Shown: positions 1 through 44,793, counted from the stretch's first letter. The stretch is 44,793 nucleotides of DNA from Deltaproteobacteria bacterium (GCA_016934455.1 JAFGSX010000266.1:1-44793); one strand, 5' to 3'. Notes: generated by a model from the sequence alone, not told the origin. Program-made: numbers and translations.

Positions 1-2765
1 AACCCAAAGACAAAGGCAGGCGCCACAAAGCGCCTCTGCTGTTGCTCGCCGAAGGTCCGTTCGCACGGGGTCATCACCTGCTCGCAGCGGACCGGTGCCG
101 AGTAATCGACGAGTCGCCCCCATTCGTCATGGGCGTCTCCCAGCGGGGTCGAGCTGGTAACCAGCGCGGTGTGCCCGATCAGCGCTGGAATTATGCGCGA
201 GCCTTCATGCAATGGCAGGCCGTGGATCAACGGGACCACGGTGGGCTCCGGCGATCCCGCATAGCCGGCGTCGCTGCTGTCATGTGCGGCGAATGTCAGC
301 TCGACCAGGGCGAGGCAGAGCTCTTCTCTGGAGGCGCAGGCCCAGTCGAGAGGCTGGAGATCGATGTTGCCCGCGCCACCGTCCCTGTTGAGGCCTGCAT
401 AGTATGTGGTGGCACCCTTGTTCAGGTCGACGACCGCCAGAACTCGCTCGCTGCCATCAAAGTCTTCGACCACGAAGACCTGCTCGAAGAAATATCGTTC
501 TAAACGACACCACTGACTGTCTGAAGCAAATGCATCGAGCGGGCCGCGAAATACGTGTGCGGTTCGCGAGACCGCGTCATTTGACGGACTGCTTTCGGTC
601 ACGACCGCCAAGGTGTTCGACCCAAGCTCTTCATGCGAACGGCCGGCGGCCAGTGCGACGATGACCTCTCTCTGTTGCAGGGTCTCGGGATTGCCAAGGT
701 TCTCCTGGCCATAGTCGCCGTTGCGGTTGAGTGCAAAGGTCTCGATGTGTTGGTTGCTTGCCGAATCCATCCCCGCGACGAACAGTCGCGATCCATAAGG
801 TGTCGTGGCTAACGCCTGTGCGTTGTTAACAACGAAATCTCTCTCGATGTCGCGGATGGGATCCCTGTACACGACGCGGTTCGCAAGGATCCCAAAAAAA
901 TAGGGCTCACGCGCAGCCACGGCGTGTCTGGCCGTCTCCGTGGGCAGCCTCCACAGGACGTTCTCTGGCCTTTCGAATACGGTGTCGGTGAGCCTGACCC
1001 TGTTGTCGACGATCTGCAGATGGTTGTCTGTCTCGCTGGCGCCGGCGCTGGTCTCGACGCGCACCGCGAGGTGCCGGACCGTGCCGCTGGCATCGAGATT
1101 CATGCCAGTTGACACGTTGGGCCAGATCAGCAACCGGTCGATCGTCGCATCGAGGACGTCGGCGGTGCCTGTCTCGGTGCCGCCGACGTGCGACCAGGTG
1201 ACCGAGATCTGCCTGAAATTCTGCGGGTCGAAGGGACCGCCAAGGACGCCCACCGCGTCGCCCCAGGCAGCGCGCCGCGGCCAGAAACCCTCGACCCTTG
1301 CCGGGCCGAGGATTCTCACGCAATAGGCCGGCACCGCCGCTCCGGGTCCCGGGGGGTACGGTCCGCAGCTCGCTTCGTGCGCCGAGGCGCCGGCGGTCGT
1401 CGAGACGATCACGCGCGCCCAGCCCGGCTCGAGGCCGGCCGGAACCCGCACCGCGAGCGAAACCGGGGTCACGTTTTCGACGTTGCCCCGCACTAGATTG
1501 TGCAGCTCGTCCTCGAACTCGACGACGTTGGCCGCCGTGCTCGAGATATCGAAGCCGCTGCCCTCGATTAAGATCTGCCACGGCCGATCGACCTGCCGGG
1601 AGGGATTGTCGGCAAAGACCTCGGGCGGGGAGATGTGGAAGATCTCGGGTGGGCCCATGACGAGGAACGGTCGGGACAGCTTGCCCAGGCCGGCGGGTGT
1701 CGCCACCACGAGATCCACCTGCTCGACGACTTCTTGGGCAATACCCGAAGGTACCTGGATGGTTATCGACTGCTGACTGGTGTCGAGCACCATCGCCGTT
1801 TGGCAGGATATGTCTGTCGAGTTGAAGAGGACGACATTGATCTCCTCAGTATTTTCGGTAAAGCCATTGCCAAAGATCGTGACCACTCCGTTTTCGTAGG
1901 CGGCCTGCGGTGCCACGCTGGTAACAATGGGACATCCCGCGATAATGACTTCGATGCCGGCCTTGCCCCCGGACGCTTCTTGCACCACGCCCCCCGCGTC
2001 GTCGACCCGTTCCATGATTCCAATTTCATCGGCCGCCGGCGTTTCGACCTCGATGTTCCATGACCTATGCTCGACGTTCCAGGTGCCTTCTGGCACGCAC
2101 AGCACGATTCTGTCGTAGTAGGCCGCCAGTACGGTGGCCGGGAGATGGACTTCGGTGTCGCTGATGGTGCTTTTTAATGTAGCCGTCGTTGTTTCGTAGC
2201 CGGGTCCAATGCCAAGGTTCTTTCCGCTGATTACGAGGCATGAGCCTTCCCCCGAGCATGAATCATCGAGTCCTTTGCAGGAGGTCGGCGAAGGCATCCG
2301 GATACGCGATTCGTCTGGGATCTCGACCTCATCGGGACAGGCGTCGTCTAGCCCGCGCGGCGCGAACGCGATGCCGGGCTTGACAGTGTCGAGCTCCGGC
2401 GCTCCGAGCACCATAAAGTTGTCACGGCTGCTCGCGCGGACTCCGTCCTGTTCGACTTCGATGGCTCCGGTGCGCGCCTTGGCGGGCACCCTGGCCCGCA
2501 ACTTGTCGCCGTCGCGGTCGACAGCGGTCGCGGCGACGTCGCCGAAGTAGACGCTGACATCTCCGGACGCGGCCAGGTGGGCCGTGGTGATCTCGACCTC
2601 GGTGCCTTCGAAGTCCTTGGCCTTGTTGGCGGCGAAGCCGGCGTTGGGCACGAACGACACGACCTCGGGGCTGTTGCCCGACGGCTGCTCGAGATCGGGC
2701 AGGGTCTGCGGGCAGGCGCTCAGCAGGGTCAGCCCCGGCAGGACGACGGCAAAGCGGCAGTTCAT
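1..2765 (-). CDS. Large IPT/TIG-repeat surface lipoprotein (>920 aa, 3' end beyond window)
   Basis: Not in the ORF track. Translated by hand from ATG 2765 (MNCRFAVVLPGLTLLSAC, lipobox LSAC); frame stays open to base 1. About five IPT/TIG-like units (EVVSFVPNAG; PELDTVKPG; PIVTSVAPQAAYENGVVTIFGNGF; PEIFHISP...ILIEGSGF; RVEGFWPRRAAWGDAVGVLGGPF), then a beta-rich region. Confidence 0.8.
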   Translation of the reverse strand, partial: MNCRFAVVLPGLTLLSACPQTLPDLEQPSGNSPEVVSFVPNAGFAANKAKDFEGTEVEITTAHLAASGDVSVYFGDVAATAVDRDGDKLRARVPAKARTGAIEVEQDGVRASSRDNFMVLGAPELDTVKPGIAFAPRGLDDACPDEVEIPDESRIRMPSPTSCKGLDDSCSGEGSCLVISGKNLGIGPGYETTTATLKSTISDTEVHLPATVLAAYYDRIVLCVPEGTWNVEHRSWNIEVETPAADEIGIMERVDDAGGVVQEASGGKAGIEVIIAGCPIVTSVAPQAAYENGVVTIFGNGFTENTEEINVVLFNSTDISCQTAMVLDTSQQSITIQVPSGIAQEVVEQVDLVVATPAGLGKLSRPFLVMGPPEIFHISPPEVFADNPSRQVDRPWQILIEGSGFDISSTAANVVEFEDELHNLVRGNVENVTPVSLAVRVPAGLEPGWARVIVSTTAGASAHEASCGPYPPGPGAAVPAYCVRILGPARVEGFWPRRAAWGDAVGVLGGPFDPQNFRQISVTWSHVGGTETGTADVLDATIDRLLIWPNVSTGMNLDASGTVRHLAVRVETSAGASETDNHLQIVDNRVRLTDTVFERPENVLWRLPTETARHAVAAREPYFFGILANRVVYRDPIRDIERDFVVNNAQALATTPYGSRLFVAGMDSASNQHIETFALNRNGDYGQENLGNPETLQQREVIVALAAGRSHEELGSNTLAVVTESSPSNDAVSRTAHVFRGPLDAFASDSQWCRLERYFFEQVFVVEDFDGSERVLAVVDLNKGATTYYAGLNRDGGAGNIDLQPLDWACASREELCLALVELTFAAHDSSDAGYAGSPEPTVVPLIHGLPLHEGSRIIPALIGHTALVTSSTPLGDAHDEWGRLVDYSAPVRCEQVMTPCERTFGEQQQRRFVAPAFVFG

Positions 2766-2834
2766 GGCGACACCCCTCCCGCGCGCGGCGCGGTCAGCAC
2801 ACAAGAATAGTGAAATGGATGCCGATCGGTCCAG

Positions 2835-4025
2835 CTATTGCGCGGGGCTCGATCCCGGCGCGGGCGCGCTGGCCGGCTCCGGCGCCGGCAGCGGCTGCTC
2901 GAGCGGGTCGACCACCGGCACGCCCATCGCGCGCTTGAAGATCAGCTTTTCGGCGTTGTCGTAGTAGAACTTGCGCAGCACCTCGGGCGGCAGCTTGATG
3001 CCGCTGATCTTCCACCGCCCCTGGATCGGCGTCGGGTGGTCGAAGTCCTTGTCGTCGGTCTCGAAGTAGCGGTAGTGGCGGCGATAGAACTCGACCGCGT
3101 CGTCGAAGGTGGGCGGTTTTTCGGAGACCGATCCGAGCTGCACGTGGTCGGGGCCGATCGCCAGGTCGGTCCCGAACATGATGCGGTCCTGCCAGCGCAG
3201 GAAGAAGCGGCGCACCTCCGCTGGGGGCTTGCGGCCGATCTCGGGCACCCGCGCCGCGGTGTCGGTGTAGACGTTGGGAAACCGCTCCAGCGTGCGGCTG
3301 ACGTGATCCAGGTCCTCGGGATAGTTGCCGACGTGGATCAGCAAAAAAGTGGTCTTGGGATGGCGCGCGATCAGCCGGTTGCGCGCCGCCAGCAGCTCGA
3401 GCAGCGGCGGGTAGTCACCGCCGTAGAACGACCAGTCGGGCGCCTGCTTGAGCTCGTCGTAGCGCTCGTTCTGCGGCGTCGGCGGCTCGAAAAAAGCCTT
3501 GGGGTCGCCGATGTGCATGGCGACGATGGCGTTGATCTTGGCCGCCCGCTCCATGATCGGATCGTAGCGCGGGTCGTCGACCGCGATCAGCTTGCCCTCC
3601 CGGTCGCGCGCCCCCAGCCCCATGGCCTTGAAGAACTTGATCCCCCGGGCGCCCCAGCGCACCGCCTGCTCCAGGCTGTCGGCCTCGCGCTGGCCCCAGC
3701 CGGGCTCGTCGACGCCGCGCCAGTTGGGGTTGACGAAGAACTCGAAGCGCTCCTTGAGCCGGTGCTTCTGGTGGATGGTCGCCGCGAACAGGCGCGAGCC
3801 GAGGTAGCCGCCGTTCTTGTTGCAGAACTTGACCACGCCCACGCGCTTGAACAGCTCGAGCGTGATGTCGATCGACTCGTCGACCGGCGTGATCAGCGTG
3901 TGGGAGTCGATGACCGGCCCACGGTCGACCCCGCCGTCGGGCAGCCGCGGCAGATCGCGCTTGGGGCAGGCGCACAGCGCCAGCAGGGCGCTCGCACACA
4001 ACAGGGGTGCTTGGATCGAGGTCAC
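2835..4025 (-). CDS. Amidohydrolase family protein (Amidohydro_2-like), predicted lipoprotein
   Basis: GTG 4025 overlaps the M23 stop (GTGA). Signal/lipobox LLALCAC; motifs VIDSHT, GIKF, MHIGD, LIHVG, DRIMFGTD, KFYYDNA. Confidence 0.8.
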   Translation of the reverse strand: MTSIQAPLLCASALLALCACPKRDLPRLPDGGVDRGPVIDSHTLITPVDESIDITLELFKRVGVVKFCNKNGGYLGSRLFAATIHQKHRLKERFEFFVNPNWRGVDEPGWGQREADSLEQAVRWGARGIKFFKAMGLGARDREGKLIAVDDPRYDPIMERAAKINAIVAMHIGDPKAFFEPPTPQNERYDELKQAPDWSFYGGDYPPLLELLAARNRLIARHPKTTFLLIHVGNYPEDLDHVSRTLERFPNVYTDTAARVPEIGRKPPAEVRRFFLRWQDRIMFGTDLAIGPDHVQLGSVSEKPPTFDDAVEFYRRHYRYFETDDKDFDHPTPIQGRWKISGIKLPPEVLRKFYYDNAEKLIFKRAMGVPVVDPLEQPLPAPEPASAPAPGSSPAQ

Positions 4026-4963
4026 TGCAAAATGTAGATACGCGGGTTGACCGGGAGGTCGTGCGCGCGCACCTCGTAGTGCAGGTGCGGGCCGGTGGAG
4101 CGGCCGGTGTTGCCGACCGAGGCGATGTGCTGGCCGCGCACCACCTTGTCGCCGACCTGCACCAGCATCTCCTTCAGGTGCCCGTAGAAGGAGCTGATGC
4201 CGAGGCCGTGGTCGACCACCAGCACCCAGCCGTAGCCGCCGCGCTCGCCGGCGAACGAGACCACGCCGTTGGCCGGCGCGATGATCGCCTTGCCCTCGGC
4301 GGTCGAGATGTCGACGCCCAGGTGCATGGTGCGGGCGCCGGTGTAGGGGTCGTCGCGCATGCCGAACTCGCTGGTCACCCAGCCCTGCACCGGCCACACC
4401 GATGGGGTGTTCTCGAGCAGCGCGCTCTGCTCGTCGAAGTAGTGCGACAGCTCGCGCAGCGAGGTCTCCTGCCGCCGCGCCTCGCCGGCCAGGCCGAGCA
4501 GCCGGGCATCGAGCAGCGCAAACTCGAGCTGCTGCTGCTCGGGATCCTGCGGCTCGGGCGGGGCCGCGAACAGGCCCGCCTCGATGTCGGCCGCGCCGCC
4601 CACCGCCAGCGGCTCGTTGACCGGTCCGATCGCCAGCCCGCGCGCCGGGTCGGACAGGCGCGTGATCTCGCGCAGCTTGCGGTCGAACAGGTCGACCCGG
4701 TTGAGCGTGCCGTTGACCTCGTCGAGCTTGGCCGAGATCTGTTCGATGTTGCCGCGCAGCTCGGCGTTTTCTTTGAGCAGCACCCCGTTCTGCACGGCCT
4801 GATCGATAATGTAATAGTAATGCGCCCCGGCCGCGCTGAACGTCGCCACCACCAGCAGCAACAGGATGCCGAGCGCGTTGATCAGCAGGCGCGGAATCTG
4901 AATCCGGCGCACCTCGCTCGAGCGCTCGGGGACGACCAGAATGGTGAAGGACCGACTCGCCAA
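4022..4963 (-). CDS. M23 family metallopeptidase (peptidoglycan DD-endopeptidase-like)
   Basis: N-terminal TM helix, coiled coil, then PSVWPVQGWVTSEFG, HLGVD (HxxxD) and STGPHLHYEV (HxH). Confidence 0.92.
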   Translation of the reverse strand: MASRSFTILVVPERSSEVRRIQIPRLLINALGILLLLVVATFSAAGAHYYYIIDQAVQNGVLLKENAELRGNIEQISAKLDEVNGTLNRVDLFDRKLREITRLSDPARGLAIGPVNEPLAVGGAADIEAGLFAAPPEPQDPEQQQLEFALLDARLLGLAGEARRQETSLRELSHYFDEQSALLENTPSVWPVQGWVTSEFGMRDDPYTGARTMHLGVDISTAEGKAIIAPANGVVSFAGERGGYGWVLVVDHGLGISSFYGHLKEMLVQVGDKVVRGQHIASVGNTGRSTGPHLHYEVRAHDLPVNPRIYILQ

Positions 4964-4988
4964 TTCGTCTCTCGCAAAAGGGTGCCCG

Positions 4989-5018
4989 ACTTTATCGATG
5001 AGCCGGACTTCGTGTCAA
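4989..5018 (-). promoter_or_regulatory. Putative sigma70-type promoter for the M23/amidohydrolase genes
   Basis: Minus strand TTGACA (5018-5013), 18-nt spacer, TAAAGT (4994-4989), about 25 nt upstream of the TTG start. Confidence 0.45.
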
Positions 5019-5065
5019 CGATCGGTGACGGCGTCCGCGAAAAAAAAAGGGGCACCGCCAGGCCG

Positions 5066-5827
5066 TCACATCTCCTGCACGTACGCGACGACGACCGTGA
5101 TGTTGTCGTCTCCGCCCCGGCCATTGGCCATGTCGACCAGCAGCTCGGGCGCCTGCCGGAAGAAATTCTCGGTCACGGTCTCGCCGATCTCGAGGTCGTT
5201 GACCAGGTTGGCCAGGCCGTCCGAGCAGAGCACGTAGGTGTCGTGCTGCTGGGTCTCGACCGCGACCAGATCGACCGCCACGTCCTCCTCGACCCCGACC
5301 GAACGGGTGATGATGTTCTTGAACCGGCTGGTCCGCGCCTGGGCCTCGGTGATGATGCCGGCGCGAAGCTGCTCGTTGACCAGCGAGTGGTCCTCGGAGA
5401 GCTGCAGGATCTTGCCGTGGCGCAGCAGGTAGGCGCGGCTGTCGCCGACGTGGGCGACAAAGGCATGCTTGCCGTGGAACAGCAGGGCGGTGGTGGTGGT
5501 GCCCATGCCGCCGTACTCGCGCGCGGTCTGCGCCTTGCGGAAGATCTCGGAGCAGGCCTCGCGCACCGCGTCGGCCAGCAGCTTGGGCACCGGGGATTCC
5601 TCGATCGGCCCGCCGTAGACCGCGTTGGGATCGATCACGTCGCGCCCCGCGATCATGCGCTGCTCGATGGTGCGCACCGCGATGCTCGAGGCCATCTCGC
5701 CGGCGGCGTGACCGCCCATGCCGTCGGCCACCACGTACAGCTTCATGTCGTCGAAGCAGCCGTAGTTGTCCTCGTTGTGATCCCGCTTGCGACCGACGTC
5801 GGTCATGCCCCACGAGAGGATTTTCAT
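5066..5827 (-). CDS. PP2C-family Ser/Thr protein phosphatase (Stp1/PrpC-like)
   Basis: MKILSWGMTDVGRKRDHNED, VADGMGG, GTT, HVGDSRAY, CSDGL, GGDDNIT. Real start lies well inside the 762-aa track ORF (alternative ATG 5866). Confidence 0.93.
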   Translation of the reverse strand: MKILSWGMTDVGRKRDHNEDNYGCFDDMKLYVVADGMGGHAAGEMASSIAVRTIEQRMIAGRDVIDPNAVYGGPIEESPVPKLLADAVREACSEIFRKAQTAREYGGMGTTTTALLFHGKHAFVAHVGDSRAYLLRHGKILQLSEDHSLVNEQLRAGIITEAQARTSRFKNIITRSVGVEEDVAVDLVAVETQQHDTYVLCSDGLANLVNDLEIGETVTENFFRQAPELLVDMANGRGGDDNITVVVAYVQEM

Positions 5828-5986
5828 CGCGGTTTCCGTCGTCCGCCTCGTATCGCGGACCTCCATGGCCGGATCGATCGCAGCCGAGATCGGATGATTT
5901 AGCACCGGTCGCCCCGTTTGAGAAGCATCCGCTAAAACCGCTTCTTTGGCCTCGACTTTTAAGGCGCTTTCGACTTTTCTGGCGCC

Positions 5987-7912
5987 GTGGCCGGGCAGGA
6001 AGCAGTGGGCGGGGGCTGGCAGCAGGCGCTGCGGCGCGGCGCCATCGCCTTGGCGCTCTGCTACGGCGTGGGTGCGCTGGCGACCCAGGCGGCGCTGGCG
6101 CGCGAGTTCAGCCATACCCCGGACTTCGTCGCCCGGCTCGGCCGGCTGGCCTGGCTGCCGTGGTTGTTCGCCGTGGCGCTGGCGCTCTGGCTGTTCGCGC
6201 TGCAGCGCGCCCACCGCGGGCGCGGCCGGGTGCTGCTCGACGGTGCGTCGATCGAGCGATCGGCGCCTCTGCTCTGGCCGTGCGCGCTGCTCGCCATCGC
6301 GCCCTGCATGTCGGCCTACGCGAGCCACGCCGTGCTGCCGGCGCTGGCGCTGTGCGGCGGTCTGCTCGGCCTGGCCTCGCTCGAGCTGGCACCGGCGGCG
6401 ATCGCCCGCGGCCGCGAGCTGCTGGGGCACCGGGCGGCGCCGTTCGTCGTAGCCGGGATGGCGGCGGCCTGGTTCTTCGCGGTCTCGTTCTATCGCCACG
6501 CCAACTTCGGCTCGGGCAGCCGCGACATGGGGCTGTTCTTCCAGACCGTCTTTTTGCTGTCGCGCGGCCGGCCTCCGATCAACACGGTGATGGACATCGC
6601 CAGCCCCGAACACGCGATCAACGCCTTCGCCGACCACATGGAGTTCATCGACCTGCTGCTGGTGCCGCTGGTCTGGATCTGGCGCGACGCCGGCGCGCTG
6701 CTGCTGGCGCAGGCGCTGGTCACCGGTTCGGGCGTGGCGGCGGTGATGCGGCTGGCGCAGCGCCGCACCGGCGATGGGCTGGCGGCGCTCGCTTTTGGTC
6801 TGAGCTATTTTCTGGCCTACCCGATCGCCGGGGGCGTGCAGTTCGACTGGAATCCGACCACGATGAGCATCGGGCTGTTCGCCTGGGCCTTCGATTTTGC
6901 CGACCGCAGGCGCTACCGCGGTCTGATCGCGACGCTGGTGCTGATCGCGCTGTGCAAGGAAAACCTGCTGCTGTACGTCGCCGCCTTTGGCCTTTACCTG
7001 CTGCTCGACGGCCACGGCGTCAAGCTCGGCGGCGGCGTGCTGGCGGCGGCGCTGCTGCTGTTCGGCGTCGAGCTCAAGCTGCTGTTTCCGATCTTCCGCT
7101 CCGGGGGATTTCGCCACTTTTACTTTCGCGAGCTGGGCGACAGCTTCGGCCAGGTGGCGCTGAACCTGGCGGCGTCGCCGCTGCGGGCGGCGATCCAACT
7201 GGTGACGCCGGGCAACAAGGTCGACGGCCTGTTCATTCCTTTCTCGTCCACGGCGTGGCTGTGCCTGGCCGCGCCGGCGCCCCTGATCGTGGCGCTGCCC
7301 GCCGTGGGCGAGCGGTTTCTCGGCGACTTTCGCAACGCCTGGTGGGGACACCACTACGGCGGCCCGACCGCCGCGATCGCGATCTGCGCGGCCGTGATCG
7401 GCAGCGCCCGGCTGCTGCCGTGGCTCGGGCCGTTGGTGTGGCGACGGCTGCCCGGCGCCGCAGCCGCCACCGCGCTCGGCCTGGCCTGTCTGTGCGCCAC
7501 GCTGCTGGTGGACGTGGCCGGCCGCTGGTCGCCGACCGATCTATTCGTGCTCGAGAAGCCCTACCTGCCGCCGCCGGCCGAGCGGGCGGGCATGCGCGCC
7601 GCGGTGCGCGCGGTGCCGCCCGACGTCAGCGTGGCCGCGCAAAACTACTTTTTGGCGCACCTGGCCGACCGCGACCGGATCTACGAGCTGGCGCTGTCCG
7701 AGCGGGCCGAGGTGGTGGTGCTCAACCCGACGACCAATCCCTGGCCCTACAGCGGCGATCACGTTCGCCAGCTCGCCCGCCGTCTCGCGCAGCGCGGCGA
7801 CTACGCGCTGGTCTTTTGCGCCGGGCATAGCTGGGTGTTCAGGCGCGGCGCCGATCCGGCGCAGGCACCTCAGTGCCCGACGCTCGACGAGCTGCGCGGC
7901 GGCAGCCAGTGA
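5987..7912 (+). CDS. DUF2079-like polytopic membrane protein (probable GT-C glycosyltransferase)
   Basis: Many TM segments; RH...DMGLFFQ, FADH, ALCKEN, HHY and C-terminal PPDVSVAAQ...HLADR pattern typical of this family. Confidence 0.7.
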   Translation: MAGQEAVGGGWQQALRRGAIALALCYGVGALATQAALAREFSHTPDFVARLGRLAWLPWLFAVALALWLFALQRAHRGRGRVLLDGASIERSAPLLWPCALLAIAPCMSAYASHAVLPALALCGGLLGLASLELAPAAIARGRELLGHRAAPFVVAGMAAAWFFAVSFYRHANFGSGSRDMGLFFQTVFLLSRGRPPINTVMDIASPEHAINAFADHMEFIDLLLVPLVWIWRDAGALLLAQALVTGSGVAAVMRLAQRRTGDGLAALAFGLSYFLAYPIAGGVQFDWNPTTMSIGLFAWAFDFADRRRYRGLIATLVLIALCKENLLLYVAAFGLYLLLDGHGVKLGGGVLAAALLLFGVELKLLFPIFRSGGFRHFYFRELGDSFGQVALNLAASPLRAAIQLVTPGNKVDGLFIPFSSTAWLCLAAPAPLIVALPAVGERFLGDFRNAWWGHHYGGPTAAIAICAAVIGSARLLPWLGPLVWRRLPGAAAATALGLACLCATLLVDVAGRWSPTDLFVLEKPYLPPPAERAGMRAAVRAVPPDVSVAAQNYFLAHLADRDRIYELALSERAEVVVLNPTTNPWPYSGDHVRQLARRLAQRGDYALVFCAGHSWVFRRGADPAQAPQCPTLDELRGGSQ

Positions 7913-9420
7913 GCGAGGGCGCCACCGTGCGCGAGGTGGGGCGCGGCGCAATCTACATCGCGCTGGGCAAGGTGGTCTTTCTGCTCACCGCGACCGCCAT
8001 CAACCTGCTGCTGCCGCGGTTGCTCTCGGCGCGCGCCTACGGCGACTACGGCGTGGTGGTGCGCCTGGTCTCGCTGTTCAACATGATGACCGTGATGGGG
8101 CTGCTGCAGAGCGTGTCGCGGCTGGTCGCCGCGCAGCCCGCGGCCGCGGCGGCGACGCGGCGGCGCGCGTCGCTGTTGGCCGCCATCGCAGCCGCCGGCA
8201 TCGCCGTTCCCTTCGCCGCCAGCTCGCCGCTGATGGCGCGCGCGCTGCGGGACGCCGGGTTGAGCGCGGCGCTGGCGCTGGCGGCGCTGATCACGTTCGG
8301 CTACGGCGTCTACGCGGCGGCGATCGGCGTCGTCAACGGTCTGCAGCGATTTCGCACCCAGGCGCTGCTCGACATGGGTTTCTCGGCGGCCAAGTGCGCG
8401 GGCGTGCTCGGCGCGGCGCTCGGTCTCGTCGCGCTGGCGCCGGCAGCCTCGGATCGCGACGGCACCGTCGCGGCGGTGCTCGGCTTTGCCGCGGCCGCCG
8501 CGCTGCTGGCGCTGGTCGCGCAGCTCGTCGCGCGCCGCGCCAGCCGCGACGCCGGCGCGCCGCTCGCCGCCGGTTGGTCGGCGCTGGCGCGCCGGATGCT
8601 CTCTTTCGCCGGCGCGGTGATGCTCTACCAGGCCACGCTCAACGCGCTGATGAGCGTCGACCTGCTGCTGGTCAAGCGCCACGCCAGCGGTGCGCTGGCC
8701 GATGCCGCAGGCCTCTACAACGCGGCTGTCAATGTCGCCCAGATCCCCTACTTCGGCGTGGTCGCCATCACCTTTGTCGCGTTCCCGCTGATCTCGGCCA
8801 GCACCTTTGGCGATGACGTCGCTGCGACCCGGCGCTACGTGCACGCCGCCTTTCGCTACGGCGCGCTGATCGCGATCGGCTGCGCGGCCGTCATCGCCGG
8901 CTGCGCCGGCGACCTGCTGGCGCTGTTGTTTCCGGCCCGTTACGGAGCCGCGGGGGCGGCGCTGGCGGTGCTGGTGGTCGACTACGCGCTGCTGGCGCTG
9001 ATAGCGATCGGCTGCACCGTCATCAACGCGGTGGGTCGGCCGCTGCTGTCGTTTGCAGCGGTGGCGCTGGCCACCGCGCTGGCCGGTGCGCTGGTCGCAG
9101 GCGCCATCGATCGCTGGGGCCTGATGGGCGCGGCCGCCGGCACCACCGGCGGCACCGTTTGCGGGCTGGCGCTGACACTGTGGTGGCTGCGCCGCGCCGT
9201 GGGCGCAGGCCCGGCGCTGCTCTCGACGCTGCGCATCGCTGCCGCCGGCATCATCGCGGCCGGCGTCGGGATCGCGGTGCCGCCGCTGGGCGCGGCGTGG
9301 GTGCTTTTCGAGCTGGCCGGGCTGGGGCTGCTGTATCTAGCGCTGCTGATCGTCGGTCGCGAGCTCGGCCCGGCCGACCTCGACGCGCTGCGCGCTCTGC
9401 TCGGCCGGCGCAGGAGCTGA
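7909..9420 (+). CDS. Oligosaccharide flippase / polysaccharide export protein (Wzx/MOP superfamily)
   Basis: GTG overlaps upstream stop; 12-14 TM; LLPRLL..AYGDYG, VDLLLVK, AAGLYNAA, FPLIS motifs. Confidence 0.8.
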   Translation: MSEGATVREVGRGAIYIALGKVVFLLTATAINLLLPRLLSARAYGDYGVVVRLVSLFNMMTVMGLLQSVSRLVAAQPAAAAATRRRASLLAAIAAAGIAVPFAASSPLMARALRDAGLSAALALAALITFGYGVYAAAIGVVNGLQRFRTQALLDMGFSAAKCAGVLGAALGLVALAPAASDRDGTVAAVLGFAAAAALLALVAQLVARRASRDAGAPLAAGWSALARRMLSFAGAVMLYQATLNALMSVDLLLVKRHASGALADAAGLYNAAVNVAQIPYFGVVAITFVAFPLISASTFGDDVAATRRYVHAAFRYGALIAIGCAAVIAGCAGDLLALLFPARYGAAGAALAVLVVDYALLALIAIGCTVINAVGRPLLSFAAVALATALAGALVAGAIDRWGLMGAAAGTTGGTVCGLALTLWWLRRAVGAGPALLSTLRIAAAGIIAAGVGIAVPPLGAAWVLFELAGLGLLYLALLIVGRELGPADLDALRALLGRRRS

Positions 9421-9424
9421 TCGC

Positions 9425-10612
9425 GTGTCGCATCGACTCGGCCTGGCGTCGACGCCGTTGACCGTGCTCACCACGAGCTATCCGCGCTGGGGCGAGGACT
9501 CCGCCGGCAGCGCGGTCGCCGCGTCGGTGCGCGCGCTGCGCGGCGGCGGTATCCCGGTCGAGGTGATCGCGCCCGAGGATCCCCGGAGATTGCAGCCCGG
9601 GATCGTCCCGTTGCGCTACGCGCCGCTGCGCCGGCTGCAGACGCTCTGCTACGGCGACGGTATCTTGCCCAACCTCAGGTCGCGGCCGGCGCGAGTGGTG
9701 CTGGTGCCCGGGCTGCTCGCCGCGCTGTGGGCCGCGGCCCGACGCCGGCGCGATCGTCCGATCATCGCCCACTGGCTGGTGCCGGGCGGTCTGGCTGCGG
9801 CGCTGGCCGGCGCCGGGCGCGTGGTCGCGGTCGCCCACGGCAGCGACGTGGCGCTGCTCGAGCGCATGCCCGGCGGGCGATCGCTGGCCCGCCTGCTGGC
9901 GGACCGCTGCCTCGCGATCTGCTGCGTCAGCGCCGACCTGGTGCGGCGCGTGGCGGCGCTGGTCGGTGCCGGCTACCGGCCGACCGTACTGCCGCCGGTC
10001 TGCGACTGCGGCGAGCCGATCGAGCGCGCGGCCGCCCGGCGTCAGCTCGATGTCTCGCCGCGACGACCGCTGGTTCTCTTCGTCGGCCGCCTGCTGGAGA
10101 CCAAGGGCGTTGACACCCTGATCGACGCGCTGGCGCCTCTGTCGCCGCGGCCGCTCGCCTGGGTGGCCGGGGAGGGGCCGCTGCGATCGCCGCTGGAGCG
10201 GCGCGCGCGGGCGCTGGGCGTCGAGGTGCGTTTCTTCGGCCAGGTGTCGCCGCGGCAGCGCGCGTCGCTGCTGGCCGCGGCCGACCTCGCGGTGGTGCCG
10301 TCGCGGCCGGACGCCCGCGGCCACGCCGAGGGGTTGCCGGCGGTGGTTCTCGAGGCTATGGCCGCCGGGCGGCCGGTCATCGCCTCGGCCGTGGGTGGCA
10401 TCCCCGAGGTCGTCGAAGACGGCGAGACCGGCTGGCTGGTCGCTCCCGGCGATGCCGCGGCGCTCGCTCGCGCGCTGCGCCGAGCCATCGGCGATCGCAC
10501 GCTGCGCGCGCGGATCGGGCGCAACGCGCGGCGCGCCGCGGCCCGCTGGACGCCGGCGCATCACGCGGCCGCGCTGAGCGCGCTGTTCGGGGCAGGAACG
10601 AGGTCACCGTGA
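9425..10612 (+). CDS. Glycosyltransferase family 4
   Basis: TTSYPRW, AHW, HGSDV, FVGRL..KG, EGLPAVVLEAMAAG (EX7E), GGIPEVV. Confidence 0.92.
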   Translation: MSHRLGLASTPLTVLTTSYPRWGEDSAGSAVAASVRALRGGGIPVEVIAPEDPRRLQPGIVPLRYAPLRRLQTLCYGDGILPNLRSRPARVVLVPGLLAALWAAARRRRDRPIIAHWLVPGGLAAALAGAGRVVAVAHGSDVALLERMPGGRSLARLLADRCLAICCVSADLVRRVAALVGAGYRPTVLPPVCDCGEPIERAAARRQLDVSPRRPLVLFVGRLLETKGVDTLIDALAPLSPRPLAWVAGEGPLRSPLERRARALGVEVRFFGQVSPRQRASLLAAADLAVVPSRPDARGHAEGLPAVVLEAMAAGRPVIASAVGGIPEVVEDGETGWLVAPGDAAALARALRRAIGDRTLRARIGRNARRAAARWTPAHHAAALSALFGAGTRSP

Positions 10613-11730
10613 ACACCGTGCTCGTCGTCAGCAAGCCGTTTGGACCTCCCTGGCGCGACAGCTCGAAGAACCTGGCGCGCGAGCTGGTGCGCGCCTGCCG
10701 CGAGGTGCGATTTCGCGCCCTGGCGCCGGTCGGGCAGCGCAGCGCCTGGCCGCAGCTTGCGCTCGAGGGCATCTATCCGGCCGCGGGCCGCCATCAGCCG
10801 GGCGCGACGCAGCAGCTCCGGGTGCTGGCGCGGCTCGCCGCACCGCTGCGGGCCGACCTGGTTCACTTTTTCGCCGCGCCCAATCCGCGCGCGGCGCTGG
10901 CGGCGCGGCTGGTCCTGGGTTGGCGCCGGCGGCGGGCGCCCACGGTGCAGACCCTGTGCAGCCTGCCCGATGAGGACGACGCCCTCGCGGCCGGCTGTTT
11001 TGCCGACGCGGTGGTGGTGCTGTCGCGCCACGCGCTGCGGCGCGTTTGCGACGCCGGGATTCACCAGGCGCGGCGCATCGCGCCGGCCGTGCGCCGGCCT
11101 CCGCCGCTGGACGAGTCGCGTCGGGCCGCGCTGCGGCGGGCGCTCGGCCTCGACGGACAGCCGCTGGTGCTGTGGTCGGGCGATCTGGAGCCGGGGGGCG
11201 GAGCGGCCGATTTTGTCTCGGCGGCGGCGCTCATCCGCGAGCAGCTTCCGGCGGCGCGCTTTGTCCTGGCCGCGCGCCAAAAATCCGCCGCCTCGATCGC
11301 GGCCACCGCCCGTCTGCGCTCTTGGGTCGAGCGGCACGGCCTGCTGCCGTCGATGCGCTGGGTCGGCGAATGCCGGGCCATGCGCGCGCTGCTCGCGGCC
11401 TGCGACGTCCAGGTGCTGACGCCGCGCTCGCTGGCGCGCAAGATGGATTACCCGCTGGTGCTGCTCGAGGGGCTGGCGCGCGGCCTGCCGCTGGTGATCG
11501 GAGATCGGCCGCCGCTGTGCGAGCTGCTCGAGGAGGGGCGCGCCGACGCCGGCCGTCTGGTGCCGGTCGACGATCCAGAGGCGATCGCGCACGCCGTGGT
11601 CGAGCTGGGCGCCGACGCCAGCCAGCTCGTCCGCGCGCGCGAGGCGGCCTGGAGCGCGGCCGCCGACTTCGAGCCGGCCGCGATGGCGCGCGCCTACGCC
11701 GACCTCTACCGCGAGCTGTGGCGCGCGTGA
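10609..11730 (+). CDS. Glycosyltransferase family 4
   Basis: GT-B C-terminal signature KMDYPLVLLEGLARGLP (DX7E variant), LVPVDDPEAIA; start overlaps upstream stop. Confidence 0.8.
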   Translation: MNTVLVVSKPFGPPWRDSSKNLARELVRACREVRFRALAPVGQRSAWPQLALEGIYPAAGRHQPGATQQLRVLARLAAPLRADLVHFFAAPNPRAALAARLVLGWRRRRAPTVQTLCSLPDEDDALAAGCFADAVVVLSRHALRRVCDAGIHQARRIAPAVRRPPPLDESRRAALRRALGLDGQPLVLWSGDLEPGGGAADFVSAAALIREQLPAARFVLAARQKSAASIAATARLRSWVERHGLLPSMRWVGECRAMRALLAACDVQVLTPRSLARKMDYPLVLLEGLARGLPLVIGDRPPLCELLEEGRADAGRLVPVDDPEAIAHAVVELGADASQLVRAREAAWSAAADFEPAAMARAYADLYRELWRA

Positions 11731-11842
11731 GCAGCCGGCTCCCGTCGAGAACCGGCGCGGCGCGTTCCGCGGCGCGCTTGCAGAGCCACTGCGCGTCGGT
11801 TAAAAGCACGGCCCTGGCCGCGATGAGCGCGGCGAGAAGAGC

Positions 11843-13762
11843 ATGCTGCGCCGTTCACCGGATACTGCGCTGCGATGGCTCGGGGCTCTCGGCCGCGCGC
11901 TGGCGCTGATCGGTCGCGGCTCGCGCCGCCTCGGCCCGCCGCTCGCCTGGCTGTGGCGCTCGCTGCAGCCGCGGCTCGATCGCTGGTACCTGGCGCTGGC
12001 CGGCGTGTTCCTGGTGATGGAGGTCTGCCAGCTCGCTGTCATCTACACCAAGAGCGAGTTCGATTTCGAGGACGGCATCGTCGCGCTCTTCTTCGCGCGC
12101 AAGATCCTGGTCGACCTTTCGATCTTCAGCGCCGGCAACTTCCTGCTGCTCAAGATCTGCCGCCACTGGCTGCCGGCCGCACTGTTCTCGCTGGTCCATC
12201 TGGCGTTCACCGCCATCGACACCGGCATCTACCTGTGGGGCAACACGCTGTTCGTGCACCACCACGTCGATTTTCTGACCTGGTACGCGCTGCGCGGCTT
12301 CATCGGCCTGCCGTTTCTGGCGATGACCGCGGCCGTGCTCGGCCTGGCCGCGGCGGCCGCCATCCTGCTGCAGCGGATGCGCCTTCTGGTGCGCTGGGGA
12401 TCGATCCTCAAGTGGGCCGCGCTGGCCGTCGCCGGCGTGTTGCTCAACCCCAACGACTACATCTACAAATTCGTCAACGAGTCCGAGCGGCTCGACTACT
12501 ACGTCTTCCGTTTTCGCAACACCCAGCTCGAGTACTCGACCCAGAACACCATGATCAACTTCGTCAACGAGGCCTTCATCAAGAAGGAGCAGCGGCTGGC
12601 GCGCGTCGTCGACAGCGACCAATCGCTGCGGCCCGTCATCGACCGCTATCGGTTGCCGATCGGGCCGCGGCGCTATCCGCCCCTCGACCTCAAACCGTTC
12701 AACAAGATCGTCTTCTTCACCACCGAGTCGCTCTCGCTCGATCTGATCGGCGCCTTCAATTCCAAGCTGCCGCTGGATCCCACGCCGTTTTTTCTCTCGA
12801 CGCCGGCGATCCGCGACCGCACCTTCTCCAACTTCAGGACCACGGCCCAACCCACGCTGCCCGGCCTGTCCGTGCTGTTCACCAGCCACCCCAATTTCGA
12901 GCTGCCGCGCGCTACCGGCTACCGCAATTCGTTTGTCAGGATGCTCCGCGACCGCGGCTACCACACCGTGTTCCTGCGCAGCGCCTCGCGCTACTATGCC
13001 GACGAGAACATCGTGCTCAAGAACTTCGGCTACGACGAGATCGTCGCCCGCGAGGATTTCTACGACCGGCCCGAGATGCGCAAGTACGTCTACGGCTGGG
13101 GGCTCGAGGACCGGCTGCTGTACCAGGAGCTGATCGCGATGCTCGAGCGCAGCGGCGATCGCAAGCTGTTTGTCACCGTGCTCGGCACCGACACCCACCC
13201 GCCGCACGGCCAGGAGCACTACCGCCACCTGCAGTACCCGCCGCTGCCTCCCGAGTTCAGGATGCGCTACGGGCCCGAGGTGGCGCGCTTTCTCAAGGCG
13301 GTCTACTACTTCGACTACGACCTCCGGAATATGGTCGAGACGATCGAGAGACGGGGTCTGCTCAGGGACGATACCCTGCTCATCATCAGCGCCGATCATT
13401 CGTGCCCGTTCAACCACATCGTGCAGGCCCTGCCCGGTTACCCGCGCACTTCGGTCGAGCGCGTGCCGCTGATCTTCCTGACCCCGCAGTCGCTGCCGCC
13501 GACCGATTTTGGACAGCGCAGCTCGCAGCTCGACTTCGCGCCGACGCTGTTTCACCTGCTGGGGCTGCCGATTCCGGCCGGCTGGTGGGGCGAGAGCCTG
13601 TTCTACCCGGGCCGCCGCGATCCGGTGATCGGCTTCGACGCCGGCATGTTCTTCTACGACCTCGACGGCAAGCGCACCGTCCACGATTTCAGCGACCCGG
13701 ACCGGGCCGAGCCCAGGGATCTGTTCGAGTTGTTCAACACCCTCGTCTCCGACGAGCAGTAG
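11843..13762 (+). CDS. LtaS/MdoB-like membrane sulfatase-fold phosphotransferase
   Basis: About 5 N-terminal TM helices, then alkaline-phosphatase-superfamily motifs TTESL, QPTLPG (candidate catalytic Thr), GWGLED, DTHPPH, SADH, SQLDFAPTL. Confidence 0.78.
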   Translation: MLRRSPDTALRWLGALGRALALIGRGSRRLGPPLAWLWRSLQPRLDRWYLALAGVFLVMEVCQLAVIYTKSEFDFEDGIVALFFARKILVDLSIFSAGNFLLLKICRHWLPAALFSLVHLAFTAIDTGIYLWGNTLFVHHHVDFLTWYALRGFIGLPFLAMTAAVLGLAAAAAILLQRMRLLVRWGSILKWAALAVAGVLLNPNDYIYKFVNESERLDYYVFRFRNTQLEYSTQNTMINFVNEAFIKKEQRLARVVDSDQSLRPVIDRYRLPIGPRRYPPLDLKPFNKIVFFTTESLSLDLIGAFNSKLPLDPTPFFLSTPAIRDRTFSNFRTTAQPTLPGLSVLFTSHPNFELPRATGYRNSFVRMLRDRGYHTVFLRSASRYYADENIVLKNFGYDEIVAREDFYDRPEMRKYVYGWGLEDRLLYQELIAMLERSGDRKLFVTVLGTDTHPPHGQEHYRHLQYPPLPPEFRMRYGPEVARFLKAVYYFDYDLRNMVETIERRGLLRDDTLLIISADHSCPFNHIVQALPGYPRTSVERVPLIFLTPQSLPPTDFGQRSSQLDFAPTLFHLLGLPIPAGWWGESLFYPGRRDPVIGFDAGMFFYDLDGKRTVHDFSDPDRAEPRDLFELFNTLVSDEQ

Positions 13763-13769
13763 CGCCATA

Positions 13770-14489
13770 ATGCGGGCCATGGATCCGACCGCCTACTACG
13801 ACGCCTTTAGCCGCAGCTACGACCGTCGCCGCCGCGTCGGCTACCATGCGCTGGTCGACGACCTCGAGGCAGAGCTGGTCGCGCGCTTCGCGCCGCGCGG
13901 CCTGGTGCTCGACGCTGGCTGCGGCACTGGCCAGATCCTCGAGCGGCTCGGCCGAGCCGGGATCCGCGCCTGCGGCGTCGATCTGTCGAGCGGCATGCTG
14001 CGCCAGGCGCGATCGCGGGCGCCGCTGCTGGTGCGCGGCGATCTGGTCGCGCTGCCGTTCGGCGACGGCCGCTTCGACGCGGTCTGCTGCTTCAAGGTGC
14101 TGGCGCACGTGCCCGAGGTCGGCCGCGCCCTGGCCGAGCTGGGTCGGTTGGTGCGGCCAGGCGGTTTTTTGATCGCCGAGTTCTACAACCCGCACAGCGT
14201 TCGCGGCGCGCTGTGGCGGCTCAAGCGTCCCGGTCGCATCGCCGCCGGCGTCGACGAGCGCGATATCCACCTGCGCTTCGATGCGCCGGCCGCGGCGCGG
14301 CAGTTGCTGCCGCCCGGCTTCGAGCCGGTGACCGCGCGCGGCATCCGGCTGTTGACGCCGTTTGCGCAGGCACTGCGGCTGCCGCTGGTCGGCCCGCTGC
14401 TCGCACGCGCCGAGCGCGTTTTGGCCGACGGCACGCTGGCTGGCCTGGGCAGCTTCTACTGCCTGGTGGCGCAACGCGAGATCCGATGA
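13770..14489 (+). CDS. Class I SAM-dependent methyltransferase
   Basis: VLDAGCGTG, GVDLS, LPF..GRFD, LVRPGG (alternative start 13779). Confidence 0.9.
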   Translation: MRAMDPTAYYDAFSRSYDRRRRVGYHALVDDLEAELVARFAPRGLVLDAGCGTGQILERLGRAGIRACGVDLSSGMLRQARSRAPLLVRGDLVALPFGDGRFDAVCCFKVLAHVPEVGRALAELGRLVRPGGFLIAEFYNPHSVRGALWRLKRPGRIAAGVDERDIHLRFDAPAAARQLLPPGFEPVTARGIRLLTPFAQALRLPLVGPLLARAERVLADGTLAGLGSFYCLVAQREIR

Positions 14490-16276
14490 CCGATCCCGGC
14501 CAACTCGAGGCGCCCTTTGCCGCCGATCTCGATCGCCGCGGCCGCTGGCTGCGCCGGCTGGCGGTCGCGCTGCTGGCCGGGGCGCTCAGCGTCGGCTACA
14601 GTTGGACCTTCTTCGGCCGGATCGACAGCACCAGCGGAACGCGCGACTGGGTCTTCTACCAGTCCTCGGCCGAGGTGGTGCGCCGCAGCGTGCTCGAGCA
14701 TCGCCAGTTGCCGCAGTGGGATCCCTGGCGCTGCGGCGGCGCTCCGCTGCTAGCCCACCCGGCGCTCGACGTGGGATCGCCGTGGGGGTTGCTGCAGATC
14801 GGTCTCGGCCCGTCGCTGGCGCTTCGCCTGAGCGTCCTGTTGCACCTCTTCGTCGCGCTGGTCGGGGCCTGGTGGTGGGCGCGGCGCCGCGGGCTGAGCG
14901 CGGTCGGGGCGGCCGGCACCGCGATCGCGTTCGGGTTGTCGGGCTGGTTTGCGGCTACCGTCTCCTGGGGCTTCGCCGCGGCGCTGCCGGCGGCCTACCT
15001 GCCGTTGCTGGTGATCGCCTACGAGCGGTCGCGCCAGCGGCTCGGCGCGGCGCTGGCGGGCGGCGCGGTGCTGGCGCTGATGGTCGTCGAGGGCGGCCTG
15101 GCCATGGCCCAGCTCGGCCTGCTGCTGGTGCTGTGCCTGGCCATCGTCGACGGCTGCGCGGGCTGGCGCCCGGCGCTGCGCTCCCTGGCGAGCCTGGCGC
15201 TGCACGCTGCGGCCGGCGTCGGGCTGGCCGCCTACAAACTGGTGCCGGCCTATCTGCTCGTGCGCGAATGGCCGCTGCCGCCGCCCAAGAGCGACATGCT
15301 GGTGCTCAGCCAAGTGGTCGACATGTTGCTGGGCCGCACCTCCGGCCACTGGGTCGCGGGTTACACCAACGAGCGCTTCCAGTATTTCGCCTACATCGGT
15401 CCGCTGGTGATGGCGGCTGCGCTGTGGGGCCTGTGGCAGGCGCGGCGGCCGCCCTGGGACAAGCTCTACGCGGCGGTCGGGCTGCTGATGCTGGTGGTGC
15501 TCGGCCAGCAGGGCACCTGGATGCCTTATCACTGGCTGGCCAAGGTCGAGGTGCTGCGCTGGGCGACCCTGTATCCGTCGCGCCTGGTCATCGCGGTCGG
15601 TCTGTTGCTGGCGCTGGTGTTCGGGCTGGTGCTCGACCGGCTGCAGTCGCGGCTGCGGCAGCGCTGGCCGCGCTGGCCGTGGCGCGCGCTGGCCGGGCTG
15701 GTGGTCGCGGCGCTGGCCGTCGATCTCGGCCTGGTCGCCCACGGGCACTGGCGCAGCCAGCCCTTTGCCGCCGATCCGATCGCGCGCCAGGCCAATCCGT
15801 TTCATCTGGTGGACGGCGATCGCGGTGCCGGCTACCGCAACCTGCGGGCCAACCAGGGTACGCTGCGCTGTTTTGACCCGTTGCCGATCGCGCCGGCCAG
15901 GGGGCTGCGAACCGGTGTCCAGCCGCAGGTCTGGCTGGCCGAGCCCGAAGCGGGCAGCGTCGAGCTGGAGCAGTTTTCTCCCAACCGCTGGCAGATTCGG
16001 GTGGCACTCGAGCGCGCCGGGGTGATCCTGGTCAACCAGAATTTTGACCGCGGCTGGCACGCGCTCGGCGAGCGCAGCGCCGGCGCGTTCGATCACGAGG
16101 GTCAGCTCGCGATCGAGGCCAGCGCGGGTGAAGGCGTCATCGCGCTCGAGTACCGGACGCCGGGCCTGGTCGAGGGCGCGCTGGCCTTTGCGATCGCCCT
16201 GCTGGCCGTGCTCGGCGCGGCGCTGGCGACCGCCCGCCGGGAAACGCCTGCCGCGAGCACGGTGGTCCCTCCATGA
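14486..16276 (+). CDS. YfhO-like / GT-C membrane protein
   Basis: ATG 14486 overlaps upstream stop (ATGA); LPQWDPWRCGGAPLLA, multiple TMs, YPSR, C-terminal NQNFDRGW...LEYR plus TM as in YfhO-like proteins. Confidence 0.7.
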   Translation: MTDPGQLEAPFAADLDRRGRWLRRLAVALLAGALSVGYSWTFFGRIDSTSGTRDWVFYQSSAEVVRRSVLEHRQLPQWDPWRCGGAPLLAHPALDVGSPWGLLQIGLGPSLALRLSVLLHLFVALVGAWWWARRRGLSAVGAAGTAIAFGLSGWFAATVSWGFAAALPAAYLPLLVIAYERSRQRLGAALAGGAVLALMVVEGGLAMAQLGLLLVLCLAIVDGCAGWRPALRSLASLALHAAAGVGLAAYKLVPAYLLVREWPLPPPKSDMLVLSQVVDMLLGRTSGHWVAGYTNERFQYFAYIGPLVMAAALWGLWQARRPPWDKLYAAVGLLMLVVLGQQGTWMPYHWLAKVEVLRWATLYPSRLVIAVGLLLALVFGLVLDRLQSRLRQRWPRWPWRALAGLVVAALAVDLGLVAHGHWRSQPFAADPIARQANPFHLVDGDRGAGYRNLRANQGTLRCFDPLPIAPARGLRTGVQPQVWLAEPEAGSVELEQFSPNRWQIRVALERAGVILVNQNFDRGWHALGERSAGAFDHEGQLAIEASAGEGVIALEYRTPGLVEGALAFAIALLAVLGAALATARRETPAASTVVPP

Positions 16277-17631
16277 CGACGTGGTCCGACCATCTGCTGG
16301 TGAGGTTTTTTCGCACCGGCGCCGATCGCGAGCGCCTCGGCGACGCGACCGCGATCGCGAGCCGCTACCGCAAGCTCCAGTGGCTGACCTTTGTCGGAGT
16401 CACCGTCGGCTACGGCTTCTTCTACACCACCCGGCTCAGCCTCGCCGTCGCCAAGAAGTCGATGATCGACGCCGGCGTGACCAGCGCCGACCAGCTCGGG
16501 GTGATCGGCTCGGCCCTGCTGTTCGCCTACGCCATCGGCAAGTTTGGCAATGGCTTTCTCGCGGATCGCGCGCACGTCGGCCGCCTGATGTCGGCCGGGT
16601 TGATCGCGTCGGCGCTGGTCAACCTGGCGTTCGGTTACAGCAGCGCGTTCGGAGTGCTGGTGCTGCTGTGGGCGCTCAACGGCTGGTTCCAGTCGCTGGG
16701 AGCCACCCCCAGCGTCGTCAACCTGACCCACTGGTTCAGCCAACGCGAGCGCGGTACCCGCTACTCGATCTGGAGCATCGCGCACAGCCTGGGCGAAGGC
16801 ATGACCTACTTCGCCACCGCGGCGCTGGTGAGCGCCTGCGGCTGGCGCTTTGGCTTCTGGGGGCCGGGGGTGGTCTGCGTCTGCGTCGGCGTAGTCATCG
16901 CCAAGGTGGTTCTCGACCGGCCGTCGGTCTATGGGCTGCCTCCGATCGCCGAGTTCGCGGGCGATCTGAGCGCCACCGCGGCCGGGCCCAAGCCGGAGAT
17001 CGGGGAGCAGCAACTGCAGGTCGTCAAGAACCCCATCGTCTGGTTGCTCGGCCTGGCCAGCGCCACCTTCTACGTCACCCGCTACGGCGTCAATAGCTGG
17101 CTCGTGCTCTACCTGCAGGAGGCCAAGGCCTACGATCTGGTGGCGGCGGGGCTGGGCATGACGGTTTTGGCGATCAGCGGGCTGATCGGCACCGTGCTCG
17201 CCGGCACCATTTCAGACGCGCTGTTCGGAGCGCGGCGCGGCCCGGTGCTGTACTCCTACGGCGCGCTGCTGATCGCGTCGCTGGTGGCGCTTTACCTGGT
17301 GCCGCCGGGCCACGTCTGGCTCGACCGGGCGGCGCTCGCGGCCTGCGGCTTCGCCATCGGCGGTATGCTGGTGTTCATGGGGGGGCTGCTGGTCGTCGAC
17401 ATCTGCCCCAAGCGCGCCACCGGGGCCGCGATGGGAATGATCGGCCTGTTCGCCTACGTGGGAGCTGCGGTGCAGGACGTGGTCAGCGGGATCCTGATCG
17501 AGCGCGGCCGATTCGTCGTCGACGGCGCGGTGAGCCATCACTTTGGCCCGGTCTTCTGTTTCTGGATCTCGGCCGCGGTGGTGTCGCTGGCGCTGGCCGC
17601 GGTGGTCTGGTTCGTCAAGCCGGTGGAGTGA
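16273..17631 (+). CDS. MFS transporter, organophosphate:Pi antiporter family (GlpT/UhpC/PgtP-like)
   Basis: GYGFFYTTR, YAIGKFGNGFLADR, NGWFQSLG, HWFSQRERG, WSIAHSLG, YVTRYG; 12 TM. Confidence 0.88.
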   Translation: MTTWSDHLLVRFFRTGADRERLGDATAIASRYRKLQWLTFVGVTVGYGFFYTTRLSLAVAKKSMIDAGVTSADQLGVIGSALLFAYAIGKFGNGFLADRAHVGRLMSAGLIASALVNLAFGYSSAFGVLVLLWALNGWFQSLGATPSVVNLTHWFSQRERGTRYSIWSIAHSLGEGMTYFATAALVSACGWRFGFWGPGVVCVCVGVVIAKVVLDRPSVYGLPPIAEFAGDLSATAAGPKPEIGEQQLQVVKNPIVWLLGLASATFYVTRYGVNSWLVLYLQEAKAYDLVAAGLGMTVLAISGLIGTVLAGTISDALFGARRGPVLYSYGALLIASLVALYLVPPGHVWLDRAALAACGFAIGGMLVFMGGLLVVDICPKRATGAAMGMIGLFAYVGAAVQDVVSGILIERGRFVVDGAVSHHFGPVFCFWISAAVVSLALAAVVWFVKPVE

Positions 17632-17634
17632 GCG

Positions 17635-18801
17635 ATGCGCGAACCGATGACACGCAAGCTGGCGCCCTTTGGCGTCTCGGTCTTCACCGAGTTCACCCGG
17701 CTGGCGCTGGAGCACCAGGCCATCAACCTGGCGCAGGGATTCCCGGACTTCGACGGGCCGGACGCGATCAAGGAGTTCGCCTGCGAGCGGATCCGGCGCG
17801 GCCACAACCAGTACGCGCCGAGCCACGGCGTGGCCGCGCTGCGCCGCGCCATCGCCGCCAAGGTGCAGCGCTGCTACGGCCTCGAGGTCGACGCCGAGGA
17901 CGAGGTCACCGTCTACGCCGGTGCGACCGAGGCGATCTTCTCGTCGCTGGCCGGCCTGATCGAGCCGGGCGACGAGGTAATCCTGTTCGAGCCGGCCTAC
18001 GATTCGTACGCGCCCTCGACGGTGATGGCCGGCGGCACGCCGCGCTACGTCACCCTGCGCTTTCCGGATTTTGCCGTCGACGAGGACGAGCTGCGCGCCG
18101 CCTTCTCGCCGCGCACCAAGGCGATCGTCCTCAACACGCCGATGAACCCGTGCGGCAAGGTGTTCAGCCGAGCCGAGCTGTCGCTGATCGCCGAGCTGTG
18201 CCAGCAGTTCGATTGTTTCGCCGTCACCGACGAGGTCTACGAGCACCTGACCTTCGACGGCGCGTCGCACCTGCCGCTGATCGCGCTGCCCGGCATGCGC
18301 CAGCGGACGGTGATGATCTCGTCGACGGCCAAGACCTTCAGCATGACCGGCTGGAAGGTGGGTTACAGCGTGGCCGGCCCGCGGTTGACGGCGGCGTCGC
18401 GCTCGAGCCACCAGTTCGTCACCTTCTGCACGCCGCCGCCGCTGCAGGAGGCGATGGCGTTCGCCATGGGGCTCGGCGACGAGTACTTCTCCGGGCTGCG
18501 GCAGAGTTACGCCGAGCGGCGAGCGCTGCTGCTCGAGCGGCTGGCGGCGATCGGCTTCGACGTGCGGCCACCGGCCGGGACCTACTATGTCGCGGCCGGG
18601 ATCGGGCCGCTCGGCTTTGACGACGATTATGCTTTTTGCCGCGGCCTGCCGGCCCTGGCCGGGGTCTCCATGATCCCGTTCTCGGCCTTTTACCGGGATC
18701 GCCACGCCGGTCGCGACGTGGTGCGGGTTGCCTTCTGCAAGAGCGGCCCGCTGCTGGAGGAAGCCTGCGTTCGGCTGGGGCGGCTGCCCCGGCGATCGTG
18801 A
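17635..18801 (+). CDS. PLP-dependent aminotransferase class I/II (YbdL-like)
   Basis: AINLAQGFPD, NQYAP, NTPMNPCG, DEVYE, SSTAKTFSMTGWKVG (PLP Lys), VRVAFCK. Confidence 0.92.
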   Translation: MREPMTRKLAPFGVSVFTEFTRLALEHQAINLAQGFPDFDGPDAIKEFACERIRRGHNQYAPSHGVAALRRAIAAKVQRCYGLEVDAEDEVTVYAGATEAIFSSLAGLIEPGDEVILFEPAYDSYAPSTVMAGGTPRYVTLRFPDFAVDEDELRAAFSPRTKAIVLNTPMNPCGKVFSRAELSLIAELCQQFDCFAVTDEVYEHLTFDGASHLPLIALPGMRQRTVMISSTAKTFSMTGWKVGYSVAGPRLTAASRSSHQFVTFCTPPPLQEAMAFAMGLGDEYFSGLRQSYAERRALLLERLAAIGFDVRPPAGTYYVAAGIGPLGFDDDYAFCRGLPALAGVSMIPFSAFYRDRHAGRDVVRVAFCKSGPLLEEACVRLGRLPRRS

Positions 18802-18912
18802 GCCGTCCGCGGCTTCACATCGCGCTCGCCTCGCGGGACGAAGTATGGCAAACACAAGGCAGGGGGCGGTGGCTGCGTTGGGGGTGGCCCCACAGGTCAG
18901 TGGGAACGAGCG

Positions 18913-19455
18913 ATGAAGCTGCGGATCCATCCGATCGTGCTCAAGGTCGCGCTCCTGCTGCTGCTGATGATCGGCTCGGCGTTCTTCTTCGAGCTAAACT
19001 ACTGGATCGAGCTGGCGCTGGCCAACGTCGCGTTTCTGTTGCTGTTGCTCGGCATCGAGGAGATCCGCGGCTTCCTGCGCGACCGCAAGAACGTGAGCCA
19101 ACTGCTGACGCCGCTGGCCGGCATCGTGCTGCTGGCGCTGGCCGTCGCGGGCAGCGTGCGCTCGTCGGCCTCGATCGCCACCAGGGAGTACGACTTTGTG
19201 CCGCTGCTGATGGCGCTGGACGACTTCAAGGCGCGGCACGATCACTGCCCGGACCGGCTGCTGCTGCTCGGCGCGCTCGAGCCCAAGGACGAGGTGCTCT
19301 ACGACACAGTCAACTTCACGGTGCGTCGGCGAGGCGACGGCACCAAGTACACCTACCGCTGCTCTGAAAACGGCTACCAGCTCTGGTTCGAGCACCACAT
19401 GTTCATCAAGCACCAGTACGAGTCGCAGCTCGGCCGCTGGGTCGACTGGAAATGA
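18913..19455 (+). CDS. Hypothetical membrane protein (3 TM plus small soluble domain)
   Basis: Host-like codon usage, three hydrophobic segments, C-terminal LMALDDFKARHDHCPDRLLLL domain. Confidence 0.7.
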   Translation: MKLRIHPIVLKVALLLLLMIGSAFFFELNYWIELALANVAFLLLLLGIEEIRGFLRDRKNVSQLLTPLAGIVLLALAVAGSVRSSASIATREYDFVPLLMALDDFKARHDHCPDRLLLLGALEPKDEVLYDTVNFTVRRRGDGTKYTYRCSENGYQLWFEHHMFIKHQYESQLGRWVDWK

Positions 19456-19544
19456 GCCCCGGCGATCGGCCAGCGCCAATTGTGACCGCTCCATTGTATG
19501 AATGATCGCTAGGCCAGCTCGCCCTGCCGGCCAAGAGGTCGTCC

Positions 19545-21590
19545 ATGCCGATCACGCAGATCCGCAACACCGCGCAGCGGTTGGTCGCCGACGGGGCGCT
19601 CGACCGTCGGGATGTCGGCGCGCTGATCGACCTCGCCAAGAGCGGTGGCAGGGTCACCTGGAGCGAGCGCAACGCGCTGCGCAGCCTGCTCGGCGATCCG
19701 GCGTACCGCGACGCCTTTACCGCCGAGGCCCGGCTCGACCTGCAGGCCTTTCTCGGGATCGCAAGCGCGTCGACGCCGTCGACGCCGCCGGCTTCGGCCG
19801 CGGGCGGGCGCTCGCTCGGCACCAATCCGGCGGGCGAGAGCGTGGTCTTCAAGGGCGGCTGGTTCGTCGCCAGCGCCGACGCCGCGCTGCCGGCCAGGCC
19901 GCTCGAGATCGGCAGCAGCGTCTACCTTGCCGCCAGCCTGATCGGCGCCGCCGATCACGGGTCCAATGTCTTCGCCAGCCTCGCCCGCGACGAGAAGAAG
20001 CAGCTCTTTCAGAACCTCGAGCTAGCGCTGCTCAAGGTGCCGCCCGACGTCGAGGTGCCGCAGGGCTACGACGACGCGCTGCAGGCGCGCCAGCAGCGAT
20101 CCTCGATCGCGACCTGCCTGCTCGAGCTGATGCGCTCGCTGGATCTGGCCGATCCGCAGCAGCGGCTGCTGCAGGACAGCGTTCTCAAGAGCTACGCCCG
20201 CATGGCAGAGGCCGAGACCGTGCCCCAGCTTCGCGACTCGATGGTGTTTCAGCTCTTCAACAACAAGGATTGCCTGGTGACGGACGAGCAGCGCGAGGTG
20301 TCGAACCGCCTGATGCGGCTGTTCGCGCCGACCCAGCCGCCGTACGACGAGTGGTTCAGGGACGGCAACGACAGGCTGCGCGTGGTCTGCCACACCGGCG
20401 GCGAGTTCTTCGACTCGGAGGTCAAGCGCTGGAAGGACTCCGGCTTCGGCGAGGTCGGCACCTCCAGCGGCAGCCGGGTGCAGCTCGAGAAGACGGTCGA
20501 GCGCAACGGCGTCAAGACCGTGATCGAGCTGACCATGCTCAGCGGTTCGTCGGGCACGTTTGAGAAGATGAGCGACCCCGGCACTCACGTCGTCGCCTAC
20601 TCGGGCCACGCAAGCTGGGGCCGCAACATCCCGAGCGCCCTGCGCGGCGCGCCCGACGAGGCAGGCCAGAAGCTGGTGCTGATCCACCAGTGCTGCGGCC
20701 GCGGCACGATCAACAAGTTTCACGACAAGTATCCGGACGCGCAGCTCGTCACCACCCGCAACTCGTCGTACGAGCACGAGGACTTCAACACCTTCAGCAA
20801 GGTGCTCGACGGCATCGCCGAGCGCCGGAGCTGGGCGTCGATCGCCAACACCGTCCGCAGCGACCGCTGCCGCAATTCGCGCGACAACTACTACTTTCCG
20901 AGCGACGTCATGCTGCGGATGCGCGCGCTCGACGCCGACCACGACGGCGTGGCCGACGTGGTCGATCGGTTGGTTCACTTCAACGCCTGCTCCGTCGCCA
21001 CCGATACCGCGGCCGAGTTCAAGCCGCGCGATCCGGGACAGCCGTTCGACCGGCTTTCCGGCACCAGCGTGCACGAGGCGGCGCAGATCATGAACACCAC
21101 CACCTTCTCGGATTTCACCGAGGCCTACGCCGCGGGCGAGTCGTTCATCGGCGCCGGCTACTTCCAGCCGACGTCGGAGGACGACCCGATGGTGCGCATC
21201 CGGCAAACCCGGATCGACGACGTCCTCACCTACGAGGTGGCGGTCAACTCCCACTACGCGCACGCCAGCGAGGAGGCGATCAAGGCCGAGGCCTTCTACA
21301 CGGTCGCCCACACGCCGCCCTTCAAGCAGGACGGCGACAGCAAGCTGGAGACCTGCCTCAAGGCCCTGATCCTGGTCGCGCATTCGCTCAGCGTCGACTC
21401 GGGCTACCGCGACGACGAGATCTGGAAGCAGTTGCTCGCCAAGCACGGTCTGCCCGAGATCGCGCTCTGGGACGTGTCGCCGTGCGTCGACGTCAACCAC
21501 GTCTACGCCGGCAGTGCGGCGTCGATTGCCAAGCTCAGGGACAGGCTCGGCAGCGCCAAGCTGGCCGCGATCGAGCAGGCGCTGGGCTGA
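19545..21590 (+). CDS. Hypothetical 681-aa protein with caspase/gingipain-fold-like His/Cys motifs
   Basis: GAGG RBS, host-like codons; VVAYSGHA and LVLIHQCC; Ca-binding-like DADHDGVAD; no signal peptide. CDS secure, function inferred. Confidence 0.7.
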   Translation: MPITQIRNTAQRLVADGALDRRDVGALIDLAKSGGRVTWSERNALRSLLGDPAYRDAFTAEARLDLQAFLGIASASTPSTPPASAAGGRSLGTNPAGESVVFKGGWFVASADAALPARPLEIGSSVYLAASLIGAADHGSNVFASLARDEKKQLFQNLELALLKVPPDVEVPQGYDDALQARQQRSSIATCLLELMRSLDLADPQQRLLQDSVLKSYARMAEAETVPQLRDSMVFQLFNNKDCLVTDEQREVSNRLMRLFAPTQPPYDEWFRDGNDRLRVVCHTGGEFFDSEVKRWKDSGFGEVGTSSGSRVQLEKTVERNGVKTVIELTMLSGSSGTFEKMSDPGTHVVAYSGHASWGRNIPSALRGAPDEAGQKLVLIHQCCGRGTINKFHDKYPDAQLVTTRNSSYEHEDFNTFSKVLDGIAERRSWASIANTVRSDRCRNSRDNYYFPSDVMLRMRALDADHDGVADVVDRLVHFNACSVATDTAAEFKPRDPGQPFDRLSGTSVHEAAQIMNTTTFSDFTEAYAAGESFIGAGYFQPTSEDDPMVRIRQTRIDDVLTYEVAVNSHYAHASEEAIKAEAFYTVAHTPPFKQDGDSKLETCLKALILVAHSLSVDSGYRDDEIWKQLLAKHGLPEIALWDVSPCVDVNHVYAGSAASIAKLRDRLGSAKLAAIEQALG

Positions 21591-21594
21591 CGCG

Positions 21595-22329
21595 ATGGCG
21601 AAGCCTGCCGCGTCCCGGCCAGCCTCCCGCATCGACTGGAAGGTGCTCGGCACCATCGGCGCCATGTTCGCGCTGGTGCTGTTTTTCTGGGACTGGAGCT
21701 TTCTCTACCCGATCAAGCTCTTCGTCGTGCTGCTGCACGAGACCGGCCACGGCCTGGCGGCGGTGTTGACCGGTGGCTCGATCGACCACATCGAGATCTC
21801 GTCCAACCTGGGCGGGGTGTGCTGGTCGCGCGGAGGCTGGCGGCTGCTGGTGCTGCCGGCCGGCTACCTCGGCAGCATGTTCTTCGGCGGCCTGATCCTT
21901 ATCGTCTCGGCGCGCACCCGCCACGACAGGTACATCTCGATGGTGCTCGGCGCGCTGGTCGTCGTGCTGACGCTGTGGTTCGTGCGCAACGCCTTTGGTT
22001 TCGCGTTCGGTCTGCTGTTCGGCGTCGCCATGGTCGCCGCCGGCAAGTTCCTGAGCGAGCGGTTCAACGACGTGCTGCTCAAGTTTCTCGGCCTGACGTC
22101 TTCGCTGTACGCGATCATCGACATCAAGGAGGATCTGATCTCGCGCACCGTGCCCGGCTCGGACGCCTACGCCATGTCGCAGGAGCTGTTTCTGCCGCCG
22201 GTCTTCTGGGGCGTGCTCTGGATCGCGTTGGCGCTGATCGCCAGCTCCTGGTTCGTCTGGATCGCGGTGACCACCCGGCTGCCGGCGGCGGGGCCCGGCT
22301 CTTCTCCGGCCTCCTCGCCGGCGCCCTGA
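21595..22329 (+). CDS. M50B-like membrane zinc metallopeptidase
   Basis: LHETGHG (HExxH), AGYLG, GSDA; about 6 TM; ATG 4 nt after upstream stop. Confidence 0.88.
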   Translation: MAKPAASRPASRIDWKVLGTIGAMFALVLFFWDWSFLYPIKLFVVLLHETGHGLAAVLTGGSIDHIEISSNLGGVCWSRGGWRLLVLPAGYLGSMFFGGLILIVSARTRHDRYISMVLGALVVVLTLWFVRNAFGFAFGLLFGVAMVAAGKFLSERFNDVLLKFLGLTSSLYAIIDIKEDLISRTVPGSDAYAMSQELFLPPVFWGVLWIALALIASSWFVWIAVTTRLPAAGPGSSPASSPAP

Positions 22330-22560
22330 CCGGGCAGTGCGGCCGGGTCGGGATCGACGCGCGAGAGCATGGCCATCACAGCGGCAGGTGGCCGTAGTGC
22401 GATGCCGACAGCAGCAGCCAGCCGACGGCGAGCGCCAGTGGCTTCGCAGAAACCGCATCGGCGGCAGATCATAGCGGACTGCTCCCGCGACACCAGCCTT
22501 TGTGCGCCGTTTGCAGATACGATAGGTTGCAGCGGCGACCAAACTCGGACGGGTGCTGCC

Positions 22561-24081
22561 ATGCCGCGACGGCGCAAGAGCGGTCTTCTGCTTCACCCCA
22601 CGTCGTTGCCGGGCCGCTATGGAATCGGCGAGCTGGGCGACGTGGCGTACCGGTTCGTCGATTTTCTGCATCAGTCCGGCCAGAGCATCTGGCAGGTGCT
22701 GCCGCTCGGCCCGACCGGTTACGGCGACTCGCCCTACCAGTCGTTCTCGGCCTTTGCCGGCAATCCACTGCTGATCAGCCTCGAGCTGCTGCAGATCGAC
22801 GGCCTGATCGCGGCCGATGACCTGCGCGACCTGCCGCAGCTTCCGGTGCACCAGGTCGACTACACGGGGGTGCGCGAGCTGCACTGGGCGCTGCTGCGGC
22901 GGGCCTGCGAGCGCTACGACCCGGCCGCGGCGCCGGCGCTCAGGGCGCGCTTCGAGGACTTCAGGCACCAGCACGCCGGCTGGCTCGACGACTATGCGCT
23001 CTACATGGCCCTCAAGCAGGCGCACCAGGGCGCGGCCTGGTACCAGTGGGAGCCGGAACTCGTCGATCGCCAGGCGGCGGCGTTGCGCAACTGGCGCAAC
23101 AAGCTCGGCGCCGAGATCGAGCTGCAGTGCTTCGTGCAGTTTCTGTTTTTCACGCAGTGGCTGGCGCTCAAGCAGTACGCAAACGCGCGCGGCGTGCAGA
23201 TCATGGGAGACATCCCGATCTTCGTCGCCCACGACAGCGCCGACGTCTGGGCGCACGCCGAGCTGTACCACCTGGATGAGGCCGGCCTGCCGACGGTGGT
23301 GGCCGGCGTGCCGCCGGACTACTTCAGCGAGACCGGCCAGCTCTGGGGCAACCCGCTCTATCGCTGGGACGCCATGGCCAAGACCGGCTACCGGTGGTGG
23401 ATCGACCGCTTCAAGCTGGCATTCCTGCTCGCCGACATCGTCCGGCTCGATCACTTTCGCGGCTTCGAGGCGTACTGGGAGATCCCGGCCGACGCCGAGT
23501 CGGCGGTGCACGGTCGCTGGGTCAAGGGGCCGGGCGAGAAGCTGTTCGCGACGATGCGGCTGGCGCTGGGCGAGGCGCCTATCGTGGCCGAGGATCTGGG
23601 CTTGATCACGGCCGAGGTCAAGGCGCTGCGCCGCACGCTCGGCATCCCGGGCATGGCGGTCCTGCAGTTCGCGTTTGGCGCCGGGCCCGACAACGAGTAC
23701 CTGCCGCACAACCTCGAGCGCAACTGCGTGCTCTACACCGGCACCCATGACAACGACACCACCTGCGGCTGGTTCGACAGCATCGGCGAGGACGTGCGCA
23801 ACCACGCCCGCAGCTACCTCGTCTGCAACGGCAACGACATCGCGTGGGAGCTGATCGCGATCGCGCTGCGCAGCGTGGCCGATACCGTGATCATACCGGT
23901 GCAGGACCTGCTCGGCCTGGGCTCGAGCGCGCGCATGAACCAGCCGGCGCGCAGCGACGGCAACAACTGGAGCTGGCGCTTCCGCGAGGGCGCGCTCGAG
24001 GAGAGCGTGGCCAGCCGGCTCGGCGATCTGACCCGGTTGTTCGGCCGCTGGCCCGGCAAGGAGAGCGCCAAGGACAGGTAG
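22561..24081 (+). CDS. malQ: 4-alpha-glucanotransferase (amylomaltase, GH77)
   Basis: SGLLLHPTSLP, WQVLPLGPT, GDIPIFVA, GQLWGNPLY, RLDHFRG, AEDLG, YTGTHDNDT, RMNQP. Confidence 0.96.
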   Translation: MPRRRKSGLLLHPTSLPGRYGIGELGDVAYRFVDFLHQSGQSIWQVLPLGPTGYGDSPYQSFSAFAGNPLLISLELLQIDGLIAADDLRDLPQLPVHQVDYTGVRELHWALLRRACERYDPAAAPALRARFEDFRHQHAGWLDDYALYMALKQAHQGAAWYQWEPELVDRQAAALRNWRNKLGAEIELQCFVQFLFFTQWLALKQYANARGVQIMGDIPIFVAHDSADVWAHAELYHLDEAGLPTVVAGVPPDYFSETGQLWGNPLYRWDAMAKTGYRWWIDRFKLAFLLADIVRLDHFRGFEAYWEIPADAESAVHGRWVKGPGEKLFATMRLALGEAPIVAEDLGLITAEVKALRRTLGIPGMAVLQFAFGAGPDNEYLPHNLERNCVLYTGTHDNDTTCGWFDSIGEDVRNHARSYLVCNGNDIAWELIAIALRSVADTVIIPVQDLLGLGSSARMNQPARSDGNNWSWRFREGALEESVASRLGDLTRLFGRWPGKESAKDR

Positions 24082-24090
24082 CGCTCGCCG

Positions 24091-25473
24091 TCACTGGCAG
24101 TGGATGGTGCCGGTCGCGGGTATCGCGTTGACGTGAAAGGTCACGTCGTAGACCGCCAGGAAGTCGAGCCCGTGGCGCGCCAGGACCGGACTGGTCAGGC
24201 CGCCCATGGTCTCGGTGTTGAGGATGTCGGCGACATTGCTCTTGGGCGTGAGCGTGGCGCGGTCGAGGATCACGAGCTGGATCTTGTTGTCCGGCATGCA
24301 GCCGGCGCAGATGACCACGAATGTTCCGTGCGACCAGGCAAGCGCCACGTCGCTGCCCAGGTCCAAGAGCAGCGGCGTCTCGTCGCTGGTCAGGTTGGAT
24401 GACGGCTGCAGCAGGTGGCGCGGTCCCACCACGTTGCCCTGGCCGTCGAGGTGCGCCGCCCGCACCACCCGCCAGGCCTCCGGATTCGTGTAGTCGTTGT
24501 TGCTGTAGTACTCGCTCCAGGTCGCCAGAAAGCCGCTGCCGTCGACGATCAGGCTCGGACTGTCACCGTCGAAGCCGCTGTCCGACAGCCGCTTTTCGGT
24601 GAAGTCCTTGGCGCCGGCCGCGTCGACGGTCGTGAAATAGACCGCCTGCCCGTCGACCGAATAGAAACTCCAGGCCACCGCAAAGCCGGTCGCGATCGGG
24701 ATCGCGGTCGTGCTCCACAGGCTGCCGCTGCTGCTGCCGAAGATCGTCGCCGGCTGGCCCACGGCATTGCCGGCGGTGTCGAGCGCCAGGAACTTGAGCG
24801 CGCCATCGTCGTAACCGCTGGCGCTCGACCAGATCACTGCGAAGCCGCTGCCGGTCTTGAACAGGTGGGGTGCATCGGCGAGGTAGCCGGTGCTGCCGGC
24901 GATGTCGTGGGGCGCGGTCACCTGCTGGCCGGCACTGCCCACGCGCGCGAACCGCAGCTTGAAGCTGCCAAAGTCTCCCTCGCTCCAGACCAGCGCGAAG
25001 TTGTCGCCGTCCGCCACCAGGCCCGGTTCCTTGACCGCGGTGGTCGTGGTCGTGACCACTGGCGTGGTCGTTCCGAGCGTGCCGTCGAGCGAGATGGTAG
25101 AGAAATCGAGGTCCGAGCTCGAGTAGTCGCCGCTGCCGCGCGCCAGAAAAAAGCTGCTGCCGCTCGCCAGCAGCGCCTGGCCCCACCACTGGACTTCGTC
25201 GATCGAGGTCGAGTCGTGGCTGCGGTTGCAGGTGTATTCGCCGGTCGAAATCCGCTGCAGGATCGGCAGGCTGGCGTCCGCGCCCGCGGCGTCGCCGGTT
25301 GCAGCGTCGAGCTGCGCCGCATCGTGGCCAGCGGCGTCGTGACCGGCGGTGTCCGCGCCCGCGGCGTCGACTTGAGCGCCGGCATCGGCGCCGGCGTCGG
25401 CCTCCACGGCCGGCGGGCAGCCGGCACAAGCGAATCCGAGCACGATGGGCAGCACGAAGGCGTGGCGGTTCAT
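24091..25473 (-). CDS. Hypothetical lipoprotein with beta-propeller-like repeats
   Basis: Signal LGFACAGC, DAAG linker, then recurring FALVW/FAVIW/FAVAW/FLATW/VALAW/FLAVY units; GAGG RBS. Confidence 0.75.
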   Translation of the reverse strand: MNRHAFVLPIVLGFACAGCPPAVEADAGADAGAQVDAAGADTAGHDAAGHDAAQLDAATGDAAGADASLPILQRISTGEYTCNRSHDSTSIDEVQWWGQALLASGSSFFLARGSGDYSSSDLDFSTISLDGTLGTTTPVVTTTTTAVKEPGLVADGDNFALVWSEGDFGSFKLRFARVGSAGQQVTAPHDIAGSTGYLADAPHLFKTGSGFAVIWSSASGYDDGALKFLALDTAGNAVGQPATIFGSSSGSLWSTTAIPIATGFAVAWSFYSVDGQAVYFTTVDAAGAKDFTEKRLSDSGFDGDSPSLIVDGSGFLATWSEYYSNNDYTNPEAWRVVRAAHLDGQGNVVGPRHLLQPSSNLTSDETPLLLDLGSDVALAWSHGTFVVICAGCMPDNKIQLVILDRATLTPKSNVADILNTETMGGLTSPVLARHGLDFLAVYDVTFHVNAIPATGTIHCQ

Positions 25474-25564
25474 GGCAGATGCCTCCTCGTCCGTTCACAA
25501 CGGCCGTTGCTTGATCAGGGCGACTGCGCTCTCGACCCGCAGGCGCACGGTCTTGCCCTCGCCG

Positions 25565-28306
25565 TCATGGCGTTTCTCCTCTCCCCGGATAGGGTCGCGC
25601 CTGCTTGATCACCAGCGCTCGATCCGGCGCATCGAACTTGAACTCGACGTCCATGGCGTAGAAGCCGCGGCTGCCGTACACCGGCTGGAAGTTGCGGTGG
25701 ATGGCGAGCAGCGCGCTGGCCAGCTCGTGCTGCTCGCGCGCCGACAGCACCGGCTGGCCGCGGTTGAGCGACGAGTAGCTGAGAAAGACCGCCTCCGGGC
25801 TGGCCGACGCCCAGTAGTAGAGATACTGATCGGGGAGCATGCCGGGCGACGGATTGGTGACCGCCTCCTCTCCGACCTGGACGTTGACGTAGAAGGCGGG
25901 CTCGGTCGGGTCGAACAGGTTGGCGGTGATGGCGACGCCGTTGGCCAGCTCGTCGGGGAAGGAGCGGTGCACCAGCACCGCCATCGCCACCTTGCGGTGG
26001 TCGATGCCCATGTACTCGCGCTCCTCGAACGCCCGCAGGTTGAACAGGCTGGCCCAGACGCCGCGCAGGGCGTCGAGCACCGGCTTGTCGGGATCGTCGC
26101 GGTCGCCGCTGTAGGAGCTGTACAGGCCGGCACCGGTGTAGACGCCCAGATCCTCGGCGTTGGTGCTCGACCTAAAGCGCATCCTCATGTGCGGGTATTC
26201 GTCGGCCAGCTTGAGGTCGAGCAGGTCGCGCAGCTTGGCCGAGACCGGCGCCCCGCGCATGCTCTCCTGCATGTCGGCCAGGGTCGCGCGCCGGTAGTCG
26301 CCGTCGCTGCGAAAGCGCTGGTCGGCCAGCAGTTGCTCGAGATAGCGGTGGTAGCCGTTGTCGCGCATGAAATCGACAAAAAAGGCAAACGGGATGGCGA
26401 ACCCGCGCGGGTTGTAGATCGGCGTCACGGCAAAGTCGTCGCAGCGCGCGGCCGTGCCGGCGCCGGTCCACAAGCCGCAGGCTAGCGCGCCGGTCTTTTG
26501 CTCTACCGTGGCCTGGATCGAGACCGCCGGGCCGTCGGGATAGGGCCGGGCCGTCACGGTCGCGAGCTGATCGTGCACCCGCAGCGTGAGCGCGTAGCGA
26601 GGAGCGTCCACGGGCATGCGTTCGCTCGCCAGCGAGACGCGCTTGCCCAGGCGCGAGCGCTCGATCGCGAGCTGGCCGTCGCTGCCCAGGCGCGCCACCA
26701 TGAAGTCGGCGGGCCCGGTGCGCCAGAAGGCGAGGCCGACCTCGCCGGCCGGCTCGACGATGACGACGCTGCGGCACTCGAAATTGCGGTAGCGCAGGTC
26801 CGCGAACACCGCCTTGTCTCCACCGCCGAGGTCGGTCTGGCCCAGGGCGTGAATGCCGCTGCTGGCCTGCTCGTCCTCGGCCACCGCCCACCGGCCCTGG
26901 TCGATCAGCCAGCCCTGGGGCACCGTGCCCGCCTCGTCCGCGCGCTCGAAGTTCCACGCCCGCACGGTGTAGGCGGTGCGCTGCAGCCGGCCGTAGTTGG
27001 CCGCCTTGGCGCCGACCACACCCACGTCGGCGACGTCGATGCGCTCGACGTCGATCAGGTCGCGCACGCCGAGGTCCAGCGCCGGGACGGTGACCGGCGG
27101 CGGACGGTGCTCCTCCCACCAGCGCTCTGCCTCGTCGGCGCTGACCTCGGTCAGGCTCCAGTTGTTGGCGCCCACGGTCAGCCGCGCCCAGCGGCCGGCG
27201 AGGGCGGCGACGGCGGGATGGGCGGTGGCGCCGCGCAGCCCCATGTTGGGCGTGCCGCGGTTCTGGCTCAACACGTTGACGTGCGACAGGGGCGTCTGGA
27301 ACTGGGCCGTGATCAGCCCGGCCACCGGTGTGATGTCGTTGGGCACGGCGTCGAGCACGACGACGTCGCGCGGGCTGACGTAGACCCGCTGCAGCTCGGC
27401 CGCGCGCAGGATGCGCACCTGACCGATGGTCTCGCCCAGGTTGAGCGGCTGGTACTCGAGGCCGGCGTAGATCTCGGCGTTGGTGACCACCGGGATGTCC
27501 GCCGCCAGCTCGCGGGCGCGGCTCTCCTGGGACGCCGAGGCGGGCAGGAACCTGAGCTGCGGCCCGAAGAAGCTGGCGCCGCCGATCTGCCGGAACATGA
27601 GCTCGATCATCTCCGGCGTCGCGGTGTCGACCGGCGCCAGGTTGAGCGCCCAGATGTCCTGGGCCTCGAAGTGGGTGATCGAGCCGAGCAGAAAGCGCCG
27701 GTTCGGCGAGATGTACTCGGTGGCGTTGAAAGTCGAGAGATCGATCACCGGCGGCAGCGAGCAGCGACGCTCGACGCTGGCGCAGGCACAGGCGCAGTCC
27801 GGGTCGCAGCGGCAGCCGCTGCTGCATTCCTGATCGACGTCGCAGTCGCAGCTCGCGACGCAGTCGGGGCGGCAGCCGCAGATGCCGCTCAAGAAGTCGC
27901 GCGCGAACTCGAAGTGCAGTTGGCGCGCGGCGGTGTTCTGGAAATAGAGCTGGTAGCCGGCGCAGCCGGCGGCGCCGTCGACCTCGGCGCACACGGTCGG
28001 GCTGGCGCAGGCCGCCGGGCACTGCTGGCCGGCGGGCGGTGCGTCGAGCGAGGCGCGGTCGATCAGGTACTTGACGGTCTTGGCCCCGGGCAGCGACGAG
28101 TCGAGCGGATCGTCGGCCAGCGCCGCGAAGTCGGTCGGGCAGCCCAGCCGGGACAGCGCCGCGGGTGGCTCATCCGATCGCCAGACGCAGACCGGCGGCG
28201 GCGCGCCGGCGTCGGGCGTGGATTCCGGCGGCGGGCAGGCCGCCAGCACCCCGGCTGCGAACGCACCCAGGCACGCGGCCCCGCTCGCGTCGATCCTGAT
28301 CATCAT
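25565..28306 (-). CDS. PEP/pyruvate-binding (PPDK_N ATP-grasp) domain lipoprotein with phosphohistidine domain
   Basis: Lipobox LAAC; GLITAQFQTPLSHVNVLSQNRG; VGAKAANY; PRGFAIPF; RFRSSTNAEDL..TGAGLY; VWASLF; MDVEFK; IKQARP. Confidence 0.85.
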   Translation of the reverse strand: MMIRIDASGAACLGAFAAGVLAACPPPESTPDAGAPPPVCVWRSDEPPAALSRLGCPTDFAALADDPLDSSLPGAKTVKYLIDRASLDAPPAGQQCPAACASPTVCAEVDGAAGCAGYQLYFQNTAARQLHFEFARDFLSGICGCRPDCVASCDCDVDQECSSGCRCDPDCACACASVERRCSLPPVIDLSTFNATEYISPNRRFLLGSITHFEAQDIWALNLAPVDTATPEMIELMFRQIGGASFFGPQLRFLPASASQESRARELAADIPVVTNAEIYAGLEYQPLNLGETIGQVRILRAAELQRVYVSPRDVVVLDAVPNDITPVAGLITAQFQTPLSHVNVLSQNRGTPNMGLRGATAHPAVAALAGRWARLTVGANNWSLTEVSADEAERWWEEHRPPPVTVPALDLGVRDLIDVERIDVADVGVVGAKAANYGRLQRTAYTVRAWNFERADEAGTVPQGWLIDQGRWAVAEDEQASSGIHALGQTDLGGGDKAVFADLRYRNFECRSVVIVEPAGEVGLAFWRTGPADFMVARLGSDGQLAIERSRLGKRVSLASERMPVDAPRYALTLRVHDQLATVTARPYPDGPAVSIQATVEQKTGALACGLWTGAGTAARCDDFAVTPIYNPRGFAIPFAFFVDFMRDNGYHRYLEQLLADQRFRSDGDYRRATLADMQESMRGAPVSAKLRDLLDLKLADEYPHMRMRFRSSTNAEDLGVYTGAGLYSSYSGDRDDPDKPVLDALRGVWASLFNLRAFEEREYMGIDHRKVAMAVLVHRSFPDELANGVAITANLFDPTEPAFYVNVQVGEEAVTNPSPGMLPDQYLYYWASASPEAVFLSYSSLNRGQPVLSAREQHELASALLAIHRNFQPVYGSRGFYAMDVEFKFDAPDRALVIKQARPYPGRGETP

Positions 28307-28367
28307 CTCGCATTTTAGCGCGGCCGGTGTCGGACGTCATTGCGCTCGAGGTGCGCGCCGCCGATCG

Positions 28368-29534
28368 CTACCGGCGATCGTGGATGCAGGTGGCGGTGAC
28401 CCAGGTCGGATCGTGGCTGTCGACGCCGGGGCCCGAGCCCAGCGTGGCGTTGTGCTGGGCCTCGACCGCGTCAGCCACGACCTCGCCGCTGCCCTCGTTC
28501 GCGTGCCACAGCACGACGGTGTCGGCGTCGGCGACGAACAGCGCGGTCGGCGGCGTAAAACTCCCCGTGTAGCGCGCGGTTCTAGAGATGCGCACCTCGT
28601 CGAGCAGGCCGGCGTAGAAGTAGGAGCGGTCGGCGGCGCCGGTGCCGGCGGTCAAGGGTCCGGTAAAATCGGACGGGCCGTTGTTGCAGGAGGCCTCATC
28701 CTGAAGCACGCCGTCGACGAAGACGCGCACCGTCGAGCCGTCGTAGGTGCCGGCGACGTGATGCCAGACGTTGGGCACGAAGGGGTAAGTGGCAAACGGC
28801 GCCTCGGCCGAGAGGTAGGTCCCGCCGTGGCCGACGAAGAAAGACGCTCCGCCGTAGTAGATAGCCAGCGCGTATCCGTCGTAGGTGCTGGCCGAGTGGT
28901 GCGAGATGATGCGCATGCGCGTGTTGGCGCCGATCGCGACCGGCGTGTTGACCCAGGCCTCGACGGTCAGCGCGCCCAGGCCATCGAACGCCGGATCGTC
29001 TCCGACCTCGAAGTAATCATCGTCTCCGTCGAAGGAGAGGGCGGGTTTGGCGCACGGGCCGCTGTCCGGGGCGCCGCGGTCCGCCGCACCGTCGTTCGCG
29101 CCGACGTCGCGCGTGAGATCCGCAATCGCGCTGTCGGCCGCGGCATCGAGGTCCGCCGCATCCGTCTGCCGGTCGCCGGGTGCGCCATCCGCCGGCGACT
29201 GGTCGGTCCGCGCCTGGTCGGTCCGCGCCTGGTCGGGATGCAGGTGGTCGCTCGCGATCCGGTCGGGCGAGTCGCGGTCCGGGTTGCCGCCGTCGCTCGC
29301 CGCGGCCGCGTCGCTCGCCGGCTCGTCCGGCCAGCAGATGCCGTCGCGGCAGACCTCGGTGCGCTTGCACTGCTGGTTGGAGGTGCAGACCGTGCGGCAG
29401 CGCTCCAGCACGCAGAGCTCGTCTTCGCGGCAGTCGCTGTTGGACTGGCACGGCGCGTTGGGATCGCGGCACGCGAGGGCGGCCAGCACCACCGCGGCGA
29501 GCGCCAGCGCCTGTCTCTGGAGAGCCGACGTCAC
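28368..29534 (-). CDS. Cys-rich lipoprotein with LamG/ConA-like domain
   Basis: GTG 29534 overlaps upstream stop (alternative ATG 29540); lipobox ALAC; 8-Cys module; acidic linker; ALSFDGDDDY, LTVEAWV, WHHVAGTYDG, GLLDEVRIS. Confidence 0.85.
   Translation of the reverse strand: MTSALQRQALALAAVVLAALACRDPNAPCQSNSDCREDELCVLERCRTVCTSNQQCKRTEVCRDGICWPDEPASDAAAASDGGNPDRDSPDRIASDHLHPDQARTDQARTDQSPADGAPGDRQTDAADLDAAADSAIADLTRDVGANDGAADRGAPDSGPCAKPALSFDGDDDYFEVGDDPAFDGLGALTVEAWVNTPVAIGANTRMRIISHHSASTYDGYALAIYYGGASFFVGHGGTYLSAEAPFATYPFVPNVWHHVAGTYDGSTVRVFVDGVLQDEASCNNGPSDFTGPLTAGTGAADRSYFYAGLLDEVRISRTARYTGSFTPPTALFVADADTVVLWHANEGSGEVVADAVEAQHNATLGSGPGVDSHDPTWVTATCIHDRR
29199..29236. repeat. 15-bp tandem repeat (about 2.5 copies; encodes DQART)
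   Basis: ctggtcggtccgcgc twice plus ctggtcgg, in the linker of the LamG lipoprotein. Confidence 0.8.
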
Positions 29535-30793
29535 TGGCATGCCGTCTCCCACGCGCCGAGGGAGACCGTCGGTTCGGGCACGACCAGCTTGCGCAACTTG
29601 ACGTTGTCGAACATGGCAGCGCTTTGAAACGTTACCAGGCCCGCCTGGGTGTCGCCGACCGCGAGGTTGCTGCCGTCGATCGTCAAGCCGTCGTCGAGAG
29701 TGGCGCTGACGTCGCTGCCGGTGAACCAAGCTGCAAGATGGTACCAACGCTGAAAGTGGACTGTGGTTTGAGTCGAGGCAACGACTCCTGCCGGATTGCC
29801 GTTGACGATGTGGCCGATCCGAAAAAGGTCTTCTTCTGACCACAGCGCCACGTTGTAGTAGGTGGCGCCGTAATCGGGCAGGCCGCTGGCTCGGATAAGC
29901 AATCCGGCCAGGGCGCTCTGTTCGCTAGCAGCCAGCAGCGCCACGTCTGCCTCCAGCATGCCGTCGGCGACCGCCGTGTCGGCGATCTGGCCGTAGCACG
30001 CATTGATATTTCCGGCGCGCAAGACGCGGCCGTGAGCTTCTGATTGGACGATCTGCCAGGCGCCTGATGGCCCGGTATCGAATTGCGGGTGGCCATTACT
30101 GTCTATGGCATGCCCTTCAAAATCATCGAAGAACCGGTAGACGTTGTGAAGATCGGTGGGCGCCGCGGTCGAACTGACCGAACCGACGTACAGGTAGTAA
30201 TCGTCGCTGCCGCCCGGGTAGCTCTCTGATGGCTGCAGCCGGAACCTCAACGCGATCCGGTCCGAGCCGAGGGCGATCAGCTCGCGATCGATCTCGGTCG
30301 CATTGCCCTCCAGCCACACGATACGCAGGTCGTCACCGTTCGGCATCAACGACCGCAGGAATAGATCGCTGGCCGCGGCTTCACGCAGGTCGAGCTCGAG
30401 CGTGTATTCGGCGGGTGCCGCCGAGATGATCAGCGGTGCGCGATAGGCAAACGCCGTGTCCCACCACGCCGGGTCGGGCGGAGCACAGGTATCCGCGACC
30501 GCGCCGTCAGTCGAAGTGCGATCGACCGGATTCGCGTCGGGACGGGCTCTATCGATTGCACCGGCGTCGACCAGGGCCTGGCAGAACCCGCTGCGACACT
30601 CCTCGGTGCCGCGGCAATCGACGTTGGAATTGCAGGCGAGGCGGCAGCGCTGCTCGATGCAGATCTCGTCCGGCCGGCAGTCGTTGCTCGACAAACAGGT
30701 GCCGCCTGGCGGCGGCTGGCAGGCGGTCAGCAATCCCGCGGCCGCGAGCGCGCTGCAAAACACCGACCAGGCGGCACGGCGCATCGCTCTCAT
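29531..30793 (-). CDS. Cys-rich lipoprotein with DUF2341-like and ConA/DUF1080-like domains (paralogue B)
   Basis: ATG 30793 overlaps upstream stop; lipobox LTAC; 8-Cys module; WW..F.YR, GDDLRIVW, YYLY, FFDDFE, WYHL, FDNV. Confidence 0.8.
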   Translation of the reverse strand: MRAMRRAAWSVFCSALAAAGLLTACQPPPGGTCLSSNDCRPDEICIEQRCRLACNSNVDCRGTEECRSGFCQALVDAGAIDRARPDANPVDRTSTDGAVADTCAPPDPAWWDTAFAYRAPLIISAAPAEYTLELDLREAAASDLFLRSLMPNGDDLRIVWLEGNATEIDRELIALGSDRIALRFRLQPSESYPGGSDDYYLYVGSVSSTAAPTDLHNVYRFFDDFEGHAIDSNGHPQFDTGPSGAWQIVQSEAHGRVLRAGNINACYGQIADTAVADGMLEADVALLAASEQSALAGLLIRASGLPDYGATYYNVALWSEEDLFRIGHIVNGNPAGVVASTQTTVHFQRWYHLAAWFTGSDVSATLDDGLTIDGSNLAVGDTQAGLVTFQSAAMFDNVKLRKLVVPEPTVSLGAWETACQ

Positions 30794-32199
30794 TGGCACC
30801 GCTCCTGCCACGCACCGAGCGCGACGGAGGGCTCGGGGTCCACCAGCATGCGCGCCATGACGTCGTCGACGGACACGTCGCTGAAAAAGCCGTTGATGCC
30901 GATCTCGCCGCACCCATTTTCTGCATGCAAATAGGTGGTCGAAGCCGTCCCGGAGACAGCGTTCAGCTTTGTGCCGACGGCGTGGCTGCGCAGCCGGTAC
31001 CACTGCTGTAAATTGATTTCGAGAGAGGTCGTCTCCAAAAAGCCTTGCCAGGCGCCATTGACGGTATGGCCGATACCCAGCCGGTTGCTAGCGTGTTGCA
31101 GCGTTGTTGAGTAATACGTAGCGTTGCCCAACAGGTTGCAGCCGCGAATCGAAAAATTGACACCGGCGATCGAGTTGTATGCGCTGTTGAATTTGACCCA
31201 CATCTCGAGCTGAACGTCGGTGAGCGTCAGTCCCGCCATCCTGATCGGGTTGCCGTCGTCGGCCGCGATGGTCAACACGTGGTTGCCGGAGCCCTCGACC
31301 TCCACCCGCCAGTGGGAGAGCGTCGCGGTGACAAACGCCGGGCTGCCGTCGCTGCCGACCGCCATTCCCTCGAAGTCCTCGAAAAAGAGGTAGACGTTTT
31401 TGCGGTTGTCCGCAGGCGAGTTGCCCGTGCTGGCGCCCGCTCCGACGTATAAAAAATAGCTTTCGCTGCCACCGGCATGGCCGCCGGGCTCCTGCAGGCG
31501 AAAATGAAGAGTCACCCGCGTGGCGCTGAACGCGAGCAGCGCGCGGTCGATCTCGCGGTTGGACGCGCCATCCCACCAGACGACGCGCAGATCGTCACCC
31601 GTGCCGAGCGAGCTCGGATCGAAGCGCGCCGCCTCGCTGTCGCTGGCGTCGAGCGCGAGCGTGTAGCTGGCGGGGGTGGCGCTGATCGCGATCTGCGCTC
31701 GCCACGGGTAGTTGTCGTTCCACCAGGGAGGCCCTGTCGGCGCGGCGCACGCATCGCCGCTGCCGGCATCGCTTTCACCGGCATCGCCATCGCCGGCATC
31801 GCCATCGCCGGCATCGCTTTCGCCCGAGTCGGATCCGGCATCGGCCGGACGGTCGGGCGTCATTCGATCGCCGGCGGCGGTGTCGGCGGGCTCGCCATCG
31901 CGCTGCAGCCAGTCCATCGCGGCCGCGTCAAGGCGCGGGGCATCGACCGGCTCCGCGTCGGGCCGGGCGCCGTCGATCGCACCGGCGTCGACTCGGGCCT
32001 GGCAGTAGCCGTCCAGGCAGATCTCGCCGACGCGGCACTGCTGGACCGAGTTGCAGGCGGTGCGGCAGAGCCCGGCGACGCAGATCTCGCCCTCGCGGCA
32101 GTCGCTCGACGTGGTGCAGACCGCGCTCGGCGGCCTCGGGCAGGAGGTCAGCGCAAAAAAAACGGCAAGCGCGGTACCGCCTGGGAGCAACCTCGACAT
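30790..32199 (-). CDS. Cys-rich lipoprotein with DUF2341-like and ConA/DUF1080-like domains (paralogue A)
   Basis: Lipobox LTSC; 8-Cys module; DAG linker; WWNDNYPWR, GDDLRVVW, FFEDFE, WYRL, VDDV; colinear with 29531-30793. Confidence 0.82.
   Translation of the reverse strand: MSRLLPGGTALAVFFALTSCPRPPSAVCTTSSDCREGEICVAGLCRTACNSVQQCRVGEICLDGYCQARVDAGAIDGARPDAEPVDAPRLDAAAMDWLQRDGEPADTAAGDRMTPDRPADAGSDSGESDAGDGDAGDGDAGESDAGSGDACAAPTGPPWWNDNYPWRAQIAISATPASYTLALDASDSEAARFDPSSLGTGDDLRVVWWDGASNREIDRALLAFSATRVTLHFRLQEPGGHAGGSESYFLYVGAGASTGNSPADNRKNVYLFFEDFEGMAVGSDGSPAFVTATLSHWRVEVEGSGNHVLTIAADDGNPIRMAGLTLTDVQLEMWVKFNSAYNSIAGVNFSIRGCNLLGNATYYSTTLQHASNRLGIGHTVNGAWQGFLETTSLEINLQQWYRLRSHAVGTKLNAVSGTASTTYLHAENGCGEIGINGFFSDVSVDDVMARMLVDPEPSVALGAWQERCQ
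31763..31822. repeat. 15-bp imperfect tandem repeat x4 (encodes ESDAG/DGDAG)
   Basis: ccggcatcgctttca, ccggcatcgccatcg x2, ccggcatcgctttcg. Confidence 0.8.
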
Positions 32200-32286
32200 G
32201 GCAATCCCCGTGGCCGGGATCGTAGCACAAGCCGGACCTGAGTGGTGCGGGTAGCCGGGCTCCCGTCCCCCCAGGGTCGTGGCGGT

Positions 32287-33414
32287 TCAGGGCTCTGCAA
32301 ACGGATCGGTCGTCAGCTTCTTGCGCACCGAGCCCGCGCAGATACCGCCGCGCGTCCGGCCGCCGCAGAAGGGCTGGTCCAGCCAGGCGTCCTCGCCGGC
32401 GAAACCCAAGGCCGCGAGATCCTCCACCAGCGGCGCAGCGGGCTCGCCGGCGTTGACCACCGGCGGGAGCAGCTCAAAGGCCGAGGGGTCGGCCACGCCG
32501 TCCGGTGAGCAATCCTCATCGAAGCACGGAATGTCCGAGAATTCGCAGTCGGCGACGGAGACGTAGCTGGCGTGCTTGTCCTCGGAGGCGTAGACCAGCC
32601 AGCGCGGGCCGCTCTCGCCATCGACAAACTCCATCTCCTGCAGTTCGTCGCCCGCCAAGAGCCGGTTGTGATCGAGCGGCGCTCCGTCGTGCGCCGCCGT
32701 GAAGGCAGCGCTGACCACGACGTCGCCGGGCGCCGTCAGCGCGACCAGACGCAGGGCGACGCGCTCCGTGTCGCCGTTGTGGGCCGAGATGCCAAGGCAG
32801 CTTCCGTAGTCGCGCGAGTAGCCGATCACGATCAGGGCGCGGACCTCGAGCGGCGCCAACGACGTCGGATAGATGTGCCCGATAGCGGCCACGACCGCCG
32901 CGGGATCGCCGAGCAGATCCTCGCCCTCGTCGAGGCGGAGCCGGGGACGCAGCAGCTCGAGAGCCATTTCCTCCCAGGCGTCGACGAGATCGTCGCCATC
33001 CGCGTCGGCGCAGACCTCACCCAGCGATTCGGGGCAACCGTCCGTGCGCGCGGGGACGTTGCTGCTCAACGCCAGGCGGCCGTCCGCCGCCAGCGACGTG
33101 GCAGCGGTCGGCGCGAACGGCGGGCCGGCTTCTGGACCCGCATCCGCGCCGGAGTCCGTACCCGAATCGACACCGGTATCCGCGGCTGCGTCGCGACCTG
33201 CATCCCGGTCTCCGCTCTGGCCGGCATCCCGGTCTCCGCTCTGGCCTGCATCCCGATCTCCGCTCTGGCCTGCATCCCGGTCTCCGCTCTGGCCTGCGTC
33301 GTGGGCTGCGTCCGGATCGCCGGGCGGAGTCGCGGCGGTCTGCCCCGGGCAGCCGCCGATTCCCAGCAGCCAGAGCAGCCCCCACGCTGGCCAGGTGCGG
33401 TGCACGGTCGTCAC
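32287..33414 (-). CDS. Hypothetical lipoprotein (Vps62/NPP1-like motifs)
   Basis: GTG overlaps ATPase stop; lipobox IGGC; DAGQSGDR repeats; DADGDDLVD; AHNGDTE and VYASEDKHASY. Confidence 0.72.
   Translation of the reverse strand: MTTVHRTWPAWGLLWLLGIGGCPGQTAATPPGDPDAAHDAGQSGDRDAGQSGDRDAGQSGDRDAGQSGDRDAGRDAAADTGVDSGTDSGADAGPEAGPPFAPTAATSLAADGRLALSSNVPARTDGCPESLGEVCADADGDDLVDAWEEMALELLRPRLRLDEGEDLLGDPAAVVAAIGHIYPTSLAPLEVRALIVIGYSRDYGSCLGISAHNGDTERVALRLVALTAPGDVVVSAAFTAAHDGAPLDHNRLLAGDELQEMEFVDGESGPRWLVYASEDKHASYVSVADCEFSDIPCFDEDCSPDGVADPSAFELLPPVVNAGEPAAPLVEDLAALGFAGEDAWLDQPFCGGRTRGGICAGSVRKKLTTDPFAEP
33197..33300. repeat. 24-bp tandem repeat x4 plus partial (encodes DAGQSGDR)
   Basis: cc(t/g)gcatcccg(g/a)tctccgctctgg at 33197, 33221, 33245 and 33269. 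Confidence 0.92.
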
Positions 33415-35432
33415 TCCCGGGGCAGGATGCGCAGCACCTCGCTCGGCACGGTCAGCCCCTCGGACAGCAGAAACTGCGAGTAGCGCGCCAGCGAGACGAA
33501 CGAGCCGTCCTGAGCAGCCTGCCTGAGCTGGGAGGCGTTGGCCTCCTGCGCGATCGCGTCGCGCACCGCGGCCGACACCACCAGCAGCTCGAACACGCCG
33601 ACGCGCCCCTTGAACCCCTCGCCGTTGCAGGCCTTGCAGCCGGCGCCCTTGTACAGCCTGGCCGCCGGGTCGAGCGGCACTCCGGCGTGATCGAGATTCT
33701 GCCGGATCACGTCGCTGTACTGGGTCTCGACGCGGCAGCTCGGGCAGATGCGGCGCACCAGCCGCTGGTTGATCACTCCCAGCAGCGAGCCCGCCAGCAC
33801 GAACGGCTCGATCTGCATCTCGCGCAGCCGCATCACCGCGGCCACGGAGTCGTTGGTGTGAAACGAGGTCAGCACCAGGTGTCCGGTCAGCGCGGCCGAG
33901 CAGGCCAGCTTGGCGGTGGCCGCGTCGCGCGTCTCGCCGACCAGGATGATGTCCGGATCCTGGCGCAGGAAGGTGCGCATGACGTCGGTGAAACCGAGCC
34001 CGATGGCCTCGTTGACCTGCACCTGGGTGATGCCCGGCACGTCGTACTCGATCGGATCTTCGATGGTGCAGATCGCCAGCTCGGGGTTGAACCGCTCCTT
34101 GATCGCGGCGTACAGCGTGGTGGTCTTGCCCGATCCGGTCGGGCCGGTCACCAGCACCAGGCCGTTGGGGCGGTAGAAGAGCTTGCGCACCACCTGGCTC
34201 ACCTTTTCGGCGAGCACCAGGCTCTGCAGGTTTTGCTCGAGCGCGCTGCTGTCCAGGATGCGCAGCGTCACCTTCTCGCCGAACTTGGCGTTGACCGTGG
34301 CCACGCGCAGGTCAAAGCTCTTTTGCCCGAGGTCGAGCGAGATGCGGCCGTCCTGCGGCAGCCGGCGCTCGGCGATGTTGAGCGAGGCCAGCACCTTGAT
34401 GCGCGACAGCAGCGGCGCGTGCAGCGCGAACGGGATGGTGCCGTCGCGAAAGGCCAGGCGGCCGTCCACCCGGTAGCGCACCACCACCCGGTTGCGATCG
34501 GGCTCGATGTGGATGTCCGAGGCACCGCGCTCGATGGCCTCGATCAGGATGGCGTTGAACAGCTCGACCACGTCCTGGCCGGCAGCGCCCTGCTTCAGCC
34601 GGGCCTCGTCCTCGCCGCCGCCGACGCCGTGAAAGACGATCTGCCGCGACAGCGCCGCCAGGTTGAGGCGTTGGGTCTGGGTCGGCGCCGGCCGCTCGGC
34701 CGCCTGCGTCAGGTGCTTGGCGATGAACTGGTCGTAGTCTGTCTCGCTGACCGCCAGCAGCTTGATCTCGATGCCGCGCAGCACGCGGCGCAGGTCGTCG
34801 ACGCCCAGCCGGTTGGACGGATCCGGGGTAGCCACGGTGGCGATGTTGCCGGCCATAGTGATCGGGACCATGCGGTGGCGCTTGATCAGGGCCGGCGGCA
34901 CCAGCTCGAGCAGCGCCGGATCGAAGGCGATCTCGCGCAGGCTGCCGAACTCGATGCCCTGGGTCTGGTTGTGGTCCTCGAGCCGTCTGGCCAGCACCTG
35001 GGAGATGGTCAGCGCGACCTGCGGCGCGGCGTTGACCAGCTTGTAGAAGACGTCGCGCGACAGCACCAGGAGCTGGGTCTCCTCCAGCGCGCGCACGCTG
35101 GCCGACCTCTTTTCGCCGGTGACCAGCGCCATCTCGCCAAAGGCCTGGCCGCGGCCCAGCTTGGCCAGCTCGTAGGTCAGGCCGAGCGCCTTGTCGGCGG
35201 TGAAGACCGACACCATGCCGCCGACGATGAGGTACATGGCATCGCCGACGTCGCCCGCCTGAAAAAGCAGCTCGCCCGGCTTGAGCGCGCGCCTGGTGAG
35301 CTGCGCCTCGAGCTGTTTCTTGAGCTGGGGCGCGAGCGGCTGGAAGATCGCGATGCTGTCCAGGATGCTAGAACTCTCGAGGGCGCCGGTGACCACCGGC
35401 TGGGGGATGCGGACCGTGGGGACATTGCTCAT
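33411..35432 (-). CDS. Cyclic-nucleotide-binding domain fused to PilB/GspE-family secretion ATPase
   Basis: ATG 35432 with GAGGT RBS; cNMP cassette FGEMALVTGEKRSASV; T2SSE_N-like domain; ASDIHIEP, RLPQDG, GPTGSGKTTT, TIEDPIE, RQDPD..VGE, GHLV..SFH, CPSC...CKAC. Confidence 0.92.
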   Translation of the reverse strand: MSNVPTVRIPQPVVTGALESSSILDSIAIFQPLAPQLKKQLEAQLTRRALKPGELLFQAGDVGDAMYLIVGGMVSVFTADKALGLTYELAKLGRGQAFGEMALVTGEKRSASVRALEETQLLVLSRDVFYKLVNAAPQVALTISQVLARRLEDHNQTQGIEFGSLREIAFDPALLELVPPALIKRHRMVPITMAGNIATVATPDPSNRLGVDDLRRVLRGIEIKLLAVSETDYDQFIAKHLTQAAERPAPTQTQRLNLAALSRQIVFHGVGGGEDEARLKQGAAGQDVVELFNAILIEAIERGASDIHIEPDRNRVVVRYRVDGRLAFRDGTIPFALHAPLLSRIKVLASLNIAERRLPQDGRISLDLGQKSFDLRVATVNAKFGEKVTLRILDSSALEQNLQSLVLAEKVSQVVRKLFYRPNGLVLVTGPTGSGKTTTLYAAIKERFNPELAICTIEDPIEYDVPGITQVQVNEAIGLGFTDVMRTFLRQDPDIILVGETRDAATAKLACSAALTGHLVLTSFHTNDSVAAVMRLREMQIEPFVLAGSLLGVINQRLVRRICPSCRVETQYSDVIRQNLDHAGVPLDPAARLYKGAGCKACNGEGFKGRVGVFELLVVSAAVRDAIAQEANASQLRQAAQDGSFVSLARYSQFLLSEGLTVPSEVLRILPRE

Positions 35433-35559
35433 GGCGACCTCGGTGGGCGCCGTGGATCGATCAGGCGCCAAACAGCGCAAGAAATAGCGCAAATGCCGGC
35501 GTAACGAACCGGTTTTCTGCGGATCCCGGATCGGCGTCGGTCACCTGACCGAGGAGCGA

Positions 35560-35586
35560 GCAACTAATCGCCGTGAACGCCGATAT
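35560..35586 (+). promoter_or_regulatory. Possible sigma28 (FliA/WhiG)-type promoter
   Basis: GCCGATAT at 35579-35586 (consensus GCCGATAA); the -35 position (GCAA at 35560-35563) is a poor match to TAAA. Confidence 0.3.
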
Positions 35587-35664
35587 ATTGTCATGGTATA
35601 AGAGGGGCGCGCAGAGAGCCTCATCGGTGTCCTTCACGCGCTGGGGGACACAAAAGGAGTCGCG

Positions 35665-36774
35665 ATGATTAGCAGCAGCGGGATTGACGGGCGCGGCGGT
35701 CTCCAGATCACCCAGATGCTCACCTCCCTAGGCCTGCCCACAAACCTGGGCGACCTGATGGGGACGCGCGTCGGTTCAGCCCAGACCCAGTTGCAGATCT
35801 ACATGCGGACCATGGGCAACGTGGCCAACTTCACGCCCCAGCAGCTCGACTCGTTCTTCGGGCGCAACCTGGCAGCGTCGCAGTCGGTACCCGCGCCCTA
35901 CGATGTGCTTGCCCAGAATCGCCAGCTCTACGGGTCGACCTACTACTCGTCGTGGAGCTTTGCCAACGCCACATCTCAGGGCACGATGTTCGCCAGCAGC
36001 CTTCAGTACGCGATCAACTCGGATCCGCGCATGCAGCAGCGGCTCAACGCGGTGGCCGGCGGCACGGTGCTGGCCGATGGCCGAGCCGACGGCTTTGTCA
36101 CGGTGCAGCGCTACACGCCCTACACCAACGTGGCTCCCTACACCCCCGCGATCGCCTCCAACTCTACGTCCTCTGGCATCTACGGCTCGCTGGCCCAGCT
36201 CGAGAACAACATCCTCAACTTGGCCGGCAGCATGGTCAATGGTGGAGCCAATTCTCCCAACTGGACTCTCAGCAACCCCAGTACCCAGCAGCTCGCGGCC
36301 GGCATGGGCATGACCCCGCCGTTCGCATTCGAGGATCTGCTCTACCTGATGATGATGCAGTACGGGCAGAACAAGGAAAAAGACATCATCGGCAAGATGA
36401 ACGAGCTTTCGCAAAACGCTGGCCAGGGCACCCAGCCGACGTCGGGATATTATCCGAACTACGCCGGCACCGGGCAGGTCGGCAACGCCCCCTACGGTGG
36501 ACTGGTCGGCGGGCCGGTCGGCGGCACCTACGCTGTCTCGCCGCAGGCTTTGACCCAGTACATGGGCGCTCAGTCCGCTGCCTCGAGCGGCGCCACCGGC
36601 GCCACCGGCAGCACGAGCGGCGCCTTCGGCGATACCAGCACTTCGTCGGATACCCTCAAGCAGATGCAGCTTCAGAAGCTGATGGAAGATCTCAAGAAGA
36701 TGTACGAGATGCTGTCCAACGTGATGAAGTCGATGCACGACATGCAGATGACGGCCATCCGCAACCTGAAGTAG
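35665..36774 (+). CDS. Hypothetical protein with T3SS needle/filament-like C-terminal helix
   Basis: Strong RBS AAAAGGAG; no Sec signal; G/S/T/Q/N/Y/M-rich; ends MQLQKLMEDLKKMYEMLSNVMKSMHDMQMTAIRNLK. Confidence 0.78.
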   Translation: MISSSGIDGRGGLQITQMLTSLGLPTNLGDLMGTRVGSAQTQLQIYMRTMGNVANFTPQQLDSFFGRNLAASQSVPAPYDVLAQNRQLYGSTYYSSWSFANATSQGTMFASSLQYAINSDPRMQQRLNAVAGGTVLADGRADGFVTVQRYTPYTNVAPYTPAIASNSTSSGIYGSLAQLENNILNLAGSMVNGGANSPNWTLSNPSTQQLAAGMGMTPPFAFEDLLYLMMMQYGQNKEKDIIGKMNELSQNAGQGTQPTSGYYPNYAGTGQVGNAPYGGLVGGPVGGTYAVSPQALTQYMGAQSAASSGATGATGSTSGAFGDTSTSSDTLKQMQLQKLMEDLKKMYEMLSNVMKSMHDMQMTAIRNLK

Positions 36775-36797
36775 CGCGCCCGTCGATCCAGGACTGC

Positions 36798-36830
36798 AAG
36801 ACGCCGCTCGCGAGAGCGGCGTCTTTGTTA
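36798..36830. terminator. Intrinsic terminator between convergent genes
   Basis: Perfect 12-bp stem aagacgccgctc / gagcggcgtctt with GCGA tetraloop, followed by a T-rich tail on +. Confidence 0.85.
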
Positions 36831-38357
36831 TGTGCGCACGTTGGATTGCCGCAGCCGCTCGGCCAGGGTCTTGGCGAACAGCCGGTAGATGCACAGCGCC
36901 GCGGTCTCGTGTCCGTACAGGTACTGGTCAAAGCGCTCGTGCGAGATGAACAGCGCGCGCACCGGCGTGGCGGCGACCACGCGCGCCGAGGTGGCGGCGT
37001 CGTCGACCAGCGACATCTCGCCGACGTAGGCGCCGGCGTGTAGCGTGGCCAGCGGGGTGGCGGCGCTGCCCTCGACCCGCAGCACCTGCACGTCGCCGGC
37101 CAGGATCACGGTCAGCCCGTCGCCGCGCACGCCCTGCTCGATGATGGTGGCGTTGCTGGTAAAGGTGACCTCCTGGCACATGCGATAGAGGTCCTTCATG
37201 TCGACCAGCGTCAGCTCGCCGAAGATCGGGATCGCCTTGAGCTGGGCGTAGGGATCGATGGCAGGCGCCTGCCCGCTCGCCCGCTCGGCAAAGGGATCGA
37301 TCAGCGACGAGAAGGGATCGCTGCTGGGCGTGGCTGCCGGCGGGATCTGGAAGGCCGCGGCGGCGGCCTGGATCGGCGCGGCCGCGGGCGCCGGCGCAGC
37401 TACCGCGTGGATGGCCGGCATCGCGGCGAAGGTGATCGGCCGGGGCGCGCTGGCCGGTGGCAGCACGGTACCGGTGATCACGGCGCCGGCAGGTGCGGCG
37501 GCGAGCGGTGCACCCTCGACGGCCGGCGGTGAGGCCTGCGCCGGCAGCACCCGCTGGTCGCCGACGCTGCGGCCGCCGAGCTGCTCCTGGATGCGCGCGC
37601 GCACCAGGTTGGCCTGATCGTAGCGGCCCAGCCCCTCGAGCAGGCGCGCCAGCCGCTGGTACAGGCCGGTGTGGTTGCGCGCGGCCGGGCACTGGCGCAC
37701 CGTGTCGATCACGATCTGCGCGGCCTGATCCATGTGGCCGTAGCGCTCGAGCAGATCGGCCAGCCGCTCGACCGCAGGCACGCGCTGCGCGTCGTCGATC
37801 GGCACCAGCCGCAGCATCTCGACCTCGCCGCGCATGTTGGCCGTCTGCTGGTAGACCTGGGCCGCCTGCCAGAACCGCTGCTGGCGCGCCAGGCACTCGG
37901 CCAGCGCATCCGATGGGCCCGACTGCTGGTGCAGCTCGAGCGCGGCGCCGAGCTGGCCCGCGCGTTCGAGCGCGGCCGCAGCGCGCACCAGGTCGCCGCT
38001 GCGCTGGTGGCAGCGGGCGGCCGAGGCGAAGTCCGAAGCCTGCTCGAAGCTGCGCGCCGCCTGGGCAAAGTCCTTGGCCAGCTCGAAGACGTGACCGGCC
38101 GAGGCAAAGTCGCGGGCCTGGGCGAACATGGCCGCCAGATGTTTCTGCGTCGACGACGAGGCGCTCTTGGCCTCGGCCAGCAGCTCCTTGGCGACCGTGG
38201 CGCCGGTCTCCTCGTACAGCCGCGCCGCGGCCTCGACCTCGCCGCGCGCGATGTGGCCGCGCAGGAACTGAACCACCTTGCTGGTGGCGACGAAGGCGCC
38301 GCTGTCGTCGGCGCCGTCGACGAACTCGAACTCCATCTCTCCCGCCCAGCGGGCCAT
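36828..38357 (-). CDS. TPR/alpha-solenoid protein with C-terminal cNMP-binding domain
   Basis: ATG 38357 with GGAGGT RBS; repeated AA.xFE.A.DF helical units; Pro/Ala linker; IPIFGEL...IIEQG...VGEMSLVD..TSARV. Confidence 0.85.
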   Translation of the reverse strand: MARWAGEMEFEFVDGADDSGAFVATSKVVQFLRGHIARGEVEAAARLYEETGATVAKELLAEAKSASSSTQKHLAAMFAQARDFASAGHVFELAKDFAQAARSFEQASDFASAARCHQRSGDLVRAAAALERAGQLGAALELHQQSGPSDALAECLARQQRFWQAAQVYQQTANMRGEVEMLRLVPIDDAQRVPAVERLADLLERYGHMDQAAQIVIDTVRQCPAARNHTGLYQRLARLLEGLGRYDQANLVRARIQEQLGGRSVGDQRVLPAQASPPAVEGAPLAAAPAGAVITGTVLPPASAPRPITFAAMPAIHAVAAPAPAAAPIQAAAAAFQIPPAATPSSDPFSSLIDPFAERASGQAPAIDPYAQLKAIPIFGELTLVDMKDLYRMCQEVTFTSNATIIEQGVRGDGLTVILAGDVQVLRVEGSAATPLATLHAGAYVGEMSLVDDAATSARVVAATPVRALFISHERFDQYLYGHETAALCIYRLFAKTLAERLRQSNVRT

Positions 38358-38391
38358 GGCCGACCTCCGTCCAAGCCTCGAACGAGCGCGC

Positions 38392-38420
38392 ATTATCCCC
38401 GGTCGCCCGGGCCGTGCCAA
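38392..38420 (-). promoter_or_regulatory. Putative promoter for the TPR-cNMP gene (sigma70- or sigma54-like)
   Basis: Minus strand TTGGCA-N17-GATAAT; the same bases also read TGGCACG-N4-GGGC (GG-N10-GC). Confidence 0.35.
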
Positions 38421-38517
38421 GCGCAGCCGCAGCGCGCTGACCGGTCGACGCCGTCGGCCCGCCCGGAGTATCATGACCGTAGGGCAATCCGACAAGGCGG
38501 CTCGACGGAGGCCAGCG

Positions 38518-40161
38518 ATGATCAAGAAGAGTGTCCCGGTGGCAGCGGCGCTGTTGGGCCTTGCCGTCCTGATTCGCTTCTCGGCCTGCAACTGCTCGCC
38601 CGGCGCCGCGGCCGGCTCCCCCTGCGAGACGGCTGCGGACTGCGCCGGCGACCTGGTGTGCGACCCGGCCACCCACACCTGCGCCGACCTGAGGTGCACC
38701 GGCCACGCCGACTGCGGACGCGGCGCCTACTGCAGCGGCGACCACTGCGTCGACAACCGGGTCGGCGGCCCGTGCCAGGTCGATCTCAACTGCGTGGCCG
38801 GCGAAACCTGCATCAACGGCACCTGCGGTCCGATCGCCGGCCCGGGCGGGAGCTGCGACAGCGCCGAGGATTGCACGGCGCCGCTGATCTGCAACCCGCA
38901 GACGGACACCTGCGTCGACAGCCTCGCCTGCACCACCCACGCGGACTGCGGTCCGGCCGCCCACTGCACGGCCGACGGCGTGTGCGAACGCAGCGTCACC
39001 GAGAGCCCGTGCGACGACGACACGCAGTGCCTGGCCAGCGATCAGTGCATCGGCGTGGTGTGCGTGCCGGACGAGTGCGAGGGGCAGGCTTTTTCGGCCG
39101 ATCGGGTGCCTGCCAACGTGATGATCGTGCTCGACCGGTCGAGCAGCATGACCCAGAACATCGGCTCCGACGGCAGCAAGTGGAACGTCGCGAAGGCCGC
39201 CATCGCGCAGATGCTGGCGGCGCACGGCTCCGAGATCCGGTTTGGCCTCAACCTGTTCCCGGGCACCAACCAGTCGTGCGAGGGCGCCCCCACCTGCCAG
39301 CCGAGCCCAAACAACAATCCCGCCGACTATGGCTTTGTCCCCGTCGACATCGGCGACAACACGGCGAGCACGATCGATAACTATCTCGCCAACACCGGCA
39401 CCTGCAACGCGCGCACCCCGGCGGCCGAGGATCTGCAGTTGCTGCGCAGCTACGACGGGCTCAAGGACACGACGCGAGGCAACTACATCCTGCTGGTGAC
39501 CGACGGCCAGGCCAACTGCAACGATCCGGTGCCCCAGGTCGAAGCGCTGTACGCTCAGGTTCCGTCGGTGCACACCTTCGTGGTCGGTTTCGGCAGCGGG
39601 GTCGATCGGAGCCAGTTGACGGCCATGGCCATCGCCGGCGGAACGGCGCGGCCCCAGACCCCCAACTACTACCAGGCCGACGACGCCGCATCGCTCAACG
39701 ACGCCTTTGCCGCCATCGCCGGCGCCGTGCTCGGCTGCGAGTACTCGCTGGTCGGCGTGGCCACGGATCCAGATCAACTGACCATCTACTTCAACGGCGT
39801 GCGCGTGCCCCGCGATCCCTCCGGCGTGACGGGCTGGGAATACTACCCGGCGACGGGGCGACTGACCTTCTCCGGCAATGCCTGCATCGCGCTGCAGCAC
39901 GGCGTGGTCACCGATCTCACCATCGTCTACGGTTGCCCGCTCGAGCAACCGGCCAAGCCGGACGGCGGCACGCCGCGCGATGCGGGCCCGGGGACCGATG
40001 CCAGCGGCAGCCGCTGCAATGACCGCTGCATTCACCCGTGCGGCAACTGGGCGTGCCTGCTGCCGGAAGGCGTGTGCGGCCCGTGCGAGGGCGACGGCGA
40101 CTGCTGCCCCAACTCGGTCTGCCTGATCGACGAGGGTATCTGCCTGGTGGTCGGCGGCTGA
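38518..40161 (+). CDS. Cys-rich vWA-domain lipoprotein (CglB-like adhesin architecture)
   Basis: GGAGG RBS; lipobox FSAC; about six C-x4-D/Q-C modules; MIDAS VLDRSSSM, RTP, LVTDG, TFVVGFG; Cys-rich tail. Confidence 0.82.
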   Translation: MIKKSVPVAAALLGLAVLIRFSACNCSPGAAAGSPCETAADCAGDLVCDPATHTCADLRCTGHADCGRGAYCSGDHCVDNRVGGPCQVDLNCVAGETCINGTCGPIAGPGGSCDSAEDCTAPLICNPQTDTCVDSLACTTHADCGPAAHCTADGVCERSVTESPCDDDTQCLASDQCIGVVCVPDECEGQAFSADRVPANVMIVLDRSSSMTQNIGSDGSKWNVAKAAIAQMLAAHGSEIRFGLNLFPGTNQSCEGAPTCQPSPNNNPADYGFVPVDIGDNTASTIDNYLANTGTCNARTPAAEDLQLLRSYDGLKDTTRGNYILLVTDGQANCNDPVPQVEALYAQVPSVHTFVVGFGSGVDRSQLTAMAIAGGTARPQTPNYYQADDAASLNDAFAAIAGAVLGCEYSLVGVATDPDQLTIYFNGVRVPRDPSGVTGWEYYPATGRLTFSGNACIALQHGVVTDLTIVYGCPLEQPAKPDGGTPRDAGPGTDASGSRCNDRCIHPCGNWACLLPEGVCGPCEGDGDCCPNSVCLIDEGICLVVGG

Positions 40162-40262
40162 GCCGGGGCCTCGCTGCGACCCGATCGGCGCCGCTGATAC
40201 CGCTTGAACCCTTTGCCGGTAGAGCGGCTCTCACCCGGCGCGGACCGGTCACCGGAGCAGCC

Positions 40263-40646
40263 ATGGCATCCTGGCTCAAATCTTTGTTTTCACCAAAGAA
40301 AGTCGTGCAACCGGTCTCGCTGACCGACCAGAACTTTGCCCAGGAGGTGCTGCAATCGAAGCTGCCGGTGCTGGTCGATGTCTGGTCGGACGGCTGCGCG
40401 CCCTGCATGCAGCTCGAACCCATCGTCATGGATCTGGCCGCGCGCTACGAGGGCCGCCTCAAGGTGGCCGAGCTGCACGCGAGCCGCGCCCCGCGCACGC
40501 TGGCGCGGCTGGGCGTGCGCGGCACGCCGACCGTGCTCTATTTCAAGGCCGGGCGCGAGGTGGAGCGCGTCGTCGGCTTTCGCGGCAGCCTGTACCACCG
40601 GGACTTCATCGAGAACGAGCTGCTGGAGGCCGGGGCTGCGGTCTGA
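40263..40646 (+). CDS. Thioredoxin family protein
   Basis: NFAQEVLQSKLPVLVDVWSDGCAPC, GVRGTPT, FKAG; GGAG RBS. Confidence 0.88.
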   Translation: MASWLKSLFSPKKVVQPVSLTDQNFAQEVLQSKLPVLVDVWSDGCAPCMQLEPIVMDLAARYEGRLKVAELHASRAPRTLARLGVRGTPTVLYFKAGREVERVVGFRGSLYHRDFIENELLEAGAAV

Positions 40647-40699
40647 GTCGAGATCCGACGGGGCGCGCGGCGGAATGTGGCGTCGGCCGGGATGACCCG

Positions 40700-40729
40700 T
40701 TGACTTGCAGTCCAAGCCGCGGCTAGCGT
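40700..40729 (+). promoter_or_regulatory. Putative sigma70-type promoter of the DUF4178 operon
   Basis: TTGACT (40700-40705), 18-nt spacer, TAGCGT (40724-40729). Confidence 0.3.
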
Positions 40730-40771
40730 CGGGGACAGCCGCGGTGGGCGCCGCGGCCGGGAGCCCGCGAC

Positions 40772-42679
40772 GTGAGCCGTGCCGTGCAATGCCCGAGCTG
40801 CGGTGCGCAGCACGAGGTCCAGAACCCGGGCATCACCGCGCTCGGCTGCCGCTACTGCCACACGCTGATCTACTGGGACGAGCAGGCGGTGCACGACTCG
40901 GGCCGCAAGGCTCTGCTCGACCCGCCGTCGTCTGCGCTGCGCGTGGGCGAGCCGTGCACGCTCAACCGGCAGCACCACCAGGTGCTGGGCCGCGTCCGCT
41001 ACACCTACGGCGCCGGAGTCTGGGACGAGTGGTTCCTCGAGTCGCCCCGGGGCGAGATCGTCTGGCTGACCGAGGACGAGAAGGAATTCGCAGTCGAGAA
41101 ACCGGTGTCGGCCGACCCCCGGCTGCCGCCGTTCGAGCAGCTTCGCGTCGGCGCCACCGTCACCGTCCACCAGCGCCCGTTTCTGGTCGAGGAGCTGGGC
41201 CGGGCCACCTGCCAGGGCGTCGAGGGGCAGGTGCCGTGGCTGGTGCTGCCCGACGAGGTCTACCCCTTCGCCGACCTGGCCAGCCCGGACGGCAAGATCT
41301 CGCTCGGCGTCGAGTACGATCAGCAGGGCGCGCCGTCGCTGTTCCTGGGCGAGTTCGTGGAGCGCGGCGCGCTGCTGGTTCAGGGCGGACCGCCGTTTCC
41401 GGAGCAGGTGGCCACCGGCGTCGGCGTGCGCTGCGCCGGGTGCGGCGCTCCGATCGAGCACCGGTTCCCGCCCGAGACCAGCATGCTGGTGTGCCCGCAG
41501 TGCGGGGCCGGCCTGCAGTTGAGCGCGACCCAGACCAAGGTCATCACCCGCAACAGCGAGCAGGTCAGCTTCACGCTCGCTATCGGCGACGTCTGCACCT
41601 TCGACAAGCTCAAGTACGAGGTGGTCGGCCGCCTGCGCTACGTCGAGGAAGGCGTCTACGTCAGCGACGAGTACCTGCTGTGGGCCGACCAGCAGGGCTA
41701 CCTGTGGCTGGAGGAGTCCAACCGGCACTGGGTGCTCAACCGGCGCAGCCACCAGGCGCCAGGCGTCGACATCTTCTCTATGCTCAAGCCCAAGGACAGG
41801 ATCAAGATCGGCGCCACCAGCTTCCAGTTTGTCGAGAGCGGCACCGAGGAGCTACGCTACGTCGACGGCGCGCTGCCCTGGCTGGCGCAGGTGGGCGAGC
41901 GCTTTCAGTACGCCGATCTGGTGGCGCCGCCCAGGTCCTACTGCGCCGAGCGATCGGTCAACGGCGACAGCCAGGAGATCGAGTTCTTCGCGGGGCGCTA
42001 TGTCCCGGTCGAGGAGATGGAGCGGGCCTGCGGCAAGAAGCTGAGCCGCTCGCTCGGGGTGGCAGCGGCGCAGCCCTTCATCCGGACGCGCGTCCAGACG
42101 GCGTTGATGTGGATCGGCATTCTGTTCACGCTGCTCAACGGTGCGCTGTGCGGCATGGCCTCGACCCGCGGCGGCCGGGTGGTGCTGCGCGAGCAGTTCA
42201 GCGCCGAGCAGTACCGGGCCGAGGCGTTGAGCCAGCCGTTCCAGATCCGCTTCAGGCCGTCGGTGGTCGCCATCAGGAGCCGCGCGCCGGTCGACAACGC
42301 CTGGGTGTCGACCCAGCTTGGCATCGTCAACGCCAACGACGAGGTGCTGTTCGACACCGAGGACGACGTCAGCTACTACCACGGCGTCGAGGGCGGCGAG
42401 TCGTGGAGCGAGGGCTCGCAGTCGTCGACCCGCTACATCCGCATCGACCAGCCGGGCTGGTACCGGCTGCTGGTCTACGGCCAGGCCGGCACCGGCGAGG
42501 CGCCGGCCGCTTCCGGCGGGCCGACCCTCGCCATCGAGGTCAGCGAGGGCGTCATGCCCGGCCGCTATTTCTGGTGGATGATCGTGCTCAGCGCGCTCTA
42601 TCCGCTGAAGGAGATCCTGCGCAAGTACAGCCACGAGAAGCGGCGCATTCCGTCGGACGACGACGATGACGACGATTGA
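40772..42679 (+). CDS. DUF4178 domain membrane protein with two zinc ribbons
   Basis: CPSC..CRYC and CAGC..CPQC each followed by a GR.RY....W/S.E[WY].L...WL.E repeat with GQVPW/GALPW; two TMs flank YYHG.EGGESWSEG; poly-Asp tail. Confidence 0.8.
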   Translation: MSRAVQCPSCGAQHEVQNPGITALGCRYCHTLIYWDEQAVHDSGRKALLDPPSSALRVGEPCTLNRQHHQVLGRVRYTYGAGVWDEWFLESPRGEIVWLTEDEKEFAVEKPVSADPRLPPFEQLRVGATVTVHQRPFLVEELGRATCQGVEGQVPWLVLPDEVYPFADLASPDGKISLGVEYDQQGAPSLFLGEFVERGALLVQGGPPFPEQVATGVGVRCAGCGAPIEHRFPPETSMLVCPQCGAGLQLSATQTKVITRNSEQVSFTLAIGDVCTFDKLKYEVVGRLRYVEEGVYVSDEYLLWADQQGYLWLEESNRHWVLNRRSHQAPGVDIFSMLKPKDRIKIGATSFQFVESGTEELRYVDGALPWLAQVGERFQYADLVAPPRSYCAERSVNGDSQEIEFFAGRYVPVEEMERACGKKLSRSLGVAAAQPFIRTRVQTALMWIGILFTLLNGALCGMASTRGGRVVLREQFSAEQYRAEALSQPFQIRFRPSVVAIRSRAPVDNAWVSTQLGIVNANDEVLFDTEDDVSYYHGVEGGESWSEGSQSSTRYIRIDQPGWYRLLVYGQAGTGEAPAASGGPTLAIEVSEGVMPGRYFWWMIVLSALYPLKEILRKYSHEKRRIPSDDDDDDD

Positions 42680-42703
42680 GCGTGAGCTCGAGCAGCGGGG
42701 AAG

Positions 42704-42907
42704 GTGATGTGGCGATTCGGAATGGTGCTGTTGCTGGCGGTGGGCACGGTCGGCGCCTGGCTGGGCAGCGCCTACGGCTGGGGGCTGCCGGGCCCGGAGG
42801 ACAAGCCGGTCAGCATCCGCCAGGGCTCGGCCCAGGGCCCGCGCATGCTCTACTTCATCGGCACCGGTCGGCACCACGCGGGCGGCGGCTATCGAGGCGG
42901 CAAGTAG
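42704..42907 (+). CDS. Small membrane protein of the DUF4178/DUF350 operon
   Basis: One TM, SIRQGS and Gly-rich GGGYRGGK end; tight operon spacing (start GTG 42704 or ATG 42707). Confidence 0.7.
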   Translation: MMWRFGMVLLLAVGTVGAWLGSAYGWGLPGPEDKPVSIRQGSAQGPRMLYFIGTGRHHAGGGYRGGK

Positions 42908-42924
42908 GGTAAGGAGGGAGATCC

Positions 42925-43143
42925 ATGGACGAGATGATGAAAGACCTGGTGCACGTTCCGGCGACCATTATCTACTCGCTGATCGGCATGCTGGTGATGG
43001 GCATCGCCTTCTGGATCATCACCAAGATCACGCCGTTCTCGATCCGCAAGGAGATCGAGGAGGACCAGAACACCTCGCTCGCCATCCTCATCGGCTCGGT
43101 GATCGTCGCGCTCGCGATCATTATCGCCGCCGCCATTGTCTGA
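42925..43143 (+). CDS. DUF350 family small membrane protein
   Basis: AGGAGG RBS; two TMs with KITPFSIRKEIEEDQNTSLAI. Confidence 0.85.
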   Translation: MDEMMKDLVHVPATIIYSLIGMLVMGIAFWIITKITPFSIRKEIEEDQNTSLAILIGSVIVALAIIIAAAIV

Positions 43144-44707
43144 CGGCGGTGGCGCCCCGCAGATGGTCGACGACGCCCGCATCCGTCGCCGCCACGGTCT
43201 GCTGCTCGGCTCGGTCTTCGCGGTCGCCATCTGCGGCCTCTGCTACGAGCTGATCGCGGGCGCGCTCTCGAGCTACCTGGTCGGCAGCTCGGTCACCCAG
43301 TTCTCGATCGTCATCGGCCTGTTCATGTTCGCCATGGGCGTCGGCTCGTTCTTGGCGCGCTACGTGCGCCGCGATCCGCTGACTGTCTTCGTGGCGGTCG
43401 AGATCGCGGTCGGCGCGGTGGGCGGCGGCGCCGCGCTCGGCCTGTTCTACGCCTTCACCTTTCTCGCCAGCTACCTGCCCTACCTGGTGCTGTCGACGCT
43501 GGCGGTCGGCACCCTGGTCGGCCTCGAGATCCCGCTGGTGGTGCGCGTGCTGCGCGACCGCGACGCCTTCGGCGAGGCGGTCTCGAGCGTGCTGGCGCTC
43601 GACTACGTGGGCGCGCTGCTCGCCAGCATCCTGTTCCCGCTGCTGCTGGCGCCGTACCTCGGCCTGGTGCGCTCGGGCTTCTTGTGCGGGTTGCTCAACG
43701 TGGGGGTGGCCGGCCTGGCGCTGTGGCTGCTGCGCGCCGAGATCGCCTGGCGCCGGCCGCTCGATCTGGCCGCGCTGCTGGCCGCGGTGGCGCTGCTGGC
43801 CGGCCTGGTGACCGCGGGCGGGCTGACCCGGTTCGCCGAGGACCGCCTCTATCAGGACGAGATCGTGCTGGCGCGCGAGACCCCCTACCAGCGCATCGTG
43901 GTCACCCGCTGGCGCGACGACGTCCGGCTCTATCTTAACGGGCAACTGCAGTTCTCGACCGTGGACGAGGCGCGCTACCACGAGCCGCTGGTGCACGTGG
44001 CGCTGGCCGCGGTGCCGGGCGCGCGGCGGGTGTTGATCCTGGGCGGCGGCGACGGCATGGCCGCGCGCGAGGTGCTCAAGCACCAGAGCGTCGAGCGCAT
44101 CGATCTGGTGGACCTGGACCCGGAGATGACGTCGCTGTTTGGCCGGCACCCGCTGCTGAGCGAGCTCAACGGCGGCAGCCTGCGCGACCCGCGGCTGACC
44201 GTGCACAACGCCGACGCCGGCAAGTTTCTCGAGCGATCGGGCGCGACCTGGGACGCGGCCATCGTCGCCCTGCCCGATCCGTCGAGCGCGGCGCTGGCGC
44301 GGCTCTACTCGACCAGCTTCTACCGGCTGCTGCTGCGCCACCTGGCCGCGGACGGCGCCCTGGTCACCCAGGCCACCAGCCCGTTCTACGCGCCCGACGC
44401 CTTCTGGTGCGTGGTCGAGACCATCGAGCAGACCGGCCGCCAGGACGCGCCCGGCCTGACGGTGCTGCCCTTTCACGCCAACGTGCCGAGCTTCGGCGAA
44501 TGGGGCTGGGTGCTGGCGACGCGGCGGACGCTCGACGTCGGCCACCTGCGGCTCGACGTGCCGACGCGGTTCCTCACCGCCGCCACGCTGCCCGCGCTGT
44601 TCGCATTTCCGGCCGACCTGCAGCGCCGCAGCGTCGACGTCAACCGCCTGGACCAGCCGGTGATCACGCGCTACTACGAGCGCGGCTGGCGCACGTACAA
44701 CAACTGA
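43136..44707 (+). CDS. speE: Membrane-bound polyamine aminopropyltransferase (spermidine synthase-like)
   Basis: About 7 N-terminal TMs (CGLCYEL, GLEIP, LDYVG), then TPYQ, LNGQLQFS.DEARYHE, LGGGDG, VDLD, DA, VPSFGEWG (alternative start ATG 43163). Confidence 0.88.
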   Translation: MSDGGGAPQMVDDARIRRRHGLLLGSVFAVAICGLCYELIAGALSSYLVGSSVTQFSIVIGLFMFAMGVGSFLARYVRRDPLTVFVAVEIAVGAVGGGAALGLFYAFTFLASYLPYLVLSTLAVGTLVGLEIPLVVRVLRDRDAFGEAVSSVLALDYVGALLASILFPLLLAPYLGLVRSGFLCGLLNVGVAGLALWLLRAEIAWRRPLDLAALLAAVALLAGLVTAGGLTRFAEDRLYQDEIVLARETPYQRIVVTRWRDDVRLYLNGQLQFSTVDEARYHEPLVHVALAAVPGARRVLILGGGDGMAAREVLKHQSVERIDLVDLDPEMTSLFGRHPLLSELNGGSLRDPRLTVHNADAGKFLERSGATWDAAIVALPDPSSAALARLYSTSFYRLLLRHLAADGALVTQATSPFYAPDAFWCVVETIEQTGRQDAPGLTVLPFHANVPSFGEWGWVLATRRTLDVGHLRLDVPTRFLTAATLPALFAFPADLQRRSVDVNRLDQPVITRYYERGWRTYNN

Positions 44708-44793
44708 TTGCGCTGCTCACTTTGCTTGAGCCTATTTTTGGCGGGTCCCCGCTGATCGGCGGAAGTCTTTTTGTCGTCGCTGCGCGGCGAAAA

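Follow-up and report, generated by a model that had tools for sequence, protein, structure and literature searches.

The window analyzed here (i.e., the whole stretch of 44,793 nucleotides) contains three adjacent genes between positions 33411 and 38357. The first (33411..35432, - strand) encodes a 673-aa PilB/GspE-like ATPase with a cNMP-N1E-T2SSE architecture and all catalytic motifs intact. It is divergent from a central gene (35665..36774, + strand; 369 aa), with 232 bp between them (35433..35664), and the central gene converges on a gene for a 509-aa TPR-like/cNMP protein (36828..38357, - strand) at a distance of 53 bp. A palindromic hairpin identified by pattern matching (36798..36825) lies between the convergent stop codons and may be a bidirectional terminator. 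ORF calls and Pfam searches reproduced the coordinates, domains, and relative orientations of the three genes as given in an initial annotation of this DNA. They also agreed with its remark that no pilC/gspF, secretin, or sct gene was recognized: none was found among the 26 large window ORFs scanned, a set that leaves out small ORFs such as pilins.

The PilB/GspE-type ATPase and its TPR partner

The ATPase gene can be read from the ATG or from an upstream TTG at position 35492, which gives 693 aa. Its T2SSE core (33429..34574, - strand; PF00437, E = 3.2e-113) scored 378.6 bits against a gathering cutoff of 24.9 and is thus a member of that family. The core is preceded by an N1E/MshEN_C-type domain (34710..34958, - strand; PF05157 MshEN, E = 1.2e-12) and, at the N terminus, by a cNMP-binding domain of the CRP/PKA type (35031..35291, - strand; PF00027, E = 8.9e-21; 74.1 bits versus a cutoff of 27.5) with a canonical phosphate-binding cassette, FGEMALVTGEKRSA. 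In CAP and PKA, the key residues of such cassettes are G-E...R-[ST]-A. In an alignment of 31 cNMP-PilB/GspE fusion proteins (A4), the cassette residues G99, E100, R109, and A111 were invariant (31/31), as were Walker A (GPTGSGKTT; G430-K436, T438, and T439), the Asp box (EDPxEY; E458, D459, P460, E462, and Y463), Walker B (GExRD; G499, E500, R502, and D503), the His-box H (H525), and the CxxC...CxxC motif (C563, C566, C599, and C602). The window ATPase scored below the equivalog cutoffs for both GspE (TIGR02533; 483.1 versus 630.25 bits) and PilB (TIGR02538; 460.9 versus 675.65 bits).

Homology between the fusion protein and the PilB of the same genome begins at PilB residue 61, and the cNMP domain occupies the place of MshEN_N. 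A relaxed form of the 24-residue MshEN motif, defined according to the methods of PMC5013675 with T counted among the hydrophobic residues, was present in 0 of the 31 fusion proteins; the PilB of the same genome, encoded on contig C134 and used as a positive control, matched it at residue 40. Judged from these alignments, the c-di-GMP-binding MshEN_N bundle of the ATPase has been replaced by a canonical domain with predicted cAMP/cGMP binding.

Fusions of this class form at least 29 database clusters; among the 60 related genomes searched, 10 carried them, at a total of 11 loci. Neither the window ORFs scanned nor 10 of the 11 related loci included a platform, pilin, or secretin gene next to the fusion gene (the Pfam scans around fusion loci omitted 4 of 70 and 22 of 51 ORFs, which were in distant flanks or were short with atypical codon GC). 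The exception was a locus (G026:C169) at which the fusion copy lies beside pilB- and pilT-like genes. The earlier view of the cNMP-PilB/GspE fusion as unusual holds up. The genome to which the window belongs carries T4aP, T2SS, and Tad sets, with three platform-protein loci on contigs other than that of the window.

The TPR-cNMP protein is also assigned to PF00027 by its HMM match (E = 3.4e-15; 56.2 bits), and this cNMP-type domain lies at its C terminus (36918..37169, - strand). The cassette, GEMSLVDDAATSA, is non-canonical; the position of the phosphate-binding Arg is occupied by Thr in 6 of 6 TPR-cNMP orthologues, in which the cassette reads P/A-T-S-A (alignment A2). The TPR call for the window protein itself was weak (TPR_7, 18.3 bits, under the cutoff), and orthologues matched TPR models clearly (e.g., TPR_7 at E = 1.9e-9 in G001).

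In four related genomes, the TPR-cNMP gene immediately precedes the cNMP-PilB gene on the same strand, with gaps of 56 bp (G001, L074), 27 bp (G002, L076), 10 bp (G034, L077), and 16 bp (G037, L078). No homologue of the central gene was present within ~8 kb of the pair in any of these genomes, and at all 11 fusion loci retrieved, tblastn with the central protein gave no match. Adjacency in a further genome (G003) could not be assessed because the two genes fall on contig ends that face each other. In five genomes at a greater distance, a TPR homologue and the fusion gene were not linked, which counts against the explanation preferred below. By gene order, the TPR-like/cNMP protein and then the PilB/GspE-family hexameric ATPase are encoded by a conserved same-strand operon of two genes. 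A complex prediction for ATPase residues 1-290 (A4) with the TPR-cNMP protein (A2) scored 0.31 against a mark of 0.32, a value that speaks neither for nor against an interaction.

The cNMP gene pair and the intervening gene

Only one other carrier of the three-gene layout was detected, a near-identical metagenome contig (L116). Its flanking proteins are 90% and 88% identical to those of the window, its central protein is 73% identical, and its counterpart of the 232-bp divergent region shares 87% identity with that of the window, including conserved blocks. The dN/dS ratio of the central gene relative to L116 was 0.29; the central gene is therefore under purifying selection. A strong ribosome-binding site, AAAAGGAG, precedes its ATG. 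Within positions 35300-36950, there were 0 sites resembling a sigma-70-like consensus promoter, and one terminator-like site was found versus 1.0 expected from shuffles.

The initial annotation had proposed a cyclic-nucleotide-gated module of all three genes. The co-occurrence survey argues against that proposal: the trio recurred on this one close-relative contig only, and the pair, whose linkage held in all four assessable, more distant genomes, stood in each of them without the central gene. The data favor the alternative offered in the same annotation, namely, that the central gene was inserted independently between two cNMP genes that were linked. The comparisons indicate that ~1.4 kb with one opposite-strand gene was inserted between the pair in the genus of the window, uncoupling their transcription. 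The divergent region is a product of this insertion and must now hold promoters for both the ATPase gene and the central gene. The L116 layout, the intergenic identity, and the purifying selection leave room for local co-regulation.

The central protein, its family, and type III loci

No Pfam or NCBIfam family matched the central protein at E ≤ 0.01. This protein lacks cysteine residues and a Sec signal sequence and contains Gly/Ser-rich linkers. Its features include a C-terminal needle-type helix (36640..36771, + strand; residues 326-369, ending in ...MYEMLSNVMKSMHDMQMTAIRNLK) and a second conserved helix (36328..36420, + strand; residues 222-252, FEDLLYLMMMQYGQNKEKDIIGKMNEL), in which E223 and D224 are invariant in the family alignment (A1). 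The AF2 model, based on 29 sequences, was poor (mean pLDDT, 54.5); its best-modelled part was the helix at residues 222-252 (block pLDDT, 75-85), and it also contained a helix at residues 328-366.

The family of this protein comprises 928 representatives at E ≤ 1e-3, and every named match is a "hypothetical protein." Members are 350 to 790 aa long, with an N-terminal domain of ~200 aa and two Gly-rich linkers. Matches were present in 20 of 61 related genomes; the genome of the window has 7 at E ≤ 1e-5 and 8 at E ≤ 0.01, and copies numbered 11 in G001, 12 in G003, and 6 in G002. A profile search with A1, using narrow patterns, returned 14 loci, all from close relatives and none from named cultured species. 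Most paralogues, of which there are many per genome, lie outside the secretion locus described below, and some adjoin unrelated genes (e.g., those for a Ser/Thr kinase, dnaX, and gamma-glutamyltranspeptidase). At 10 of the 21 family loci examined, no type III gene was found nearby in Pfam scans that omitted 26 of 70 and 26 of 69 ORFs (in distant flanks, or short with atypical codon GC), a result that counts against the preferred explanation.

Alone, the central protein matched PF09392 at E = 0.1 (13.2-14.4 bits; gathering cutoff, 29.4) over residues 326-365. Across 16 family C-terminal tails, PF09392 was the commonest match (7/16; best E = 3.3e-6), followed by the flagellar rod C-terminal model Flg_bbr_C (5/16), and full-length members from two genomes (G044 and G008) matched PF09392 at E = 1.2e-4. 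No family member reached the gathering score, the best values being 22.6 bits for a full-length member and 26-27 bits in genome scans. With hhalign, the family helix aligned end to end with small needle-like proteins at the C termini (97.4% probability; E = 1.3e-11), one of these comparators itself scoring 29.2 bits on PF09392 alone and 29.6 bits with neighboring in-frame matches (cutoff, 29.4). Together with the family members beside sctU, these matches confirm the needle/filament-type helix that had been recognized in the initial annotation. On profile evidence, the last ~40 residues of the central protein and the C-terminal helix of needle-type (SctF-like) proteins are homologous, and this homology assigns the protein to the type III axial-protein superfamily.

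SctF needle proteins are small helix-turn-helix proteins of about 70-90 aa. The central protein does not have the size of an SctF protein, with its 369 aa, large N-terminal domain, and linkers. The locus and chaperone context of SctF is absent around the window copy and present for paralogues or orthologues in eight genomes. The EspA/SctA model (PF03433) gave no match to the central protein even at E ≤ 10. All TM scores were <0.5 in an ESM Atlas structure search; needle_F, EspA, or LcrV occurred in 11-12% of members of some neighbor clusters (EspA, 12%), which we treat as a lead only. Among PDB sequences, the full-length family profile found nothing below E = 0.36; in a separate PDB profile search, the top match was a needle-protein fragment (7y6c_F; E = 0.084).

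A family member lies next to sctU in eight genomes (contig C322 of the genome of the window, and G032, G057, G044, G050, G036, G013, and G029), and in the last two and G036 it is the sole copy found. For six flanking TPR proteins, the best NCBIfam match was the SycD/LcrH chaperone model TIGR02552 (E = 1e-23 to 1e-26), with scores of 83-93 bits under a cutoff of 104.8. Gene neighborhoods place the home of the family in non-flagellar type III loci, where it follows sctU directly and is flanked by SycD/LcrH-like TPR chaperone genes; by the same sequence comparisons, the inserted central gene is a dispersed paralogue of this large unannotated family.

The genome of the window encodes SctN (613 bits; cutoff, 604.75) and SctU (366 bits; cutoff, 358), and because both exceed non-flagellar equivalog cutoffs, it has a genuine non-flagellar system. 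SctQ, R, S, and T, O-like and P-like, SctD-like, and J genes are also present, as are a 169-aa needle-like gene, a CdsG/SycD-like TPR neighbor, and a weak SctI-like gene. The sctV gene (FHIPEP) was not found in this genome, which is 82% complete; this counts against the preferred explanation. Comparing the distribution of FHIPEP with that of the family gave no information, since 55 of the 61 genomes have FHIPEP. Only two secretin genes were found, on contigs C350 and C181, the former adjoining GspE/GspF, and none was on the type III contigs (C334, C322, and C452).

Identification of the central protein as a flagellar axial protein was considered and rejected. Seven proteins of the G001 flagellar cluster (MotA, FliM, FliN, FliP, FlhB, FlhA, and FlhF) were used as tblastn queries, and the genome of the window had no match for MotA, FliM, or FlhA. 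The queries matched type III contigs C334 and C322 and, elsewhere, two weak FlhF-like sequences (28-30% identity; C172 and C309).

Interpretation and comparison with known systems

The three genes are real but do not form one machine, and the insertion between linked cNMP genes is supported. Taken as a whole, the explanation that we consider probable is that a conserved cNMP pair was split by a type III-family paralogue, with the pair acting as an in-trans motor and the central protein as a type III substrate. The ATPase would be a cyclic-mononucleotide-gated motor or motor-like regulator that acts in trans on a type IV filament machine whose genes lie elsewhere. By analogy with SgmX and PilB in Myxococcus, the TPR partner may be the adaptor or localizer of the ATPase. 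The central protein would be exported as a middle-class type III substrate (i.e., of the tip, filament, or hydrophilic translocator type), its conserved terminal helix may dock on the needle-like protein or assemble together with it, and the central protein would have no functional tie to the two cNMP genes.

There is little chance that the ATPase and the needle-helix protein instead form a lineage-specific module, co-regulated from a shared divergent control region and coupling a type IV-type motor to a type III substrate. Such a module would fit the layout of L116, the conserved blocks of the 87% identical divergent region, and the dN/dS of 0.29, and it would echo the Kil Tad pilus and type III apparatus described as acting together in Myxococcus (PMC12075869). 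However, flanking proteins with 88-90% identity explain the L116 layout by descent alone, the pair occurs without the insert in four more distant genomes, other paralogues sit beside unrelated genes, and no consensus promoter was found in the region searched. Only slightly better odds attach to the view that the central gene encodes a Gly/Ser-rich protein, either secreted or structural, that has no relation to type III secretion and whose needle likeness is generic to an amphipathic C-terminal helix; a harpin-like or other generic Gly-rich secreted protein is likewise a low-odds identity. The match of the central protein to PF09392 at E = 0.1 was accompanied by equally weak, unrelated CCD and IATP matches, the PDB profile matches included leucine zippers at E of about 0.3-0.5, and the ESM Atlas scores were <0.9, all points in favor of this view. 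It would not account for members lying directly after sctU between SycD/LcrH-like chaperone genes in eight genomes, for the two commonest Pfam families of the tails both being type III axial-protein C termini, for the end-anchored hhalign match, or for a needle-protein fragment as the top PDB match.

A larger, though still low, probability is given to the idea that cNMP-PilB powers no filament and is a cNMP-responsive signaling ATPase with the TPR protein as its output partner. The isolation of the gene from platform, pilin, and secretin genes in the window and at 10 of 11 related loci is consistent with this idea, as are the scores under both equivalog cutoffs and the signaling role claimed for PilB in Myxococcus exopolysaccharide control (PMC5544727). 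The catalytic and zinc-binding motifs of assembly ATPases are nevertheless all invariant, a copy in G026 adjoins pilB- and pilT-like genes, and the genome of the window offers three platform-protein loci to serve.

With the probable explanation of a split cNMP pair, the three-gene secretion module as proposed falls away, and two by-products remain. One is that PilB/GspE-type ATPases recur with a predicted cAMP/cGMP receptor in place of the c-di-GMP receptor and, in one clade, with a TPR protein dedicated to them; control of a PilB-type motor directly by a cyclic mononucleotide was absent from the PilB-regulation review and the literature searched. The other is a large unannotated needle-helix family inside Myxococcota type III loci that are called needleless in current papers (PMC3459982 and PMC12075869). 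We tentatively raise the possibility, to which we give somewhat less than even weight, that a needle is not lacking in uncultured Myxococcota whose type III system is "Myxo-type" and apparently secretin-less, and that these bacteria encode a small SctF-like protein together with the expanded needle-helix family. The 350- to 790-aa family of 928 representatives would then have its origin in the sctU/sctV interval, with SycD/LcrH-like chaperone genes on either side. If so, the dispersed paralogues, among them the one that split the cNMP-PilB operon in the window, would be interchangeable tip or filament subunits with varied surfaces (e.g., for different prey).

The window ATPase shares with PilB, MshE, and GspE the N1E-N2E-CTE architecture, Walker A and B, the Asp and His boxes, and the tetracysteine motif, and, as in those with MshEN, its second-messenger sensor is at the extreme N terminus. 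In contrast to MshEN ATPases, the fusions have a CRP-type cNMP domain in place of the MshEN_N motif (0/31), and the window ATPase differs from PilB and GspE in scoring below their equivalog cutoffs and in having no platform or pilin genes alongside. The literature searched contained no cNMP domain linked to PilB or GspE, and "cNMP" and "cyclic nucleotide" have 0 occurrences in a 2024 PilB-regulation review. The MshEN partner domains given in the main text of PMC5013675 are REC, HD-GYP, CheA, CheX, cyclase, and kinase domains, with cNMP absent from that text.

SgmX is a TPR-domain activator of PilB in Myxococcus xanthus (PMC7519303 and PMC7668184). Like SgmX, the window TPR protein appears to be a helical-repeat protein dedicated to a PilB-type ATPase; unlike SgmX, it has a cNMP-type C-terminal domain without the phosphate-binding Arg and is encoded together with the ATPase in one operon. 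The comparison concerns only how the two proteins may work and is drawn from descriptions and not from sequence.

Among SctF and the related filament/tip proteins EspA (SctA) and LcrV, the central family resembles needle-like proteins by homology of its C-terminal helix, and it occurs in type III loci beside class II-type TPR chaperone genes; the lack of cysteine and of a Sec signal in the central protein is a further likeness. It differs from SctF in the length of its members (350-790 aa), in scores under the Pfam cutoff, and in its many paralogues, which are mostly outside the secretion locus. The accounts of the "Myxo," or needleless, T3SS* of Myxococcales in PMC3459982 and PMC12075869 report the absence of needle, tip, and translocon and list the substrates as unknown. 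The genome of the window resembles these systems in having core Sct genes and no secretin on its type III contigs, and it differs from them in carrying a 169-aa needle-like gene and a large needle-helix family.

Three linked genes and their order in related genomes

The window constitutes contig C442 of a 613-contig genome (82% complete; ~68% G+C), and the homologous proteins were labeled at source as Myxococcota, Deltaproteobacteria, or Pseudomonadota MAGs. ORF and Pfam evidence bore out the three genes of the initial annotation, with their domains, at the following positions: a cNMP-PilB/GspE fusion ATPase (33411-35432, minus strand; 673 aa; cNMP_binding, E 8.9e-21; MshEN/N1E, E 1.2e-12; T2SSE, E 3.2e-113), a central gene (35665-36774, plus strand; 369 aa; no Pfam or NCBIfam family at E ≤ 0.01), and a TPR-cNMP gene (36828-38357, minus strand; 509 aa; C-terminal cNMP_binding, E 3.4e-15). 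The helical-repeat N terminus of the TPR-cNMP protein was weakly TPR in the window copy and clearly TPR in its orthologues. Codon-position GC supported all three genes, and a hairpin lies between the convergent stop codons (chance alone predicts one such site). A 1035-aa ORF overlapping the TPR-cNMP gene (36928-40035, minus strand) was rejected as a high-GC artefact on the basis of its composition.

A Pfam scan of the 23 further window ORFs detected polysaccharide, sulfatase, transporter, glucanotransferase, PPDK-like, and LamG genes and no platform protein, secretin, or sct gene, in agreement with the initial annotation, which had recognized none. Within 28368-33414, a tandem array of LamG/DUF7107-type paralogues (28368-29924, 29531-31003, and 30790-32286) had a higher copy number than in L116, a metagenome contig from a very close relative; it is followed by a lipoprotein-like ORF (32287-33414, minus strand) that contains four DAGQSGDR repeats and has no counterpart in L116.

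The three genes had been proposed to form a cyclic-nucleotide-gated secretion or appendage module, with an insertion between two linked cNMP genes as the alternative. Using the first 161 residues of the ATPase as a query against 60 related genomes, we found full-length fusion genes (open frames of 660 to 740 aa) at 11 loci in 10 genomes and retrieved up to 10 kb on either side. In G001, G002, G034, and G037, the gene immediately upstream of the fusion gene, in the same orientation, is the TPR-cNMP orthologue (gaps of 56, 27, 10, and 16 bp, respectively); in G003, the two genes are at facing contig ends, where adjacency is not assessable. None of the 11 fusion loci was matched by the central protein in tblastn. 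In the window, 1395 bp separate the TPR-cNMP and ATPase genes, and the central gene occupies this interval on the opposite strand; this layout recurred only in L116 (identity to the window: ATPase, 90%; TPR-cNMP, 88%; neighboring PPDK-like gene, 83%). Since the insert was absent from four genomes of four different GTDB families and present only in the window's own lineage, a single insertion is the more parsimonious account, the alternative being precise loss on repeated occasions. More distant fusion-bearing genomes (G057, G009, G018, G033, and G040) had a TPR homologue (27-33% identity) on another contig, and no TPR homologue was found in the fusion-bearing G026. This distribution leaves the three-gene module unsupported and favors the insertion; on gene-order comparison, linkage of the pair characterizes the clade, and the trio is an accident of descent at the genus level. 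The insertion would have uncoupled the two cNMP genes transcriptionally. The dN/dS ratio relative to L116 was 0.29 for the central gene versus 0.15 and 0.18 for the flanking genes, indicating that the central gene is functional and is evolving faster.

The ATPase and its TPR-cNMP partner

The ATPase retains every catalytic and zinc-site motif and scores under both the PilB and the GspE equivalog cutoffs. Its alignment to the canonical PilB of its own genome (C134) starts only at PilB residue 61, i.e., past the c-di-GMP-binding MshEN_N motif. The relaxed MshEN motif, as defined in PMC5013675, was present in this PilB and in 0/31 fusion proteins, which have a cNMP domain in place of MshEN_N; the G, E, R, and A of the cNMP cassette were invariant in 31/31. 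Binding of cAMP or cGMP to this N-terminal domain would gate the hexameric ATPase or its docking, and the TPR protein could act as an adaptor of the ATPase, by analogy with SgmX. The partner has Thr at the phosphate-binding Arg position of its cNMP-type domain (6/6 orthologues); this domain may be a poor binder or may mediate an interaction.

Neither the window nor 10 of the 11 related loci had a platform, pilin, or secretin gene beside the fusion gene. The sole context tying the fusion to pilus motors was contig C169 of G026 (L081:1160-10240), where genes for a GAF-GGDEF diguanylate cyclase, an MshEN-containing PilB (871 aa), and a PilT-like protein, along with another T2SSE segment, adjoin a second copy of the fusion. 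Within the window's own genome, the ATPase could serve three platform-protein loci (T2SS-like, C350; T4aP-like, C134; Tad-like, C280). This genome also encodes a fourth long PilB/GspE-type ATPase (C58:921-2069, on a 3.5-kb contig; 700-aa open frame) with a different, unassigned N-terminal extension, which may be another orphan motor.

Five same-strand genes separated by short gaps in G037 (L078:1518-7740) encode a HAMP-adenylate/guanylate cyclase, a bactofilin, TPR-cNMP, cNMP-PilB, and a 297-aa protein without a family, the first two preceding the pair with gaps of 62 and 85 bp. Bactofilins place PilB and PilT at Myxococcus poles. This gene set is consistent with a cyclic-nucleotide circuit that acts locally and has a cytoskeletal anchor, and the five-gene run is possibly a complete cyclic-nucleotide circuit for the ATPase.

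The central gene family and type III secretion loci

At E ≤ 0.01, the central gene was one of eight matches in its own genome, including three further full-length copies with 39-46% identity (C582, C322, and C14) and more divergent ones on C538 and C171. Matches numbered 11 in G001 and 12 in G003, and at least one was present in 20/61 genomes. An exhaustive profile search recovered 928 cluster representatives at E ≤ 1e-3, of which 373 reached ≤1e-10 and 86 reached ≤1e-30; no hit carried a source name other than "hypothetical protein." Two members in tandem on one metagenome contig (L117:189-1863), the first truncated by the contig end, imply that the family also expanded by local duplication.

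An alignment of 27 of 34 database hits (including the query) plus two distant members revealed four parts: a conserved stretch of ~200 residues at the N terminus, a Gly-rich linker that varies among members, a conserved helix (…FEDLLFLMMMKYA.KKEKEI..KMNEL), and another Gly-rich linker leading into a C-terminal helix that is almost invariant, SDTLKQMQMQKLMEDLKKMYEMLSNVMKSMHDMQMAAVRNLR. Cysteine and a Sec-type signal were absent from the central protein.

The central protein alone matched the type III needle family PF09392 marginally (E 0.1). Across 61 genomes, PF09392 hit, at E 2-3e-5, exactly the C termini of three members (in G044, G050, and G008) found independently with the central protein; two of these also had E 1.2e-4 in whole-library Pfam scans. 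Among 16 C-terminal tails assembled (three added by hand, the other 13 drawn from a list of 25 distinct ones), PF09392 was the commonest family (7/16; best E 3.3e-6), followed by a flagellar rod/hook C-terminal model (5/16). Against the PDB, the best match of the tail profile, weak alone, was a 43-residue needle-protein fragment (7y6c_F; E 0.084), with leucine zippers next (E 0.3-0.5). ESM Atlas neighbors, all scoring <0.9 and thus leads only, were Myxococcota hypotheticals and, lower in the list, clusters partly with EspA, needle_F, or LcrV. The phylum also has small needle-like proteins (138-172 aa); one (169 aa) is encoded on C452, where its neighbors are a sigma factor, a TPR gene of CdsG/SycD-like type, and a weak SctI-like gene. 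With the C452 sequence excluded, 15 family tails were built into a profile and aligned with one made from five of the small needle-like proteins; the match (97.4% probability; E 1.3e-11) spanned the final 41 columns from end to end. Together with the PF09392 matches, this result upholds the needle/filament-type helix originally assigned to the central protein.

In G032 and G057, comparison of family-hit with FHIPEP-hit coordinates showed sctV and a family member 1-2 kb apart, and annotation of these loci gave the order FliK/HpaP-like, SctQ, FliO, SctR, SctS, (SctT), SctU, small ORFs, TPR, family member, TPR, SctV. The SctU-TPR-member-TPR order recurred in G044 and G050, and SctU-(TPR)-member in G036, G013, and G029, each with this sole detected copy. 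Six TPR neighbors had the SycD/LcrH type III chaperone model as their best hit (E 1e-23 to 1e-26; whole profile covered), at 83-93 bits, below the 104.8 cutoff. Of 21 family loci examined, 8 were sctU adjacent, 3 adjoined a SycD/LcrH-like TPR gene only (G034:C10, G028, and G021), and 10 had neither, including the window copy and its own-genome paralogues on C582, C14, C538, and C171.

The window's own genome encodes a non-flagellar type III system split over at least four contigs (C334, C322, C452 [L114:4671-10009], and C457:17905-18438), comprising SctD-like, N, O, P, Q, R, S, and T; SctU; and SctJ. C334 (L110:4281-13548) carries SctD-like, SctN, YscO-like, HpaP-like, SctQ, FliO, and SctR, S, and T genes, and C322 (L109:162-6365) carries SctU, a central-gene paralogue, and a TPR gene. 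SctN (613 bits; cutoff, 604.75) and SctU (366 bits; cutoff, 358) exceeded the non-flagellar equivalog cutoffs. No sctV was found in this 82% complete genome, and the two secretin genes found are on C350 (beside GspE/GspF) and C181, not on type III contigs. A same-family genome, G001, has a flagellar-type cluster on its C86 (L105:1921-19901; MotA, MotB, FliM, FliN, FliO, FliP, FlhB, FlhA, FlhF, MinD-like, and FliA-like sigma factor), with NikA/MobC and relaxase genes ~4 kb beyond; when seven proteins of this cluster were searched by tblastn against the window's own genome, MotA, FliM, and FlhA had no match.

The best reading of these sequence data is that the central protein is a middle substrate of type III export, served by a chaperone and of the tip, filament, or hydrophilic-translocator kind. 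It would be exported by a type III system, docking via its terminal helix, and it lies outside SctF in the Pfam sense.

Comparison with known systems

A literature search linking cNMP or cyclic nucleotide-binding to PilB, GspE, or T2SSE returned nothing relevant; in PMC2853384, both terms occur in unrelated passages. Passages of a 2024 review of PilB regulation present cAMP solely as a transcriptional input via Vfr and c-di-GMP as acting via MshEN (PMC11656802), and the MshEN partner domains listed in section 12 of PMC5013675 do not include cNMP. On comparative sequence evidence, the fusion is of interest as a putative PilB/GspE motor variant that responds to cyclic mononucleotides and has a dedicated partner, and the central gene as a member of a large unnamed needle-helix family tied to Myxococcota type III loci. 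Myxococcales type III systems are described, in passages of PMC3459982 and PMC12075869, as having no needle, tip, translocon, or secretin and as having unknown effectors. The scattered type III set of the window's own genome, with its needle-like gene on C452, bears on this view of the published systems as lacking SctF.
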